IMG/VR virus record: IMGVR_UViG_3300025327_000039
Coordinates: 1-52,948 of that record
DNA from: a virus
Lineage: Duplodnaviria > Caudoviricetes
Length of the DNA stretch: 52,948 nt
Direction: 5' to 3' (one strand)
The position numbers and the translations under genes were made by a program. Shown piece after piece: positions 1 to 52,948 of this stretch. The notes under the pieces were generated by a model, which saw only the letters and a program-made list of their open reading frames with translations, was not told the origin of the DNA and did not search any database. How positions within the stretch are numbered: position 1 is the stretch's first letter; each line of letters begins with the position of its first letter.

Positions 1-456
1 AATCCCGATGCCTTCGTTCAGCTGACCAAGAACACATCTCAGAAGGCCAACGTGATTCGCTGCAACTTTGCCCTCTCGTCTGAGTATGGCTATCTGAAGT
101 TGTACACGTATCTGTACGGTCCTGGATTGACCAGTGACATGGTGCTGCTTGGGGTAGAGAGAGGGGCTCCCATCGGCGATTTCTACACGGCCGCTGTTCC
201 CTTAGATGCGCTTCCTTTTGATGGTCACGTGTCGTTTGTGAAGATGGATACGGAAGGAGCAGAGCTGCGCATTCTGCAAGGTGCTCGATCCCTTCTCACT
301 ACGCACCACCCCAAGCTGCTCATAGAGACTCACGGGAATGTACCAGCTGTTAGAGCCCTGCTTGAAGAGTACGGCTATCGTGCGCGGGTGATTCGCTACG
401 CCTTTGATGAGAGTACTCCCTATCACGATGACTACCTGTGGCTGGTAGCCGAATGA
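1..456 (+). CDS. FkbM-family SAM-dependent methyltransferase (5' truncated by window edge)
   Basis: Frame is open from base 1. It has FVKMDTEGAELRILQGA and P-x-L-L-I-E-T-H motifs typical of FkbM/Methyltransf_21. Confidence 0.85.
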   Translation, partial: NPDAFVQLTKNTSQKANVIRCNFALSSEYGYLKLYTYLYGPGLTSDMVLLGVERGAPIGDFYTAAVPLDALPFDGHVSFVKMDTEGAELRILQGARSLLTTHHPKLLIETHGNVPAVRALLEEYGYRARVIRYAFDESTPYHDDYLWLVAE

Positions 457-1517
457 AGCTCCTGATGCTCTACGGCAACCCTGCTGCCCACTATGATGAC
501 TACCGACTATTCACAAGTCTGGGCTTCGAGGTAGCCTCTCCCTTCAAGCACCTCGGTCAGCCTTGGCTGATCCACCGCCCAGAGATCGAGGAGCCAGAGG
601 AGTTCTCCTATCTCCAAGACATCATGCGGAGGATACCAGGGCTCAAGGAGCCGCGGGAGGAGTACCTGCAGGACAAAGGTCTAGACGAGTACGGTGCTCC
701 GCTGGCCCTGCCTCCGGACTTCTTCGCAGGCTTCGACGTCGTTGTCGTTCTGCTGGTAAGCAACTGGATTGTGCGCTACTGGCCGAGCATGACAGAGAGC
801 AGCAAGCGGCCGCTCATCATCTGGCGCTCCGGAGAAGGCATGCCTTGGCAGGACTACAACCTGCGGTTCTTCCGACAGCGCGGGTTGAAGGTAGTACGAA
901 GTTCTGTGACCGAGAGAACCATCCCACACAACATAGGTACAGATGCCGTAATCCGCTGGTCTACGGATCCAAACGAGTGGAAGGGTTGGGATGGAACAGG
1001 TAAGCACGTCCTTGTCGTAAGCCGCTGCATCAACAGAGACAATCGACAGTGTGAGGAAGTGCTTCAGCTTGCAGATAGATTCACCGTACGCGTTGTTGGT
1101 CCAGGCAATGATGGTGATGGTCGTTTCTATCCTGTAGGCCAAAGGACGTACAACCGTCTCCGCCGCGACTATCGGAAGGCCCGAGTCTACTTCGATGCCA
1201 ATGCCAAGCCGGCGCCGTATACCGGTACTTTTCGTGAAGCATGGATGACCGGTACACCGGTAGTTGCTGTGGGTCCGCAGCGTGGTGGATGGAGAGGACT
1301 GGGCACCTACGAACTTCCAGAGCTGATCGAGGATGGTGTCAACGGCTTCTGCTCTGATGACATGGGTGAGCTCGAATCAGACATTAGCCGGCTCCTTGAT
1401 GATCAGGATCTTGCTCGGAGGATAGGTGAAGCTGGCAGAAAGAGAGCCACAGAGATCTTCGGCCGTGAGGTAGTAACAGAGGATTGGCGTAGATTCTTCG
1501 GGAGGTATCTGACTTGA
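453..1517 (+). CDS. GT-B (GT4-like) glycosyltransferase
   Basis: C-terminal FREAWMTGTPVVA...ELIEDGVNGF...IGEAGRKRATEIF signature. ATG at 453 forms an ATGA overlap with the upstream stop. Confidence 0.85.
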   Translation: MKLLMLYGNPAAHYDDYRLFTSLGFEVASPFKHLGQPWLIHRPEIEEPEEFSYLQDIMRRIPGLKEPREEYLQDKGLDEYGAPLALPPDFFAGFDVVVVLLVSNWIVRYWPSMTESSKRPLIIWRSGEGMPWQDYNLRFFRQRGLKVVRSSVTERTIPHNIGTDAVIRWSTDPNEWKGWDGTGKHVLVVSRCINRDNRQCEEVLQLADRFTVRVVGPGNDGDGRFYPVGQRTYNRLRRDYRKARVYFDANAKPAPYTGTFREAWMTGTPVVAVGPQRGGWRGLGTYELPELIEDGVNGFCSDDMGELESDISRLLDDQDLARRIGEAGRKRATEIFGREVVTEDWRRFFGRYLT

Positions 1518-2257
1518 GACCACCCACTGTCTGCATCGGCAGCATGTTCTGGAACTCATCCAAGCGTGGAGACTTGTGGCGCTACTACGAGCAGGCCAAG
1601 GCTCTAGACTACCCTGCCGAGTACCTGCGCTTCTGTCTAGTTGAGGGCAACAGCGACGATGACACCTTCCAGCGTCTCCAGCAGATGGCTGCGGAGTTGC
1701 CGTATGTGGAGGTAGCCAAGTTCGATGCTCCCCGTGCCCCCTCTGGCTATGCGGAGATCACACCGGAGAGGCTGGCCCGGGTCTCGGTGGTAGCGAACAG
1801 GGCTATCAACATGGCGCTTCTCGACGGACCATGCGACTACTTCCTCTGGCTGGAGTCTGACCTGATCTGGGGATCTGAGCTCCTGCAGAATCTTCTGGAG
1901 ACCAAGGATATATTCTCAGATGGCGACATCACTGCCCCGCTCGTTCTCGTCCATGACTCAGATACCTTCTACGATGTCTGGGCCTTCCGCCAAGGGTATG
2001 AGCAAGTCAACAGGCAGGGCGGCACGTATGGTCCTGGCTGCTTCAACTGGGAGCCTCCCTATCACCCCTGCGTCTCCCTCGATAATCCCTTCGAAGTAGA
2101 CTCTGCCGGCACTTGTCTGCTCATACCAGCAGCCACGCTTCGGGAAGGTGTCAGGTTCACATCAGACGAGGCGATCGTGGGCTTGTGTAAGATGGCTACC
2201 GCCCGCGGCCATATGATCTGGGTAGATCCGGAGGTGATAGTGTGGCACCCGAGATAA
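1514..2257 (+). CDS. GT-A fold (GT2/Anp1-like) glycosyltransferase
   Basis: VEGNSDDDT, DYFLWLESDL (DxD-like), FEVDSAGTCLLIPA and IWVDPEVIVWH motifs. Confidence 0.8.
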   Translation: MRPPTVCIGSMFWNSSKRGDLWRYYEQAKALDYPAEYLRFCLVEGNSDDDTFQRLQQMAAELPYVEVAKFDAPRAPSGYAEITPERLARVSVVANRAINMALLDGPCDYFLWLESDLIWGSELLQNLLETKDIFSDGDITAPLVLVHDSDTFYDVWAFRQGYEQVNRQGGTYGPGCFNWEPPYHPCVSLDNPFEVDSAGTCLLIPAATLREGVRFTSDEAIVGLCKMATARGHMIWVDPEVIVWHPR

Positions 2258-3804
2258 CTGTCTGCTCTTTCTCCGTTTGCAGGCATCAGTGGCTGTCCCA
2301 GCTCAAGGAGTTCAGAAACAGTCTCTCTGCTGTGGACCGAGAACATTTCTCCTTCCTTGAGGACGATCGTCTCGGGGGAGGGCCTGGCGATTGCTTTCTG
2401 CTCACCGACGACCACCGCAGTGTTCTTGCTTTCGGTCACCTCACGTACTTCCCCGGGGAGACGAAGAAGCACGTAGCCAGGCTGGGTGTTGCCGTGCGTC
2501 CCAACTCGCGTCGGCAAGGCTGGGCAGAGGATCTGTGCCGGAGGATGATGGAGCATGCCCGCTCTCTCAGTCTGCACAAGATTTGGCTCTCGGTTCACAG
2601 TGAGAACCATGCTGCCATTGCTCTCTACGATAAGCTGGGGTTTACCGTTGAGGGGGTATTCACGGACGAGGAGATCACTTCTGTAGGAGAGTACCGGGAT
2701 GTTCTCTCGATGTCTTGCTTCCTGCGTGAGGAGGACAGCCCTAGCAAGCACATAGCGTGGTGCGAGCCAGACTGGGGTGAGGGCACGGCGGCGGGCATCA
2801 AGGTTCTCTCCTCTGGTTGGCTCACCCAAGGTCGCAAGGTGAGAGAGCTGGAGGATAGGCTCCAGCACATGTTTGAGAACCGAGCAGTCTGCGTTTCCTC
2901 TGGGACGATGGCCCTCCTCCTCATGGCACAGGTAGCCAAGATGCAAGGATGCAAGCGCGTGGTGCTCCCTGCGCTGAGCTTCGCAGCTACCGCGGCGCCA
3001 CTTCTCTTCCTTGGGCTGGAGCCGCTCTATGTCGATGTGGATCTGGACACTGCCCTGATGGACAGGGAGCAGGCTGACTTCCTGCTTACTCGCTACGAGG
3101 ATGCTGGTCTGCTAGCCGTTCATATTGGTGGTGCCCATGTTGATCGGGGCTGGCTTCAGAAGCACTACGAAAGCGGTAGATTTGTTTGGGAGGATGCTGC
3201 TCAGGCGGTAGATCTTTGTCTTCGCCCAGAAGATAAGGGAGGGTCCTTGCGTGCTGCCCTCTCTTTCCATGCAGCCAAGACCATTACCACGATCGAGGGT
3301 GGGGCTGTTATTGGTCCGGAGAGTCTCGTCTCTTTGGTGCAGAGCCTGCGCCAGCATGGAGAGTCTGTTGCGCATCAACGTTACTGGGCCTTCACGGCCG
3401 GTCTGAACGGGCGAATGACAGATGTCCAAGCAGCTATGGGTCTCAGCCAGCTGGACAGCCTCGCGGATAGGGTACTCAAGAGAGAGCGGATCTGGGAGCG
3501 CTACCGGCAGCGTCTGTGGAACACAGCTGTCGTGCAAAAGATAGACAATGGCTCTGCCAGCCTTGCCTTGGTGCGTTTCCCTGATTCAGCCTCCCGAGGT
3601 AGAGTAGAGGATGCTCTAGCTATGGCCGGTGTCGAAACTCGGCCGGTGTGGCCTCCTCTCAACTGGCAGTTTGGTCAAGGTGACGAGCGGGAGCTTCCTA
3701 ATGCGGCTGCTTGGCACTACAATGGTCTTCTTCTGCCAATGTCTACCCGTATGGACATCCCCGACGTCGACTATATCTGTGACAAGATCGTAGAGGTGGT
3801 GTGA
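2242..3804 (+). CDS. GNAT acetyltransferase fused to DegT/DnrJ/EryC1/StrS PLP-dependent sugar aminotransferase
   Basis: N-terminal GNAT: LGVAVRPNSRRQGWA, ENHAAIALYDKLGF. C-terminal DegT: VSSGTMAL, WEDAAQA, SFHAAKTITTIEGG (PLP lysine), GLNGRMTDVQAAMG. Confidence 0.9.
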   Translation: MAPEITVCSFSVCRHQWLSQLKEFRNSLSAVDREHFSFLEDDRLGGGPGDCFLLTDDHRSVLAFGHLTYFPGETKKHVARLGVAVRPNSRRQGWAEDLCRRMMEHARSLSLHKIWLSVHSENHAAIALYDKLGFTVEGVFTDEEITSVGEYRDVLSMSCFLREEDSPSKHIAWCEPDWGEGTAAGIKVLSSGWLTQGRKVRELEDRLQHMFENRAVCVSSGTMALLLMAQVAKMQGCKRVVLPALSFAATAAPLLFLGLEPLYVDVDLDTALMDREQADFLLTRYEDAGLLAVHIGGAHVDRGWLQKHYESGRFVWEDAAQAVDLCLRPEDKGGSLRAALSFHAAKTITTIEGGAVIGPESLVSLVQSLRQHGESVAHQRYWAFTAGLNGRMTDVQAAMGLSQLDSLADRVLKRERIWERYRQRLWNTAVVQKIDNGSASLALVRFPDSASRGRVEDALAMAGVETRPVWPPLNWQFGQGDERELPNAAAWHYNGLLLPMSTRMDIPDVDYICDKIVEVV

Positions 3805-5123
3805 TGGGACTCAAGGTACTCTGGCTGTCTGCGGCGCCCATGTGGAGAGCGTCTGGCTACGGCCGGCAGACGAACTACACTGTCAAGGCTCTCCAACAAC
3901 TACCCGAGGTTGAGCGTATAGCTGTTGCTTGCAGTGGCGGGTTTGAGTGGGGAACAATCAACTTCAACGGTGTCGATCACATCTCTGGCTTTGGTGTGGA
4001 GAAGGGATCAGATGCTCTGATCGCGGCTCACATGAGAGCTATGGGATTCGACGTCTGCATCAGCCTGATGGATGTTTGGCCAATGCCTCAGGTATTCGCC
4101 TCTGCCAATGGCGGTGGTAACTTCAAGTGGGTGCCTATCGTGCCCATTGATGGCTACCCACTCTCCCGGCAGACCCAAGCCCGCCTCGTCAATGCCCACC
4201 AGATCATCGCCATGTCCCAGTTTGGGAAGAAGACGATGGAGGAGAGGCTGCCCCAGATTCCCATCACCTACATCCCCCACTGTATAGACACCTCCATCTA
4301 CCGACCGCTGGGGAACAAGAAGCAGTTCAAGAAGATGATTGGCTTCCCAGAGGAGTGCTTCTTGGTGGGTATGGTAGCAGCCAACACCCAGAACTCCCCC
4401 GTGGTAAGGAAGGGCTTCCCAGAGGCGATCAAAGCCTTCTCTGAGTTTGTTAAGATCCACCCCGATGCTAGGCTGTATCTGCACGCTCTTCCCTACGTTG
4501 GTCCCGAATCAGCTGACGTCTTCGCCCTCTGCGATATGTACGGTCTCGATTTTGCCAAGTACGTTATCGTGCTGGATCCGTACATGGATAGGATGGGGAT
4601 CTCTGATCAACAGATGGCGATGGCCTACAACGCGATGGATGTCTACTTTGCACCGTCCGCCGGCGAGGGATTCAACGTTCCTCTGATTGAGGCCCAAGCA
4701 TCTGGCATTCCCGTGGTGGCCAACGCGGCTACGGCCCAGACGGAGAACGTCGGTGTAGGCTGGCTAGTACCGCCCTTGGCACCTGTGGCTGTGCCAACGA
4801 ATACCCAGTGGTACCTCGCCAACCCGTTGGGCTCGGACTCGGCCTGCGAAAGTTGTGGTCATGTCACCCACCAGCCCGGACTTCTTGATGCTCTGTGTAC
4901 GGCCTACGACGAGCTCCACGACGAGAAGAAGGCTAGGCGTCTGTCTATCGATGCTGTCAAGTTCGGCACCAAGTTCGACGTCCGCGCTGTAATCACTACC
5001 TACTGGAGATCCTTTCTGCAGGAGCTGGCCAAGGGCCTTGGCGTGGAGGCTGCTCCAGTCAAGCTCTGGCAGCCCGGACAGGGGCCAGAGCCTACACCGA
5101 TACGCCGCGGCCGACGGCAGTAA
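3801..5123 (+). CDS. GT4-family glycosyltransferase
   Basis: SGYGRQT N-terminal motif, RKGFPEAI, YNAMDVYFAPSAGEGFNVPLIEAQASGIPVV. Confidence 0.9.
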   Translation: MMGLKVLWLSAAPMWRASGYGRQTNYTVKALQQLPEVERIAVACSGGFEWGTINFNGVDHISGFGVEKGSDALIAAHMRAMGFDVCISLMDVWPMPQVFASANGGGNFKWVPIVPIDGYPLSRQTQARLVNAHQIIAMSQFGKKTMEERLPQIPITYIPHCIDTSIYRPLGNKKQFKKMIGFPEECFLVGMVAANTQNSPVVRKGFPEAIKAFSEFVKIHPDARLYLHALPYVGPESADVFALCDMYGLDFAKYVIVLDPYMDRMGISDQQMAMAYNAMDVYFAPSAGEGFNVPLIEAQASGIPVVANAATAQTENVGVGWLVPPLAPVAVPTNTQWYLANPLGSDSACESCGHVTHQPGLLDALCTAYDELHDEKKARRLSIDAVKFGTKFDVRAVITTYWRSFLQELAKGLGVEAAPVKLWQPGQGPEPTPIRRGRRQ

Positions 5124-5125
5124 AG

Positions 5126-5155
5126 TTGCCAGTATGTTGGGGTGCTGGCTAAGCT
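5126..5155 (+). promoter_or_regulatory. sigma70-like promoter, 18-bp spacer
   Basis: TTGCCA (5126-5131), 18 nt, TAAGCT (5150-5155). ATG follows at 5165. Confidence 0.55.
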
Positions 5156-5164
5156 GGTAGTGCG

Positions 5165-6130
5165 ATGTCTCCTATGCCCAACGAGCACGCATGTAGACTC
5201 GAGGATCCCTCGTCGTTTCAGCGCTTCGCTCGAAGCAACAAGACGCGGCCGCATCGAATCTATGGTTTTGGCAAGGGAGGCTCCAAGATCCAAGCCTATC
5301 GCTATCCCACTGACTCTTGGTCCGAGGCTGCAGCCCGTAGCCACTGTAAAGAGCACGGTGGTAGCTTCGAGGCTGCCTCTGGGACCAAGGAAGCCTACAA
5401 TGGCAAGGGAGCGATGATCGCTTGGTACCCACCTGAGGATGTTGCCAAGCAACTGGCTGTTGAGGGGGGAGAAGCGCCTGAGGAGCTCCATCTCACCTTG
5501 GGTTTCTTCCCTGATGCAGAAGCTCTGGATCGGGAACAGGTGGGAGACTGCATGCGCAGAGCCTGCCAAGACGGGGGACCCCTTGAGGGCACTGTTGGCG
5601 GCATTGGCCGCTTTACGGGAAGTCCTACTAGTGATGGCAAGGATGTGCTCTACGCCTCTGTCGATGCTCCTCGCCTAGAAGAGTTTCGCCAGTCCCTAGT
5701 GGAGGATCTGGAGCTCGCCGGCTTCCCTATCTCCAAAGAGCATGGGTTCACCCCGCACATGACCTTGGCCTATCTTGATCCCGAAGCTGCTAGTCCAGTG
5801 AGCCGGCTGGATCCGGTTCCTATCACCATCGACAGCATTGTCTTGGCGAGCTCTGATGAGAAGCTGCTGGTGGAGAGGATAGGACAGACTGAGGAGAGGG
5901 TCGGGATAGAAGACATGGAGGCGCGGCTGGCGGTTGGACCGGCCACGTTGGCAGAGATCATGAAGAGCGCCAAGTTTCCTTTCTTAGTTGTCCCGCTCTC
6001 CGGCGCCGACACAAGGGAAGTCATTGTCCGCAGGGGCAGCGAGTGGTACGCGGTAGACCGTAGAACCGGCCGTACTCTGTCCCGCTCCATGACCCATACA
6101 GGCCTCCTACGCACTCTGCGCAAGCAGTAA
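5165..6130 (+). CDS. 2H phosphoesterase (2'-5' RNA ligase / Acb1-like fold) with small N- and C-terminal accessory domains
   Basis: Two HxT motifs, LHLTL and PHMTL, about 90 aa apart. The gene sits directly upstream of the capsid gene. Confidence 0.8.
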   Translation: MSPMPNEHACRLEDPSSFQRFARSNKTRPHRIYGFGKGGSKIQAYRYPTDSWSEAAARSHCKEHGGSFEAASGTKEAYNGKGAMIAWYPPEDVAKQLAVEGGEAPEELHLTLGFFPDAEALDREQVGDCMRRACQDGGPLEGTVGGIGRFTGSPTSDGKDVLYASVDAPRLEEFRQSLVEDLELAGFPISKEHGFTPHMTLAYLDPEAASPVSRLDPVPITIDSIVLASSDEKLLVERIGQTEERVGIEDMEARLAVGPATLAEIMKSAKFPFLVVPLSGADTREVIVRRGSEWYAVDRRTGRTLSRSMTHTGLLRTLRKQ

Positions 6131-6133
6131 ATT

Positions 6134-6163
6134 TTGCGTCCTTCGTAGTTGACCCCTTACGCT
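6134..6163 (+). promoter_or_regulatory. sigma70-like promoter, 18-bp spacer (capsid gene)
   Basis: TTGCGT (6134-6139), 18 nt, TACGCT (6158-6163). GGAGA SD precedes ATG 6192. Confidence 0.55.
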
Positions 6164-6191
6164 ATCTCTGAGGGTATTCGGAGATAGTGAC

Positions 6192-9158
6192 ATGCGCGAC
6201 GTACTAGAGTCCGTTCTGACCAGCCTAAGAAGTGGCGACACCGACTATGCTTCTGCGCTTCTTACCGATGCTCTGAACCAAGATGTTGAGGAGGAGGCGC
6301 TGAAGATCATTGGCAGTGCCTTCATCGCTGTCAAGGAGGGCAAGACCGAAGAGGCAACGGATCTCCTTCAATCTGCAATCGGGACAATTAGCTCTAGCAA
6401 TGGGAATGGCACCGGCTCTTCGGATGTAATCGTCGAGGCAGAGTGGAGCGCCGAGGAGATCAACAACCTTCCTGACAGCTGCTTTGCCTTTGTCGAGCCC
6501 GGCGGCAAGAAGGACAAGGACGGAAAGACAACTCCACGTAGTCTTCGACACCTGCCCTACAAGGATGCCAAGGGCAAGGTGGATATGCCGCATCTTCTGT
6601 CGGCCCTCTCCCGGGTGAATCAGATCAAGCTCAAGGGTGGCGGCAAGATCTCCTCTGCCAAAGCCACGCAGATTCGCAATCACCTGCGTGGGATGATGAG
6701 CCAAGGTAAGACTCACGAGGCTGCTCGTGGGGGTATAGCCGAGGATCATCGACACGGAGAATGTGAGGACGGCACTTGTCCTTATGAGCACGTAGATGAG
6801 TCTGCTCCTGTTGAGACAGACGAGGGAGTCACCTTTGTCTCCGAGGCGATGGGTATCATCGAAGAGGCCTTCCCCTCCGAGCCCAACGTCTACTTGGCAA
6901 CCATTATCCAGTCCGGTAGCAGCAAGAACCGCTACTACTGGCGCCCGGACACGCTGGAGCGCAACACCAGGATGTTCGAGGGGGTCAGGGCCTTTGCCGA
7001 CCACCCGACCAAGACGGAGATGGCAGAGCGACCGGAGCGATCCGTCAGGGACATTGTAGGTTGGTACGAAGGTGTCTACTGGGTACCGAACGGGATGGGT
7101 GGGGGCTCTCTGAAGGGCAAGATGCACCTTCTTGAGGGTCCAGTAGCGGATATAGTCCGTGAAGCACACACACGTGGCAAGCCGGATCTCGTACAGCTGT
7201 CGGTTAACGTGAGTGCTCGGCACTCGCCGAAGTATATCGATGGCGTCCTTGTACGAGAGATCTCCGAATTAGTTAGGGTCCACTCCGTTGACGCTATCAC
7301 CGAGGCTAGCGCCGGCGGCTCAATAGACCGAGTGGTCGCCTCGGACAAAAACACCAAGGAGGTGGAAGCTCTAATGTCTCTAGAAAATGCTTCCCCTGAA
7401 GAGTTCATAGCTGCTGTCGCGGAGCGCCCTGAGGTGAGAGAAGCTCTTGCCTCGCACTTCGCACCAGGCGGCGAGGCGGCCGCGAGCTCGGCAGGGGACC
7501 CAAGCCCGGATCCGGTAGCGGATCCAGTACCTGACCCAGCACCTGCTCCCGACCCGGCACCGGCGCCACCGGACCCAAGTCCGGCACCGGCTGCTGATCC
7601 GGCACCAGTAGTTGAGGCTGCCTCTGCGGAGAGCATCCAGCAACTCACTGAGTCTCTCCGAACTATCCAAGAGGAGCGGGCTGTCGAGCAGTCCGCACGC
7701 GCTCTGGACGAGATCCTGTCTGCGAGTCGCCTCCCAGAGCCGATCGCGAACATGATCCGTGCCCGCTGGGCTGGCAAGATCTTCGAGCGAGTCGCTCTCG
7801 AGGAAGAGGTGACCGCACAGCAGGCTGCTCTGGCGGCCGTGATGGTGGCCCAGCCACCTTCCACAGTTCCGTGGGCTGCTGCGGCAGACGCCCCACAGGA
7901 TCGCTACGTCAAGGCCATGGACGGGCTTCTGGCGGGCGAGGACGTCGATGGCGTCAAGGCCTTCCGCTCGCTGAAGGAAGCCTTCTGCGTCATCACTGGA
8001 TCGCACGTCTTCGACCTGACCGGATACGAAGTCCTCGAGTCCGCTGGGCGCTACGACTCCGGCGTGTCCAACCGCGGCTTGGATCGGGTCGTAGAGGCCA
8101 CGGCGATGAAGACCTCCGACTTCGGCAAGATCCTCGGCGATAGCATCACGCGCCGGGCTCTCATAGAGTACCGCTACCCGATGCTCCAGGACTGGCGCAA
8201 GATCGCAACTGTGGCGCCTACCTCCGACCTGCGTGAGCAGAAGAGGGAGCGCCTCGGCGAGTTCTACCTGCTGAAGCGTGAGAGTGGTGTGGGTGCGTCC
8301 AACCAAGACATCACCTACGCCGACCTCACCGGTGCAGCGCTGCCGGAAGAGGAGGCCATCTACCAGCCGGTCAAGGCACACGGCCAGGCCAGCCTGACCC
8401 TGGAGATGATCATCAACGATGACATCGGCAAGTTCCGTGCGCTTCCCCAGAAGCTGGGTCGTGCGGCTGCCGGTACCATCTACATCACGGTGTTCGACTT
8501 CCTCATCGACAACCCTGCCGAGTCCACCTACCTGACCAGCGGTGGCGCTGACAGGCTGTTCGATGTGGCAGCTGCTCGCTCCCCGGGCAACATCGTGACC
8601 GACACGCACAGCATCCTGTCCGCGATCGTGGCCCTTAACGATGCCAACCTGTCCGATGCCTTCATGCGCTTCCAGATCCAGCAGGCAGCGGTCAGCGCTT
8701 CGGCGCCGTACTCTGGAGCTGTCGCACACAGCTTCATCATGAGCTCTCCGAAGACTCTGGTCGTCGCTCCGACGAACAGGGCCATGGGGCTCGCGCTGCT
8801 CAATTCCGAGACGAAGGTGGGCGCAGGAAGCCATGAGGTGAACATCCACCGTGGCATGTTCGAGCTGCTCATCATCCCGTACTGGGAGACAGCAGCCGAT
8901 CGTGGTAACGCTGGTGGTGACACCCAAGCACCGAAGAACATCTGGGTTCTGGCCGCAGGTCCTACCGAGATCCCGATGATCGAGGTCGGCTTCCTGAACG
9001 GCCGCGAGGAGCCCGAGATCTTCGCACAGGACCAGAGCACGGAGCTGGTCGGGGCGATGTTCACCAACGACCGCATCACGTACAAGGTCCGCCACTTCTG
9101 GGGCGCGAACCCAATTGACCACAGGGGGTTGGTCGGAGCCACATTCTCTAGCCTCTAG
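6192..9158 (+). CDS. Fused prohead protease / scaffold / major capsid protein (Mu gpT-like C-terminal domain)
   Basis: Protease-like block SKNRYYW..FADHPT..ERSVRDIVGW..LSVN..SVDAITEASAGG, then a Pro-rich linker and helical scaffold. Capsid block: TSDFGKIL..EMIINDDIG..LGRAA..IEVGFLNGREEPEIF..YKVRHFWG..DHRG. Confidence 0.85.
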   Translation: MRDVLESVLTSLRSGDTDYASALLTDALNQDVEEEALKIIGSAFIAVKEGKTEEATDLLQSAIGTISSSNGNGTGSSDVIVEAEWSAEEINNLPDSCFAFVEPGGKKDKDGKTTPRSLRHLPYKDAKGKVDMPHLLSALSRVNQIKLKGGGKISSAKATQIRNHLRGMMSQGKTHEAARGGIAEDHRHGECEDGTCPYEHVDESAPVETDEGVTFVSEAMGIIEEAFPSEPNVYLATIIQSGSSKNRYYWRPDTLERNTRMFEGVRAFADHPTKTEMAERPERSVRDIVGWYEGVYWVPNGMGGGSLKGKMHLLEGPVADIVREAHTRGKPDLVQLSVNVSARHSPKYIDGVLVREISELVRVHSVDAITEASAGGSIDRVVASDKNTKEVEALMSLENASPEEFIAAVAERPEVREALASHFAPGGEAAASSAGDPSPDPVADPVPDPAPAPDPAPAPPDPSPAPAADPAPVVEAASAESIQQLTESLRTIQEERAVEQSARALDEILSASRLPEPIANMIRARWAGKIFERVALEEEVTAQQAALAAVMVAQPPSTVPWAAAADAPQDRYVKAMDGLLAGEDVDGVKAFRSLKEAFCVITGSHVFDLTGYEVLESAGRYDSGVSNRGLDRVVEATAMKTSDFGKILGDSITRRALIEYRYPMLQDWRKIATVAPTSDLREQKRERLGEFYLLKRESGVGASNQDITYADLTGAALPEEEAIYQPVKAHGQASLTLEMIINDDIGKFRALPQKLGRAAAGTIYITVFDFLIDNPAESTYLTSGGADRLFDVAAARSPGNIVTDTHSILSAIVALNDANLSDAFMRFQIQQAAVSASAPYSGAVAHSFIMSSPKTLVVAPTNRAMGLALLNSETKVGAGSHEVNIHRGMFELLIIPYWETAADRGNAGGDTQAPKNIWVLAAGPTEIPMIEVGFLNGREEPEIFAQDQSTELVGAMFTNDRITYKVRHFWGANPIDHRGLVGATFSSL
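7497..7607 (+). repeat. Coding Pro-rich (D/A-P) repeat linker in the capsid polyprotein
   Basis: DPSPDPVADPVPDPAPAPDPAPAPPDPSPAPAADPAP. Confidence 0.85.
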
Positions 9159-9184
9159 TAGTCCTTCTAGGGGGGTGTACGAGG

Positions 9185-9224
9185 GGGGAGGCTGTTGCGG
9201 GGCAGTCTCCCCTCTTGGATTTTG
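9185..9224 (+). terminator. Intrinsic terminator-like hairpin after the capsid gene
   Basis: GGGGAGGCTG pairs with CAGTCTCCCC, followed by a T-rich tail. Confidence 0.6.
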
Positions 9225-9251
9225 TGTCCTCTGGCAGCTAGACCTTAATCT
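9222..9251 (+). promoter_or_regulatory. sigma70-like promoter, 18-bp spacer
   Basis: TTGTGT (9222-9227), 18 nt, TAATCT (9246-9251). AGGAGG SD precedes ATG 9271. Confidence 0.55.
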
Positions 9252-9270
9252 CTAGGTAGGAGGTAGAGAC

Positions 9271-9636
9271 ATGGCCCTACACGTCACGTCCGCCAGGAAG
9301 TTCTGGGATGGGGTCACGCTGACCCAAACTACGGATAGTGCCACCATTCCAGTCGGCAGTCACATCGAGGGCCGTGTCTTTCTCGACGCCGACGTTTCTG
9401 CTGGTACGTGGACACCAAAGATTCAGCAGCAGGACCCGAAGACCGGTCAGTGGTTTGACCGCGGCGATATTTCAATGTCTGCCTTTACCACTACTGGCGG
9501 TCCCCTCGGCGATGGCCAGAACCAAAAGCAGATGGTTACCATAGACAACTTGGGAAGCCGCATCAGAGTCTCGATCACTCCTGCCGGTGCCACCCCTAGC
9601 ATCGTTATCAACGGGGTCTACGAAGGCAAAACCTAG
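9271..9636 (+). CDS. Putative virion structural protein (beta-rich, head decoration-like)
   Basis: Strong SD, position right after the capsid gene, Thr/Gly-rich beta composition. Confidence 0.5.
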   Translation: MALHVTSARKFWDGVTLTQTTDSATIPVGSHIEGRVFLDADVSAGTWTPKIQQQDPKTGQWFDRGDISMSAFTTTGGPLGDGQNQKQMVTIDNLGSRIRVSITPAGATPSIVINGVYEGKT

Positions 9637-9639
9637 ACG

Positions 9640-10368
9640 ATGTCTTTTGATCTTGCCTCAATCCAAGAGCTTGTTCTGGCGCACTTTGGTAGCCATGGCA
9701 TCCCCTCGCGTATGGGAGGGGTGGAGGATCCAGACCTTGAGGCCCTGATCCAGGATGCTGTCGCATTCTACAGTCTGATCAAGCCAGACACTGCGTTCTT
9801 TGACGAGGCGGGTGATGGTGCCGCTTATGACTTTGCTGTTCCCTCGGACTGGCAAGATGGCTTCAGCGCTGTAGTGAGTGTCGAGTATCCGCAGGGTGAC
9901 CGTATTCCCACCTTCTTGGATATGCTCGAGGTCACTGCCTACGACGACACGGGTGGCACGGTCATTCGGTTCCAATCAACCACTCCAGCCTCTGGGAAGA
10001 CTGCCAGGATCACCTACACACGCCTACACATTCTCGGTACAGAAGCTACAGGTACAACTATTGCTGATAGTGACAAGGAGGCTTTGGGCCATCTCGCTAC
10101 GCACAGGTTTGCTATGCGCATGGCGGCAGAGGCCGCGAAGTTGACTCCTTCTGCGATCAGAGACGATCCTGTAGGCTTTCGGTCTCAGACAAACGAGTAC
10201 CTCCGAGTGGCCGAGCAGCACCTCTCCATGTTCTACGACCTTCTTGGGGTGCCAGCAGACTCTAGGCAGCCCGCAGCTTCAGTAGCCGGCGAGATCCCTA
10301 ACACAATGAGCTGGGGTAGGCCGCCACTCACTCATGGCCAAGGCACGAGCCGGTTCTTGGGTAGGTAG
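9640..10368 (+). CDS. Putative head-tail adaptor protein
   Basis: Synteny. SDWQDGFSAVVSVEYP...ARITYTRLH pattern resembles adaptors that accompany this capsid type. Confidence 0.55.
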   Translation: MSFDLASIQELVLAHFGSHGIPSRMGGVEDPDLEALIQDAVAFYSLIKPDTAFFDEAGDGAAYDFAVPSDWQDGFSAVVSVEYPQGDRIPTFLDMLEVTAYDDTGGTVIRFQSTTPASGKTARITYTRLHILGTEATGTTIADSDKEALGHLATHRFAMRMAAEAAKLTPSAIRDDPVGFRSQTNEYLRVAEQHLSMFYDLLGVPADSRQPAASVAGEIPNTMSWGRPPLTHGQGTSRFLGR

Positions 10369-10371
10369 CCA

Positions 10372-10893
10372 ATGGCCCATGCGATGCCCCAATGGATGGC
10401 TGCTGCGGCCGCGGTCGCTTCTCTCTTGGAGCAGGTAGACGGGGTAGGTAAGGTCTACATCGGGGAGGAGGATGCACGTACTCTGCTCGAGATGGCAGAG
10501 CTAGCAGTCGAGCCCAGCGAGGAGGACGACGTCCTTGAACAGCAGGCCTCGGTTAACGTGTGGCAGCTGGGTAGGACGTCGGTCTCGATTGAGAGAGGGC
10601 AGCTACCACCGCAACAGAGGTTTGTTGTTAGCCACATGGTAGTTCGTGGTTACTTAGGTATGGGCGAAGGTACGTGGGACACTTTCCAGAGTCTCATCGA
10701 CGAGGTGATTGTAGAGCTTGAAGGTCTGACAGAGATACAGCTTACCGAAGCGAGGACAGATATCGTGGAAGTCAGTGCTCCACAGGTGACTTCGATACTG
10801 CACGCGACACTGGGGCCGTATGCCTGCCACTCGTGCGAGATACGTATGGACTTCAGGGAGAGACGTACTGTGGAGATCAAGACTGGGGTCTAA
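10372..10893 (+). CDS. Putative tail completion/terminator protein
   Basis: Acidic 173-aa protein immediately before the tail tube gene. Confidence 0.5.
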   Translation: MAHAMPQWMAAAAAVASLLEQVDGVGKVYIGEEDARTLLEMAELAVEPSEEDDVLEQQASVNVWQLGRTSVSIERGQLPPQQRFVVSHMVVRGYLGMGEGTWDTFQSLIDEVIVELEGLTEIQLTEARTDIVEVSAPQVTSILHATLGPYACHSCEIRMDFRERRTVEIKTGV

Positions 10894-10895
10894 AG

Positions 10896-10925
10896 TTGCC
10901 GCCATTGCCACCTGAACCTTAATCT
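10896..10925 (+). promoter_or_regulatory. sigma70-like promoter, 18-bp spacer (tail tube)
   Basis: TTGCCG (10896-10901), 18 nt, TAATCT (10920-10925). Confidence 0.55.
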
Positions 10926-10991
10926 GATTCAGGAAGGTGTTTTTACTCTCCGGTACTCTGCCTTCCCGTAACTGAATAGGAGGAGCAAGCA

Positions 10992-12005
10992 ATGTCCACT
11001 TCTGCAGGCTTTAAGGCCTTCATCACCCCGGAAACTGCAACGTGGGGGTCGCTCCCAGCATCCCCGACATGGGCGATGCTTCCGATCGATCCGACCTCCG
11101 GTGTCGATACGGTCGAAACGCTGTTCGATGATGCCAGGCGCGGCCTAGCTGCCATTGGCTTCCGGCAACTGGAGGGTGTTCACAGGACCGACTTCTCGAT
11201 CGGAGGTCCCGCCTACCCGGACGAGATCGGCCACCTCATTCGCAGCATTATTGGTGCTGACACTGTTGGCACTGCTGCACCGTACGCTCACGTATTCGAC
11301 ATCCAGTCCATGGCAGATGCCGGCGGCCGCTCCTTCCAGATCCAGCTTCTGGACGACGCGCTGGCTGGCGGCGAGTCGTACACCCACCAAGGCTGTGTTG
11401 CAACCGGTCTGACCTTCCGCTTCAACTCATCTACCGGCCTTCTCACCTATGAGGCGAACATCCTCGGCAAGGGTATGGTGACCACAACTGCCCAGGCTGC
11501 CGTCTCCGATAGCACTGACGAGCCTCTGCGCGGTTGGCACGCCAATGTGGCCACCAGCTCCGGCCTCGGCACCGGTGCCACTGGCAGGCTGATCGAGGGT
11601 GAGATCGCCATCGCCCGCGATGCGGAGCTACTCTACGTCGCCAACAACAACAAGTTCCCGGTGAAGCTCATCCCGGGCCTTATCGCAGTCACGGGTCGGT
11701 TCACAGCCTCCTTCGACGTCCTTGCCAACTTGGAGCTGTACAGGGCACTGACCAACGAGGCACTGATCCTGGAGTTCGCCTACGGTGCCGGCGCCGCAAC
11801 CCGCTCCATTGACTTCGAGTTCCCGAAGGCCTCCTATGGAGACAGCCCGGCCGAGATCGACAGGAGCGGCAACAACATGACGATCGCCTACAACTTCCGC
11901 GGTCTGATCGGGACGTCGTCCTCTTCGTGGAAGGCCTCTGTAGAGAGCAACATCCGCATGCGCATGCGCAATGCTCTGGCCACCGCATACACCATCGGCT
12001 CGTAG
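10992..12005 (+). CDS. Major tail tube protein
   Basis: AGGAGG SD. ETATWG N-terminus, YAHVF and YTHQGC..TGLTFRF pattern of phage tail tubes; precedes chaperone and tape measure. Confidence 0.75.
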   Translation: MSTSAGFKAFITPETATWGSLPASPTWAMLPIDPTSGVDTVETLFDDARRGLAAIGFRQLEGVHRTDFSIGGPAYPDEIGHLIRSIIGADTVGTAAPYAHVFDIQSMADAGGRSFQIQLLDDALAGGESYTHQGCVATGLTFRFNSSTGLLTYEANILGKGMVTTTAQAAVSDSTDEPLRGWHANVATSSGLGTGATGRLIEGEIAIARDAELLYVANNNKFPVKLIPGLIAVTGRFTASFDVLANLELYRALTNEALILEFAYGAGAATRSIDFEFPKASYGDSPAEIDRSGNNMTIAYNFRGLIGTSSSSWKASVESNIRMRMRNALATAYTIGS

Positions 12006-12027
12006 ACAACCACCTCATCTCCTTCTG

Positions 12028-12065
12028 GCGGTCGGCTCAGCAATGGGCCGATCGCTTTGCTTTGT
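12028..12065 (+). terminator. Intrinsic terminator
   Basis: GCGGTCGGCTCA-GCAA-TGGGCCGATCGC stem with a GNRA loop, then TTTGCTTTGT. Confidence 0.7.
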
Positions 12066-12104
12066 ACACAATACATGTATATGTACATGTATATGAAGCA
12101 GAAG

Positions 12105-12134
12105 TTGCGTCCTTTTCCAGCCAGCGTCTACTGT
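12105..12134 (+). promoter_or_regulatory. Promoter, 18-bp spacer, leaderless mRNA
   Basis: TTGCGT, 18 nt, TACTGT. ATG 12140 lies 5 nt after the -10 and has no SD. Confidence 0.55.
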
Positions 12135-12139
12135 AGTTT

Positions 12140-12508
12140 ATGACGATGCTTGTCACTTTGCAGGAGGTCAGCCACCGCACCGGGGTCTCAGTCCGCAGGC
12201 TCCGGTATTACATCTCCAAGGGATGGCTTCCTACACCAGTACCGGTTCGTGAGGGTCCAGGAAGACCTACAGGGAAGCTGGACGAAGAAGCGGTTGACAA
12301 GGTGAAGGTGATAGACAACGTCTTGCGTAACGGTGGTTCCTCAGTTCTGGATGCGGTGCCTCTGGGCTTGTACGTGTACGAGCTGGATGGGCAGCGTGTT
12401 CAGAGCAATATTGTCAGCAAGGAGGAGTGTGGCGCCTATACGTTGATTCATCTCGGTAATGGCGACTTGGTTGTTCGTGTTCACAAGGAGGAGATGAGAG
12501 ATGCCTAG
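12140..12508 (+). CDS. MerR-like HTH DNA-binding protein
   Basis: TLQEVSHRTGVSVRRLRYYISKGWLP. Confidence 0.75.
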   Translation: MTMLVTLQEVSHRTGVSVRRLRYYISKGWLPTPVPVREGPGRPTGKLDEEAVDKVKVIDNVLRNGGSSVLDAVPLGLYVYELDGQRVQSNIVSKEECGAYTLIHLGNGDLVVRVHKEEMRDA

Positions 12509-12935
12509 CAACAGACCGACCAGAAGAGCTGCTGCACGGAGCAGCAACAGTAGACCGACCACCGGTGGCTGGTACAAGGAGAAGACGATTCGGCTCACCC
12601 TTGAGTCGTTCGGACAGCCTGATCTCTGGTACGACGCCCTTGACGCCAACTCCCTGATGGTCGAAGAACTCGACGAGATCGGCGTGATGCAGGAGAAGGC
12701 ACAGGATCCGGGGATGATGGACGAGCTGCAGAGACTCGTACTCCGTCTCTTCCCGGGAGAGTGGAACATCACCGATCCTAAGACGGGTGAGCCACTTGCG
12801 CCACCGAAGGACTCTGCCACAGGTTGGCGCCGGCTGCCACTCGAGATTCTGTACTACATGATGGAGAGCACGATGAAGCGGGCGGAGGAAGAAGCCGTCC
12901 CCCCTACGAAAGGGAGCAGGCGCTCGCGGCCCTAG
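12501..12935 (+). CDS. Tail assembly chaperone (gpG-like)
   Basis: Lies between tail tube and tape measure. Has the WNITDPKTGEPL motif and a slippery site near its 3' end. Confidence 0.7.
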   Translation: MPSNRPTRRAAARSSNSRPTTGGWYKEKTIRLTLESFGQPDLWYDALDANSLMVEELDEIGVMQEKAQDPGMMDELQRLVLRLFPGEWNITDPKTGEPLAPPKDSATGWRRLPLEILYYMMESTMKRAEEEAVPPTKGSRRSRP

Positions 12936-13147
12936 CGTCGGGTGGTGAGGGTGCTCCCGCTTGGATGATGAAGATCAACATGTGCGAACAGTTCGGCTGG
13001 ACGGAGCGTGAGTTCTTGCAAGAGAACACCGTAGGCTTCATCAAGCAGATTGGTGTCTACAACACACTCTCGAAGAAGTCTGCCAAGGTGCAGGAGGGCT
13101 ACCAACCAGCCAAGCCGACTGTACGCGTCGTAGGAGGTCCTGGCTAA
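12899..13147 (+). CDS. -1 frameshift extension of the tail chaperone (gpT-like part)
   Basis: C CCC CCT at 12899-12905. The -1 frame reads PPYEREQAL...MCEQFGWTEREF to TAA 13147. Confidence 0.65.
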   Translation, partial: PPYEREQALAALASGGEGAPAWMMKINMCEQFGWTEREFLQENTVGFIKQIGVYNTLSKKSAKVQEGYQPAKPTVRVVGGPG

Positions 13148-13148
13148 C

Positions 13149-14126
13149 ATGCCTGCGCCCTCCGAGATCCTACGTCGTGGTCTGGCCGCCGGCGGTCGTA
13201 CGCAAGTACCGGTACCAGTTGACTTCGAGGCACCGACTATCTCAGTCACCCTCAATGAGGATCTGCTGGGACGTGTCGAAGCCTACGCCCGCCTGCTCGA
13301 CTTTGTTCCCGGTGAGGTTCGGAGTGCGATAGAAGGCCTCCTCACTTCTCTCGGCAAGATCTACGTTGGCCTCATTCGGCAGAAGATGGAGGACATGGAT
13401 CTCATCTTCACCGGTCAGTTGCAGCAGACTATAGACTACCGGCTCGTGCCTGGATCTACCCAAGTGGGTGGCGTTACCATTCCTGACCTTGTTGTGGGCT
13501 CCTTCCCAGGCGAGGCTGGAGTGGAGACAGAAGCTATACGTGCTCCTGTTAGCTATGTCTATCCCATCCTCTACGGAACAGCGCCGTATGCCAAGGGCAG
13601 CCAGCCCCCCTTCCTTCGCATTGCCTACTGGGCTGCGAACAAGTTGAATATTGACTTCACGAGCCCCGAGGGGGCCAAGCACATCAGGGGTATTTACGGA
13701 AAGATAGTCCGGGATGGCGTGGCCCCTCACGACTTCCTCTCTGAGGTGTCTCCCGATACGCCTGAAGCACAAAGGCTGATCCAAGAGGCAGAGCGTGTCT
13801 TGGAGCGCGAGCTGGTTGCTCTCATCCCTCCCCCGCCGGATGAAGAGTGGCGTGAGCTGGCGCAAGGTGTTGAGCCTGTTATCCAGCGCAGGCGCCAGGC
13901 TTACCAGCGTATCAATGAGGAGTTCGAACGGGCACATGCAGCCGAGCTTGTGGTTCCCAAGGCAGTGCGTCGTGCGGCCGCCATAGCTGCTATTGCTATC
14001 CGTCGGAGAGCAGCCAGACGTGTTGCTCGTGAGGGTATAGCTGCTCCTGCTGTACGAGGTACGAGACGCGAGCGAGAGGCGATACGAGCAGTAAGAACCG
14101 CGCTACGTCCGCGGAGGCGCAGGTAG
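13149..14126 (+). CDS. HK97 gp10-like neck/tail protein with Arg-rich C-terminus
   Basis: FTGQLQQTIDY..YVYPILYGTAP..PPFLRIAYWA..IVRDGVAPHDFL pattern. Confidence 0.55.
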   Translation: MPAPSEILRRGLAAGGRTQVPVPVDFEAPTISVTLNEDLLGRVEAYARLLDFVPGEVRSAIEGLLTSLGKIYVGLIRQKMEDMDLIFTGQLQQTIDYRLVPGSTQVGGVTIPDLVVGSFPGEAGVETEAIRAPVSYVYPILYGTAPYAKGSQPPFLRIAYWAANKLNIDFTSPEGAKHIRGIYGKIVRDGVAPHDFLSEVSPDTPEAQRLIQEAERVLERELVALIPPPPDEEWRELAQGVEPVIQRRRQAYQRINEEFERAHAAELVVPKAVRRAAAIAAIAIRRRAARRVAREGIAAPAVRGTRREREAIRAVRTALRPRRRR

Positions 14127-14129
14127 ACA

Positions 14130-17100
14130 ATGCCTGACTTTCGTATAGGCGCACAGGTCTCTGGTCTCGAGAACCTCCGGGCTATGGCTCGTGAGGTCCT
14201 CAACGTCAACCGTGCCTTCCAGTCAGCCGGCAGGCAGAAGCTTGCTGCTCCTGCTGTGAACATCTCCAAGATGACTGCTGGGCTGGCAACCGCTGCAGTT
14301 CCTGTAGAGGACTTCCAGCGGCGCCTGAACAGGATCTTTGCTACGGGCCTTGTCCCTCGAGGCACAGCGGAGCAGGTCAGGGCCCAGACAGGACAGATCG
14401 TTCAGTCACTTCTACAGCTGGGTAACAAGGAAGCAGCTGATCGTGTCCGAGATCTCGGTGCTCGTCTGGCCTCTGAGCTTGACAGAATAAGCACAGATGT
14501 CGAGCAGAATGCCCAGCGCATGGCCCGCGGGCTTGTGAGCATGACACGTGGCACTCTCACGGGTGCGGGTGGGATCGTTCAGCCTCTACGAGATATGGCT
14601 GCCAGCGTGGCTGAGGAAGCTGCGCGACTGAAGCAGTCCCTTGTCCCAATACGCACCTTTGAGAGAGAGCTTGCCAGGATCTCTGCCGGCGGGCAGGTCT
14701 CTCCACGACTCGCCGAGCGTGTCAATGCGATGGTCGCCAACGTGCAGCAGTCGCTGCGTGAGCTAGGAAGACCAGATCTGGCGAGTGCTGCTTCAGATCT
14801 GGGCCGTAATATCGTACGAGGTCTCGAGCGCGTCTCTCCGCAGCTGAGGCGGCAGTCGGTTGAGATACGGGACTCGTTGGAAGAGATAGTGGATGCCCTC
14901 AAGCAGGTTCCTGCTGATCCTGCGATCATAGAGAGCCTAGAGCGAGTGCGTGCCGGCTTGGGTGGCTTCAGGATAGATACTCGTGCGATCAACGCTGATG
15001 CTGTCCGTAAGTCCATAGAGAGTCTCGCACAGCCGGGGGAGACGCTTGATGCTGTGTACCGGACTGTCTCCCGCAGCATCCAAGTTCTAGGTGGCGAGCT
15101 GCAACGTCTGCGAGATGAGCAGGATGCGGCTGCAACAGCGGGCAGACAACTCACAGACGAGGATCGACGTAACGTTTCGGTTCTTGAAGACCAGATAAAA
15201 TCTCTCCTGAGTGCCCACCAAGCTCTAGCTCCGTATGTCAACACGCTGTCCTCTGCTGAGAAGATACTGAGGGGCTTCAATCGAGAGGGCAGAGTCTCCT
15301 CTAGCCAGATATCCGGACTTGGTAACCTAGCCCGCTTGGCTGAGGATCAATTCGCAGGCGTCTCTGGCGAGATCGAGCAAGTGACTGCGGATGTAGATCT
15401 CCTTGGTAACCGGGTCGAGAGGTTCAACAGAGCCGGCACCAGAGCCTTTGCCGCACTCCGGCCGGAAGTCACGGCCCTTCGAGACTTGCTACAGCAGGTG
15501 CCTGCATCCATCTCTATGCCAGAGGCGCCACAATCTGCGCAGATGGCTGAGGACATCGCCCAGCAGCTATCTCGCATCGAGCAGTCCGGGTCGGTGACAC
15601 AAGGCTCTCTGGAGAAGCTCTCTCTGTCTCTTCGCAATTTGGCCGGCGTGGAGCCAGAACTGGCGCCGGCACTGGAGTCGATAGCCAGCAACTTCGACAC
15701 CATGGCCCAGAAACTGGCCAGCGTTAGCACTGAGGTCTCTAGGCGGTCCCTACCGGCAATGCAAAGCATGGGGAGTGAGCTAGCCAAGACAGCTCAGGAG
15801 GCGATGGCTGCTGTTGCCCCTCTCACTCAGCTGGACAACACCTTCAAGAGGATCTCCCGGTCAGGTAGAGATATCTCCTCTGAGGCTGTTGAGAGTCTCC
15901 GAGCCCAAGCACAGGGACTGGCGCAGGAGAGAGGACTGCCAGCTGGGGTACGAGCAAGCTTAGCTGCTCAGGTGCCCATCCTGACCGATACCAGTGATTT
16001 ACTGGAAGCACAGAAGAACCGTCTGCGCGAAGTACAGATGGCCCACCGTGGTTTTGCTTCGCACACGGGAACTAGCGCCCAAGCTCTCCTCTTCCTCCAG
16101 TCAGCAACCCAGGGCGTGATGACAGCACTGGCCCTTCTCCGCGGTAACCTCATGTTTGCGGGCTTTGGCCTTATCTTCATGCGCTTCACTGTCGTCCGGG
16201 TGATGCTTGCCTTCACCGCACTGACCTTTGTTCTTGGCGGAGTGATGAAGCTCTGGACCGGCTTCATTGCTGGCGCCAAGGGGGCCGGTGCTGCTATGCA
16301 GGTGCTTCGCTTCCAGATGATGCGGCAGCTGGGGAGTGCCCGGGAGGTGGGTGCCTTCTTCAGAGCCGCCGAGGTGCTCGTGCGACGCTTCGGCTTCGCT
16401 TTGGACGACACCACATCCGGTCTGACGAAGATGCAAAGAGAGGGTCTCGGTCCGCTGCTTGCCAACCGGGACCTCGTAGCCGACTTTGCTCGTACCTTCA
16501 GCCTTAGCTTCGAACAGGCCACAGATACTCTTACCAGTGCAATTGGACGTCAGCGTGGATCACTGGAGACTCTTGGTGACACCATGGGTGTCATCCCGGA
16601 GATCTTTAACAAGAATCTGGACAAGCTGAATGAGGCCAGCCGATCTGAGCGAGCTGAGTTTGTTATCAACCTCCTTCAGCGCTACAAGGGTGCTGCTGAG
16701 GACTATGCAAGAACGCTGCCAGGCGCACTGAACAGGGTCAGGGAGGCCTTCAACGGCTTCGTCAGGGATGTCACTGAGCCGTTCGCAAGGAACGTGCTGG
16801 CGCCGGCCATGAATGGTCTGGCTAACCTTCTCAATACAGTCTCCCTACTCGTGCGAGGCCTAAAGGCTTCCGAGCCGGCGCAGAGGCTGTGGAACAAGTT
16901 CCTTACCAACATGCGTACGGCCATGCAGCTCCTTGTTCCTGACACAGAGAAGTTTGGCAAGACGATTGGAGTTCTGGTAGTGGGCAGCCTTCTGCTAGCG
17001 CTGAAGTTGGCAGTGCTGCTGTCGGCAGCTCTCGTCAAGCTAGCTGCCTTCATCCATCTGGCTGCCGGCGCCTTCCGCCGCTTCCTCCAACTTATCAAGC

Positions 17101-19730
17101 CCGTTATCGACCAGCTCCGGGCTCTTGCTCAGATGCTCAAGTCCTTGAACCTCGGCGGTCAGTTCGCCAAGCTGAAGAACTTCGCTGTCGACCTGGCAGA
17201 TGGTCTGCTCTCCTTGGGCAAGCCTTCGCACTTGGCGGTCATTGGACTGCACGCTGTGACCTTGGCCTTCGCCGACTTCGTGAAGGGGTTCGTGGGAGCT
17301 GGTGGTAGTGCTCTTGGCAGACGTATAGGGAGAGCACTGAATCCAGCAGCAAGGGCTATCGGTCAGTTTACTGACGACATGGCGCGGATGTTTGGTACCA
17401 GTGCCGACGAGGTAGCTGAGAGTGGACTCAGACGCTGGGCAGCGGCCGCGGGGCGTCTAGGCAAGGGAGTCGTTAGGTTCTTTACGAAGGACTTCACTGA
17501 TCCTCTGGGTGACCTGCTCCGCCTGCGCGTCATCTCCAAGATAGCAAAGGAAGAATCCGACACTCTCATCGAGACGATCCTCAAAAGCATGACTGCTCCC
17601 GGCCGACTGGCGATGGCACCGATTACCACCCCGTTCCGTATCCTCGGCTCCAGCCTGAAGGCTGGCCTGATGCTAGTCATACGGGACATCCCGACCATGC
17701 TGAGGGCCGTGTTCACCAAGCTGAACATAGGTCTGCTGATAGCTGAGATCTTCACTCGCAGCATGATTGAAGCTTTCGTACCGGGTAAGTTCCAAGGACT
17801 GGCCCTGATCGTCTCCGATGTTATCTTCGGAGCCATCAGTGGGGCGTTGGCTGGGGCTGCTGTTGGGTCCGCGGTATTCCCAGGTGTCGGTACCGTCGTA
17901 GGCGCCGTCGCCGGTGCCATAATCGGAGCTATTGCCTCCGTGGCCTTGGACATCTTCCTTGACGACCGTGTGAAGAAAGCATTCACAGAGGGCGTGGGAA
18001 AGCTAGGGAGCTTCTTGAAGGGATTGCTTCCGGCTCAGCTGCGTGAGGCTCTAAGCGGTATCAGCTTGCCCTCTCTGGCACTGCCATCTCTGACTCTGCC
18101 CGATCTGGGTCCTTCGTTGGGTGTACTTTCTGGCTTCCTCGGACCACTGCGTGATTTGGGCGGGGCTACATCTGAACTCTTGTCCTCGTTCGGTGTCTTG
18201 TTCAAGGGAATCAGCGACTTCAGCAAGGGGCCGGTGCTGCCAATCCTGATTGCTGCATTGGGCGGGCTAGCTAGGATCTTCAAGGCAGAGATTCAGCCCG
18301 TACTCGATTTCCACATAGTACTCTTTAGACTACTAGCGAAGACAGTCAACGATGTTGTAGTGATCGCATTCGAAGAGCTGGTAGACTTCCTCTCCAGCTC
18401 ACTGGCCCCGGCCCTGAAAGTTCTTAGGGGACTCTTCAAGGTCGCTATGGCTCCGATCATAGCCCTTGGGGAGGGCCTGGCAGCCATGGTCTCGCTGGTC
18501 GGACACCTGCTCAGTGGTGAGTGGGGAAGGGCTTGGAGAGACTTCGTCCGTCTCGTGACTACTCCCCTACGCATGGTAGAGCGTACGGTCTCGGGGTTCA
18601 TGGATGTCATAACCGGCGTCTTTGAGATAGGGCTCAATAACATCGAGGCAGTCTGGGATATCTTCCGCCGAAGCCTTGTCGCAATAGTTACGAACACTCT
18701 CGATGCGGCTCTTGGCTACTTCAAGGACTTCCCAGGCAAGGTTGTTGGTTACGTGTCTGAGCTGGTTGACGCTGTAATCGACTTCTTCAAGATGCTGGCA
18801 AGGGAGCTGGTGGGTGCCTCCATCATTCCAGACCTGATCGATGATATCGTCGGTTACTTCGCCAAGCTGCCGCAGAAGCTATTGGCTCTGCTAACTACTG
18901 CCATGGGTAAGATCATCTCTGCGATTACCGGCGCCGTGGCCGCAGTCTTCACGGCAGCAGTAACACTAGGAGGAAAGATCGTGTCTGGTCTCGCCTCCGG
19001 TGTAGGCAATCTCCTGACATGGGCTACGGGCAAGGTTGCCGGGCTGATCCAAGGGATGAAGGACAAGTTCACCGATGTCTACAACACAGCGGTAACGCTT
19101 GGAGGCAAGGTGCTGGGCGGATTCAAGTCAGGTCTCGGAGACTTGGGAGCAGTGATTGTCGCGGCTCTGAATGCGGCCAAGGTAGCTGTCATAGGCACGG
19201 CGCGTAAGGTAAGTAGTGTGGTGACTACACTCAGTGGTGTTGGATCCAGTCTAGGGGGTGCTATCGCCAGCGGGTTTGGTAGTGCCGTTAAGTCTATTAA
19301 GAACACCCTGCTAGATGCAGTCATTGGGCTGCTGAAGGTTCTCAACAAGATACCGGGTGGCTTCTTCACCAAGTTTATCTTGGGTGCTATCGGAATCCCC
19401 AACTTGGATACTGCTATCAAGTCGCTTGAGGGGCTGAAGAGCAAGGCACTGGGTGGTCTAGCTGGCGGTCTCATCAAGGTGGGTGAGCAGGGCGAGGAGA
19501 TTGTCGCTGTTCCTACAGGCAGCCGCGTGCTCAGCAATCAGCAGACAAGGGGCCTGATGGGTACTCTTGCCGGCAACACTGGAGCCCAAGCTCCGGTCAC
19601 CTTCGTCAACACCTACCAGATTGGCAACGTTGTAGGCCAGGGTGGGATGAAGCAGCTGGCTGAGATCGTCACCGAGCACCAGATGCGAGTCTTCCGCGGC
19701 ACGTACAGAAGAGGGTTCGTGAGGAGCTAG
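14130..19730 (+). CDS. Tape measure protein
   Basis: 1866 aa, Ala/Leu-rich and helical with hydrophobic segments. C-terminal ALGGLAGGLIKVGEQGEEIV..PTGSRVLSN motif. Confidence 0.9.
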   Translation: MPDFRIGAQVSGLENLRAMAREVLNVNRAFQSAGRQKLAAPAVNISKMTAGLATAAVPVEDFQRRLNRIFATGLVPRGTAEQVRAQTGQIVQSLLQLGNKEAADRVRDLGARLASELDRISTDVEQNAQRMARGLVSMTRGTLTGAGGIVQPLRDMAASVAEEAARLKQSLVPIRTFERELARISAGGQVSPRLAERVNAMVANVQQSLRELGRPDLASAASDLGRNIVRGLERVSPQLRRQSVEIRDSLEEIVDALKQVPADPAIIESLERVRAGLGGFRIDTRAINADAVRKSIESLAQPGETLDAVYRTVSRSIQVLGGELQRLRDEQDAAATAGRQLTDEDRRNVSVLEDQIKSLLSAHQALAPYVNTLSSAEKILRGFNREGRVSSSQISGLGNLARLAEDQFAGVSGEIEQVTADVDLLGNRVERFNRAGTRAFAALRPEVTALRDLLQQVPASISMPEAPQSAQMAEDIAQQLSRIEQSGSVTQGSLEKLSLSLRNLAGVEPELAPALESIASNFDTMAQKLASVSTEVSRRSLPAMQSMGSELAKTAQEAMAAVAPLTQLDNTFKRISRSGRDISSEAVESLRAQAQGLAQERGLPAGVRASLAAQVPILTDTSDLLEAQKNRLREVQMAHRGFASHTGTSAQALLFLQSATQGVMTALALLRGNLMFAGFGLIFMRFTVVRVMLAFTALTFVLGGVMKLWTGFIAGAKGAGAAMQVLRFQMMRQLGSAREVGAFFRAAEVLVRRFGFALDDTTSGLTKMQREGLGPLLANRDLVADFARTFSLSFEQATDTLTSAIGRQRGSLETLGDTMGVIPEIFNKNLDKLNEASRSERAEFVINLLQRYKGAAEDYARTLPGALNRVREAFNGFVRDVTEPFARNVLAPAMNGLANLLNTVSLLVRGLKASEPAQRLWNKFLTNMRTAMQLLVPDTEKFGKTIGVLVVGSLLLALKLAVLLSAALVKLAAFIHLAAGAFRRFLQLIKPVIDQLRALAQMLKSLNLGGQFAKLKNFAVDLADGLLSLGKPSHLAVIGLHAVTLAFADFVKGFVGAGGSALGRRIGRALNPAARAIGQFTDDMARMFGTSADEVAESGLRRWAAAAGRLGKGVVRFFTKDFTDPLGDLLRLRVISKIAKEESDTLIETILKSMTAPGRLAMAPITTPFRILGSSLKAGLMLVIRDIPTMLRAVFTKLNIGLLIAEIFTRSMIEAFVPGKFQGLALIVSDVIFGAISGALAGAAVGSAVFPGVGTVVGAVAGAIIGAIASVALDIFLDDRVKKAFTEGVGKLGSFLKGLLPAQLREALSGISLPSLALPSLTLPDLGPSLGVLSGFLGPLRDLGGATSELLSSFGVLFKGISDFSKGPVLPILIAALGGLARIFKAEIQPVLDFHIVLFRLLAKTVNDVVVIAFEELVDFLSSSLAPALKVLRGLFKVAMAPIIALGEGLAAMVSLVGHLLSGEWGRAWRDFVRLVTTPLRMVERTVSGFMDVITGVFEIGLNNIEAVWDIFRRSLVAIVTNTLDAALGYFKDFPGKVVGYVSELVDAVIDFFKMLARELVGASIIPDLIDDIVGYFAKLPQKLLALLTTAMGKIISAITGAVAAVFTAAVTLGGKIVSGLASGVGNLLTWATGKVAGLIQGMKDKFTDVYNTAVTLGGKVLGGFKSGLGDLGAVIVAALNAAKVAVIGTARKVSSVVTTLSGVGSSLGGAIASGFGSAVKSIKNTLLDAVIGLLKVLNKIPGGFFTKFILGAIGIPNLDTAIKSLEGLKSKALGGLAGGLIKVGEQGEEIVAVPTGSRVLSNQQTRGLMGTLAGNTGAQAPVTFVNTYQIGNVVGQGGMKQLAEIVTEHQMRVFRGTYRRGFVRS

Positions 19731-19856
19731 TTGATGCTACCCAGACGAGCTGAGTGCGACGATACGGGCGTCTTTATCACAGCCGATAGGTGGAGTGGCC
19801 CTCTGTTGTCCTACGGCCCTCTGGTGGCCTCTACAGGCCTCAAGGAGTTTCCTTAA

Positions 19857-21251
19857 TTGCCTGTCACGATTACCATCGATGGGGTGGATCAAACCTTGAG
19901 GGTGCGGATGGAGACTATTGAGATCCGAGACTCCATCCCTGCCCGTATGGATACGGCTCAGTTCGATATGATCATCCTCTCTGCAGATATAGCCAATCGG
20001 CCGGTGTCTGGCAACGAGGTCTCCATTGACGTCGACGGCTCCATTGAGTTCGCAGGAGAGGTGACAACAGCCCAAGAGGTTCGTCTCATCAACCCTGATG
20101 CTTATCTTTACCAGATAACCTGCAACGATTGGAGCAGACGGCTCGACAGACAGCTTGTCGTAATCCAAGAGATTGGCCCCAGCTTGGCCGGCGACATCGT
20201 CAAAGAGGTGCTTGGCGACTTCGCACCAGAGTTCGCCGTGGATCTAACACAGATACAAGACGGGGTGCTGATCCCGGAGCAGCAGTATGACTACTCGACC
20301 GTGTCATCCATCCTAGACCAGCTGGCCACTCTCAGCGGCTACGTCTGGTACATCGATGTGGACAAAGTCCTGCATTTCATCCCTCCTCCAGACTTCATCT
20401 CTCCCCTGACTGGTAATCAGTACGATGTGGACACCGACCTGCAGCTAGGAGACATGGCGTGGCAGGAAGATGCCAGCCAAGTCAAGAACAGGATCTTCCT
20501 CAAGGATGGGGTTGTACCGGACGCGGACAGCAGGCAGGACACCTTTATCAGTGACGGTGTCGCCTCGTTCTTCTCCCTCTTCCAAGAGCCTGAGGGCGTA
20601 GGGACCACCAGTGTTGTCTCCAAGAAGCCTGATGGTAGCACCAAGATGTGGAACCCCGCTCTTGACCCTCTGGACGCGGCTGAGGGCACTCTGCGTGGGG
20701 ATCCAGACACAGTTTACGTTTGTTTGCTCAACGTTGGTATCAGATTTCCTCTCGACTCAGAGGACAAGGTCGTGCTCGAACCCAACGAGATCATCGAGGT
20801 GACCACCAAGCCTATGCGCGAGGACATCGTCTTCATGGTTGAGGACATCGACAGCCAGAAGATGATGGCGGACAGGGAGGGCCTGACATGGGGTCAAGGC
20901 ACCGCCGGCATATACGAACACATGGAATCCTTGGATGGTGCCAGGCTCGGTAGCCAAGAGTCAGCTGAGGCCTATGGGCTGATACTACTGACACAGACAG
21001 CTTGGCCTGAGGTTACAGGCACATTTCGCACGCAGCAACTGAAGGGTTGGAAAGCTGGACAGACCTTTGACCTGAAGTCATCCAAGCGTGATCTCTTCGA
21101 TGCAGAGACATTCTGGAAGACAGCAGTGAAGGTGGACATACCAGTCTGGGTACAGCAAGTAACCAAGCAGGTTCTCCCAGCCGAGGATCAGCCAGACGGT
21201 GTTGTCTTCGAGACTATCGTTGAGTTTGCCAACAGGGCAATTATGGGATAG
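19857..21251 (+). CDS. Tail tip / baseplate hub protein
   Basis: AAGGAG SD with TTG start, follows the TMP. LATLSGYVWYIDVDKVLHF and DASQVKNRIFLKDG hub-like motifs. Confidence 0.65.
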   Translation: MPVTITIDGVDQTLRVRMETIEIRDSIPARMDTAQFDMIILSADIANRPVSGNEVSIDVDGSIEFAGEVTTAQEVRLINPDAYLYQITCNDWSRRLDRQLVVIQEIGPSLAGDIVKEVLGDFAPEFAVDLTQIQDGVLIPEQQYDYSTVSSILDQLATLSGYVWYIDVDKVLHFIPPPDFISPLTGNQYDVDTDLQLGDMAWQEDASQVKNRIFLKDGVVPDADSRQDTFISDGVASFFSLFQEPEGVGTTSVVSKKPDGSTKMWNPALDPLDAAEGTLRGDPDTVYVCLLNVGIRFPLDSEDKVVLEPNEIIEVTTKPMREDIVFMVEDIDSQKMMADREGLTWGQGTAGIYEHMESLDGARLGSQESAEAYGLILLTQTAWPEVTGTFRTQQLKGWKAGQTFDLKSSKRDLFDAETFWKTAVKVDIPVWVQQVTKQVLPAEDQPDGVVFETIVEFANRAIMG

Positions 21252-21258
21252 GTGAACT

Positions 21259-21510
21259 ATGTCTCTTCGTGGTACTTCCGAACTGACAAGAATTCTGAGA
21301 GAGCTGTTTGATCGTCATAACCGGACCTTCAAACGCTCTCCTCACTCCACGACTGTGCGTATTAGGGACTTGCCAGAGCAGCCGCCTACAGCTGACAGGG
21401 TTGTGATGGATGACACCCAGCCCTCCTTGACGCCGAAGTGGGGTGCTGTAACTACATGGTCAAGAGTCTCCAACAACGTTCTCTGGGGAGAAGGTGCCAA
21501 ATGGCAATAA
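21259..21510 (+). CDS. Small tail-associated hypothetical protein
   Basis: In operon, W-G-rich C-terminus, overlaps the next start. Confidence 0.5.
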   Translation: MSLRGTSELTRILRELFDRHNRTFKRSPHSTTVRIRDLPEQPPTADRVVMDDTQPSLTPKWGAVTTWSRVSNNVLWGEGAKWQ

Positions 21511-23090
21511 CGGATCAGATAGCTCTCTCTCGTCCCCGCGGCACCATAGAACTGGAGCTGGAGGAGGTTACTGCGGGGGGACTGATTCTACGTACGACCA
21601 GAGTGCTAGACAACGTGGTGACATACGCCTTCCGCAACGAGATATCCAAGTGGCTGGCAGGGCAGAGTTCCGTACTGCCTGGCTTCTTGGCTATCGGTGC
21701 CGGCCAAGAGGCTGCCAGCGTGAACCAGAAGACAGTGACTGAGATGGTGGACGAGTTCTTCCGGAAGGATCTGGCTACGTCCCCACAGGTACTGTCCGAT
21801 GGGACTCGGTACCGAGCAGTGTTTGGTGCGGCTGAGATCGCAGGGGATATTGAAGAGGTCATGCTCTTCAGTGCCGATGCAGTTGTTGTAATCCTTGACG
21901 CTCTCGATGCAATAACTGGTTGGAGCACCGGCGCCGGTCAAACCTTATCTGTGGAGACTTCGGACAGGATGCAGGGGACGGGCAGCTTGGAGTCTGCTAG
22001 CTCAGGAGCTGGACCAGCTGATCTGACTTTCAAGAAGACCACGCTCTCTGCCGATATCTCCTTGGCTGACACGGCTCTGCAGGTCTGGTTCTATGTCGAT
22101 GACAAGACCAAGCTCTCTGGGAATATTGCCATACAGCTATCGTCCAGCATCACGACCGGACAGCACCAGTGGGCATGGACGGTGGCAGCTTCCGGCTTGG
22201 TGAATGGTTGGAACTACTTCGATCTAGATCTGACAGCGGCCACAATCACCGGTAGCCCGGACAAGACCGCCATCGTTCGCTTCGAGCTATCTGTCACGAA
22301 GACTCACCCCGTCACTGTTCGCATCGATAACCTGCGAACCTTCAAACCGGCAGGGACAGGTCTCGCCCGGGCAGAGCTGACACCTGCCTTTACGAAGCAG
22401 ATAGGTAGTGTGCTCAACATCACGTGGACCATACGTCCAGACTACGAATCCAAGATCAATACGTTCTTGTGGGAGGGGGATGACGATCAGGCAGTAAGCG
22501 CCGACGTGACAGCTCAACTAGCCGAGACCGGCGCTGGCACATTCCCTGCGGTAACAAGCCATCCGTGGACCTACACCTCAATGTGGCTCCCAGCAGCTTC
22601 TGGCTACATGACTGGTGGTCTGTTGGCGTTGGACTCGCAGGCCGGGTGTATCGCTGTCTGGGCTCGATTTGGGGCAGTGGAACCATCCAATGGAGCGCTG
22701 GTCTTCGACTGGCGCCAAGACGGCAGTAACACTATCAGCTTGTATTGGGATAGTGCTAGCAATCTATGGACTGCGGTGTATACGCGTAGTGGTGTGACAG
22801 TGACTAGGACAGCTGGTGACACACCGACGAACAATGACTACGCCTTCTTGGTTGTTGGCTGGGATGTCAATGGCCTTGGTCTCAGTCTTAATGGTGCTGC
22901 GATGTCCAAGGTTGCGATCGCCACTCTCATCAGTGCCATAACTGCTCAACCCACATGGGGAGGGGGGAGCGGTCTCGTAACTACAAATGCCAAGCTAGGA
23001 CCTGCCTTGGCATTCAGCAGAGTCCTGTCTGATGCTGAGATCGCAGCACTCTACGCCTTGGGTAGATTCTACGTATATGGAGAGGACTAG
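21501..23090 (+). CDS. Tail/baseplate protein with carbohydrate-binding-like and C-terminal LamG/ConA-like domain
   Basis: N-terminal DNVVT..FLAIGAG..EFFRK..IEEVMLF. C-terminal FSRVLSDAEIAALY is a LamG ending. Confidence 0.6.
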   Translation: MAITDQIALSRPRGTIELELEEVTAGGLILRTTRVLDNVVTYAFRNEISKWLAGQSSVLPGFLAIGAGQEAASVNQKTVTEMVDEFFRKDLATSPQVLSDGTRYRAVFGAAEIAGDIEEVMLFSADAVVVILDALDAITGWSTGAGQTLSVETSDRMQGTGSLESASSGAGPADLTFKKTTLSADISLADTALQVWFYVDDKTKLSGNIAIQLSSSITTGQHQWAWTVAASGLVNGWNYFDLDLTAATITGSPDKTAIVRFELSVTKTHPVTVRIDNLRTFKPAGTGLARAELTPAFTKQIGSVLNITWTIRPDYESKINTFLWEGDDDQAVSADVTAQLAETGAGTFPAVTSHPWTYTSMWLPAASGYMTGGLLALDSQAGCIAVWARFGAVEPSNGALVFDWRQDGSNTISLYWDSASNLWTAVYTRSGVTVTRTAGDTPTNNDYAFLVVGWDVNGLGLSLNGAAMSKVAIATLISAITAQPTWGGGSGLVTTNAKLGPALAFSRVLSDAEIAALYALGRFYVYGED

Positions 23091-23101
23091 GGAGAGATCA
23101 G

Positions 23102-24091
23102 ATGCCACCAATCAGCAGTCCAGTCAGCGCTGGCGACAATATCCTAGACAGCCAATACAACAACCTCCGTGCCGACGTCCTGAATGTCTCTACAGGTCAC
23201 AGACACGGCGGCGCGGCCGAGGATGGCAGGCTGATCCCTCCGGCTAGTATCTCTCCGCAGGGTGCTGCCAGTGGCTTGGATGCGGATAAGTTCGAGGGTA
23301 AGCAGTTCACTGAGCTGTTTGCTCAAGGCACATATGCGTCCATGCTAGCCTCTTCTCCTGCCCTGGCAGGTCTGCGGTGGTACACGACTGACCTAGGTGC
23401 CGAGTTTCTCTGGGACGGTAGTAAGTGGCGCCTTATAGGGCACAACCCGGAGGCATGTGAGCACTTCTTCGATGACTTCCTTGGTCCTTCTCCTCTATTG
23501 CAAGGAGGTTCCGATGCTGGCAGTGGGGGGCAATCCGGTTGGCGCTGGATCACAAGTCTTGGTGGCACGTTTGACATTGGAGATACGAGTAGGTCGCAGG
23601 CATCTCTCGTCACTAGTGCCGGTTCTGGTGGCTCTATTTTCGTCAGAACCAGCAACTTCTATGCCATTGGGGCCGCTAATGTCCCGGCTCTTATCCGGGC
23701 AAGGAGCATACAAATCAATGCCACAAGCTCTACGTGGGCCTACACCGGGCTGGTGGACACGTATCCGGGAGGGGCGGTTAAGCCTACCTCCGGTATCTTC
23801 TTCTTTGCTGATGGCCAAACAGACGGCAACTGGCACGCTATAACACGATCCGGTGGTGCCGATCTCGTCAATACTGATACAGGGATTGTCTTCACTGGGG
23901 TGAACCTCTTGTCGATAGAGATCATGTCGACAACAGAAGTCAAGTTCTACATCGATGATGTTCTCAAGGCAACCCACTCGGTCACCCTACCTACGAGTAA
24001 CTTGGGATTCACGCTGCGTCTGACGAATCAGGGTTCGGCTAACAGATCGTGGCTCGTTGATTGGGTCGGGTTCTGGGGCGCTAGGGGATAG
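23102..24091 (+). CDS. Tail fibre/receptor-binding-like protein
   Basis: VSAGDNI..QYNNLRAD..GHRH N-terminus, SGLDADK motif, and a lectin-like C-terminus (FFDDF..VKFYIDDVLKATH). Confidence 0.6.
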   Translation: MPPISSPVSAGDNILDSQYNNLRADVLNVSTGHRHGGAAEDGRLIPPASISPQGAASGLDADKFEGKQFTELFAQGTYASMLASSPALAGLRWYTTDLGAEFLWDGSKWRLIGHNPEACEHFFDDFLGPSPLLQGGSDAGSGGQSGWRWITSLGGTFDIGDTSRSQASLVTSAGSGGSIFVRTSNFYAIGAANVPALIRARSIQINATSSTWAYTGLVDTYPGGAVKPTSGIFFFADGQTDGNWHAITRSGGADLVNTDTGIVFTGVNLLSIEIMSTTEVKFYIDDVLKATHSVTLPTSNLGFTLRLTNQGSANRSWLVDWVGFWGARG

Positions 24092-24094
24092 ATA

Positions 24095-26065
24095 GTGGCC
24101 GTCTGGCTGGTACCAATATCGGCAGCTCCTCCGACGGAGTCCACCACGATCATCGAGAAGGTGGATCAGCTTCTCGTGATCGACCCGGATAACCCTGGTG
24201 GATTTGTCTGGGTTGTTGTTAGGAATGACATTGTTCTTGACAACTATCTCCATCCCGGCCACGGAAGCGGTTATGTTGCAGTAATCACAGAGTCCGGATT
24301 ACCAGCAACTGGATACACGTTTGATTACCTTACCGGACGGGTGACATTTACTGCTCAAAAGGGCACTGAGGACATCCTTCGCATTGTGGCCTATCGTCCT
24401 GCATTTTTGCCTGGTGGCGGTGTACCCCTAGTAGGCCACACTCTTGCTTCACACACAGACACAGGTGCTGGTGGGGGTCAGTTGGACGAGCTGGTAAGTG
24501 GAGGTGCAACTACCCTACACAGCCACCCTGGCGATCCTGGTAATGATCTTGATGCTATCCATGTTGACGTAGCGGGGGAGATTGCGGCTATTGCCGAGAA
24601 GGTGACGCCTGTCGCTGCGGACTTGGTTGTCGTCGAGGACTCAGCGGCGGGGAACGTCAAGAAGCGGGTGCAAGTCGGGAATCTTCCTGGCGGCGCCGGC
24701 GGCATCACCGAACTGTATACGAAGCAGTCTGTCCAGAATATCACGGCAGCTTCGGATACCATTACAGTTACGGATGGTTCGCCCTATCGTCTCCTCTCGG
24801 CCAATGCAGCCTATACTCTCACTTCCCAACCAACTATTGCTGCGGGGCGCGACGGCCAAGCAGCATTCCTTAAAAATGTAGGCTCATTCAATATCACCCT
24901 GCAGGATGTCAATGCTCTCGGCGGATCCCTACTTCGTCTGACAGCAAACACTCTGACTATCCAGCCAGGTGGGACGATGAAGCTGATTTACGATGCGACG
25001 ATAGGGTTCTGGATCGAGCAGTACCTTCTCAATCCGCAGACTTTCACACCTTCGATTTCTGGTTATACAGTCGACGGTTTCTCGTCGGCTACACATGAGG
25101 TGGGCGGAGCGAGCGAGCTCGAGACCGCTCCCACACTACATGACCATGCATTAACTTATGTGGGAACACCATCAGCTTGCTCTATTGACATCAGTGGGGG
25201 AGAGGTAAGCGGAGCAGACTACCCTATCTCTCTTGTCACCCCATTTCTTGCGTATGCCGATTCTCCGAACTTCTATCGTGGTACGACAGTTGGCAGCACT
25301 AGGATCTTCACAGCAACTGCAACGGTGGCGGGGCAGGGAGGATTGCAACGAACAGTTACTATCACCTACAATCAGCGTCGTTACATGGGGCCCAATGCAC
25401 AGGCAACGCTGCTATCCGTGGCGCAGGTTCGAGCCTTGGATGGGGCGGGTGGGGTTTCGGATCTTACTAATAGCAGATCCGGCAGCTTTGCAGTAACGAT
25501 AGGTGCCGGCGAGTACTGCTGGTTTGCCTACCGTGAGGCAGTGACCGGTACCCTATACTTTGCCATCGCCTCTGAGATAGTAGCTTTCAATGATCTATCT
25601 ACTCTTGCAGGATTCACCAACGATTTTAATGGTCCTGCAGGGGGTGAGACATTCCACGAGTGGCGTTCTGCCAATCAAAATCTAGGCGCTGTAACAGTAG
25701 TTACCCAGACGTCACAGCCTAACAATCGCATCTACATGGGACCGCACACAGGAGCGGACATCACCGATGCGCAGATACTGACTCTTGACGATACGGTGGA
25801 TGGGGAGTCTGTTGTCTCATCGAGCGTGGCAAGGACATACACAGCCATCAAGATTGAGGCTGGGGAATACCTCTGGTTCTGCCATCCAGATCGCGTCCCA
25901 GACTTGGCGACTATCAAGGATGACGCGACTGGTTTTGGTATTGATGGAGCCTACCAGTCTGATATTGTGCATACTAACCAGTGGGGATACCAAGAGACCT
26001 ATCGGCGCTGGCGCTCCACGAACACTGGCATCTTCCCATCGGGGACGAATATCACGGTAACGTAA
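24095..26065 (+). CDS. Tail fibre-associated structural protein with duplicated C-terminal domain
   Basis: DLVVVEDSAAGNVKKRV fibre motif. Two copies of YMGP...GEYxWF...ETxxxWRSxN at ~25370-25720 and ~25721-26062. Confidence 0.6.
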   Translation: MAVWLVPISAAPPTESTTIIEKVDQLLVIDPDNPGGFVWVVVRNDIVLDNYLHPGHGSGYVAVITESGLPATGYTFDYLTGRVTFTAQKGTEDILRIVAYRPAFLPGGGVPLVGHTLASHTDTGAGGGQLDELVSGGATTLHSHPGDPGNDLDAIHVDVAGEIAAIAEKVTPVAADLVVVEDSAAGNVKKRVQVGNLPGGAGGITELYTKQSVQNITAASDTITVTDGSPYRLLSANAAYTLTSQPTIAAGRDGQAAFLKNVGSFNITLQDVNALGGSLLRLTANTLTIQPGGTMKLIYDATIGFWIEQYLLNPQTFTPSISGYTVDGFSSATHEVGGASELETAPTLHDHALTYVGTPSACSIDISGGEVSGADYPISLVTPFLAYADSPNFYRGTTVGSTRIFTATATVAGQGGLQRTVTITYNQRRYMGPNAQATLLSVAQVRALDGAGGVSDLTNSRSGSFAVTIGAGEYCWFAYREAVTGTLYFAIASEIVAFNDLSTLAGFTNDFNGPAGGETFHEWRSANQNLGAVTVVTQTSQPNNRIYMGPHTGADITDAQILTLDDTVDGESVVSSSVARTYTAIKIEAGEYLWFCHPDRVPDLATIKDDATGFGIDGAYQSDIVHTNQWGYQETYRRWRSTNTGIFPSGTNITVT

Positions 26066-26066
26066 C

Positions 26067-29000
26067 ATGCCTATCGACATCACTGGATCCTTCACTCCTT
26101 CTGCGGGAGCCAACGCCTTCAAGATTTACGATTTCATCGATATCGATGTCGGCACTCCCGTCTCCAAGACACTTGCCTCTGACGCATTCACACAGACGAC
26201 GGTCTACCATGTTCTGCAGCCCCAGACTGGAACCGCAGACGATCTCGCGACAATTACGCCCATAGCCGCACCTTCGGCTCGTTCTATCATCCTGCTGCGT
26301 TGCGAAGATGCTGCCGACACGATCACGATCAAGCACAATGTCGGGAACATTCTAGTCTCGGGTGGCTCAGACTTTGTGCTGTCGGGCCAAGACGATTTCG
26401 CACTAGGCTTCTATGATGGTGTGCTATCGAAGTGGGTGATGATTGGTGGATCCGTTGGTGGCGCTGGCGGCACTCTTAATGACGCCTACGACTTTGGTGG
26501 CGTAGGAGCTGGTCGCGTCATCACCGTCGACAGCGGCTTACCGGTCACCCTTGAGGGTGTTACGGACTACGGCCTCCTCTGGTTCCAGCAGAGCGGCGAT
26601 GCCGCTCCTCGCCTGTCGATCTACAGAGACGGCAAGCTGGAATGGGGGAGTGGTAGCGGAGCCGCCGATGTCGTGCTTCAGCGGGCTGCGGCCAACGTGC
26701 TGGCTCTTGCGGCAGACGACACGCTCCGTCTCAAGAACATCGACACGGCAGCAGGTGATCTGCTAGTCAGGCCAGCAACCGGCGTGATCGATCTCATACA
26801 CGATGGCGGTGCGGCGAGCATGCGCGTCACTCGCTATCAGGACGGAACCGCTGGAGCCTGGTTTGAGGGCCTTCACGCCCGCGGGACTGAGGCCCTTCCG
26901 ACTGCTGTCCTGTCTGGCGACGACCTTGTCGTTATCGAGGCGTCTGGTCATCATGGAGGTGCCTTCGTAACAGGTGGCCAGCTGGTCTTCGAGGCGGCCG
27001 AGAACTGGGCAGGGGCTGCTTGGGGAACCCAGATGCGGCTTCTCCTGGTGCCCATTGGAACCTTCAGCAACGGCACCCAAATCATCTGGTCTGTCGCCGG
27101 CGGCGTGATTACCGTCGCCCATGAGCGCGCGACGATCCTCTCGACAGTTGCAGGCGACTTAACGCTTGATCCGGCCGGTAACATCGACGTTCTGGCGAAC
27201 ACACTCCGAGTTGCCTCGCTCGACACGGCGGCGGGTGACCAGATAACCCGGCCGGCAACGGGAATTTTTAGTGTCATACGAGATGGCGGTGCGGCGGGGA
27301 GTTACGTCACACGCTACCAGGACTCGGTTAGTGGGGCGCAATTCGTGGGGCGCCACGCGAGGGGAAGCGAGGCCACTCCCACAGTCCTTCTGTCCGGCGA
27401 CGATATCCTTGTTGTGGAGGCCGTAGGCTACAGGACTGGGGCCTTCGCGACAGGCGGGCAGCTGGTCTTTGAGGCATCGGAGAACTGGGGCGCGGTCTGG
27501 GGAACCCAGATGAAGCTCAGGATGGTTGCTACCGGTGGCTTCAGCCTCGCAGACCAGATTATCTGGTCTGTGGCCAGTGATATCCTCACTGTCGCTTATC
27601 AGCGGGAAACGATCCTGTCCACGGTTGCAGGCGACCTGCGTCTATCCCCGTTCGTCGACATCGATGCCGACGGCAACGCGATCGAGAATGTTCTGTATCA
27701 GGACTTCGACGAGGGCGCCGCTCCTGGGACTCCACCGGCAGGCCATGTGCGACTTTATGCGAAGACGGACGGCTCGATCGCCTCCAAGGACGATGCAGGC
27801 GCGGAGACAGTCCATGGCGCGGGCGGCGGCTCTGGTGATGTAGTTGGCCCCGCGAGCGCCACCGATATGGCCGTCGCGCTTTACGATGGTGTTACGGGCA
27901 GGCTCATCAAGAACTCGGTCGTCGTGTGTGACGCTTCCGGGAACATCACGGGTGTTCTAAGCATCACTGGTCCTGCCGGGGGGTCCACTATTACTGGCGG
28001 CACGGGGCCAGGCGATGACCTAATCCTCATCCCTACCAGCCACGCAACCAAAGGCGACCTGCTGGTAGATGACGTAGACATATTCAAGGTCGTCCATGAA
28101 GCGTCCGGTTCCGCCAAGTTCCAGGTGCAGAGGGCCGGGTTGGCGCAGCCATCCTTTACGATGCAGGCCGGAGCCACAGCTGGGGTTATGAAGTTCGGGT
28201 CTGGGGCCATTGCCCCGGATGCGGGAATACAGCACAACGGTGCGGGCAAGCTTCGTGCGGACGTGACGGAACTTCTGGTTTATCCGGGCATCGGCGCGGG
28301 CCTGGCGCTGGATTACGTCGTCGGCGGCGCCGGCACATTGAGGCTCACCCCTCACGCGGCCCAGACCGCCGATAGGGCTATCAGTTTCCCTGACGCCTCT
28401 GGCGAGGTGGCGTTGGATTCTGAACTACACGCCGAGGCCCACGCTGCATCCCACGCCGAGAACGCTGCCGATGAATTGGATGCTGCAAGCCTAGGCTCAG
28501 GCGCGAGCACAGACGGACAGGTTCTCACTTCTGACGGCTTGGGGGGCGCAGCTTGGGAGGCTGCGGGCGGTGGCGGCGGTTCCAGTGCTGTCGCCGCCAC
28601 TCTGGTCGTGCCTGGTTACATGCCCTCTGTCGCTGCCAACGATCTCTCGTTGCATGTCCCCAACCCTGGCGGGGCTATCACCCTCACGAACTACGAGGCC
28701 AGGGGTAGGCTGACCGACAACGGCAGCATGACCCTGCGAATCACCAACATGGCCGAGCTGGACGGAGCCTGGCTCGACTCTGACGGCGATGGGCAGGTAA
28801 ACACCGACAATACGACTGAGGCGGGGCTTCAGATCGGGACGGCGTTCAACCTGCTGGAGGACTCCACGGACTACTTCTGCTTCGGCTACGTCTCTGCGTT
28901 TGTCGGCCTCCAGTTCGACCTTAGCACCCTTGGCAGCTACGCCACTCCCACCTGGGAATACTGGAACGGGGCAGCCTGGGCTAGCCTGACCGTCACGGAC

Positions 29001-29339
29001 GGGACATCAAACTTCTCCGTGGATGGGCAGGTGACCTGGACGCCACCCGGAGACTGGGCGGCAGTCGCGCTCACCAAGGATGCAGGCGGCTCGACCGCTA
29101 GTCTCTTCTGGGTGCGTGTCAAGATGGGCACGGTGACGACTGTAGCGACAGTCTACGAGATCAAGACGCTGGTCTGGCGAGAATCGTTCACGATAGCCGC
29201 CGACGCGCAATACGCCGCCGCCGCTCTGGGCTCGAACAGGGCATGGGTGCAGAGCGAGTATCTGACGCTGGACATCACGACGATCAACAACTCTGCAGCG
29301 ATGGGTTGGGTGGTCGTAGCGAAAGGAACCTGGGACTGA
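26067..29339 (+). CDS. Long mosaic tail fibre / receptor-binding protein
   Basis: 1090 aa, Gly/Ala/Thr-rich. Fibre motifs GDVVGPASATD, ADRAISFPDASG, DGQVLTSDG; internal ~160-aa duplication. Confidence 0.7.
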   Translation: MPIDITGSFTPSAGANAFKIYDFIDIDVGTPVSKTLASDAFTQTTVYHVLQPQTGTADDLATITPIAAPSARSIILLRCEDAADTITIKHNVGNILVSGGSDFVLSGQDDFALGFYDGVLSKWVMIGGSVGGAGGTLNDAYDFGGVGAGRVITVDSGLPVTLEGVTDYGLLWFQQSGDAAPRLSIYRDGKLEWGSGSGAADVVLQRAAANVLALAADDTLRLKNIDTAAGDLLVRPATGVIDLIHDGGAASMRVTRYQDGTAGAWFEGLHARGTEALPTAVLSGDDLVVIEASGHHGGAFVTGGQLVFEAAENWAGAAWGTQMRLLLVPIGTFSNGTQIIWSVAGGVITVAHERATILSTVAGDLTLDPAGNIDVLANTLRVASLDTAAGDQITRPATGIFSVIRDGGAAGSYVTRYQDSVSGAQFVGRHARGSEATPTVLLSGDDILVVEAVGYRTGAFATGGQLVFEASENWGAVWGTQMKLRMVATGGFSLADQIIWSVASDILTVAYQRETILSTVAGDLRLSPFVDIDADGNAIENVLYQDFDEGAAPGTPPAGHVRLYAKTDGSIASKDDAGAETVHGAGGGSGDVVGPASATDMAVALYDGVTGRLIKNSVVVCDASGNITGVLSITGPAGGSTITGGTGPGDDLILIPTSHATKGDLLVDDVDIFKVVHEASGSAKFQVQRAGLAQPSFTMQAGATAGVMKFGSGAIAPDAGIQHNGAGKLRADVTELLVYPGIGAGLALDYVVGGAGTLRLTPHAAQTADRAISFPDASGEVALDSELHAEAHAASHAENAADELDAASLGSGASTDGQVLTSDGLGGAAWEAAGGGGGSSAVAATLVVPGYMPSVAANDLSLHVPNPGGAITLTNYEARGRLTDNGSMTLRITNMAELDGAWLDSDGDGQVNTDNTTEAGLQIGTAFNLLEDSTDYFCFGYVSAFVGLQFDLSTLGSYATPTWEYWNGAAWASLTVTDGTSNFSVDGQVTWTPPGDWAAVALTKDAGGSTASLFWVRVKMGTVTTVATVYEIKTLVWRESFTIAADAQYAAAALGSNRAWVQSEYLTLDITTINNSAAMGWVVVAKGTWD
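26721..27670 (+). repeat. Intragenic tandem duplication, period ~480 nt
   Basis: TLR..DTAAGD..RPATG..VTRYQD..HARG..LSGDD..TGGQLVFEA.ENW..WGTQM..TILSTVAGDL occurs twice, starting at 26721 and 27201. Confidence 0.85.
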
Positions 29340-30094
29340 TGGCCGCTATTACGAGTCTGGAGATAGAAGGTAATGTCATCGTCCTGAGAGAGGCCCAACT
29401 TGGTGAGGTGCGAATTGACACTCAGGTCATCGCGACCAGTCTCCTGCGACCCTGGGACAGAGAGGAGGCGCGGCTGACCATCGCCTCCCAACTACCGGAG
29501 GAGGTGGGGCCGCTGCTCATCGTGGAGCTCGGCCCGTTCTTCCGGGGTGAGTTCATCGAACGTCCGCCCACTTTGCCCGCGCGGGCCTACCTGAACGGGC
29601 TCACCTCCAGCGGCAATCTGGGCAACAGGGCGAACGTTTACGCGAGCGGCTGCAACTTCTCGGGGGCCACTATCGGGAACCTCACTTACGTTGACCTGGT
29701 GGACACGAGCTGCGACGGGGCCGTGTTCACCGGCAAGCTGACGTTGGTGCAGGCCCACAACACCAGCTTTGCAGGCTGCACGCTCCCATCCGAGGTTCCG
29801 CCCGATCTGTATGGGATGGTTGAGGAGGCGTTCCGGCAGGGCTACCAGCGACTGCCGAACAACATCAAGACGAGAGTCCGGAACGCGATGCTGAAGACGC
29901 TCTCCTGGGTTGAGGGGATTGAGGACGGCAAGAGGTACTTCCACTCTTGGTATGACGTAAGCAAGAAGATGATTACCGAGTTCGGGTTTGCCGGCTTCGA
30001 CGAGATGATGCGCCGCATCTTGGGGCCGTGGCCCAACCTGATAGAGCACTACGACGCCGTGCTGCTCCGGCTGAAGGCCGAGGGAGTTATCTAG
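29339..30094 (+). CDS. Hypothetical protein with short pentapeptide-repeat-like segment
   Basis: TGATG overlap. ASGCNFSGATI..DTSCDGAVF..NTSFAGCTL. Confidence 0.5.
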   Translation: MAAITSLEIEGNVIVLREAQLGEVRIDTQVIATSLLRPWDREEARLTIASQLPEEVGPLLIVELGPFFRGEFIERPPTLPARAYLNGLTSSGNLGNRANVYASGCNFSGATIGNLTYVDLVDTSCDGAVFTGKLTLVQAHNTSFAGCTLPSEVPPDLYGMVEEAFRQGYQRLPNNIKTRVRNAMLKTLSWVEGIEDGKRYFHSWYDVSKKMITEFGFAGFDEMMRRILGPWPNLIEHYDAVLLRLKAEGVI

Positions 30095-31354
30095 GTGTCC
30101 TACGTCTCCCCGGCCAACATCTACTGGTTCACCGGCTTCGAGGCGGGGGCTGTTGGGCACGAATGGGCGACCGACACAGGGGGCACCTACCAGACCACTG
30201 AGGCCCTGATAGGGTCGGGAGCACGCCGGAAGAAACTCTCTGGCGCCACCTGTATCTCCAAAGACCCTGGCTTCAACCAGGACTGGAGCGTCATCCAGTT
30301 TATGGTTGACTTCGACACAGCGGGCAGCAGCGCGGACAAGCATATGTGCGGCAAGCTGGTCAAGGCAGGGATTTTTCAGCGCCGCTTGGGGTTCATCCGG
30401 GCCACCTTAAAACATACCTGGCATCTCTACGACGCCAGCAACAACTCCCTTGCTTCCGTGACCGTCCCCCGTGGGACTTTGCTGAACGACATCTGGTACA
30501 TCATCTGGCAGTTCAAGGCCACGGCGCCTGAGTACCACGTCATCGACATCTTCCATATGGATTCAACCGGAGTGACCGGCACCGACGACAATAGCTACCT
30601 GGAGCGGACGCCCAAGGACCACGCCAGGCTGGTCTACACCTCCGCCAGCGACATCAGCACGATAGACCGCTTTGACGTAGAGGCGAACATCATCTCGGGC
30701 GGCAAGAGTCCGCCTGCTTGGGCGGGTATCATGGACGATGCAGTGGCCCTCGATGCGCCCGTGGCACGGCTGGGAGTGCTGTGCTCCCTGGCAAACGGGA
30801 ACGTGGGGGCTCCCGATAACGATTGGGAGGACTCCGTTGCCGGCGGGTCAGACGATGGCGACTATGCTCAGTGGAACAACATCCCTGCCACTGACTCGAC
30901 CTTCAACCAGAGCCCCGACACCGGCGGCACGGATCGCCAGATGTCAACGATGCAGGGCAGCGCTGAGATGGTCGACTGCTCAGCTAACCGAGGGGTCGGG
31001 AACATCACCAACCCTGGCAAGGCGCGGCTCATCGAGGGTGTGGCCTACGTCCTACGGCACGCAGACCAAGGCTCCATCACGGCGGATATCCTTCCCACCC
31101 TGCGAATCAGCGGTGAGACTGCTGTCGCTGGCTCGGCCGTGCCGGACTCTACCCCTCTCAAGAGCAACGACAACTTCTGGTGGCACAAGCAGACACCTGA
31201 GGCTATACCTACCCGCTGGACGCCGGAGAAGCTGGACAATCTGGAGGCGGGAGTGACAGCCAGTGGAGCGAGTGCGACCAACCGTAAGGTCTCAAACATC
31301 TACGCGATGGTGCTGTTCCAACAGCCTTACATAGCGGACTGCGGATTCTACTAA
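30095..31354 (+). CDS. Putative tail/receptor-binding structural protein
   Basis: WFTGFEAG N-terminus and WTPEKLDNLEAGV C-terminus, as in beta-sandwich virion proteins. Confidence 0.5.
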   Translation: MSYVSPANIYWFTGFEAGAVGHEWATDTGGTYQTTEALIGSGARRKKLSGATCISKDPGFNQDWSVIQFMVDFDTAGSSADKHMCGKLVKAGIFQRRLGFIRATLKHTWHLYDASNNSLASVTVPRGTLLNDIWYIIWQFKATAPEYHVIDIFHMDSTGVTGTDDNSYLERTPKDHARLVYTSASDISTIDRFDVEANIISGGKSPPAWAGIMDDAVALDAPVARLGVLCSLANGNVGAPDNDWEDSVAGGSDDGDYAQWNNIPATDSTFNQSPDTGGTDRQMSTMQGSAEMVDCSANRGVGNITNPGKARLIEGVAYVLRHADQGSITADILPTLRISGETAVAGSAVPDSTPLKSNDNFWWHKQTPEAIPTRWTPEKLDNLEAGVTASGASATNRKVSNIYAMVLFQQPYIADCGFY

Positions 31355-31383
31355 GCACAGGGCAACATGAACGGAGAATTGCC

Positions 31384-31725
31384 GTGAAGAAATTGAACAG
31401 CCTCACCAACCCCCTTCTTGGGTTGGACGGGCAACCACTGATGAACCAGGTGGGCACGCACCCCGACGGAACACCCATTCTTGTCCCTGAAACCATCGGG
31501 AAGACCCTGGCGAACGTGCTAGCTCGCGGTCAGTCTTCGGACGCTGTCCAGGCGATGATGATAGCGATGCGCGTCCACTCCGAGAAGTCGGTCGATTTGG
31601 AGGACGCTGATTTCGCGCTGGTCCGGGAAGCGGTGACGAAAGACACGATGCTGACGAACCTGGGGAGGGCTGCCCTCCTAACGGCGTTGGACGGAGCTCA
31701 GGCGAAAGGAGACCACAATGCTTGA
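31384..31725 (+). CDS. Small tail-fibre-associated (chaperone-like) hypothetical protein
   Basis: GGAGA SD. LLGLDGQPL..TIGKTLANVL..VDLEDADFALV pattern is common after fibre genes. Confidence 0.5.
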   Translation: MKKLNSLTNPLLGLDGQPLMNQVGTHPDGTPILVPETIGKTLANVLARGQSSDAVQAMMIAMRVHSEKSVDLEDADFALVREAVTKDTMLTNLGRAALLTALDGAQAKGDHNA

Positions 31726-31918
31726 CGCAGCAGAACCAGCCCTTGTCAATGCTGTTCCCGAAATCGAACAGATGGAGAAGAACAAGTATTCACAAGCTTC
31801 TGTTTGAGCCATGTCTCTTGGCTTTCCCTATCCGCTCGCGGTGTTCTGGATGGGCTGGCTCTACTTGACATAGTATCTTATACTCATTGTGACGAAAGCT
31901 GGTTGGAGGTACGAGCAG

Positions 31919-32146
31919 ATGCGTTATGAGTTCAAACCGCTAGCGGAACTGGGCTGGATCGTGGCGGTGGCAGTTGTGACAGAGGCTGCCCAGATGCTGA
32001 GTCAGAGCAGCGTTGATGATGTCTTGGCGGATCCAGAGGCTTGGCTGGTGACGGCCGGTGCCTCTTTGGCCCGGATTGCTCTTGCAGTCTTCCGTGGCAA
32101 TGTTGGACGTCTGGTCGGCGCCTTCTTCGGGGCAAGAGAGGGCTAG
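31919..32146 (+). CDS. Putative holin (two hydrophobic segments)
   Basis: GGAGG SD, 75 aa, two TM-like helices, at the end of the structural operon. Confidence 0.5.
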   Translation: MRYEFKPLAELGWIVAVAVVTEAAQMLSQSSVDDVLADPEAWLVTAGASLARIALAVFRGNVGRLVGAFFGAREG

Positions 32147-32362
32147 GGTGAGGGGACGGTCGCCTGCGAATCATAGCTATCCGGAGGAGGTCAGGGCGAA
32201 TAGGTGCTGAGTCGCCTAAGCTAACTGTCCACTGATAGCTACGGACTCTACGAAGACGACGACTACGTATTTCCTCTCGATCGTCCCATACAAGGAGCGC
32301 CCTTAGGACAGATAGCTGTACCGGATCGCAATGGTAACGGTGCCAAGAACTGGGAAATACCA

Positions 32363-32578
32363 ATGGTGCCGATGGCGCCTCCGGCCTTTTGTCAAAAGCA
32401 GGGGTTCTCCACTACCAACTGTTTCGACTGTATCCGTAGCAACTGCTACTTCGAGCGCTTACCGGATAGGGAGCACGTCTGGACGAAGCCTACCAAGGAC
32501 AATCTTAGGCAGAGAGGGCTGCTGCCACGCTTGCCACGACGTCGGGGGGGTCGTCAGGTAGTTGGTAGCCTCGCCTGA
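32363..32578 (+). CDS. Small Cys-rich hypothetical protein (possibly longer, from CTG 32225)
   Basis: C-x9-CxxC-x4-C. The frame is open upstream to 32225. Confidence 0.35.
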   Translation: MVPMAPPAFCQKQGFSTTNCFDCIRSNCYFERLPDREHVWTKPTKDNLRQRGLLPRLPRRRGGRQVVGSLA

Positions 32579-33053
32579 TACCACCTACCAGTCTCTCCAG
32601 ATAGGCAGCCAGCAACAGACTTTCAGCTCTCCCATGATCCTGTTTGCGAATTAGGATCCTAGCCGTGCCAGGAAAGAGCTGCTGAGCTCTTATTCTGGAA
32701 GCATCCTTGTCTCGTCCTACGCCCTGAATCATAGCTCTCTTCCACTGTGAGGGATCAACCAGGGTGTAGGGTATTCCTAAGCCCGCAAGTATGCCCTTCC
32801 AGATCCCGAATCCCTCTCCGAAGGAGAACACCGACTTCGATCCTTGCTTGGGCATGGAGTGTACAGCCTCCAAGATTGCGTGACAAGGACCGGCCGCATG
32901 TGGACGTAGGAGATCTGCCATTGCAGCTTCCAAGTAGACCCGACGGGTTGTCTTTCCCTTTGTCACTACAGCCACTGGGGTATCTGTGACAATCAGATCT
33001 GGCAGTATAGCTACTGCTCCGGCTAAGCCGACATCGATGCCTATGTATCGCAC
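32505..33053 (-). CDS. RuvC-like Holliday junction resolvase
   Basis: YIGIDVG, AILEAV, FSFGEGFG, VDPSQWK, HGRAESLLLA. GTG start at 33053. Confidence 0.85.
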   Translation of the reverse strand: MRYIGIDVGLAGAVAILPDLIVTDTPVAVVTKGKTTRRVYLEAAMADLLRPHAAGPCHAILEAVHSMPKQGSKSVFSFGEGFGIWKGILAGLGIPYTLVDPSQWKRAMIQGVGRDKDASRIRAQQLFPGTARILIRKQDHGRAESLLLAAYLERLVGGIRRGYQLPDDPPDVVASVAAALSA

Positions 33054-33238
33054 TCTGCCTCTTGGTTCGCTTGTGCCTCTCCGCGGTCTACGCTCCAGCC
33101 GCAGGACAGGCAGAAGAAGTAGGAACCGTGTTGATCTGCTTCTGTGATAATGTTTGATCCTCCGCAGTGCGCACAGCTCTCGGGACACTTGATTGGTAGA
33201 TCAGTCCTGATTGGATACAGAGGTGTAGCTCTTGTCAT
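33041..33238 (-). CDS. Small zinc-ribbon protein
   Basis: CAHCGG...CLSCGW. Confidence 0.6.
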   Translation of the reverse strand: MTRATPLYPIRTDLPIKCPESCAHCGGSNIITEADQHGSYFFCLSCGWSVDRGEAQANQEAECDT

Positions 33239-33240
33239 TC

Positions 33241-33522
33241 CTACAGCTCCTCCATCATGATTCCTAGAACTGGGCGTCCCAGCGCGACCTCTTCTCGAAT
33301 ACATATGTGGCGACGTAATGCGATCTCCATGGGTTCGCGTCCGATCAGTGCTGCCAGTGCATCTAGGTCTATCCTTCCGTCAGTCAGAGGCGCTATGCGA
33401 TTCATCAGATCGAAGATGTAGGCATCCCTGTGTGTGAACCTGCAGCTGGACCAGATCATCTTGTGTTCTGTATATACATAGATAGGCAAGCTGCGTAGGA
33501 GTTGGGCTGTGTTCGGTATCAT
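33241..33522 (-). CDS. Hypothetical protein (near-leaderless)
   Basis: Promoter TTGACA (33561-33556), 18 nt, CATCCT (33537-33532) just upstream of ATG 33522. Confidence 0.5.
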   Translation of the reverse strand: MIPNTAQLLRSLPIYVYTEHKMIWSSCRFTHRDAYIFDLMNRIAPLTDGRIDLDALAALIGREPMEIALRRHICIREEVALGRPVLGIMMEEL

Positions 33523-33559
33523 TCTGGTATAAGGATGCACCAATCACGCGTTTGGTGTC

Positions 33560-33667
33560 AAAAATGAGAAGAGGCGGATCTTGTGCTGATCGATCCGCCC
33601 CCGAGAGAGGTGAGGGAAGACGGTTCGGGTGCCGACGTGGAGACGGTGCTACCCGTACCGATTCCGC
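33560..33667 (-). ncRNA. Candidate small RNA A (~105 nt)
   Basis: Own promoter TTGTCT, 18 nt, TATAGT with extended TG (33702-33673). No start codon. 5' stem, CU-rich linker, terminator GGGGGCGGATC/GATCCGCCTC plus T tract. Confidence 0.6.
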
Positions 33668-33709
33668 TGCCTACTATAGCAGATGGTTCCGGCTATAGAC
33701 AAGTACTCC

Positions 33710-34009
33710 TTAGGGATCTTTTCGTGCTATTGGCACGGCTTGTCCTACGCGGATCAGTGTCTCTACCTCTTCTGGCGAGATCATGGCAGAGAGATCGACC
33801 AGGTCGGTGTCAATGACAGCTTGGGGGGTGCGGCAGCGTGCGCAGGCCTTGACGTGGTAGACGTAGGGAGTTGGGTGCTGTCCCGGGCCCAGTGGAGTGT
33901 CATAGCCCCCCTTGCTTAGTAGCTGCAGCCCCCAGTCAAAGAAGAGGATGCTGCCGCAGCTATTCGCTACGCATGGGTAGACATTAAGTTCTGCAGGCCT
34001 GTCTGCCAT
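33710..34009 (-). CDS. Zinc-binding hypothetical protein
   Basis: CVANSC and CARC pairs. AAAGGA SD. Confidence 0.55.
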   Translation of the reverse strand: MADRPAELNVYPCVANSCGSILFFDWGLQLLSKGGYDTPLGPGQHPTPYVYHVKACARCRTPQAVIDTDLVDLSAMISPEEVETLIRVGQAVPIARKDP

Positions 34010-34028
34010 CTGGCAATCGTCCTTTCTG

Positions 34029-34253
34029 CTATTCCTTGTAGGCCCTATTGAGACGAGCGGGGCCCAGAGGATCGTTCTTCATTCCCTTCATGATCTCGCT
34101 GTGTGGTGTGTAGGTATCTTGGTAGGCACCCTTGGAGTTGCGAAACTGCCGCTCTTCGCCGCAGAGCTTGCAACGGCCGGGGGAGAACTCCCCTCCTGTG
34201 GGACTTGCGATGACCCAGTGGTGTCGACAAAGCTCCGGGCTGTCTGTCATAGG
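34029..34253 (-). CDS. Small Zn-finger hypothetical protein
   Basis: CRHHWVI...GRCKLCGEERQFRN. Confidence 0.6.
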   Translation of the reverse strand, partial: PMTDSPELCRHHWVIASPTGGEFSPGRCKLCGEERQFRNSKGAYQDTYTPHSEIMKGMKNDPLGPARLNRAYKE

Positions 34254-34711
34254 CCACAACCGTCTACGCAGCCCTCGCGACAAGGGAGGCTGCGGCTCAT
34301 ACGATCAAGGTCCTCGCCGTCTGGGATGGGGAAGCCCATCAGTTCGCAGATCAGCTTGAGCTTGGGAGCTCCGTAGCTAGGATACAGAGTCTTCCTGACT
34401 TCAGCCAATATATCATCCTGCTCGAGTAGCCAGAGCCATGCTTCCATCTTTTCGATGCTACGGCCGGCGCTGAGTCCTCGGTGGTCACGTGCCTTCCCCC
34501 AAGCGAATTCCATGTACTCGCGCATGTCTCTTAGAGCTTTGGTCTTGTCGAGCGGATCAGGAACCCAATCGCTCATGTCCGCGCCTGCCTTCAGGAAGGG
34601 CCTGAGTTGCTCTATGCTCAGATAGGAAAGTAGGACCTCACCACGGAAGCCGAACATGTCATCGGCTTTGATGATCTCGTAGTACGCAGCGATCTCTTCG
34701 GTGGTTCTCAT
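34247..34711 (-). CDS. Conserved phage hypothetical protein
   Basis: YMEFAWGKARDHRGLSAGRS..WLWLL..YGAPKL. Start assigned to ATG 34711, downstream of promoter TTGACA-18-TACCAT (34822-34793). Confidence 0.65.
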   Translation of the reverse strand: MRTTEEIAAYYEIIKADDMFGFRGEVLLSYLSIEQLRPFLKAGADMSDWVPDPLDKTKALRDMREYMEFAWGKARDHRGLSAGRSIEKMEAWLWLLEQDDILAEVRKTLYPSYGAPKLKLICELMGFPIPDGEDLDRMSRSLPCREGCVDGCGL

Positions 34712-34894
34712 TGCAAGTTGTCGGTCGTGGGTCAGCAGCTTAGGGTGTCGCAACCAACCAATATCCAGCAGCTTTGCCACGACCAGAGCGGAATGGTAGC
34801 AGGCGTCCCTGTGAGATGTCAAGGTGGAAGCTTACATAATGAGAGGCAAAAGTCCGGTGTACGCGTACATGTACATATACATGTACATGTACAA

Positions 34895-35013
34895 TGTCTG
34901 GCGCCCGCGAGGGCCTGGGAAGGCACGAGCAGGGGGCGCCTATACAGAAAGGCGCTGACCGGAGGTCAGCTCCTTCCTGCAATCGGGGGCCATCCCTGGG
35001 AAGGGAATGCCAC
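34895..35013 (-). ncRNA. Candidate small RNA B (~115 nt, multi-stem)
   Basis: Promoter TTGACA (35047-35042), 17 nt, TAGATT with extended TG. Hairpins GCTGACC/GGTCAGC, GCGCCT/AGGCGC, GCCC/GGGC. Confidence 0.45.
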
Positions 35014-35018
35014 TGGCG

Positions 35019-35079
35019 AATCTAGCACTCGTCTTGCTGTGTGTCAACTCTTGACGGCAAGAATTGTGGGAGATACTCT
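35019..35079. promoter_or_regulatory. Back-to-back divergent sigma70 promoters
   Basis: Minus: TTGACA-17-TAGATT. Plus: TTGACG (35051-35056)-17-TACTCT (35074-35079). The -35 boxes are 3 nt apart. Confidence 0.65.
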
Positions 35080-35117
35080 CCTTGTGTTGACTACTCCCAC
35101 ACACCGGAGTCAGTGTT

Positions 35118-35351
35118 TTGGAAAAGAGACCCGTGGATCTACCCTTGGACGAGCTGATTGCTATGGCCGACGACGTACTTGCTCGCAGCGGTCACGTTTG
35201 GCTGAAGTTCACCTGTCAGCACTGTGGTAGCCGACAGATGATTGATGAGCCGGACACTTTCTACATCTTCGCCTCGTGCGAAGAGTGCGGTCAGACCACA
35301 TCATTAGGCGATGTTGGGGGTGGGCTGATGGTGATCCTACCGCTGTCCTAG
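35118..35351 (+). CDS. Small zinc-ribbon protein, solitary + strand gene
   Basis: CQHCG and CEECG. Has its own promoter. Confidence 0.6.
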   Translation: MEKRPVDLPLDELIAMADDVLARSGHVWLKFTCQHCGSRQMIDEPDTFYIFASCEECGQTTSLGDVGGGLMVILPLS

Positions 35352-35767
35352 TCGATTAGGAAGTAGGGCCTGCGGTAGAAGTGTCCCGGGTATGCCAAGC
35401 GCATTTGTCCGATATTCAGTAGCTCAGAGAATCGCTCCTGTTGCTCGGTACTGAGGTGCTGGAAGTAGAACTTCCCAACCTCTTCAAAGTCGATTGTCAG
35501 CTCCGAACCTTCTAGGAGGGGACGAGTCTCGATTGGCCGGCCGAGATAGGCTTTGTAGTTCTTGTCCGTCGGAACGACAGTCCAGTTCTGCGCCACGAAG
35601 CTTAGGAACTGCTCTGGGTGTAGGCTGCCACAGAAGGAGCAGCTGAGAAATGCAGGATCATTGGTGTACTTGACGAAGCTGGTGCCAAGCCTCCAGCTAT
35701 CGAGGTTCTCGGTTCTCTCCCAAGGCCCTGGTTCACTGATGCGTCGTGGGCAGGTTTGCTTTTGCAA
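35348..35767 (-). CDS. Conserved phage hypothetical protein
   Basis: CSFCGSLHP..PTDKNYKAY..KFYFQH. Confidence 0.6.
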   Translation of the reverse strand: MQKQTCPRRISEPGPWERTENLDSWRLGTSFVKYTNDPAFLSCSFCGSLHPEQFLSFVAQNWTVVPTDKNYKAYLGRPIETRPLLEGSELTIDFEEVGKFYFQHLSTEQQERFSELLNIGQMRLAYPGHFYRRPYFLID

Positions 35768-35793
35768 ATGCTTCTTTCCTCTGAATGGGTTGT

Positions 35794-36429
35794 CTAGGTC
35801 TGCAGGTCTCTAATCTCTGCCTGCATCTTACTGATGATGTCCAGCAGCTTCTTCGACCCAACAATGCCCTTGTCCAAGCCGAGTAGCCCCTCTCGTGCTA
35901 TCCGCCCGATCGCCTGTGCGATTGCAGCATCTGTTGTAGTCCTCCTGATGACTGCTTCTACCTCTGCTGTTGTCAAGGCTGCCTCCTGTCCTAGATAGAT
36001 GGCTGGATCCACTGCATAGAATCCCGCGGCTGGTTTCCAGACGATGCTGTCGTCTCGTATTATCTTGTTGGTCCAAAGATCAAAGTGCAGGTGCGGTCCT
36101 AGAGAGTTGCCAGTGGAGCCCACGTATCCGATGATCTGTCCTTGACTGACCGAAGACCCGATGGTGACTTTGGCAGGTCCCGTCATATGCCGGTAGCAGC
36201 AGCGGATGATGATCCCGTCTCCGATAGCAGAGTCGATATAGACCTTGTAGCCGCTCTCGGAGTCGTAGCTCCGGACAGCTACTTTGCCCGCCAAGGAGGA
36301 CTTGATTGGTGTCCACCAAGGAACGGCTATGTCTACAGCGTAGTGCCTACCGAGATAGTAGAAGCTGGCAGCGTACCAGAAGCCTCGGAGGACGTTAGCT
36401 AAGCTACCACAGGGCCAAATGAACTTCAT
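35794..36429 (-). CDS. M23 family metallopeptidase (probable endolysin)
   Basis: HYAVD, YRHM, VSQGQIIGYVGSTGNSLGPHLHF. Confidence 0.9.
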   Translation of the reverse strand: MKFIWPCGSLANVLRGFWYAASFYYLGRHYAVDIAVPWWTPIKSSLAGKVAVRSYDSESGYKVYIDSAIGDGIIIRCCYRHMTGPAKVTIGSSVSQGQIIGYVGSTGNSLGPHLHFDLWTNKIIRDDSIVWKPAAGFYAVDPAIYLGQEAALTTAEVEAVIRRTTTDAAIAQAIGRIAREGLLGLDKGIVGSKKLLDIISKMQAEIRDLQT

Positions 36430-36677
36430 GGCTTCACTCCATCCTTTACGGAGTCAGACACGACTGCGTAGCCAGTCTCTTGTGGGTTAGGTAGCTGTGA
36501 TCCGTGCTTCTTTGTGGTCCACCCCGAGCCACGGAATATCGCAGCAGGCAGACTGAATTGGCGCCTGGCAACCTCTCTGCAGTTATCGCCCCTGCAGGGA
36601 TGTTCTGGCTCCGCATCGAATCCTTGGGTCAGGTCGTAGGTGTGCCCTTGGGGGCAGGCGTATTCGTAGATTGGCAT
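36426..36677 (-). CDS. FmdB-family zinc-ribbon protein
   Basis: MPIYEYAC..GH..C....C..FRGSGW. Confidence 0.85.
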   Translation of the reverse strand: MPIYEYACPQGHTYDLTQGFDAEPEHPCRGDNCREVARRQFSLPAAIFRGSGWTTKKHGSQLPNPQETGYAVVSDSVKDGVKP

Positions 36678-37043
36678 TCAGGCCCTCGTGGTAGTCTGCA
36701 GTTCGCGCAGCAGGAGGCTCTGGATAGCTTCCGAGCGCAGACGTGCAACCAATGCGATTATCTCCTCTAGGTCTAGCTTACTACCATGCTTTTCCAGCTG
36801 TCGAATTAGGTTACGTCTAGTCTCTTCTGCCGCGCCGATAGCTGTGGCAAGGGCCGCTCTGCTACTAGAGCTAAGTATGGTATGCAAGGGAAGCACTGCC
36901 TCGTTCAGTGCTAGGCCTCGGTCGGCGGCTACGGTTCGGATATCAAATAGGGGATCCCCCTCGAAGGCGATGTAACCAATGCCTTCTGGGGTGCTGAGAC
37001 GTAGGTGTGGGACGTCAGTCTTCTTGCTCTGCTTCTTTGCCAT
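36678..37043 (-). CDS. Hypothetical protein
   Basis: In operon; overlaps or abuts its neighbours. Confidence 0.5.
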   Translation of the reverse strand: MAKKQSKKTDVPHLRLSTPEGIGYIAFEGDPLFDIRTVAADRGLALNEAVLPLHTILSSSSRAALATAIGAAEETRRNLIRQLEKHGSKLDLEEIIALVARLRSEAIQSLLLRELQTTTRA

Positions 37044-37275
37044 GGCTTCTTGATTGAAACAGGAGCTCTCCGTCTTCTTGGATGCCTATGGCCAAGGTTC
37101 CCCTAATGACTCCGGTTAGCAGCAGTGCTCTGCTTCTGGTCTCTTCTGCCCAACGTACTGCAGCGATCGCTCTCTCCACCGGGACGTTGCCGCTGCCCAG
37201 TAGCACTGCCCTGTATATCGCTGTGACCTCTTCGAGGCTGAGGAGCTTGATCTCTCTCTCTTCACTCACCTGCAC
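37015..37275 (-). CDS. Hypothetical protein
   Basis: In operon. Confidence 0.45.
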   Translation of the reverse strand: MQVSEEREIKLLSLEEVTAIYRAVLLGSGNVPVERAIAAVRWAEETRSRALLLTGVIRGTLAIGIQEDGELLFQSRSHGKEAEQED

Positions 37276-37278
37276 GTA

Positions 37279-37737
37279 CTAACCTGCTCTCACGAGGATG
37301 AATCTGTTGTCGTTCAAGTAGCGCTCCAGAATTGGCAGCACGTCCTCTTCTTTGAGCCGGCCGTTGCCGCAACCAACCAGCGGCACAGCTATTTCACCAG
37401 CGAGGTGGAAAATGCGGGCCAGTTTGGCTAGCTGCTGTGTGCTCTTCTCAATCACCTCTAGGGAGGCCTCAGAGCGCCAGGAGAGCCAGGGGGCGTCCTC
37501 GTTAAGGGGTTTGACCGGGAAGAGGATCAAGTCCTCGTAGAGGTGGATCCTAGGGCCGCTGGTCATCTTCTGGCAGGCACCACCGTACCATTCAGCAAGA
37601 CCGGGGTATCTCCCCTCGGCCTGTTTGGCCAAGCCGCGGCCCATCACGTTGGCTCCGTCTTTGCGCCATCCCACATTTGTTGGGATCACTTTGAGGTGTT
37701 CTGCCAGAGACCAGATGTCGGCGACGATCTGTCGCAA
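37279..37737 (-). CDS. Macrodomain-like ADP-ribose-binding/hydrolase protein
   Basis: IPTN..NVMGRGLAKQ..FPVK..PLVGCGNGRL. Confidence 0.8.
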   Translation of the reverse strand: MRQIVADIWSLAEHLKVIPTNVGWRKDGANVMGRGLAKQAEGRYPGLAEWYGGACQKMTSGPRIHLYEDLILFPVKPLNEDAPWLSWRSEASLEVIEKSTQQLAKLARIFHLAGEIAVPLVGCGNGRLKEEDVLPILERYLNDNRFILVRAG

Positions 37738-37808
37738 CTTCCCCTCCCTGAGTGGTTTGTGGTTGGGACTATACCAAAGAGCAGGCTGTCGCTGTCAAGG
37801 CCTTATTG

Positions 37809-38294
37809 TCACGTGGAGGCAGTCTCTTCTTCAATGACTGCTATCTCTCTGAGGGTAGCTATCGCTGCGTCGAGAGAAGTCAGGAGAGGGATGCCATAGC
37901 GAACACAGACGATCTCCACGTTACCCCTGCGCCAGAATCCTTCAGGACAACAGACGACCAAGTGCTTGCTTCGGTGTGCGTGGAGACCGAGCTCGAGTAA
38001 TGAGATGGGAGACATTGTTCTCGGGGAGAGATAGAGGAGGATATAGCTGCAAGCCTCCAAGTACTTCAACTCCCACTCTACCTGCTCACGGAACTGTGGG
38101 TTGTTGATGGATTGCTCCCACGAAGAGTCCCAGTCATCCCTGCGAGGATTGAGCACGTGGAAGCCTGCTTTCTCTAAGACGCGGCCGCACTCTGCCTGCC
38201 AATCCTCAGCGGCGCCCATCTCGATGCTGCCGGCCAAGAATACTGATGTTGACTCGAACTGATCCAGTTCTTGGGGTGCCTTGGTGATTGTCAT
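37809..38294 (-). CDS. Nucleoside 2-deoxyribosyltransferase-like protein
   Basis: VFLAGSIEMG..DWQ..NPRRDDW..QVEWE..SPISLLELG. Confidence 0.9.
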   Translation of the reverse strand: MTITKAPQELDQFESTSVFLAGSIEMGAAEDWQAECGRVLEKAGFHVLNPRRDDWDSSWEQSINNPQFREQVEWELKYLEACSYILLYLSPRTMSPISLLELGLHAHRSKHLVVCCPEGFWRRGNVEIVCVRYGIPLLTSLDAAIATLREIAVIEEETAST

Positions 38295-38713
38295 GGCCGC
38301 TCTCCTTCTAGCAAACGCTCGAATGCCTCAACGTTGCCCATTGCGTCGTTGACTGGGTTATGGTCGTGTGGGGTTACCCTAAGTGACTTCCACTCCTGCG
38401 TCTTGTAGAAGTCTCCGACCAGCCCAGCATAGAAGTCGGAGATGCGACGAGCGGAGTGTCCAAAAGGGTTGTAGCCAAGATGCTTGTGGAAAGCGTAATT
38501 GATTCCCTGCCAATCATACGCAGGATTGTCGGAGACGAATATCGGTCGTCCGGGGAATTGCTGCAACCAGTCAACAAAAGCCTTGAAGGTGTCATGACTA
38601 TCATTTTCACCATAGAAGGTCTTCCGTGTTTTGAATTCAACAGCACCGAACTCTCGCATCCGTCCTGCTAAGACATCGATGCCTTCGCAATCTACAAAAA
38701 TGAGACTTATCAC
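38291..38713 (-). CDS. DEDD(h) 3'-5' exo(ribo)nuclease
   Basis: FVDCE, SDNPAYDW, HDHNPVNDA. Confidence 0.8.
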   Translation of the reverse strand: MISLIFVDCEGIDVLAGRMREFGAVEFKTRKTFYGENDSHDTFKAFVDWLQQFPGRPIFVSDNPAYDWQGINYAFHKHLGYNPFGHSARRISDFYAGLVGDFYKTQEWKSLRVTPHDHNPVNDAMGNVEAFERLLEGERP

Positions 38714-39168
38714 TTCCCTGCGACCCTCCTACTCCGGATGTGCTTGGCCCGGCAAGTTCTACACTGCCTGAATCCCTTGGGGGTACGATAGGTGTTTCTA
38801 GGTGAATATGGATGGCCGCTTGGGCAAGAGGTCTTGGCAGCGTGTGCTGCCGTGATAGTCTTTCCCCGCAAGAGGTTAATTCTGCAGGTTACTGCCTCAA
38901 GGTGTTGGGGGCGAACACAAGCACGATTGCGGCAGAGATGATCTAGTTGGTGTCCAGCCGGAATCGGCCCGTAAACTTGCTCATAGGACCACCGATGCCC
39001 TAGGACAGGCCGACCGTTGATGTTGATTTCGGCGTACCCCGCTCCGGTGATGGCACCTAGCCAAAGCCAACAGTCACCTGACTTGTCCACCTTCTCCCAG
39101 AATCGTTCTTCAACCGAGCGGCCGGGGGCAGGACCGTGCCCTTCGCAGTCTACGAAGATCAGCGTCAT
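38710..39168 (-). CDS. Free-standing HNH homing endonuclease
   Basis: ERFWEKVDKSGDCWLW..HRWSY..DHLCRNRACVRPQHL..N, then CPSGHPY..CRTC. ATG 39168 forms an ATGA overlap. Confidence 0.9.
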   Translation of the reverse strand: MTLIFVDCEGHGPAPGRSVEERFWEKVDKSGDCWLWLGAITGAGYAEININGRPVLGHRWSYEQVYGPIPAGHQLDHLCRNRACVRPQHLEAVTCRINLLRGKTITAAHAAKTSCPSGHPYSPRNTYRTPKGFRQCRTCRAKHIRSRRVAGK

Positions 39169-40022
39169 GAGAAGGTGTCCGGTGTCGCCGGTGGTGGCTC
39201 GGGTGGCGCCTCCTTGTGTGGCCTCTTGCCTTGCTCTGTTGTAAAGCCAGCAGCAGCTGAATGTCCTCCGCCACCAAATTGCTTGGCTACCTCGCTGACA
39301 TCGAAGCCGCCTTTGGAGCGCAGTCCCCACTGTTGCTTGCCGTCTGCCCTATCGAAGTAGTAAGCAGCAAAGGGTGCCTCTTGGTACATCTCGCAGAGCT
39401 TCTCCCCGACCTCGCTGAAGAAGAGAGTAGCGTTGGCCACCGGCACTCGGTAGCCACCGAGCTCCATCCAAACAGCTTGCTCGCACATCTGCTCCACGCA
39501 GCGCGACTGGAAGCGGAGGATCGCCTTCCCTTCGCTGACGACCTTCTGCAGCTCCAACTCCAGCTGGAGATTAGCATGGTTCCACTGCTCGAAGTCCATC
39601 GGCCATGACCGCATCCAAGCCGCAATCTCTCGGCTGAATGGTAGACGAAATTGCCAGAGATCCCTGTCTTGGACATACATGATCAGCGGCGCGGGGGAAT
39701 CGTCTGGACAGAAGTGTTCCCACGCCAGCATCGCCCCGCTCTTCTCCATATCGAAGGTGCAGTAGTCCAGCCCGGCGAGATCAGTCTCCGCAGTCCTATG
39801 GTGATCTTTGACTAGCAGGGAGGCGCAGCGGTCGTGCAGATCCTCCAACACTACCCGAGGGTAGGAGAAGTCAACGATGACGACGTCCTGCCCGTCAAGG
39901 CTAGCTGGTGGTGGGTTTCCGTAGAGAACCGGTATGTACTCGGCAGTGTCTCCCAGCTTCAGCCAAGCAGCCCAAGCGGCACCGAAGCCATCGAAACAGT
40001 GTGCGTGGTAGAGGATCTTCAT
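39165..40022 (-). CDS. DHH/DHHA1 phosphoesterase
   Basis: YHAHCFDG, VDFS, DHH, QDRDLW, GGGGHSAAAGF. Confidence 0.9.
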   Translation of the reverse strand: MKILYHAHCFDGFGAAWAAWLKLGDTAEYIPVLYGNPPPASLDGQDVVIVDFSYPRVVLEDLHDRCASLLVKDHHRTAETDLAGLDYCTFDMEKSGAMLAWEHFCPDDSPAPLIMYVQDRDLWQFRLPFSREIAAWMRSWPMDFEQWNHANLQLELELQKVVSEGKAILRFQSRCVEQMCEQAVWMELGGYRVPVANATLFFSEVGEKLCEMYQEAPFAAYYFDRADGKQQWGLRSKGGFDVSEVAKQFGGGGHSAAAGFTTEQGKRPHKEAPPEPPPATPDTFS

Positions 40023-40024
40023 GT

Positions 40025-40252
40025 CTACTCCAAGAGATATGCGAGCTCGCTTGGGATCTCTGACCCCAGTTCCTTCGCCGCGGCCAAGGTTTCCTTTAGG
40101 GCATCCTCAATGTTTGCAAGAGCCTCTTCGAAGGTCTCTCCCTGCGACACGCAGGATGGATAGAGGGGAACGCTAGCGACGTAGCCACCCTCCTCGGCCC
40201 GCTCGAATTCATACTCGATACCAGCTTGGATCACCCTTAACTTCTTTGTCAT
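40025..40252 (-). CDS. hicB: HicB-family antitoxin (orphan, RNase H-like domain only)
   Basis: EEGGYVASVP.YPSCVSQGETFEEALANIEDAL. Confidence 0.85.
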   Translation of the reverse strand: MTKKLRVIQAGIEYEFERAEEGGYVASVPLYPSCVSQGETFEEALANIEDALKETLAAAKELGSEIPSELAYLLE

Positions 40253-40299
40253 ATCTTCAGTCTCCTCTCTTGCTCAGCTTGGACCTCTTGGAGCTTCTT

Positions 40300-40509
40300 C
40301 TAGTGTTCATTCTCCTTGTCTCCTATTAGCTTTACCTCTGCTGCACCCTTCACGCAGGTGGGACGATCGTTGCAGTAGCGGACGTTCTGGGTTGCCACCA
40401 CACCATTTGGGAACTCTACTGGTGTAGAGAGTACAGAGATCTGTGCATCTGGGCGCTCCTCTCTGCAGACGTGGCAGGTCCAAGTCAGGGTTTGTGGATC
40501 GAAGACCAT
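40300..40509 (-). CDS. Small Cys-containing hypothetical protein
   Basis: WTCHVC..NVRYCNDRPTC. TAATG overlap. Confidence 0.55.
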   Translation of the reverse strand: MVFDPQTLTWTCHVCREERPDAQISVLSTPVEFPNGVVATQNVRYCNDRPTCVKGAAEVKLIGDKENEH

Positions 40510-40910
40510 TAGCGGCGTCCTTTCGCTCCTGCTCCTCGTCTCATATCTCGCCTCTCTTCTCTCTGCTCTATGTTCTTTGTTCTCTCCGAGTCGTCTAGCT
40601 GCTTGAGCTGCCGGCCACGTCCTACTCTTCGCGCCTTGACTTCGTTCAGGAAGTCACCGAGATCCATGGCGGCCAACTGAAGAACGAGCTCTCCCTTCTT
40701 AGTGATCGTGTAGCTGATCTTCTTGTCACCTTGTCTCCAGTCCACACCCGGGTGGTGGGCGATTAGGCCCTCGGCAAGCAGTGTTTTGACTGTGCTTACG
40801 AAGCGACTATGGTCTATCCTGTCAAATAGCCGGTTGTTGGTTGTCGACTCTCGTATTGCAACCAGCACCTGGAGGTGCCGACCGGATAGAGAGATCTGGA
40901 AGAGGATCAC
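40509..40910 (-). CDS. Winged-helix-like hypothetical protein
   Basis: TLLAEGLI...YTITKKG. Confidence 0.5.
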   Translation of the reverse strand: MILFQISLSGRHLQVLVAIRESTTNNRLFDRIDHSRFVSTVKTLLAEGLIAHHPGVDWRQGDKKISYTITKKGELVLQLAAMDLGDFLNEVKARRVGRGRQLKQLDDSERTKNIEQREERRDMRRGAGAKGRR

Positions 40911-40931
40911 TGCTGCCCTACTTCCCAGTGA

Positions 40932-41159
40932 TCAGTCTGGGCGCTTCTTCACCGGCCACCTGTCCATCTCATCTGCAAATGCTCGGATCTCGCTGACAGT
41001 GTCCTCGTCATAGCCCTCGAATGCTAGCCGGGACGCGTAGTGGCGCACGATGTCCGCGGCGAACATGTCTTGGGCCCTGAGGAGGAAGACAGGTTCTCCT
41101 TCTGGGATCAGCTTCTCCGAGGTCAGGATGCGGCCGTACTTCATGGCGTCGTTGACCAT
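40932..41159 (-). CDS. Conserved small phage protein
   Basis: IPEGEPVFLLRAQD..A..YA..KRPD. AAGGAG SD before MVNDAMK. Confidence 0.6.
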   Translation of the reverse strand: MVNDAMKYGRILTSEKLIPEGEPVFLLRAQDMFAADIVRHYASRLAFEGYDEDTVSEIRAFADEMDRWPVKKRPD

Positions 41160-41303
41160 CTCACTCCTTCTCCTTCCTGGGTGGTTCGTCCTTCTCTTTG
41201 CCGGTTGCCACTGTGTTTGCTGCGTCGGCAAGTCCTTGTAAGACTCTGTACGGTGCCAGTACGGTTTCCTTAACGATCTTGCGCAGGATGTTCATGCTTA
41301 TAT

Positions 41304-42116
41304 CTAACCTCTCTTGTAGCTGGCGACCTTCCTGATCGAAGCCACCCTCTCCTTCCCCATTCCATATACCTTTAGCAGCTTCTTCCCTCCGTTCTCAAAT
41401 ACGTCCTGCAGGACCTCCCATGTTGACATCTCATTGAGTATGGTGCCGGCTATCTCCTCTCCGATCTTTGGGAACATCAGGGCCCGTAGTGCTGCCAGCT
41501 CGGTGTCATCCATGGAGAAGAGCGGCCGGCGAGTGTCCACCGACCACGTTGCCTTGTGGTCCTGCTTCTCGAAGTAGTGGACATAGCTCGCTACTCTATG
41601 CATGAGCAGTTGATTGTCAGGGACAGAGTCGACCAGAAGCCCGGGCAGATCCTGCGGCAGAGAGAGATGCAGCCAGTTCATGAAGCCATCGTAGAGAACC
41701 CGGTGCTGATCCCAACCGTACGTGTCGCAGAATCCGTCCTTGGTTACTGATAGCTTCCCACCAAAGCAGAAGATCGGTATGTCGTAGCTGTCGTAGAGCC
41801 CGCGTAGCTGACGTTGGAGCTCCTTTGTCTTGAAGCGAGCCAGCATCTCCGGAACCTTCTTCACCTCCACTCCTACAGTGAAGCCGTGCGTCCTTGATTG
41901 CCAACAGTAATCCCCAAAGTCGAGCTCCGGGTAGGCCTGTGCTTGCTCGTAGAGGACTTCGAAGCCTCTTGCCTCAAGCTCCGCAATGCGCTCCGGGGGT
42001 TCTCGCCAATCAGCTACGACTGTTGGTAGCTTACTGTCGGCCGCAGTAGGGCCATGGTCCCCAGCTCGTTCCGCCCCGGGAGAGTAGGTAAGCAGCCCTC
42101 GCGTTCTCCCTGTCAT
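41304..42116 (-). CDS. ERCC4/XPF-like nuclease with C-terminal HhH
   Basis: VADWRE, LDFGDY, VEVK, FPKIGEEIA, VYGMGKER. Confidence 0.7.
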   Translation of the reverse strand: MTGRTRGLLTYSPGAERAGDHGPTAADSKLPTVVADWREPPERIAELEARGFEVLYEQAQAYPELDFGDYCWQSRTHGFTVGVEVKKVPEMLARFKTKELQRQLRGLYDSYDIPIFCFGGKLSVTKDGFCDTYGWDQHRVLYDGFMNWLHLSLPQDLPGLLVDSVPDNQLLMHRVASYVHYFEKQDHKATWSVDTRRPLFSMDDTELAALRALMFPKIGEEIAGTILNEMSTWEVLQDVFENGGKKLLKVYGMGKERVASIRKVASYKRG

Positions 42117-42660
42117 CGTACAGGTTCGTGTTGGCTGGCAGGGAGTGACCCAAGTGTCCTGTCCAGATTTGGAACAGACCGACGAACTTGCGTCCTTCGT
42201 GATACGCCGAGGGATTCTGACCGAAGGTGGACTCGCACTCTGCTACTCGCTTCGCTTTGTCAGCTGTGGCGCCGAAGACTTCTTCGATGATTGCGGCGAC
42301 GACTGCACGGCTGTTCCTGTCTCCAATAGTAGGCTTGGATCCCGCAGGCTCGTACTCGTTGTAGCCAGCCACAGCTTCCGCTGTAAGTGGATTGGGAGCA
42401 GGCGTAGGAGTTGGTGTGGGAGTAGGTGTCTGGCGAGGCGGACGAGGACGGAGGCTTTCTGCCAGCTGACGTCGGAGCGACAGGTCCGGCAGAAACTCCA
42501 AGTCCAGAGAGGCAGGTACCAGACTCTCTTGGACGACTGTGGATGGCTGCAGCTCATGTTGTTCCTCACTATGAAGACCACTGCCCAGCAAGCCTCCTAG
42601 AAGGCTGGCTAGAATGATGAACAGGTGTGAAGCTAGTTTCCTAGCTGTTCTGTTCCTAAT
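42031..42660 (-). CDS. SLT/lysozyme-like transglycosylase with Pro-Thr linker and probable N-terminal anchor
   Basis: VAECES, GLFQI, NARAA, SWGPW, and TPTPTPTPTP. The start is uncertain: TTG 42591 or ATT 42660. Confidence 0.7.
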   Translation of the reverse strand: MRNRTARKLASHLFIILASLLGGLLGSGLHSEEQHELQPSTVVQESLVPASLDLEFLPDLSLRRQLAESLRPRPPRQTPTPTPTPTPAPNPLTAEAVAGYNEYEPAGSKPTIGDRNSRAVVAAIIEEVFGATADKAKRVAECESTFGQNPSAYHEGRKFVGLFQIWTGHLGHSLPANTNLYDDRENARAAYLLSRGGTSWGPWPYCGRQ

Positions 42661-42897
42661 GGTCTAGGGGACCTGAGGTTCAGGCGTCTAGGCCGATGTC
42701 TCTGCTGAGGATTCCCTTGCCAAGGGGAATCAGGCCTGCCTCAGGCTCCTTCTCTGTATCAAGATTTGATCCATCCTTTCGCAGGGCTTCAACGTCGTCG
42801 GCATTATAACAGACTTATCCTTATTGGCTAGGTGAGCTACACGGCGAAGCCCGTAAAGGCCGAGGGTGCGGCGACTTTTGGTACTGTACCGTGTAGC

Positions 42898-43089
42898 TCA
42901 CTTAGACAACAAAGGTGCCAGCTGCTCTTTCAACTCGCGAATGGTGTCCTCCAGTGAATCTACTCTTCGGTTGATGGCTTCCAGTGCGCTGTCGGCATCG
43001 CTTGGGTTGTCTCGGCGGTGTGTAGGGAGCTGAGGGGGCAGGGAATGTCCGGGGTGTGATTCTTTCTTCCCTTGGCGCTCAGCCATCAT
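42898..43089 (-). CDS. Small coiled-coil hypothetical protein
   Basis: Overlaps the ATPase stop; heptad-like C-terminus. Confidence 0.45.
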   Translation of the reverse strand: MMAERQGKKESHPGHSLPPQLPTHRRDNPSDADSALEAINRRVDSLEDTIRELKEQLAPLLSK

Positions 43090-44972
43090 CCTATCCTATC
43101 CACGAGATCATCAAAGGTGGCGTTGATCATCTCTTCGCCCGTCAGTTCAGCATTAAGGCCGCAGTCTTCAATCCTGAGCGTGTAGGTAGGAAGTCCGGCT
43201 TTGGGCTGCTTCTTGGCCTGCAATCGGATGACCACATCGGCCGCCCTACTAACCAGCTTGTCCCCCTGTGCCTTCTGCCCTGTTATCTGTCCCTCGGCAC
43301 CGTAGAGATCCGTGTCGTGGTGGATGAAGATGACATTACGTCCGGAGTCGCGGGCAGAGGATAGCAGGCGCCTGAAGAAGTCGTTGCGCATCGTGTACTG
43401 TATCCAAGGTTGATTGGCAGGTGCTTTCTTTTGAAGTACATGGCCGGCGATGTTGAACACCAAAGTTCCAGTGTCGATCACCGCAGTTCCGCCCGGAGGT
43501 AGGCCGTACTTCTCTACTAAGGTGTTATCCACCATCTCGAACCAATCTGTCTCGAACTGGTCGAGGATCTCCCTAGCGTTTTCGATGTCCTCTGCCTTCA
43601 GACCTCCCTTGTTGTCTTTTGACTTGATCCGGCCGACATAGTCGGTCACGACAATCAAGCCACCAGCATGCCGCTCAGCAAATGAAGGGACGATGGGAAT
43701 ACTATCGCTGGAGGCCAGCATGCTCTTCTCGACTCTATCGTAGCCGCGGTCGAAGTTGTAGAGATAGACCGGGGTGGGAGCTGTCATGCCCCAGCGCGTC
43801 TTGCCGGAGTTGTGTACCAAAATGTTGTTGGCGATGAAGGAGTGGCCCTCGGGAACACTGAGGTCGTATGTGGGTTGTCTTAGAGTCTCCTCGCGCTTGG
43901 AGATAATGGGATCCCAAAGGATGTCTCCCATCCCCTCTCTGTGGAGGCCAGAGGGTCTCTTTATCCTACTGGTATATGTTTTTAGATTTGTTACAAGCTC
44001 GTTTAGCCTCCTGTTCTTCTCTCCTAGTAGACCTATCTCCTCGGCAAAGATCTGGATTGCTTGCCGGTTGGTGGTTATCACTGTCCAGTATTGTTGCGGT
44101 CTGCCCATCACCCTTCTCGGGTAGAGTCTGGTAGCAATTCCGTAACGGAGCAGGAGGTGTTGGACATCTAGTGCTAACCTCTTAGAGGCCGAAGAGTAGC
44201 CCAACTCCAAGCTGGTTACACGACCATCGTCCTCGTTACGGAAAGAGATCCACCCATCGCAGGTTATGAGTCGATTAAGGAACAGTGAGAGCAGCTTCTT
44301 GCTCAGTCTGAATATCGATGGCGAGACGTACTTCTCCGGAGAGCGGTGGTGCAAGATCTGCTCGTGCTTTAGCCAGTCTTGTAGGGGGTTCGGCCTTCCG
44401 CGAGCCACGGTAGCGGCCAAGGTAACAGTCTTCCCTCTTCTGGCTCTCAACACAGCTCTTCTACCTTGAAGTTCCTCCGCTGCGGTACTGAACCTATCCA
44501 ACACAATTGGATCTGCGTTTGTGAAAGCCAGATGGGGCATATATCCATCACCGAGCAGGAAGGCAACCAGCTCGACCAGAGGTTCGGGCAGTTCATCTGT
44601 ACCAAAGAATGGGATGGTAGCAGCAACAGCGATCTTGTCGCCTACCCGTAGCTCTCGCAGCTCCTGCCAGCCTCGACTTTTCTCGAGAACAGGGTGATTA
44701 GCTGTGGCTGTCAATTCGTGACCGAGCTGGGTACGGATAGTGTAGACCTGCTTTAGACCGTTGGTGTAGATGTGTTCAGCGTCTGTAGCTTGCAGCTTGA
44801 CAGTGTCCAAAGATGCTACGACCGGAGGCGCTAGCAGATCGCTTACCGGCCTGTAGGCTCCTGTATGGGCATCCAGTATTCGGGTACTCGGAGCTAAGCA
44901 CTTCTCTCTACCCCAAACTTCGATGATGTAGTAGGGGCTTCTTTCGCGCTGATTGACCGGCTTGAATGGCAT
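43086..44972 (-). CDS. AAA/RecA-like ATPase (AAA_24/Sak4-like), intein-containing
   Basis: Spliced Walker A GREKSGKT, NFDRG, Walker B AVIDT, NVIFIHH. Adjacent to the PD-(D/E)XK nuclease and SSB-like genes. Confidence 0.75.
   Translation of the reverse strand: MPFKPVNQRERSPYYIIEVWGREKCLAPSTRILDAHTGAYRPVSDLLAPPVVASLDTVKLQATDAEHIYTNGLKQVYTIRTQLGHELTATANHPVLEKSRGWQELRELRVGDKIAVAATIPFFGTDELPEPLVELVAFLLGDGYMPHLAFTNADPIVLDRFSTAAEELQGRRAVLRARRGKTVTLAATVARGRPNPLQDWLKHEQILHHRSPEKYVSPSIFRLSKKLLSLFLNRLITCDGWISFRNEDDGRVTSLELGYSSASKRLALDVQHLLLRYGIATRLYPRRVMGRPQQYWTVITTNRQAIQIFAEEIGLLGEKNRRLNELVTNLKTYTSRIKRPSGLHREGMGDILWDPIISKREETLRQPTYDLSVPEGHSFIANNILVHNSGKTRWGMTAPTPVYLYNFDRGYDRVEKSMLASSDSIPIVPSFAERHAGGLIVVTDYVGRIKSKDNKGGLKAEDIENAREILDQFETDWFEMVDNTLVEKYGLPPGGTAVIDTGTLVFNIAGHVLQKKAPANQPWIQYTMRNDFFRRLLSSARDSGRNVIFIHHDTDLYGAEGQITGQKAQGDKLVSRAADVVIRLQAKKQPKAGLPTYTLRIEDCGLNAELTGEEMINATFDDLVDRIG
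43809..44900 (-). mobile_element. Intein with LAGLIDADG homing endonuclease (364 aa)
   Basis: K|CLAP start, TANHP block B, FLLGDG and LITCDG motifs, YDLSV..FIANNILVHN|S end. Confidence 0.95.
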
Positions 44973-45001
44973 TCCCTCTCTCCTCTTTGCTTACTTCTCT
45001 C

Positions 45002-45205
45002 TCAACCGGTTACGTGCTCGGCGCTTGGCTCCCCTTCGAGTCCTGCTATCCAGCGATCCAGCCATGCGGAGACGACTGAGCGCAGCTCCTCGGCGTCTGC
45101 ACACAGATACATGTCGTCTTGATACGTGCTGACACTACTCTGTTGCAGGACAGCGTAGCCGTCCTCCAGTTCCTTGATATCGAATGTGAGCTGCGGTCGT
45201 CTCAT
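45002..45205 (-). CDS. Hypothetical protein
   Basis: ATGA overlap with the nuclease stop (MRRPQLTF...). Confidence 0.45.
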   Translation of the reverse strand: MRRPQLTFDIKELEDGYAVLQQSSVSTYQDDMYLCADAEELRSVVSAWLDRWIAGLEGEPSAEHVTG

Positions 45206-46122
45206 TCTTCTATTCCCTCCAAGGCACCTGCTCTGTATTTGCAATCAATGAAGTGTCCATCGTACATGCACCGTCTTCCCGGTGAGGGAGGAAAAGCAGA
45301 GGCAGCATGTGCAACAGCCTCTGGGTCATCACGCCAGAGGGCAATGTCTCCCATCTCGGCGTACAGCTGCTTTAGGGAGCGATCGATGTCTCTGGCGGTG
45401 TGCTGCACGTAGGCAAGGAACCAATCGATGTCCTGCTGGGTTCTTGTAGTGGTATGTGCCTTGATTGACACTCCCCTGTCCCCACGAATGAGCTCGATGA
45501 ATTGCAGGAGTGTTGGTTCTCCTCTGAGTGCTGCGTACGTAGTCGGTTGCAGATCGAAGTCCATGCCGTCCCAAGAGGACGACCGCTTACGGACCTTCCA
45601 GTCCACTACTACTCCGGTCTCGTCCTCGAGATCCAAGATACCCACTAGCTTCTGTACGTACTCTCCAGGTAGTGCTAGCTCTACCCGTCGCTGTACTGCT
45701 TCTGGCTGGATCATAGCTGCGGAGCGGAGGGGAACGAAGTCTGCCTCATCCTCAGAAGCCCACTCCTTTTCGAAGTAAGCTAGGATAAGCTGATCTCCTT
45801 GCTTGACCATTGTCTCCTTCTCTTCACCGCGCCAGAAGGGGCTCAGGGTGGCAAGCAGCGATCTTGGTTGGCCAGCGTCCTCTGGTATGTCATGGTCGAA
45901 CGCCTCGTGGAAGATGGCAGTGACTACCTCTGGGGCCAGGTACTGACCAGTCTCTTGCCTGTGGCGGCTGCTCTCACTCAGAGCCTCGTCTATCGCTCTA
46001 CCAAGAATCATCACCGCTGTAGGCTTAGACTCTCGGCCAAGTACGTAGTGTCCGAACCAACTATGCTTACACTCGGCGTAGAGCTGAAGACTGCTATATG
46101 AGAGATGCGTCAGTTCTTCCAT
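45202..46122 (-). CDS. PD-(D/E)XK exonuclease (RecB/Cas4-like)
   Basis: HLSYSSL..C, GILDL, VDWK, QPTTY, C-terminal Cys cluster. Confidence 0.85.
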   Translation of the reverse strand: MEELTHLSYSSLQLYAECKHSWFGHYVLGRESKPTAVMILGRAIDEALSESSRHRQETGQYLAPEVVTAIFHEAFDHDIPEDAGQPRSLLATLSPFWRGEEKETMVKQGDQLILAYFEKEWASEDEADFVPLRSAAMIQPEAVQRRVELALPGEYVQKLVGILDLEDETGVVVDWKVRKRSSSWDGMDFDLQPTTYAALRGEPTLLQFIELIRGDRGVSIKAHTTTRTQQDIDWFLAYVQHTARDIDRSLKQLYAEMGDIALWRDDPEAVAHAASAFPPSPGRRCMYDGHFIDCKYRAGALEGIEE

Positions 46123-46223
46123 GGGGTGTCGCCCCCCTGAGGTAGGGAGGGGGACGACGGAGCACACCGCCACACCGTGTCAAGCGCAAACCGAATCGTG
46201 CTCTCGTCGCCCCCCACGAGAGC
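46123..46223 (-). promoter_or_regulatory. Four-segment alternative RNA structure controlling the nuclease RBS
   Basis: Mutually exclusive stems A:B, B:C and C:D; segment D contains the AGGGGGG SD. See findings. Confidence 0.55.
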
Positions 46224-46894
46224 TAGCCGACCTTCTTGTACTCCTTGCCCTCGATGGACAGTAGCCTCTGGTCGATAAGCGAGGTCAAGAGAGACCGGTT
46301 GGCCACTCTTGTCTTCAATGGGGCGAACTGCGCATCCTCGGTGACCGCGGTGATGATCTGGCCGTAGCTCTTGCCATCACAGAGGTCGACGAGTGAGGCG
46401 ATCAGATCCGGGTCGTCTGCGGCCGGTCCTGAGCCGTTGTCTGCACCACCGACAATGCTCTTGACGATAAAGTACACGATGGTGCGCTTCTCGCGATTCT
46501 CGTTGTCGGTCTTGCAGTCGCCGCAGTTGTTCTGCCAGCGCTCGTGCTGGCTGCAGGCGATGCGCTTCGGCAGCATCTGGTCTTCGAACTTCTTGCCGGC
46601 AATGATCTTCTTGCCGATCAGATCCCCGGCGTCGGTGAGCTTGATGCCGGCATCGCGGAGGGAGTTGACGAAGATTCCCCACTTGCTGTTCGTGCGGTTC
46701 GAGAGCTTGATCTCGAACTTGACCTCGTCGCCTTCGTCTGGCTCCAAGGTTAGCAGCAGGGACTTGTCGCCCCATGTGCCGATGCCGATCTCCGCGTTGG
46801 TAATGAGGTACGCGGCATCCTCTTCGATGGAATCCTCCGGGCGTGTGAAGCCTTCCTCCAGCTCGTCGGGATTCCAGATGGGATCGTCAGCCAT
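46223..46894 (-). CDS. Putative single-stranded DNA-binding (OB-fold) protein with Zn-binding insert
   Basis: Acidic, with YLITNAE and DLIGKKI patterns and a C-x2-H-x5-CxxC insert. Lies in the recombination module; strongly biased codons. Confidence 0.5.
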   Translation of the reverse strand: MADDPIWNPDELEEGFTRPEDSIEEDAAYLITNAEIGIGTWGDKSLLLTLEPDEGDEVKFEIKLSNRTNSKWGIFVNSLRDAGIKLTDAGDLIGKKIIAGKKFEDQMLPKRIACSQHERWQNNCGDCKTDNENREKRTIVYFIVKSIVGGADNGSGPAADDPDLIASLVDLCDGKSYGQIITAVTEDAQFAPLKTRVANRSLLTSLIDQRLLSIEGKEYKKVG

Positions 46895-46971
46895 TTTCTC
46901 TTCCTTCTCCTTACAGACTCAAAGCAATTGATGCGCGGGTTGTCGGGTTCTGGCTGGTCGATGTGTTTCTG

Positions 46972-47538
46972 CTAGGCACCTCCAGTCCAGCGCTGGCTGA
47001 CCTCGCCCAACGCCTTGCGGATCTGGTCCTCGGAGCTGCCCTCCGGTCCGGCCTCTTCGCCCAGATACTTCAGATCTTGGTCAAGGTCCCACTGTGCGAT
47101 CAGGAAGTGCTGGTCTCTCTGGCCCAAGATCACGTGCCCGGTCACGATCGGGTCGACTGCTCGCCGGAAAGTGTCTGGTCTAGGGTCGTGGACGATGATC
47201 AGGCCTGCACCGAAGATTGGCAGGGCGATGTCGATCTTCACTCGGACATGTTCTGGGATGGAGCCTGTGTACTGCGCCAGTGGACCATTGAACCAAGTAG
47301 GCGGGGGGGTGAATGGGTCGAAGCCGGCATCGAGGGCCTGAGCAACAATGCACAGGGATCGTAGTTCTGCTCCCCGCTCGACTCCGATCTGACGAGAACG
47401 CATCCACTCCTTCGTCTCCAGTAGGTCATTGTGCAGGGATACGTAGCTGCGGATCAGGTCAGCAGTGTCACCTTCTCGGATCAGCTCTTGGATCTCTAAG
47501 CGCCCGGTATCGAGGATAGCAATGGTCATCTTCCTCAC
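46972..47538 (-). CDS. Hypothetical protein
   Basis: Strong GAGGAGGGAGG SD. VDPIVTG..FLIAQWD motif. Confidence 0.6.
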   Translation of the reverse strand: MRKMTIAILDTGRLEIQELIREGDTADLIRSYVSLHNDLLETKEWMRSRQIGVERGAELRSLCIVAQALDAGFDPFTPPPTWFNGPLAQYTGSIPEHVRVKIDIALPIFGAGLIIVHDPRPDTFRRAVDPIVTGHVILGQRDQHFLIAQWDLDQDLKYLGEEAGPEGSSEDQIRKALGEVSQRWTGGA

Positions 47539-47616
47539 CTCCCTCCTCTCTCAAAAGATGGAGCCGCCAAGCAGTTATACACCCGCTGAAAACTCTTTGG
47601 CAAGTCCCTTGGCGTG

Positions 47617-48039
47617 CTATTTTTCAACATCCTCTTGGTTATTGTCTAGTGCCTCTGCGAAGAGCTCACTCAGGTCTTCTATGACCTTAGCTACCGGCTC
47701 CATGATCTTGCAGAGCTCGTTCATGACTTCGTTCATCTTTCGGGCCATTGCTGTCATCTGGGGAGCAAGCGCCGCCAGGTCTGGTGCCCAATCCGCGTAG
47801 GGAGGCTGTATCTCTGGGTCCCGATCCAGCCTTGCAGCCAAGACCTGCCCATCGTAGGTGTCGCCAAGCTTTGTACCATCCGGAGGCACGTATGTCAGGT
47901 CAGCCCGATCCGGACCCGGTATGTGCTCGCACTCCCAGCTTGCCCCGCAGACATCGCAGAGTTCGTCTTGCATCAGAAACTCGTGAGAGGCTCTGAGTGC
48001 TGCGGCCAGAGGGGGGCATAGTTCTGCGTGGTGCTCCAC
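47617..48039 (-). CDS. Hypothetical protein with CxxC motif
   Basis: CDVCG..CEH, helical C-terminus. Confidence 0.45.
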   Translation of the reverse strand: MEHHAELCPPLAAALRASHEFLMQDELCDVCGASWECEHIPGPDRADLTYVPPDGTKLGDTYDGQVLAARLDRDPEIQPPYADWAPDLAALAPQMTAMARKMNEVMNELCKIMEPVAKVIEDLSELFAEALDNNQEDVEK

Positions 48040-48092
48040 TCTACTTTGTTCCTAGGCATCGGTTCTCGTTGATCCTGCGGGCTCTGGTGGTG

Positions 48093-50684
48093 TCATAGGA
48101 TCCTGTCACGTATCCACTTGGGGAAGTGGGAAGGATACCGAGCCATCTGCCGCCTTATTTGTCCATCGAGCACGTAGGCCATCGCATGATCAGTCTCCGA
48201 TCTCATGCCTCTACCACAGATCTGGATGAAGGTGGAGTTAGCATCATACGAATAGGCCTCGGGGTCTTCCGCTTGTCTGAGTCTAGTAAGTGGGTCGCTC
48301 ATGTCGGGGAATGGCCACTTACAGATGATCTGGTATCGGCAGATGTCATCGTCTCCGCTGAAGCCCATGCCCATCGAAGGTGACACGAGCACCGGTGGTC
48401 CTTCCATTCTACGGAAGCGGTCGATCACGGCGCCCCTGGTTCTTGTGTCGTGCGTCACCATCTCGTGTCCGAACTGGCTGTGCTCGAGTAGATAGTCCCT
48501 GATCCTGTAGGTCGCAGTATGTATAATGCCGCGGTCCGGCAAGTGGTCGTTGAGCAACGAGTCCACGGCCTTCACAAGTGCTGGCAGCTTCTCCTGCAGG
48601 TTCATCCTGTTCAGAGCTGCTACCGGCCTGATGATGATAGGAGCACGGGTAGGGTCGAAGGTTGATGGTACCTCTATGAACTCGTAGCTTCCCTCCTCCA
48701 GACCGAGACGCTTTGCTGTCTTGGGGGAGGGCAGCAGTGTGGCGGACATTACCACTACCTTGCCCTTTGAGCGGCCGAACAGTACTGATGTGTGCGCTGA
48801 GGCCCAGACTGGTACCATCTCTAAGTTCCCGTTCTTGAGTGTCTGGATGAACCACTGGCCGGACTCGGGAGCAGCTCTGATCTTGCCCAGTGTGCGCGTG
48901 ATGCGGTCGAGCTCCCGTATGTTGTGCAGCATGCGTTCCTGCTCATCGTCCAAGCCATCAGCCCTGCCTGGTCCCATCTGCCCCAGCTCTTCTGCTAGCC
49001 GGCGCCGTGCGTTGAGCACCATGGGCAGTATCTCACCTGCCCAGTCGGCATAGGCCTTCTCGTCAAGTAGCAAGGGCAGGGCGATCTTCCAGCGCTCGCA
49101 GAGCTTGGCCGAGAGGAGGATCTTCGTGCTGCTGATGACAGCGTCTTCCAGCTCGTGTCCTTCGTCAGCAATGAGATTGTCTGGCGGCAGGAACAGGTTA
49201 GCTTCCTGGGAGCCGGCCAGCCACATGGCGTAGGAGAACACGATCTCCTTCGCGGTTCTCGTCTTGCGCATCTGTACGAAGTAAGGGCAGACGTCTTGTT
49301 TGAAGCACTTCCATCCAGTCTGGCAGATGGCCTCAGACACCGTGTGCTCCTCTTGGTTGGGAAGGATGCAGTTGAAGTTGTCCTTGCCCTTCACAATTGT
49401 CAGCTCGGGAAACAGATCGTGGTATTGCTGCTGCAGTGAGATCGTTCGTGTCAGGATGTGCCCTTGGCCTGTACCAGCTAGGGCTCTGATGGCGCCCAAG
49501 GCAATGCCACTGTTGTGGGTGACCGTGAAGTCGCCTAAGAGATAGCGTCCGTCATCATCGACCTCTAAGCCGTAGTAAGATCCTCTATCCTTTTGAGCCA
49601 CTCTGAATCCCGTTCTGAGTACGTCCTTCTTCTGCCGACGTGGGCTGGCCTTCTTTCTCTCCACACGGCAAGAAATGGTGCTGAGGTTGCCGGAAATGCT
49701 GACTCGCCAGTAACTGCCGGTGAAGGCATTCTGGCAGGATTTTCGACAAGGGAGGATGTAGGCAGCAAGGCCAAGACTACGGGCTAGGAAGGCGACGTCC
49801 TCTGCTAGCTGTTGGGATGCGGAAATGTAATCGTAGCAGCCATTAGCCAAGTGTCCGTCGGTGTCGAGCAGCCCAGCTAGTAGCTGTAAACGGGCATGTC
49901 GGGACGAGGTTTTGTAGGCATGGGGTATGTACTTCGCCTTACTTGATACTGCGAGACCCAGTTTGCGGATGGTTTGTAGCAGAGGGTTGGCCCGTCCTCC
50001 CGTGCGTCCGCTGCTGAAGTGCATGTGGAGGGCCCCTTGTCGCCATCCCCTTCGCAGGATCAGTCCCCACGTCTGTGCCTGTCTCTCTGCCTCGCTTACG
50101 ATCTCCGGGTCGGGATTGGTCAAGTAGATGCCCTTGTGGAGGGAACCATCGCCCAGCAGCAGGCCGAGAAAGTAGGGGTCGACTGGCAGCTTCCTAGTTT
50201 GGTGGGGGAAGGAGACCCCTGTGCGAAACAGCTTGAAGATATGCTTTCTATAGCGAGGCCACTCAGACCACTTGTAGAGTGGGACATCAACAGTTAGGCC
50301 TGCCACATCAGACGGCCAACGGTTGCCGGTCTTGGTTTTGACCAGGGTTAGGACGTGGTTACTGTTGACAATCCAAGGCTGTCCCTTCACCGGTTGGATC
50401 TCGTACAGCTCGCCGCGGCCCTCACTGGTAGACAGAACTCTTCTAGGCTTGCTATCCGGACCCATTAGGCGGTCGCCAGCTTTGATCTCTTCAACAGGCC
50501 TGATCTGACCGCTATGCAACAGGACCGGAGTTCCCCTCCCCAAGCATTTCCCGGATCCTGTTGGCGCAACTAACAGGATGACCTTCTTCGTTGAATTGAC
50601 AATCGACTCCAAGGCTTCCTTCTGATGCTGTCGCCAAGCATCGTAAGGCAGGTTTAGGCTACGTGGATTGTTAGGAATCTGCAT
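48093..50684 (-). CDS. DinG/XPD-like SF2 helicase with Fe-S cluster motif, intein-containing
   Basis: Q-motif WRQHQ, APTGSGK|S, four-Cys cluster (NFNC..C..C..CPY), DEGH, MSATL, KWPFP, QICGRGMRSETD. Confidence 0.9.
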   Translation of the reverse strand: MQIPNNPRSLNLPYDAWRQHQKEALESIVNSTKKVILLVAPTGSGKCLGRGTPVLLHSGQIRPVEEIKAGDRLMGPDSKPRRVLSTSEGRGELYEIQPVKGQPWIVNSNHVLTLVKTKTGNRWPSDVAGLTVDVPLYKWSEWPRYRKHIFKLFRTGVSFPHQTRKLPVDPYFLGLLLGDGSLHKGIYLTNPDPEIVSEAERQAQTWGLILRRGWRQGALHMHFSSGRTGGRANPLLQTIRKLGLAVSSKAKYIPHAYKTSSRHARLQLLAGLLDTDGHLANGCYDYISASQQLAEDVAFLARSLGLAAYILPCRKSCQNAFTGSYWRVSISGNLSTISCRVERKKASPRRQKKDVLRTGFRVAQKDRGSYYGLEVDDDGRYLLGDFTVTHNSGIALGAIRALAGTGQGHILTRTISLQQQYHDLFPELTIVKGKDNFNCILPNQEEHTVSEAICQTGWKCFKQDVCPYFVQMRKTRTAKEIVFSYAMWLAGSQEANLFLPPDNLIADEGHELEDAVISSTKILLSAKLCERWKIALPLLLDEKAYADWAGEILPMVLNARRRLAEELGQMGPGRADGLDDEQERMLHNIRELDRITRTLGKIRAAPESGQWFIQTLKNGNLEMVPVWASAHTSVLFGRSKGKVVVMSATLLPSPKTAKRLGLEEGSYEFIEVPSTFDPTRAPIIIRPVAALNRMNLQEKLPALVKAVDSLLNDHLPDRGIIHTATYRIRDYLLEHSQFGHEMVTHDTRTRGAVIDRFRRMEGPPVLVSPSMGMGFSGDDDICRYQIICKWPFPDMSDPLTRLRQAEDPEAYSYDANSTFIQICGRGMRSETDHAMAYVLDGQIRRQMARYPSHFPKWIRDRIL
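49512..50546 (-). mobile_element. Intein with LAGLIDADG homing endonuclease (345 aa)
   Basis: K|CLGRGT start, NSNH block B, LGLLLGDG and LAGLLDTDG, YYGLEV..DFTVTHN|S end. Confidence 0.95.
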
Positions 50685-50722
50685 GTGCTCTCACCTTTGT
50701 TGTCTCTCGAACATGTTTTCTG

Positions 50723-50753
50723 TCTTACATTCTTACATTCTTACATTCTTACA
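50723..50753 (+). repeat. 8-bp tandem repeat (TCTTACAT)x~4, left arm of inverted pair
   Basis: Read directly from the sequence. Confidence 0.95.
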
Positions 50754-50777
50754 ACTAGGAGAAGTGAACTTCCGGTG

Positions 50778-50806
50778 TTGACAGAGGCCGGGCGGGTGCT
50801 TATCCT
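50778..50806 (+). promoter_or_regulatory. Near-consensus sigma70 promoter firing into the repeat array, antisense to flanking genes
   Basis: TTGACA, 17 nt, TATCCT. Confidence 0.65.
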
Positions 50807-50858
50807 TAGGGAGCCCCGACCGACCAGAGGGCCTATCTCTTTCCTCTTCCTTTTCCTT

Positions 50859-50996
50859 TACTATACATATACATATACTATACATATACATATACTATAC
50901 ATATACATATACTATACATATACATATACTATACATATACATATACTATACATATACATATACTATACGTATACATATACTATACGTATACATATA
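50859..50996 (+). repeat. 17-bp AT-rich tandem repeat x8 (TACTATACATATACATA); putative replication origin core
   Basis: Six identical units, then two with A>G (TACTATACGTATACATA). Confidence 0.9.
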
Positions 50997-51034
50997 GGTG
51001 TACGAGCAGATACCGGAATTGAACTGCGTCTACC

Positions 51035-51065
51035 TGTAAGAATGTAAGAATGTAAGAATGTAACC
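51035..51065 (-). repeat. 8-bp tandem repeat, right arm (reverse complement of 50723-50753)
   Basis: TGTAAGAA x3 + TGTAA on the + strand. Confidence 0.95.
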
Positions 51066-51078
51066 ACGAATTCATGTT

Positions 51079-51798
51079 CTAACCGTAAGCTGCCTCCAGC
51101 TTCCACCGTTCTAGCGCAACCCCCAGTTCTTGGTGTCTGGGGACTTCGTTGGAGACGAAGATGTCTAGAGCAATCTTGAGCCGGCGCCAGTGGCGTATCA
51201 TCTCACCCATCAATCTCTGGCGCCAGTAGTTGTCTTTCACGCTCTCGATATCTGTCATTAGGTCTGTGATAGTGGTCATAGCTTTTGGCCAAGTATCCGG
51301 TCCCCCCTCGATGTAGCCCATCACGACATGAACGAGCGGCTCTATCGACTTCTCGGCTCGCTGGCAGAACTCGTACTCAGCCAGCCTAGCTTCACAATTC
51401 CTGAAGAACACGGACAGAGATCCGCTCAGATCCTCTGGTGTAGCTCCTAGGAGTGCCAGCCAGCTAGGCACGGCATGATCCTGTAGTGCTCCGAGAATCA
51501 GCTTGGCTCTGGAAGGTGTCCCTGTGTAAGCGCAGACCTTGTCGATCAAGAAGACAACCGTGCCGGGGAGGCGGATGGATATCTTCTCCCCCTCTATACA
51601 CAGACCTACTACTACGCTCTTTTCTTCCAACGTTTCCATCGGATAGCTACCACCAAGCAGTATGCTATCGGCTACCTCAACGGGATCTATGCCATCTGTC
51701 AGCTGTTTGAGTCGTACAAGCATCATGTGGGTTAGAGCTTCCCTAGCCTCCTTGGGTAGCTGCAGCTCCTCTTCTTGATCCTTCTTCTTACGTGGCAA
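51079..51798 (-). CDS. Hypothetical protein (possible ribbon-helix-helix-like DNA-binding segment)
   Basis: GGAGG, 7 nt, TTG start giving MPRKKK. KISIRLP..IDKVC..SRAKLILGAL resembles an RHH. Confidence 0.5.
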   Translation of the reverse strand: MPRKKKDQEEELQLPKEAREALTHMMLVRLKQLTDGIDPVEVADSILLGGSYPMETLEEKSVVVGLCIEGEKISIRLPGTVVFLIDKVCAYTGTPSRAKLILGALQDHAVPSWLALLGATPEDLSGSLSVFFRNCEARLAEYEFCQRAEKSIEPLVHVVMGYIEGGPDTWPKAMTTITDLMTDIESVKDNYWRQRLMGEMIRHWRRLKIALDIFVSNEVPRHQELGVALERWKLEAAYG

Positions 51799-51908
51799 GC
51801 CGCAGCCTCCTGGCAAAACAAAGCAGTCCGGATAGAAGCGATTGCGAAAGCGGAGGCGAGAGCGATTGCTACGGCGTAAGCGTTAGCGAAAGCGTTGCGG
51901 GGACTAAT

Positions 51909-52229
51909 CTAGTCCTTGAGGGCTGGAGATGTCAATCCTAACAATGAGGATAGCCTTGTTGATCCCCTCCCTGGCCACTCGAAGACTGCCTCTTGGTTCA
52001 CATAGTAGGAGTGTTTGCGGCGGGCCTTGCTGATCGTGACCAAGCCTTGGTTGTGTAGGTCGCCCACAATCTTCCAGATCGATCTCTCTGTTAGGAAGTT
52101 CTTGTCGGCAAGTTCTCTAACGCCGCAGCCAGGGTGTGCAGCAACATAGAAGAGGATCCTGCCGTAGGTAGTGAATAGAGAGGCAGTGCTGGAGTAATGT
52201 GTTGCTTCACTCGTTCTTGGCATATCCAT
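51909..52229 (-). CDS. Winged-helix transcriptional regulator
   Basis: FTTYGRILFYVAAHP..VRELA..LTERSIWKIVGDL..GLV..RRKHSYYVN. Confidence 0.75.
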   Translation of the reverse strand: MDMPRTSEATHYSSTASLFTTYGRILFYVAAHPGCGVRELADKNFLTERSIWKIVGDLHNQGLVTISKARRKHSYYVNQEAVFEWPGRGSTRLSSLLGLTSPALKD

Positions 52230-52548
52230 CTCTTCTCGTTTCCCTGATGCTGGCTGCATCCATGTAACGATCCTCTCCCTTGCGTAGCGCATCCCAGAAG
52301 TCGATCCCTAGCAGGGCTGAGAGCAAGCGGCACATCGTGATGACATCCGCCAAGGCTACCTTGGCCTCTCCGTGGTAGTCTCTGACACCGCCCCAGTGGA
52401 CATTCATAGCGCACTTGACGAAGTCGCCCACCTCGTAGGTCAGGATAGCCGCGGTGGTAGGGACGAACTGGTCTGGCGGCTTGACGCGTAGCAGATCAGC
52501 CTGCGAGTACTGGGCGTGTAGCATGGCCCGGTCGGAGTCCTGCATCAT
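52207..52548 (-). CDS. MazG-like (all-alpha NTP pyrophosphatase) protein, degenerate
   Basis: LTYEVGDF...ALADVITMC..LGID. Confidence 0.6.
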   Translation of the reverse strand: MMQDSDRAMLHAQYSQADLLRVKPPDQFVPTTAAILTYEVGDFVKCAMNVHWGGVRDYHGEAKVALADVITMCRLLSALLGIDFWDALRKGEDRYMDAASIRETRRDGYAKNE

Positions 52549-52556
52549 ACTAGGTT

Positions 52557-52889
52557 CTACGCTCTTTTGTTACCATGACGCCAAGGTCTTGTGTCGTTGT
52601 AGGCCACCTTGGCGAGCAGTACAGCCTCAGTATCGACCTTCTTGGCTGCTAGGGCGTCCAGAATGCGGATGACGCAGTCTACTAGCTCCACTCCCCATCC
52701 CTCTGGCTTGCCGTTCTCTGCTACGTAGAAGGGAGGGTTGGCACCGTCTTCCCTCCATGCTTCTAAGGCCTCCGAGAGCTCGGAGTGCATGAGAGCGATC
52801 AGCTCGCCGAAGTTTCGGTCGTGCTCCCACCAGCCGTGCTCGACTGCGGTGGTGTGAATCTTTGCCTGCAGTTCCATGATATCTGCCAT
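52557..52889 (-). CDS. MazG-like nucleotide pyrophosphohydrolase
   Basis: IALMHSELSEALEAWR..GKPEG..ELVDCVIRILD..K..YN..R. Confidence 0.85.
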   Translation of the reverse strand: MADIMELQAKIHTTAVEHGWWEHDRNFGELIALMHSELSEALEAWREDGANPPFYVAENGKPEGWGVELVDCVIRILDALAAKKVDTEAVLLAKVAYNDTRPWRHGNKRA

Positions 52890-52948
52890 TCGATTAGACC
52901 TTCTCGTGTTCTGTGTGACTGACCTGTACGCCGTCCTCTTCCTCGATC

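Follow-up and report, generated by a model that had tools for sequence, protein, structure and literature searches.

What does the 100-nucleotide (nt), G+C-rich spacer between a probable single-stranded DNA (ssDNA)-binding protein gene and a nuclease gene do in an uncultured phage? The original prediction for this locus held that four segments of the spacer transcript, A to D, pair in mutually exclusive ways, and that a ribosome terminating on the upstream gene masks A, lets B capture C, and thereby frees the ribosome-binding site (RBS) of the nuclease gene, so that the nuclease is made only when the upstream gene is translated. Our analysis reproduces the pairings on which this scenario was built and points away from the switch itself. 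We tentatively favor a static intercistronic RNA stem-loop that would set how strongly each gene is expressed relative to the other, a reading that we place somewhat short of probable.

The phage locus and its genes

The window, by which we mean the whole stretch of DNA that was analyzed, is a linear uncultured phage contig from an IMG/VR record (52948 nt; estimated completeness, 56%). The spacer lies in a block of minus-strand genes, given here from upstream to downstream:

47538-46975, minus strand: 188-aa gene, an open reading frame (ORF) and the first of the minus-strand block around the spacer
46226..46894, minus strand: upstream gene, an ORF of 223 aa with a TAG stop at 46225-46223; probable OB-fold ssDNA-binding-like protein
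46222-46123, minus strand: intercistronic spacer, 100 nt, 69% G+C
45205..46122, minus strand: PD-(D/E)XK nuclease gene, 306 aa, with ATG 46122, a stop at 45204-45202, and a match to PF12705
After the nuclease gene, minus strand: 80-aa ORF, from the ORF list
After the 80-aa ORF, minus strand: Sak4-like ATPase (annealase) with an insert, from the ORF list and PHROG

The downstream gene had been proposed to encode a nuclease, and its product indeed matches PF12705 (E 2.1e-13) and PHROG exonuclease families, which identifies it as a PD-(D/E)XK nuclease. The profile match opens at residue 6 counted from ATG 46122. In a seven-row alignment, the N-termini of four homologues (53-58% identity) fall no more than a few residues from ATG 46122, the near-identical P0002 has the identical start, and P0007 is truncated at its N-terminus. 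On this profile and homologue evidence, the start of the nuclease is ATG 46122, as had been proposed. The original prediction had also raised GTG 46173 as a possible true start; that codon is ruled out by the start of the Pfam profile, by the N-termini of the homologues, and by the candidate upstream extensions of the nuclease in the window and in a diverged relative (L005, below), which are unrelated to each other. The sequence AGGGGGG lies ~9-10 nt 5' of ATG 46122, and because GGAGG-type motifs precede many genes of this phage, it is a credible Shine-Dalgarno (SD) sequence.

The upstream gene had been labeled SSB. Neither the 223-aa protein nor any of its five relatives belongs to a Pfam or PHROG family, and the family is small (a search of 1.84 billion representatives gave 9 proteins at E<=1e-3), with conservation through to the C-terminus in the five relatives. 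An AlphaFold (AF2) model made from six sequences (pLDDT 76) predicts an OB-like barrel followed by a helical C-terminal domain. Foldseek searches of the PDB with this model found nothing at E<=1e-3; PrgE came closest (E 2.7e-3), followed by a mycobacterial SSB (1.6e-2). In BFVD, 19 entries matched at E<=1e-3, DUF669 proteins and a single SSB-named protein among them, at TM values of only 0.24-0.32; DUF669 and two SSB-named viral proteins fell at E 6e-4 to 5e-3, the second of the SSB-named ones at 5.1e-3. Judged from the predicted structure, the upstream gene probably encodes an OB-fold ssDNA-binding-like protein. The SSB label is no more than plausible, from the OB-like predicted fold and the weak structural matches. 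If the static reading set out below is right, the locus is chiefly of use for annotation: it adds a spacer with predicted RNA structure, corrects the start of the nuclease, and brings in a small, new protein family with a probable OB fold beside a Sak4-like annealase.

Segments and pairings in the spacer

The elements of the spacer and of the nuclease start are as follows:

46216..46223, minus strand: segment A, GCUCUCGU, whose first G also ends the TAG stop (46225-46223)
46198..46215, minus strand: segment B, GGGGGGCGACGAGAGCAC, which supplies the 5' strand of the dominant hairpin and opens with the 10-nt GGGGGGCGAC repeat
46166..46197, minus strand: apical part of the hairpin, in which inner helices of the minimum free energy structure lengthen B:C to ~27 pairs
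46148..46165, minus strand: segment C, GUGCUCCGUCGUCCCCCU, which supplies the 3' strand of the dominant hairpin and can take B or D as its partner
46144..46151, minus strand: C-rich tract CCCUCCCU, which pairs with the SD G-run once B:C has formed
46128..46138, minus strand: segment D, AGGGGGGCGAC, the SD-like G-run and the second copy of the 10-nt repeat
46122-46120, minus strand: nuclease ATG, separated from the G-run by 9 nt
46173, minus strand: alternative GTG that the original prediction had raised as a possible start

The segments, the stop codon, the ATG, and the GTG all lie on the minus strand where the original prediction had placed them, and its pair counts were reproduced. A:B comprises 8 Watson-Crick pairs (hairpin, -14.5 kcal/mol); B:C comprises 17 pairs with 1 bulged A (46204) and 1 G.U (duplex, -35.4 kcal/mol); and C:D comprises 11 pairs with 1 G.U (hairpin, -21.5 kcal/mol). 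The C:D pairing includes AGGGGGG at 46138-46132, so that it would hide the RBS in the manner that had been envisaged. The three pairings are mutually exclusive, and C is contested by B and D, which hold in common an exact 10-mer that occurs at only these two sites in the 52948 nt, both strands considered; the only other nearby match is an inverted copy with one mismatch within C. Our repeat search overlooked B:C because of its bulge and its G.U pair. The B:C hairpin begins 8 nt past the upstream stop codon and finishes 10 nt 5' of the nuclease SD. The hairpin loop also contains a TTGACA, without a usable -10 element as judged by eye.

Equilibrium folding of the proposed switch

We folded the transcript in 25 contexts that differ in their 5' and 3' flanks, with or without a ribosome mask over A (46243-46216). 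Whether A was masked or not, the B:C core dominated, at a probability of 0.80-1.00 (mean, 0.98), and mean probabilities were 0.01 for A:B (maximum, 0.20) and 0.02 for C:D (maximum, 0.19). The best structure with A:B and C:D together reached -49.7 kcal/mol (ensemble, -52.1), versus -53.2 kcal/mol (ensemble, -56.9) with B:C. The A:B + C:D state accordingly stands 4.8 kcal/mol above the B:C state by ensemble energy, and errors in nearest-neighbor energies are comparable to this gap of 3.4-4.8 kcal/mol. Taken by themselves, the bare four segments are near balance (-36.0 kcal/mol for A:B + C:D; -33.2 kcal/mol for B:C). Keeping A unpaired is what the scenario of a ribosome-triggered switch turns on; in these predictions B:C prevails anyway, which argues against such a switch at equilibrium.

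The claim that B:C frees the nuclease RBS fared no better. Once B:C has formed, the predicted SD G-run re-pairs, either with CCCUCCCU (46151-46144) or with CCCC (46126-46123); in a 141-nt context, the CCCUCCCU:SD helix has a probability of 0.71 in free RNA and 0.67 under the ribosome mask. Because of this re-pairing, masking A alters the accessibility of the site little: over the 25 contexts, the mean unpaired probability rises from 0.16 to 0.26 for the SD and from 0.39 to 0.59 for the AUG, and the cost of opening -18..+12 of the nuclease site moves from 16.5 to 16.1 kcal/mol. Even the sign of the effect varies with the footprint that the ribosome is given: under a mask extended to 46210, C:D becomes the dominant pairing (0.845) and the SD is shut, the reverse of what was proposed. 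What remains of the earlier interpretation is the nuclease, its ATG start, the exclusive pairings, and an SD that is predicted to be mostly paired; its switch mechanism is what these predictions contradict.

Departure of the spacer from chance

The fold of the B:C hairpin (76 nt, 46220-46145) has a predicted energy of -41.8 kcal/mol (z -3.68), and 1 of 200 shuffles was as stable. It ranks 4th of 21152 among the 70-nt windows of both strands (mean, -18.1 kcal/mol; standard deviation, 5.1), and two of the three windows above it are likewise intergenic. In a comparison of 10 spacers from the gene block, that between these two genes folded most strongly per nucleotide (-0.50 kcal/mol/nt) and was by far the richest in G+C (0.69, the others spanning 0.36-0.57). 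The repeat also stands out: when the 106-nt spacer was shuffled with its dinucleotides preserved, direct repeats of 10 nt or more arose in 16 of 5000 shuffles, and in 1 of 5000 such a repeat came together with an ungapped stem of 11 pairs or more. An 8-bp stem like A:B is unremarkable by the same measure, as an ungapped stem of at least 8 pairs was present in 4508/5000 shuffles. Nor is the fold of the region as a whole significant (146 nt, z -0.80, 39/200 shuffles; 109 nt, z -1.35, 17/200 shuffles). A search of 45900-46500 against Rfam at E<=10 returned 4 matches (E 1.3-6), all far under their gathering scores.

Relatives of the locus

The close relatives of the phage are too similar to inform on pairing. 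A metagenome locus that is 99.25% identical (L002) differs at 32 of 4277 nt, with 0 differences in 46123-46225; a second metagenome locus (L003) has 0 differences in the spacer; and contigs of four DNA runs carry no variant in 46123-46225. There is no covariation to analyze, because these near-identical copies are without change in 46123-46225. A look-up of sequencing runs that contain the stretch listed none of RNA.

The only diverged syntenic relative whose DNA was retrieved is the IMG/VR contig L005, which is identical to the window at 56% for the nuclease, 37% for the upstream protein, and 51% for the product of the 188-aa gene. Its spacer is 76 nt long and has no meaningful sequence similarity to that of the window. 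We sought the four-segment layout there and found none of it: no competing A:B and no repeated motif in the 5' arm and the SD. In its place, the L005 spacer holds an unrelated strong hairpin at the same position, which takes up the whole spacer between the final stop-codon base and the AUG (-50.0 kcal/mol, z -5.65, 0/200 shuffles), ranks 1st of 2728 windows, and has a helix length comparable to the ~27 pairs of the window. A post-stop CUCCU pairs in it with the SD, GGGAG. As in the window, no U-tract follows this hairpin and no terminator-like site was found. That a hairpin of unrelated sequence occupies the equivalent position in this one relative lends some support to the hairpin as a position-conserved feature.

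Searches for further relatives were otherwise uninformative. Blastn against GenBank phages with a distant setting gave no match, and tblastn with the nuclease gave a single match to a Bacillus phage that is 23% identical and uninformative for the spacer. Scans of IMG/VR with single proteins returned nothing, scans with alignments A1, A2, A3, and A5 returned the same single contig each time, and a profile search of genome contigs with alignment A1 returned nothing. An exact 18-mer match in IMG/VR (L004) proved to be a chance match that lies inside a coding region and has no other similarity.

A possible static intercistronic hairpin

We tentatively interpret the spacer as a static RNA stem-loop rather than as a switch operated by ribosomes. 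One long hairpin (B:C, ~27 pairs, -42 kcal/mol) is the main predicted RNA fold. It would part the two cistrons post-transcriptionally, and could do so by halting exonucleases that degrade the upstream message 3' to 5' or by serving as a site of double-strand-specific processing. The region in which the nuclease is initiated would be left structured and inefficient, with its SD G-run mostly paired. The outcome would be abundant binding protein and scarce nuclease from a single transcript, and the modeled fold suggests that the hairpin probably keeps nuclease output low. We arrive at this reading because a very stable, position-conserved hairpin without a U-tract adjoins a structured SD in a spacer without a promoter or terminator consensus. 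A sigma-70 scan found no promoter consensus in the spacer, and a terminator scan found 0 terminator-like sites in 44500-48500; together with the lack of a U-tract 3' of the hairpin, where the next bases are CCCUCCCUACCUC, these results fit one transcript reading through both genes.

Intercistronic hairpins of this general kind are familiar. Phage T7 RNase III sites are intercistronic processing hairpins. The blocking of exonucleases by 3' hairpins and the segmental stability of operon messages are presented as established in PMC7509114, which names the puf operon hairpins and REP elements among intercistronic stabilizers. Like stabilizer and processing hairpins, the element in the window is a long, G+C-rich, imperfect helix of ~27 pairs between the cistrons of one transcript, with no U-tract, and its upstream gene plausibly needs higher expression than its downstream gene. 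In both the window and L005, the predicted helix is intercistronic and quasi-continuous and reaches the length of about two turns or more expected of an RNase III-type site or a 3' stabilizer. What sets the predicted hairpin of the window apart from those precedents is the extra copy of its 5' arm inside the downstream SD, which has no counterpart among them.

Several findings sit uneasily with a static hairpin. The exact 10-nt copy of B within D, rare as it is among shuffles (16/5000), is left unexplained, as are the near-isoenergetic bare states of the four segments. The nuclease ribosome site is, moreover, not unusually closed, as the cost of opening its initiation region (16.8 kcal/mol) ranks 9th among 44 phage genes. 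If the static reading is true, the locus would be an ordinary example of a phage setting unequal protein output from a single transcript.

A possible one-way kinetic switch

A kinetic form of the four-segment switch, which we consider unlikely, would act as a one-way license granted by the ribosome rather than as an equilibrium switch. Untranslated RNA would be trapped during transcription with A holding B and C:D holding the SD; a terminating ribosome would then melt A:B, B would invade C:D by way of the free 5' half of C (a toehold), and B:C would lock, leaving the nuclease site more open. The exact B/D repeat makes the competition for C nonrandom by the shuffle test, and the two bare states (-36.0 and -33.2 kcal/mol) are nearly isoenergetic. 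Upper bounds on the direct-path barriers point the same way, at <=15.0 kcal/mol from OFF to ON without a mask, <=9.1 kcal/mol with A masked, and <=18.4-19.9 kcal/mol from ON to OFF. Opening the ribosome site is predicted to cost 22.3 kcal/mol with A:B enforced versus 16.8 kcal/mol with A masked. Against this, the ON state would still cost ~16-17 kcal/mol to open, the trapped state is disfavored by 4.8 kcal/mol at equilibrium (A:B, 0.01; C:D, 0.02), the mask to 46210 makes the direction of the effect footprint dependent by favoring C:D (0.845), and L005 has no comparable layout.

Simulated folding gave results on both sides. Our Monte Carlo simulations used a crude script of our own that makes Metropolis moves of a single pair and counts time in arbitrary units. 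Chain growth was simulated in only 4 runs, one of which ended 3 nt short, at 2000 or 8000 units/nt; this elongation is probably much faster than real transcription, so the simulation is biased toward kinetic traps. All 4 runs started from the A:B state remained there for 4.8e5 to 1.28e6 time units, and when A was masked and C:D was pre-formed, 0 of 4 runs, all of them short, reached B:C within 0.9-1.3e5 units. One of the 4 co-transcriptional runs ended in C:D with 11/11 pairs, which favors trapping; another ended with neither B:C nor C:D and with the SD on the C-rich tract; and the remaining 2, including the one with four-fold slower elongation, ended in B:C with 17/17 pairs. None of the logged points of the 4 growth runs showed the claimed 8-bp A:B register, because A pairs first with the G-run of B.

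The closest precedent for such a mechanism is translational attenuation. Attenuators of the erm/cat type have a four-segment leader with exclusive 1:2, 2:3, and 3:4 pairings, in which 3:4 holds the regulated SD. The spacer is alike in having four consecutive segments with exclusive pairings, of which 3:4 (C:D) contains the nuclease SD, and in both systems a ribosome on segment 1 would favor 2:3. In contrast to the short leader peptide of erm/cat systems, the upstream ORF here is a conserved 223-aa gene, and the trigger would be termination rather than drug-induced stalling. The predicted ground state here is 2:3 (B:C), whereas that of erm/cat attenuators is 1:2 plus 3:4, and the SD is predicted not to be freed in the 2:3 state. 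Were the kinetic switch true, the nuclease would be made only from messages already translated through the binding-protein gene, an attenuation logic run by normal termination on a full-length gene. It would guard against the nuclease appearing before its partner DNA-binding protein and would offer a design principle for recombination modules and synthetic operons.

Possible translational coupling by RNA unfolding

A simpler role for the ribosome, which we judge improbable, is translational coupling of the ordinary kind, through RNA unfolding. The sequence immediately past the stop would pair with the start region and close the base of the hairpin, and a terminating ribosome would open this helix and expose the AUG. 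Folding in the 141-nt context gives the helix of 46219-46212 with 46119-46126 a probability of 0.80, and under the ribosome mask the AUG goes from 0.06 to 0.74 unpaired. The L005 spacer, a single stop-to-AUG hairpin with its post-stop CUCCU on the SD, could be read in the same way. The closing helix is, however, context dependent: the AUG opens only from 0.39 to 0.59 over the 25 contexts, with the opening cost essentially unchanged. Complementarity between the stop-proximal and start regions is also ordinary, being matched by 5.8% of all 17-mers (14% of GC-matched ones) in the window and by 18% (14% of GC-matched ones) in L005. The SD, finally, stays paired under ribosome masks in both phages, at an unpaired probability of 0.07 in the window and 0.01-0.15 in L005.

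Coupling by RNA unfolding is established for other gene pairs, with phage f1 genes VII/IX and MS2 coat-lysis given as examples in the review PMC12548453. The window resembles these in having co-oriented phage genes and predicted structure around the downstream ribosome site that reaches the end of the upstream ORF. It differs in its spacing, +100 nt where those genes overlap or lie a few nucleotides apart, and in an openable helix that is weak, context dependent, and statistically ordinary. Two studies cited in that review weigh against this explanation: Levin-Karp et al. are cited for coupling that changes gradually over spacings of +50 to +850 nt, and Chemla et al. for a negative correlation between coupling and structure just past the upstream stop.

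Less likely possibilities: trans-acting factors, neutrality, and termination

The three 10-11-nt copies of the motif (B and D direct, C inverted) could instead be sites for a trans-acting factor, either as a DNA operator or as RNA sites for a translational repressor, possibly the upstream protein itself. The motif is exact only here in 53 kb, its repetition exceeds chance, and the copies in C and D are 21 bp apart, about two helical turns. We nevertheless find this role quite doubtful, given that the spacer has no promoter-like site, that no DNA-binding regulator gene was identified adjoining it, that L005 has no similar motif, and that RNA pairing fully accounts for the arrangement.

An equally doubtful proposition is that the spacer has no function, and that the hairpin and the repeat are neutral products of a template-switch or duplication mutation in a spacer rich in G and C runs. 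The nonsignificant fold of the whole region (z -0.80 and -1.35) and the reliance on one diverged relative are compatible with neutrality. The rank of B:C (4/21152), the independent hairpin at the same position in L005 (1/2728), and a G+C content far above that of neighboring spacers all argue against it.

Least probable of all, and very unlikely in our view, is a leaky factor-independent terminator or pause site that reduces read-through into the nuclease gene, for CCCUCCCUACCUC rather than a U-tract follows the hairpin, the scan of 44500-48500 found 0 terminator sites, and L005 is the same in this respect, even though the hairpin is very stable, G+C rich, and directly after a stop codon and although, of the 3 windows ranked above B:C, the 2 that were inspected, those other than 7578-7509 on the minus strand, are both intergenic, one of them with a terminator-like U-rich tail.

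Variation within the nuclease gene

The gene encoding the PD-(D/E)XK nuclease (45205-46122, minus strand) contains a hypervariable patch of 142 nt, located at positions 45718-45859 of the window. When the window was compared with a metagenome contig to which it is 99.25% identical, 23 of the 32 differences fell inside this patch, and the same variants were encountered again in contigs from four DNA runs. This clustering of differences, together with the recurrence of the same variants, suggests that the patch represents either two alleles or a recombination mosaic.

Protein inserts

Intein-like inserts appear to be present in both of the following proteins:

43086-44972, Sak4-like ATPase, 628 aa
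48093-50684, helicase, 863 aa

The homologue of the Sak4-like ATPase in a diverged syntenic IMG/VR contig is only 286 aa long, and both of its ends are collinear with the 628-aa protein. The probable ssDNA-binding-like protein encoded upstream of the nuclease (46226-46894, minus strand) carries a Cys-rich insert, CSQHERWQNNCGDC, at residues about 113-130. This insert, which may be a zinc-binding loop, is missing from all five aligned relatives and was modeled with low confidence.

Repeats, hairpins, and palindromes

Upstream of the helicase gene lies a 394-nt spacer (50685-51078; G+C, 36%) with an RNA fold z of -17. Within it, a 17-nt tandem repeat, TACTATACATATACATA (8.1 copies, 50859-50996), is flanked by inverted 8-nt tandem arrays, TCTTACAT (3.9 copies) and TGTAAGAA (3.6 copies). 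In appearance, the spacer resembles an iteron region or an origin-like one.

A single 525-nt spacer contains both overlapping palindromes of the TGTACATGTACA type (34858-34893) and, next to them on the minus strand, the 70-nt hairpin that ranks first for stability across the window (z, -4.4; 34998-34929); a similar palindrome occurs at 12074-12095. A 988-aa gene is followed by a strong hairpin and UUGGAUUUUGUGU (9151-9235, plus strand), which together are terminator-like, the hairpin ranking among the window's most stable folds.
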